Source: a phage | Length of the DNA: 417 nucleotides | Sequence record: MW984355.1 | Reading direction: 5' to 3' (one strand) | In this document: piece by piece, positions 1 through 417 of the stretch | Numbering within the stretch: the first letter of the stretch is position 1 | Layout: every line of letters starts with the position of its first letter | Position numbers and translations under genes: made by a program | The notes under the pieces: model-generated | What the model was told of the DNA's origin: nothing | Databases searched by the model: none | What the model saw: the letters and a program-made list of their open reading frames with translations, nothing else

Positions 1-42
1 TTTTCGCAATTTTCTTTAGTGGTACCTTTCTATTCTCACTCT
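1..42 (+). other. gIII: C-terminal part of the pIII signal peptide (...LVVPFYSHS); leader peptidase cleavage expected after codon 40-42 (Ser)
   Basis: Codons 19-42 read GTG GTA CCT TTC TAT TCT CAC TCT = VVPFYSHS, the known end of the pIII leader, with the silent changes that create a KpnI site in display vectors. Positions 1-15 read FSQFS instead of the expected LFAIP; see findings. Confidence 0.85.
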
Positions 43-417
43 TCTGATCCTGTTGCTTTGTCTTATTGGCTGGCTCGTGGTGGAGGTTCGGCCGAAACTG
101 TTGAAAGTTGTTTAGCAAAATCCCATACAGAAAATTCATTTACTAACGTCTGGAAAGACGACAAAACTTTAGATCGTTACGCTAACTATGAGGGCTGTCT
201 GTGGAATGCTACAGGCGTTGTAGTTTGTACTGGTGACGAAACTCAGTGTTACGGTACATGGGTTCCTATTGGGCTTGCTATCCCTGAAAATGAGGGTGGT
301 GGCTCTGAGGGTGGCGGTTCTGAGGGTGGCGGTTCTGAGGGTGGCGGTACTAAACCTCCTGAGTACGGTGATACACCTATTCCGGGCTATACTTATATCA
401 ACCTCTCGACGCTGCAC
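1..417 (+). CDS. gIII: Filamentous phage minor coat protein pIII (g3p), partial at both ends, with an N-terminal 12-mer display insert and GGGS spacer (recombinant fusion)
   Basis: Frame 1 is open across the whole window. Translation: FSQFSLVVPFYSHS | SDPVALSYWLAR | GGGS | AETVESCLAKSHTENSFTNVWKDDKTLDRYANYEGCLWNATGVVVCTGDETQCYGTWVPIGLAIPEN | EGGGSEGGGSEGGGSEGGGT | KPPEYGDTPIPGYTYIN... This matches the signal peptide end, N1 domain, glycine-rich linker and N2 start of pIII as I recall them. The four N1 cysteine codons (TGT at 109-111, 196-198, 226-228, 247-249) are at the expected positions. Not in the ORF track, probably because the frame has no stop inside the window. Confidence 0.93.
21..26. 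other. KpnI/Acc65I recognition site (GGTACC), engineered 5' library cloning site
   Basis: GGTACC at 21-26 inside the leader codons. Wild-type gene III has GTT GTT CCT here as I recall; M13KE-type vectors carry GTG GTA CCT. Confidence 0.85.
43..78 (+). other. Displayed random-library peptide insert, 12 codons, encoding SDPVALSYWLAR
   Basis: TCT GAT CCT GTT GCT TTG TCT TAT TGG CTG GCT CGT lies exactly between the leader end (..CACTCT) and the spacer GGTGGAGGTTCG. Every codon ends in T or G (NNK pattern), and the length is 36 nt. Confidence 0.88.
79..90 (+). other. Synthetic Gly-Gly-Gly-Ser spacer between the displayed peptide and mature pIII
   Basis: GGT GGA GGT TCG = GGGS immediately upstream of GCC GAA ACT (AET, the mature pIII N-terminus). 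The last codon overlaps the EagI site. Confidence 0.88.
89..94. other. EagI recognition site (CGGCCG), engineered 3' library cloning site
   Basis: CGGCCG at 89-94, spanning the spacer Ser codon and the Ala1 codon of mature pIII, as in M13KE-type vectors. Confidence 0.85.
91..291 (+). other. gIII: pIII N1 domain (mature residues 1-67; the TolA-interacting domain)
   Basis: AETVESCLAKSHTENSFTNVWKDDKTLDRYANYEGCLWNATGVVVCTGDETQCYGTWVPIGLAIPEN, with four Cys at the positions of the two N1 disulfides. Domain function is from established knowledge of g3p, not from the sequence. Confidence 0.9.
292..351 (+). repeat. gIII: Four tandem 15-bp units encoding the pIII glycine-rich linker between N1 and N2 (EGGGS EGGGS EGGGS EGGGT)
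   Basis: gagggtggtggctct (292-306), gagggtggcggttct (307-321), gagggtggcggttct (322-336), gagggtggcggtact (337-351). The two middle copies are identical; the outer ones differ at 2 and 1 positions. Confidence 0.95.
352..417 (+). other. gIII: N-terminal part of the pIII N2 domain (F-pilus binding), truncated by the window edge
   Basis: KPPEYGDTPIPGYTYIN matches the start of N2. The last 5 codons (LSTLH) do not match the expected PLDGT; see findings. Confidence 0.8.

Follow-up and report, generated by a model that had tools for sequence, protein, structure and literature searches.

The Ph.D. library of New England Biolabs (NEB) uses NNK codons. Its oligos are placed between the KpnI site and the EagI site of M13KE (PMC5405960, New England Biolabs), a vector that was built from M13mp19 by adding these two sites to gene III around the signal-peptide/mature junction (PMC5405960). 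The S1 Table of PMC5405960 lists the changes at WT 1611 (T>G, Val11), WT 1614 (T>A, Val12), WT 1632 (C>G, Ser18), and WT 1635 (T>C, Ala19) for M13KE, together with a change at WT 1663 (C>T, Pro29Ser) that was inherited from M13mp18. Oligos for insertion into M13KE have the form GTACCTTTCTATTCTCACTCT(XXX)nGGTGGAGGTTC, with a bottom strand that begins GGCCGAACCTCCACC (PMC4871350). An (NNK)7 library oligo for M13KE shares these flanks (bioRxiv 10.1101/2025.05.12.648809), and the GGGS spacer that follows the displayed peptide is named in PMC5405960.

Set beside these systems, the 417-nt stretch of DNA analyzed here, which we call the window and whose positions are counted from its first letter, is an ordinary laboratory phage-display construct of an already known kind and not a natural locus. 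With a probability that we put at roughly 97%, the window is one raw, untrimmed sense-strand sequencing read of a recombinant M13KE clone, for which a random dodecapeptide library of the Ph.D.-12 type is the most likely source, and the discrepancies at the two ends of the read are base-calling errors. The earlier note on this DNA had called it an engineered phage-display vector segment rather than a natural one, and this is supported by the five published vector positions, the oligo-identical flanks, and the all-NNK insert described below. The same note had proposed the M13KE / Ph.D.-12 architecture, of which every feature testable within the window is present: the sites, Pro29Ser, the flanks, and the 12-NNK insert with GGGS. 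The M13KE identity is drawn from the published oligos, the published mutation table, and an M13mp-like contig (L003), rather than from a direct M13KE alignment, and the M13KE markers lacZ-alpha and T5091 fall beyond the 417 bases.

Frame 1 is open across all 139 codons and reads FSQFSLVVPFYSHS-SDPVALSYWLAR-GGGS-AETVESCLAKSH..., the full translation being FSQFSLVVPFYSHS SDPVALSYWLAR GGGS AETVESCLAKSHTENSFTNVWKDDKTLDRYANYEGCLWNATGVVVCTGDETQCYGTWVPIGLAIPEN EGGGSEGGGSEGGGSEGGGT KPPEYGDTPIPGYTYIN LSTLH. Positions 1-42 of the + strand hold the 3′ portion of the sequence that encodes the gene III signal peptide, where ..(L)FAIPLVVPFYSHS is expected; it was placed by alignment to M13 and to L003, and the match is exact over 14-42. 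At the junction, ...LVVPFYSHS is followed by SDPVALSYWLAR, then GGGS, and then AETVESCLAKSH. Alignments to two M13 genomes show a single 48-nt insertion at window 43-90, and this gap separates the final codon of the signal peptide (window 40-42) from the first one of the mature protein (window 91-93). Residue 1 of PDB 1g3p, which begins AETVES, aligns to window codon 31; the insertion therefore lies exactly at the signal-peptidase junction. The alignments and the start residue of the structure thus agree with the earlier placement of a 36-nt insert plus GGGS spacer exactly at the signal-peptide/mature junction. The companion expectation of a 36-nt unaligned block at 43-78 held in part, in that 43-78 is without a natural counterpart, but relative to empty M13KE the block would be about 48 nt, comprising insert and spacer.

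The sites that bracket this insertion are those of the vector. GGTACC, the KpnI/Acc65I site, occurs once in the window, at 21-26, where natural Ff phages read GTTGTTCC; it is created by two silent changes, GTT>GTG (WT 1611, window 21) and GTT>GTA (WT 1614, window 24). CGGCCG, the EagI site, also occurs once, at 89-94, and is made up of the spacer TCG and a silent GCT>GCC change (WT 1635, window 93) in Ala1 of mature pIII, a codon that is GCT in natural phages. The claim that KpnI at 21-26 and EagI at 89-94 bracket the insert is therefore borne out, each site being single in the window. A scan for other common cloning sites across the window returned none. The positions WT 1611, 1614, 1632, 1635, and 1663 correspond to window 21, 24, 42, 93, and 121, which carry G, A, T, C, and T, respectively, against T, T, C, T, and C in the wild type. 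All five listed gene III positions thus lie in the window and depart from wild type, and four of the five show the listed M13KE base. The fifth, window 42, carries T, the base given by the published insert oligo, versus G in empty M13KE, as this position is part of the cassette. The occurrence of five flank substitutions at exactly the published M13KE positions is far beyond chance.

The T at window 121 (+ strand) converts CCC to TCC, giving Pro29Ser of the precursor, which is Ser11 of mature pIII, and marks the M13mp18/19 > M13KE lineage. This position is C in natural M13, f1, and fd and is T also in the M13mp-like L003. The TCC codon is found, independently, in M13PR as well, a primer whose design was based on M13KE gene III (PMC3038132). 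L003 is JPUP01000080.1, 1-3249, which is filed as 'SAR11 cluster bacterium PRT-SC02 contig_430' in the GTDB species-representative set (one genome per species). A lacZ-alpha fragment lies at the start of this contig, which further has an 8-T tract at 2409 that equals the 1565T deletion, and gene III from 2433; it carries T at WT 1663, 2224, 2225, and 2229, which are M13mp markers, and it has the natural leader and is without the M13KE sites. From the lacZ-alpha fragment, the 1565T deletion, and the M13mp markers, it follows that L003 is M13mp18/19 vector DNA. The window is 100% identical to this contig over 94-401.

The constant parts of the cassette can be read equally directly. The 5′ constant flank of the library or insert oligo, GTACCTTTCTATTCTCACTCT, lies at 22-42 (+ strand), ends in TCT (Ser18), and is identical to the published M13KE oligos. 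On the other side of the insert, the GGGS spacer GGT GGA GGT TCG (GGTGGAGGTTCG) at 79-90 (+ strand) is the constant portion on the 3′ side of the insert oligo and corresponds to GGTGGAGGTTC/GGCCG in the PMC4871350 oligos. Taken as the pair GTACCTTTCTATTCTCACTCT ... GGTGGAGGTTCGGCC, the flanks at window 22-42 and 79-93 are base-for-base equal to the oligos of PMC4871350 and bioRxiv 10.1101/2025.05.12.648809, and flanks equal to those of the window are found in the primers of PMC3038132 as well.

We compared the window with natural phages. One alternative is that it belongs to a filamentous phage of the Ff type, or to a prophage, that occurs in nature and has a naturally acquired insertion in gene III. 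Megablast against 50,697 phage records gave 33 matches, all of them Ff (M13, f1, fd, and recent Ff isolates), at 97-99% identity over window 88-411 only; a more sensitive blastn search also aligns 3-42, as a separate segment, and gives no match for the sequence in between. The 97-99% identity of the backbone to gene III of natural M13, f1, and fd is what speaks for a natural origin. Such an origin would require five point changes that coincide exactly with the published engineered positions, and two of these changes would have to create the unique 6-cutter sites that flank the insertion; flanks identical to synthetic oligos and an all-NNK insert would be needed in addition. None of these features is present in the 33 natural records, and the complete E. 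coli genomes gave no match to the window. The insert and the engineered sites were found in 0 of the 33 natural Ff records, in a phage collection (50,697 records) that is without an M13KE record. The signal peptide of the window is not joined directly to AETVES, nor are the wild-type bases present at the five positions, as they would be in natural gene III. A natural-phage origin is therefore effectively refuted, and we regard it as vanishingly improbable. A search of the window against PLSDB plasmids also returned no match.

The displayed peptide is the variable part of the construct. Window 43-78 (+ strand) translates as the displayed random 12-mer SDPVALSYWLAR, encoded by TCT GAT CCT GTT GCT TTG TCT TAT TGG CTG GCT CGT, and is absent from Ff phages. 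The insert is 36 nt long, in frame, and without a stop, and the third base is G or T in 12 of its 12 codons, so that all are NNK codons. If each third base had a 50% chance of being G or T, 12/12 would have a probability of 0.0002; with the third-base composition of the rest of the gene (63% G/T), the value is 0.004. This all-NNK pattern is the signature of an NNK-randomized oligo, and a length of 12 codons corresponds to the Ph.D.-12 format. Within these third positions, T occurs in 9 of 12 and G in 3 of 12. The peptide has an aromatic SYW core; aromatic-rich motifs are common among plastic-binding, target-unrelated peptides. A search of about 8 million full-text papers found no match to SDPVALSYWLAR, and a full-text search for a long junction string gave none either. 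These 12 residues are the sole unique information in the window.

The same vector could also have received its insert in another way, either as a member of a user-made 12-mer M13KE library or as a designed peptide cloned between Acc65I and EagI, without being from the commercial Ph.D.-12 library. Nothing in the window tells such a custom construct from the commercial library, and published protocols place chosen peptides and custom libraries in M13KE with exactly these flanks (PMC4871350, PMC3038132, bioRxiv 10.1101/2025.05.12.648809). The use of NNK in 12 of 12 codons argues against a single designed peptide. Designed inserts have been codon-optimized for E. coli (PMC4871350). TCT, which the insert contains twice, CCT, and TTG are not codons that such optimization would select. 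Taken together, we consider a source other than the commercial library unlikely, although a custom NNK 12-mer library is a fully credible one, and favor a clone of the Ph.D.-12 type.

Downstream of the spacer, the window continues into mature pIII. The N1 domain, which comprises mature residues 1-67 and binds TolA, extends over 91-291 (+ strand), as assigned from Pfam Phage_Coat_A and PDB 1g3p chain A. The Pfam match (PF05357, Phage_Coat_A) has an E value of 8.9e-33 and a score of 112.3 bits against a cut-off of 20.8, and in the printed alignment to 1g3p chain A, 104 of 104 aligned residues (1-104) are identical. The natural glycine-rich linker G1, E(GGGSE)3GGGT, follows at 292-351 (+ strand) and is identical to that of M13. 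It is encoded by a 15-nt tandem repeat, which TRF reports at 291-348 with a period of 15 and 3.9 copies. The start of the F-pilus-binding N2 domain (KPPEYGDTPIPGYTYIN) lies at 352-401 (+ strand) and is identical to both M13 and PDB 1g3p. Minus-strand open reading frames at 63-164 and 169-417 were rejected as mechanical, being antisense to fully explained coding sequence. The reading frame in 169-417 encodes 82 amino acids from a GTG start, lies opposite the glycine linker, and is a by-product of the GGT/GGC-rich sense strand; there is no support for it as a gene. An Rfam search of both strands of the window at E ≤ 1 gave no match.

The two ends of the window depart from this otherwise regular picture. 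Within window 1-13, there is an A>T change at position 2 and, within 10-13, one extra base and a C>T change, by which the frame is shifted relative to the start codon. At the other end, 402-417 (+ strand) has the appearance of a degraded read end: one C is lost after 401, the frame is shifted, and CTGCAC stands in place of the expected GCACTT at 412-417. These six discrepancies all fall in the outer 16 bases, with 0 in the 388 internal bases, and window 14-401 is identical to a clone that we rebuilt by introducing insert, spacer, and the four published changes into the L003 M13mp backbone. The near-identity that had been expected over 1-42 and 79-417 is accordingly exact over 14-42 and 79-401 and breaks down through errors in 1-13 and 402-417, which the earlier note had not mentioned.

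Phage particles require gene III both for their release and for infectivity. Because each cluster of discrepancies frameshifts this essential gene and the 388 internal bases are perfect, we infer that the end discrepancies are base-calling errors of a single untrimmed Sanger-type read and not mutations. The differences are present in the sequence as given, and taken at face value they would be real mutations of a clone that is defective or has an altered pIII. A +1 frameshift in the signal peptide would, however, abolish pIII, and the other one, located at codon 134, would cost the protein both N2 and its C-terminal domain. Moreover, six discrepancies in the outer 16 bases versus none in 388 internal bases is the pattern of read-end error. 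We therefore judge real mutation to be very improbable and retain the reading as base-calling errors.

The window also contains sites for two commercial sequencing primers. The -96 gIII sequencing primer, as quoted in PMC5405960, has an exact single match at 175-194 on the - strand. The oligo GTATGGGATTTTGCTAAACAAC likewise has an exact single match, at 107-128 on the - strand, and spans the vector-specific T121; we take this oligo to be the NEB -28 gIII sequencing primer. Both the -28 and the -96 gIII primer sites are intact. The window extends well beyond the -96 site and was therefore not made with that primer; we would speculate that the read more likely started from a primer site beyond the window or derives from an amplicon that was sequenced.

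We also considered that the read might represent vector or phage contamination in a genome or metagenome data set instead of a deliberately sequenced clone. M13-vector DNA does occur in public assemblies, as exemplified by L003 under the name of a SAR11 single-cell genome. The exact Ph.D. junction pattern, with a gap of 21-36 nt, gave 0 matches in IMG/VR, GTDB genomes, and JGI metagenomes, which counts against such an origin; the KpnI-modified leader alone gave 0 matches in IMG/VR, and the exact 139-aa translation is absent from a 15-billion-protein collection. All that these junction negatives establish is that those collections are not the source of the window. With a 44-nt pattern taken from the conserved beginning of mature gene III, in which either the natural or the vector base was allowed, there were 0 exact matches in IMG/VR and in JGI metagenome contigs, and the gene III pattern common to the natural and vector forms had one match in GTDB genomes, which is L003. 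Natural gene III is thus nearly absent from IMG/VR and JGI, and the absence of the junction there is therefore weak evidence when taken alone. Ff phage DNA as a whole seems to be essentially absent from the IMG/VR and JGI metagenome collections. The form of the window bears on the question as well: it covers just the region that is sequenced to read a displayed peptide, and its ends carry Sanger-like errors, whereas an assembled consensus is normally clean. Contamination of a data set is, on balance, improbable, and a deliberately sequenced clone is the more probable reading of the window.

It is likewise improbable that the read comes from a non-laboratory data set, environmental or clinical, where it would document a commercial display phage as a circulating contaminant, or that SDPVALSYWLAR is an unpublished target-specific ligand. 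Neither reading would concern new biology of the locus. The practical value of the analysis is as a flag, in that the window should be excluded from natural-genome analyses and treated as vector or synthetic-construct material. L003 is itself cloning-vector contamination of a public marine single-cell genome assembly, and its recognition has some value for data hygiene.

The way in which the construct was made and would work can be proposed from these features and from established pIII biology. A synthetic KpnI(Acc65I)-EagI cassette, ...TCT-(NNK)12-GGT GGA GGT TCG, would have replaced the signal-peptide/mature pIII junction. The pre-protein would be exported via the Sec pathway, and signal peptidase would be expected to cleave after ...YSHS, leaving SDPVALSYWLAR as the free N-terminus of pIII, set apart from N1 by GGGS. 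The peptide should be carried by every pIII copy at the virion tip, given that M13KE is a phage vector rather than a phagemid. With N1 (TolA binding) and N2 (F-pilus binding) intact, the phage would be predicted to stay infective; functional N1 and N2 would in turn allow panning against a target, growth of the phage in F+ E. coli, and its identification from the sequence of exactly this region.

Comparison with known display systems and their parents places the window within one lineage. The fUSE5 / fd-tet type 3 vectors (Smith lab) share the principle of N-terminal pIII display from a phage vector, and they differ in having an fd backbone, SfiI (GGCCNNNNNGGCC) cloning sites, and ADGA...GAAGA flanks. 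A vector of the fUSE5 / fd-tet type was rejected as the source, as the window has no SfiI site (GGCCNNNNNGGCC) and its flanks are those of M13KE. Wild-type M13, f1, and fd (PDB 1g3p, 2g3p) share N1, the glycine linker, and the start of N2 with the window at 97-99% identity on the DNA level, but they have no insert, no engineered sites, and Pro at mature residue 11, where the window has Ser; the 1g3p crystal construct carries Ser11, like the window. The parent vectors M13mp18/M13mp19, represented here by L003, are 100% identical over window 94-401, including the T at WT 1663, and differ in having the natural leader (GTT GTT, TCC GCT) and in lacking both the insert and the KpnI and EagI sites of gene III. 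With the M13KE/Ph.D. system, the window differs in nothing within 14-401, the read errors being confined to the outer 13 and 16 bases. It shares with that system the KpnI and EagI sites, which arise from the same four silent changes, as well as the inherited Pro29Ser, identical oligo flanks, 12 x NNK plus GGGS fused to Ala1 of mature pIII, and intact -28 and -96 gIII primer sites.

Follow-up and report, generated by a model that had tools for sequence, protein, structure and literature searches.

The closest known counterpart of the DNA analysed here is the commercial Ph.D.-12 phage display library, which is derived from the vector M13KE by NNK mutagenesis and presents its peptides as N-terminal fusions to the coat protein pIII (PMC9697088). 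The vector offers KpnI and EagI as cloning sites (PMC4412080). In a deep-sequencing survey of the Ph.D.-12 library, valid reads were recognised by their GGGS linker and a variable cassette of 48 nt, with AETVESCLAKSH following the displayed peptide; G or T occupied every third position, and T was the more common of the two in the commercial library (PMC9697088). The naive library has a residue bias of its own, with Ser the most over-represented residue at position 1, Asp and Pro globally over-represented and Arg under-represented (PMC9697088).

We analysed a stretch of 417 nucleotides from a phage record (MW984355.1), referred to below as the window. It resembles M13KE/Ph.D.-12 in every feature that can be tested within it, namely the two cloning sites, the YSHS leader end, the 12 NNK codons, the spacer GGTGGAGGTTCG, the following AETVESCLAKSH and the −28 and −96 primer sites, and it shows no structural difference from that system; what sets it apart is a 12-mer of its own, absent from the searched literature, and errors at the read ends. 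The Ph.D.-7 and Ph.D.-C7C libraries have the same vector, leader, spacer and primer sites as this clone, but Ph.D.-7 carries 7 random codons and C7C an AC-X7-C design with flanking cysteines, whereas the clone has 12 codons and no Cys. Wild-type gene III (G3P) of M13, f1 and fd is about 98.5% identical at the DNA level to window positions 91–401; in comparison with it, the clone adds a 48-nt insertion, two restriction sites and the changes TCC>TCT and GCT>GCC. The window is therefore very probably a sequencing read of a recombinant M13KE phage, a clone from a random peptide library of the NEB Ph.D.-12 type, in which a cassette of 12 NNK codons plus GGGS sits between engineered KpnI/Acc65I and EagI sites at the junction of signal peptide and mature protein in gene III.

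A non-native insertion at the signal peptide junction

The feature at the centre of the analysis is the following.

43..78, plus strand: random 12-mer insert, 12 NNK codons encoding SDPVALSYWLAR; missing in wild-type M13 and in all Ff records

Read in frame, positions 43–78 comprise the codons TCT GAT CCT GTT GCT TTG TCT TAT TGG CTG GCT CGT, which translate to SDPVALSYWLAR. The insert is exactly 36 nt long, all 12 codons conform to NNK with the third positions T,T,T,T,T,G,T,T,G,G,T,T (9 T and 3 G), and the 12-mer contains no Cys. In-frame translation thus reproduced the coordinates, the peptide and the T/G third-position pattern exactly as the first-pass annotation of this DNA had given them.

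In the alignment with wild-type M13 gene III (NC_003287, gene III from 1579), positions 43–90 stand out as a clean insertion of 48 nt, with the last codon of the signal peptide before it and the first codon of the mature protein after it. Database comparisons gave the same picture. A megablast search of 50,697 phage records returned gene III of M13, f1 and fd at 97–99% identity, over window positions 88–411 only, and a sensitive blastn search of positions 1–100 against phage records matched the leader region alone. The window has matches in 33 Ff phage records, and in every one of them positions 43–87 are left uncovered. The exact 36-mer had no match in viral contigs, viral, metagenome and genome contigs contained neither an exact instance of the pattern leader-N{21,36}-spacer nor one of the spacer/EagI junction, and no PLSDB plasmid matched the window.

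The possibility that the 43–78 block is native or naturally acquired gene III sequence of a filamentous phage has a single point in its favour, the roughly 98.5% identity of the rest of the window to gene III of M13, f1 and fd. Against it, the 48-nt insertion falls exactly at the leader-peptidase site and between two engineered sites that the wild type lacks, the block is missing in all 33 Ff records with its exact 36-mer unmatched in viral contigs, and the cassette junctions are without a match in viral, metagenome and genome contigs. Instead of the natural Ff layout, in which the signal peptide is joined directly to AETVES in native codons, the window has the 48-nt insertion and four engineered substitutions. 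A native origin is refuted by the alignment with wild-type M13 gene III, and we assign it a negligible probability; the block is a non-native insertion. The first-pass annotation had raised the question of whether the block might belong to a reference phage genome, and we looked for this and found it native in none.

Engineered flanks and vector identity

The sequences on both sides of the insert carry the marks of a cloning vector.

1..42, plus strand: pIII signal-peptide coding region, 3' part, in its M13KE form (...VVPFYSHS), from the alignment with M13 gene III
21..26, no strand: engineered KpnI/Acc65I cloning site GGTACC; wild-type M13 reads GTTGTTCC, a difference of two substitutions
79..90, plus strand: GGGS spacer GGTGGAGGTTCG, a fixed part of the Ph.D. 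library cassette, by sequence match (PMC9697088)
89..94, no strand: engineered EagI cloning site CGGCCG, formed by the spacer codon TCG and GCC (91–93), where the wild type has GCT

Upstream of the insert, the change from GTT GTT CC in the wild type to GTG GTA CC creates GGTACC at 21–26, and the sequence TTCTATTCTCACTCT at 28–42 brings the leader to its end at ...FYSHS, with TCT at 40–42 in place of wild-type TCC and directly adjoining the insert. Downstream, GGTGGAGGTTCGGCCGAAACTGTTGAAAGT at 79–108 comprises the spacer, the EagI site and mature pIII, which starts with AETVESCLAKSH from position 91. We take these flank features to be those of the NEB M13KE map. The vector match rests on published primer and linker sequences together with the NEB map, as neither an M13KE reference nor a sibling clone turned up in the searched collections. 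Because the origin and lacZ-alpha, which M13KE carries in the intergenic region of its M13mp19-derived backbone, lie outside the window, M13KE is indistinguishable here from any other vector into which this cassette had been copied. The earlier proposal, a 12-mer randomised by NNK codons and displayed on a coat protein of the phage, finds support in these M13KE/Ph.D.-12 flanks (PMC9697088, PMC4412080).

Primer sites within the window point to the same vector lineage.

107..128, minus strand: −28 gIII sequencing primer site (GTATGGGATTTTGCTAAACAAC), exact match; the primer occurs in 7 phage-display papers
175..195, minus strand: −96 gIII sequencing primer site (GCCCTCATAGTTAGCGTAACG), exact match; the primer is found in PMC6769167 and PMC6294585

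Counted from position 78, where the random insert ends, the two sites lie at the expected distances of 28 and 96 nt downstream, and the reverse primer used for NGS in the Ph.D.-12 survey (PMC9697088) matches at 192–214. Two positions in this region differ from NC_003287: T121, through which mature residue 11 becomes Ser instead of Pro, and C195, which is silent. Since both are contained in the sequences of the −28, −96 and NGS primers, and Ser11 is also present in PDB 1g3p, they mark the vector lineage and are not specific to this clone.

The ends of the read

The window begins where a common M13KE forward PCR primer, TTATTCGCAATTCCTTTAGTG (PMC6769167), begins. Relative to that primer, positions 1–13 have one A deleted, one T inserted and one C>T change. 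In frame 1 these differences turn LFAIPL of the signal peptide into FSQFSL, and the stretch is probably an amplicon end with poor base calls. At the other end, positions 402–417 differ from M13 in that CCC is read as CC and an extra CT appears, giving a net +1 frameshift in gene III. A viable phage could not carry a frameshift in this essential gene, which argues for a base-calling error and not a mutation. The differences at both ends are almost certainly base-calling errors. The statement in the first-pass annotation that the peptide is the only clone-specific content of the window accordingly needs correction, as 1–13 and 402–417 also differ from the vector, almost certainly for this technical reason.

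The pIII protein downstream of the cassette

From position 91 onwards, the window encodes the beginning of mature pIII.

91..291, plus strand: pIII N1 domain, mature residues 1–67 (AETVESCLAKSH...IPEN), by Pfam PF05357 and PDB 1g3p
292..348, plus strand: glycine-rich linker G1 of pIII, (EGGGS)3EGGG, between N1 and N2, by a 15-nt tandem repeat and translation
349..417, plus strand: start of the pIII N2 domain (TKPPEYGDTPIPGYTYI...), by M13 alignment and 1g3p identity

The limits of N1 follow the g3p literature. The translation from 91 matches Pfam PF05357 (Phage_Coat_A) with E = 5e-28 and is identical to PDB 1g3p over 103 residues, starting at chain residue 1. As the identity begins at that residue, exactly 16 residues, the 12-mer and GGGS, stand ahead of the natural mature N-terminus.

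Tandem Repeats Finder (TRF) reported a repeat at 291–348 with a period of 15, 3.9 copies and 95% identity, a feature that Ff phages carry natively. On the minus strand, an 82-aa open reading frame (169–417) was considered as a gene and dismissed, because it runs antisense to the well-characterised gene III and through the Gly-rich repeat, whose composition probably accounts for it.

Third-position statistics of the insert

The weight of the NNK pattern depends on the codon usage against which it is judged. G or T occupies the third position in 63.5% of M13 gene codons and in 63.1% of codons in the native part of the window. Under M13 codon usage, the chance of finding G or T at all 12 third positions is 0.635^12 = 0.0043, and sliding a 12-codon window along the M13 genes yields such a stretch in 10 of 1855 cases (0.0054); in the native part of our window, the longest run of this kind is 7 codons. 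M13 is T-rich, and a null based on its own codon usage comes to about 1 in 200, roughly 20 times less improbable than 1/4096. The chance of about 1 in 4000 given in the first-pass annotation is therefore too small by a factor of approximately 20. The split of 9 T to 3 G is not significantly different from 1:1 (p = 0.15) and goes in the same direction as the T > G excess reported for the library (PMC9697088). Non-NNK codons in library clones, which the earlier annotation had named as a finding that would speak against it, do not appear in the published survey, where G or T stands at every third position. Taken alone, the signature is real and suggestive but not conclusive, and it is the vector flanks that provide the decisive evidence.

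These numbers also bear on the alternative that the 12-mer is a deliberately designed peptide, such as an epitope, a tag or a known ligand, cloned into M13KE via KpnI and EagI. M13KE is routinely used in this way, for instance for FLAG-TEV inserted by KpnI/EagI (PMC4412080), and if the designer had chosen codons ending in T or G, flanks and insert would look identical to what we see. With codon usage like that of M13, however, an NNK match in 12 of 12 codons would have a probability of only about 0.004. In addition, the insert is exactly 12 codons long and comes with the stock GGGS spacer, and neither SDPVALSYWLAR nor its 6- and 7-mers have a peptide match in searchable full-text literature. 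We consider a designed insert very improbable and retain the assignment to a random library.

Character of the displayed peptide

The literature search covered the full text of 7.7 million PMC papers together with bioRxiv, 8 million papers in all, in which the 12-mer SDPVALSYWLAR, three 7-mers and six 6-mers derived from it gave no peptide match; the few 6-mer matches were ordinary text, such as 'adjusted pvals'. The 12-mer is also absent from the text supplement of the Ph.D.-12 deep-sequencing survey. Its calculated properties are unremarkable, with a pI of 5.6 (near neutral), a GRAVY value of 0.17 (mildly hydrophobic) and 2 aromatic residues out of 12.

A peptide of this kind may be recovered for reasons unrelated to the panned target, through binding to plastic, blocker or capture reagent or through faster propagation. 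The clone has a Y-W pair within the hydrophobic stretch ALSYWL, and aromatic residues favour binding to polystyrene (Vodnik 2011, PMC6259164); moreover, Ser1, Asp and Pro are residues over-represented by phage biology. To compare it with known cases, we scanned the peptide with 24 regular-expression patterns, taken from Table 1 and the text of Vodnik 2011 (PMC6259164) with the addition of HH, WXW and WXXXW, which span binders of plastic, streptavidin, biotin, albumin, protein A, Fc and metal. None of the 24 target-unrelated patterns matched, including WXXW, WHW, FHXXW, HPQ, SS[IL], RTY and K[LV]WX[ILV]P, and this agrees with the earlier remark that the peptide has no HPQ or WxxW-like motif. 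The target-unrelated peptides SVSVGMKPSPRP and HWGMWSY and the WXXW plastic binders derive from libraries of the same type, and the peptide of this clone likewise contains some aromatic and hydrophobic residues; it differs from them in having no motif match, and at most 3 of its 12 residues are common to any peptide in the Vodnik 2011 list. Two further points weigh against a target-unrelated origin: the aromatic content is limited to 2 of 12 residues with a single Trp, and cases of propagation advantage depend on mutations outside the window, such as regulatory mutations or deletions elsewhere in the genome. Such an origin is possible, but we consider it unlikely.

The opposite case, in which SDPVALSYWLAR acts as a genuine and specific ligand or mimotope of the panned target that has yet to be published, appears somewhat less likely still. 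The peptide has Ser at position 1 and Arg at position 12. Its Ser1, its Asp and Pro content and the excess of T over G match the bias of the naive library, which suggests an ordinary library member. The clone, presumed in the first-pass annotation to be a biopanning output, resembles an unselected member of the library to the same degree and fits the library bias, and its sequence neither indicates nor excludes selection. We therefore concur with the first-pass annotation that the binding status of the peptide cannot be judged from sequence.

Discussion

The organisation of the window suggests how a recombinant M13KE clone of this type would display its peptide, and the route below follows from established knowledge of the vector. 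The fusion would be exported via the Sec signal peptide of pIII, and leader peptidase is expected to cut after ...YSHS, where Ser occupies positions −3 and −1. Cleavage would leave Ser1 as the free N-terminus, so that SDPVALSYWLAR-GGGS heads mature pIII, and the fusion should be present on all copies of pIII, about or up to five, at the tip of the phage. The displayed peptide would in this way be physically linked to its own coding DNA, and the two could be selected together by affinity. Seen from the library, SDPVALSYWLAR would be one arbitrary draw from about 10^9 members.

In practical terms, the window should be flagged as vector sequence of synthetic origin, lest it be mistaken for a naturally occurring phage variant. 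SDPVALSYWLAR could become interesting only together with its experimental context, that is, the target, the panning round and the sibling clones, and if it proved to be a true ligand, it would constitute a new reagent and not a new biological principle. As a laboratory construct from a commercial library, with an architecture that is fully explained, the clone matters little for biology.
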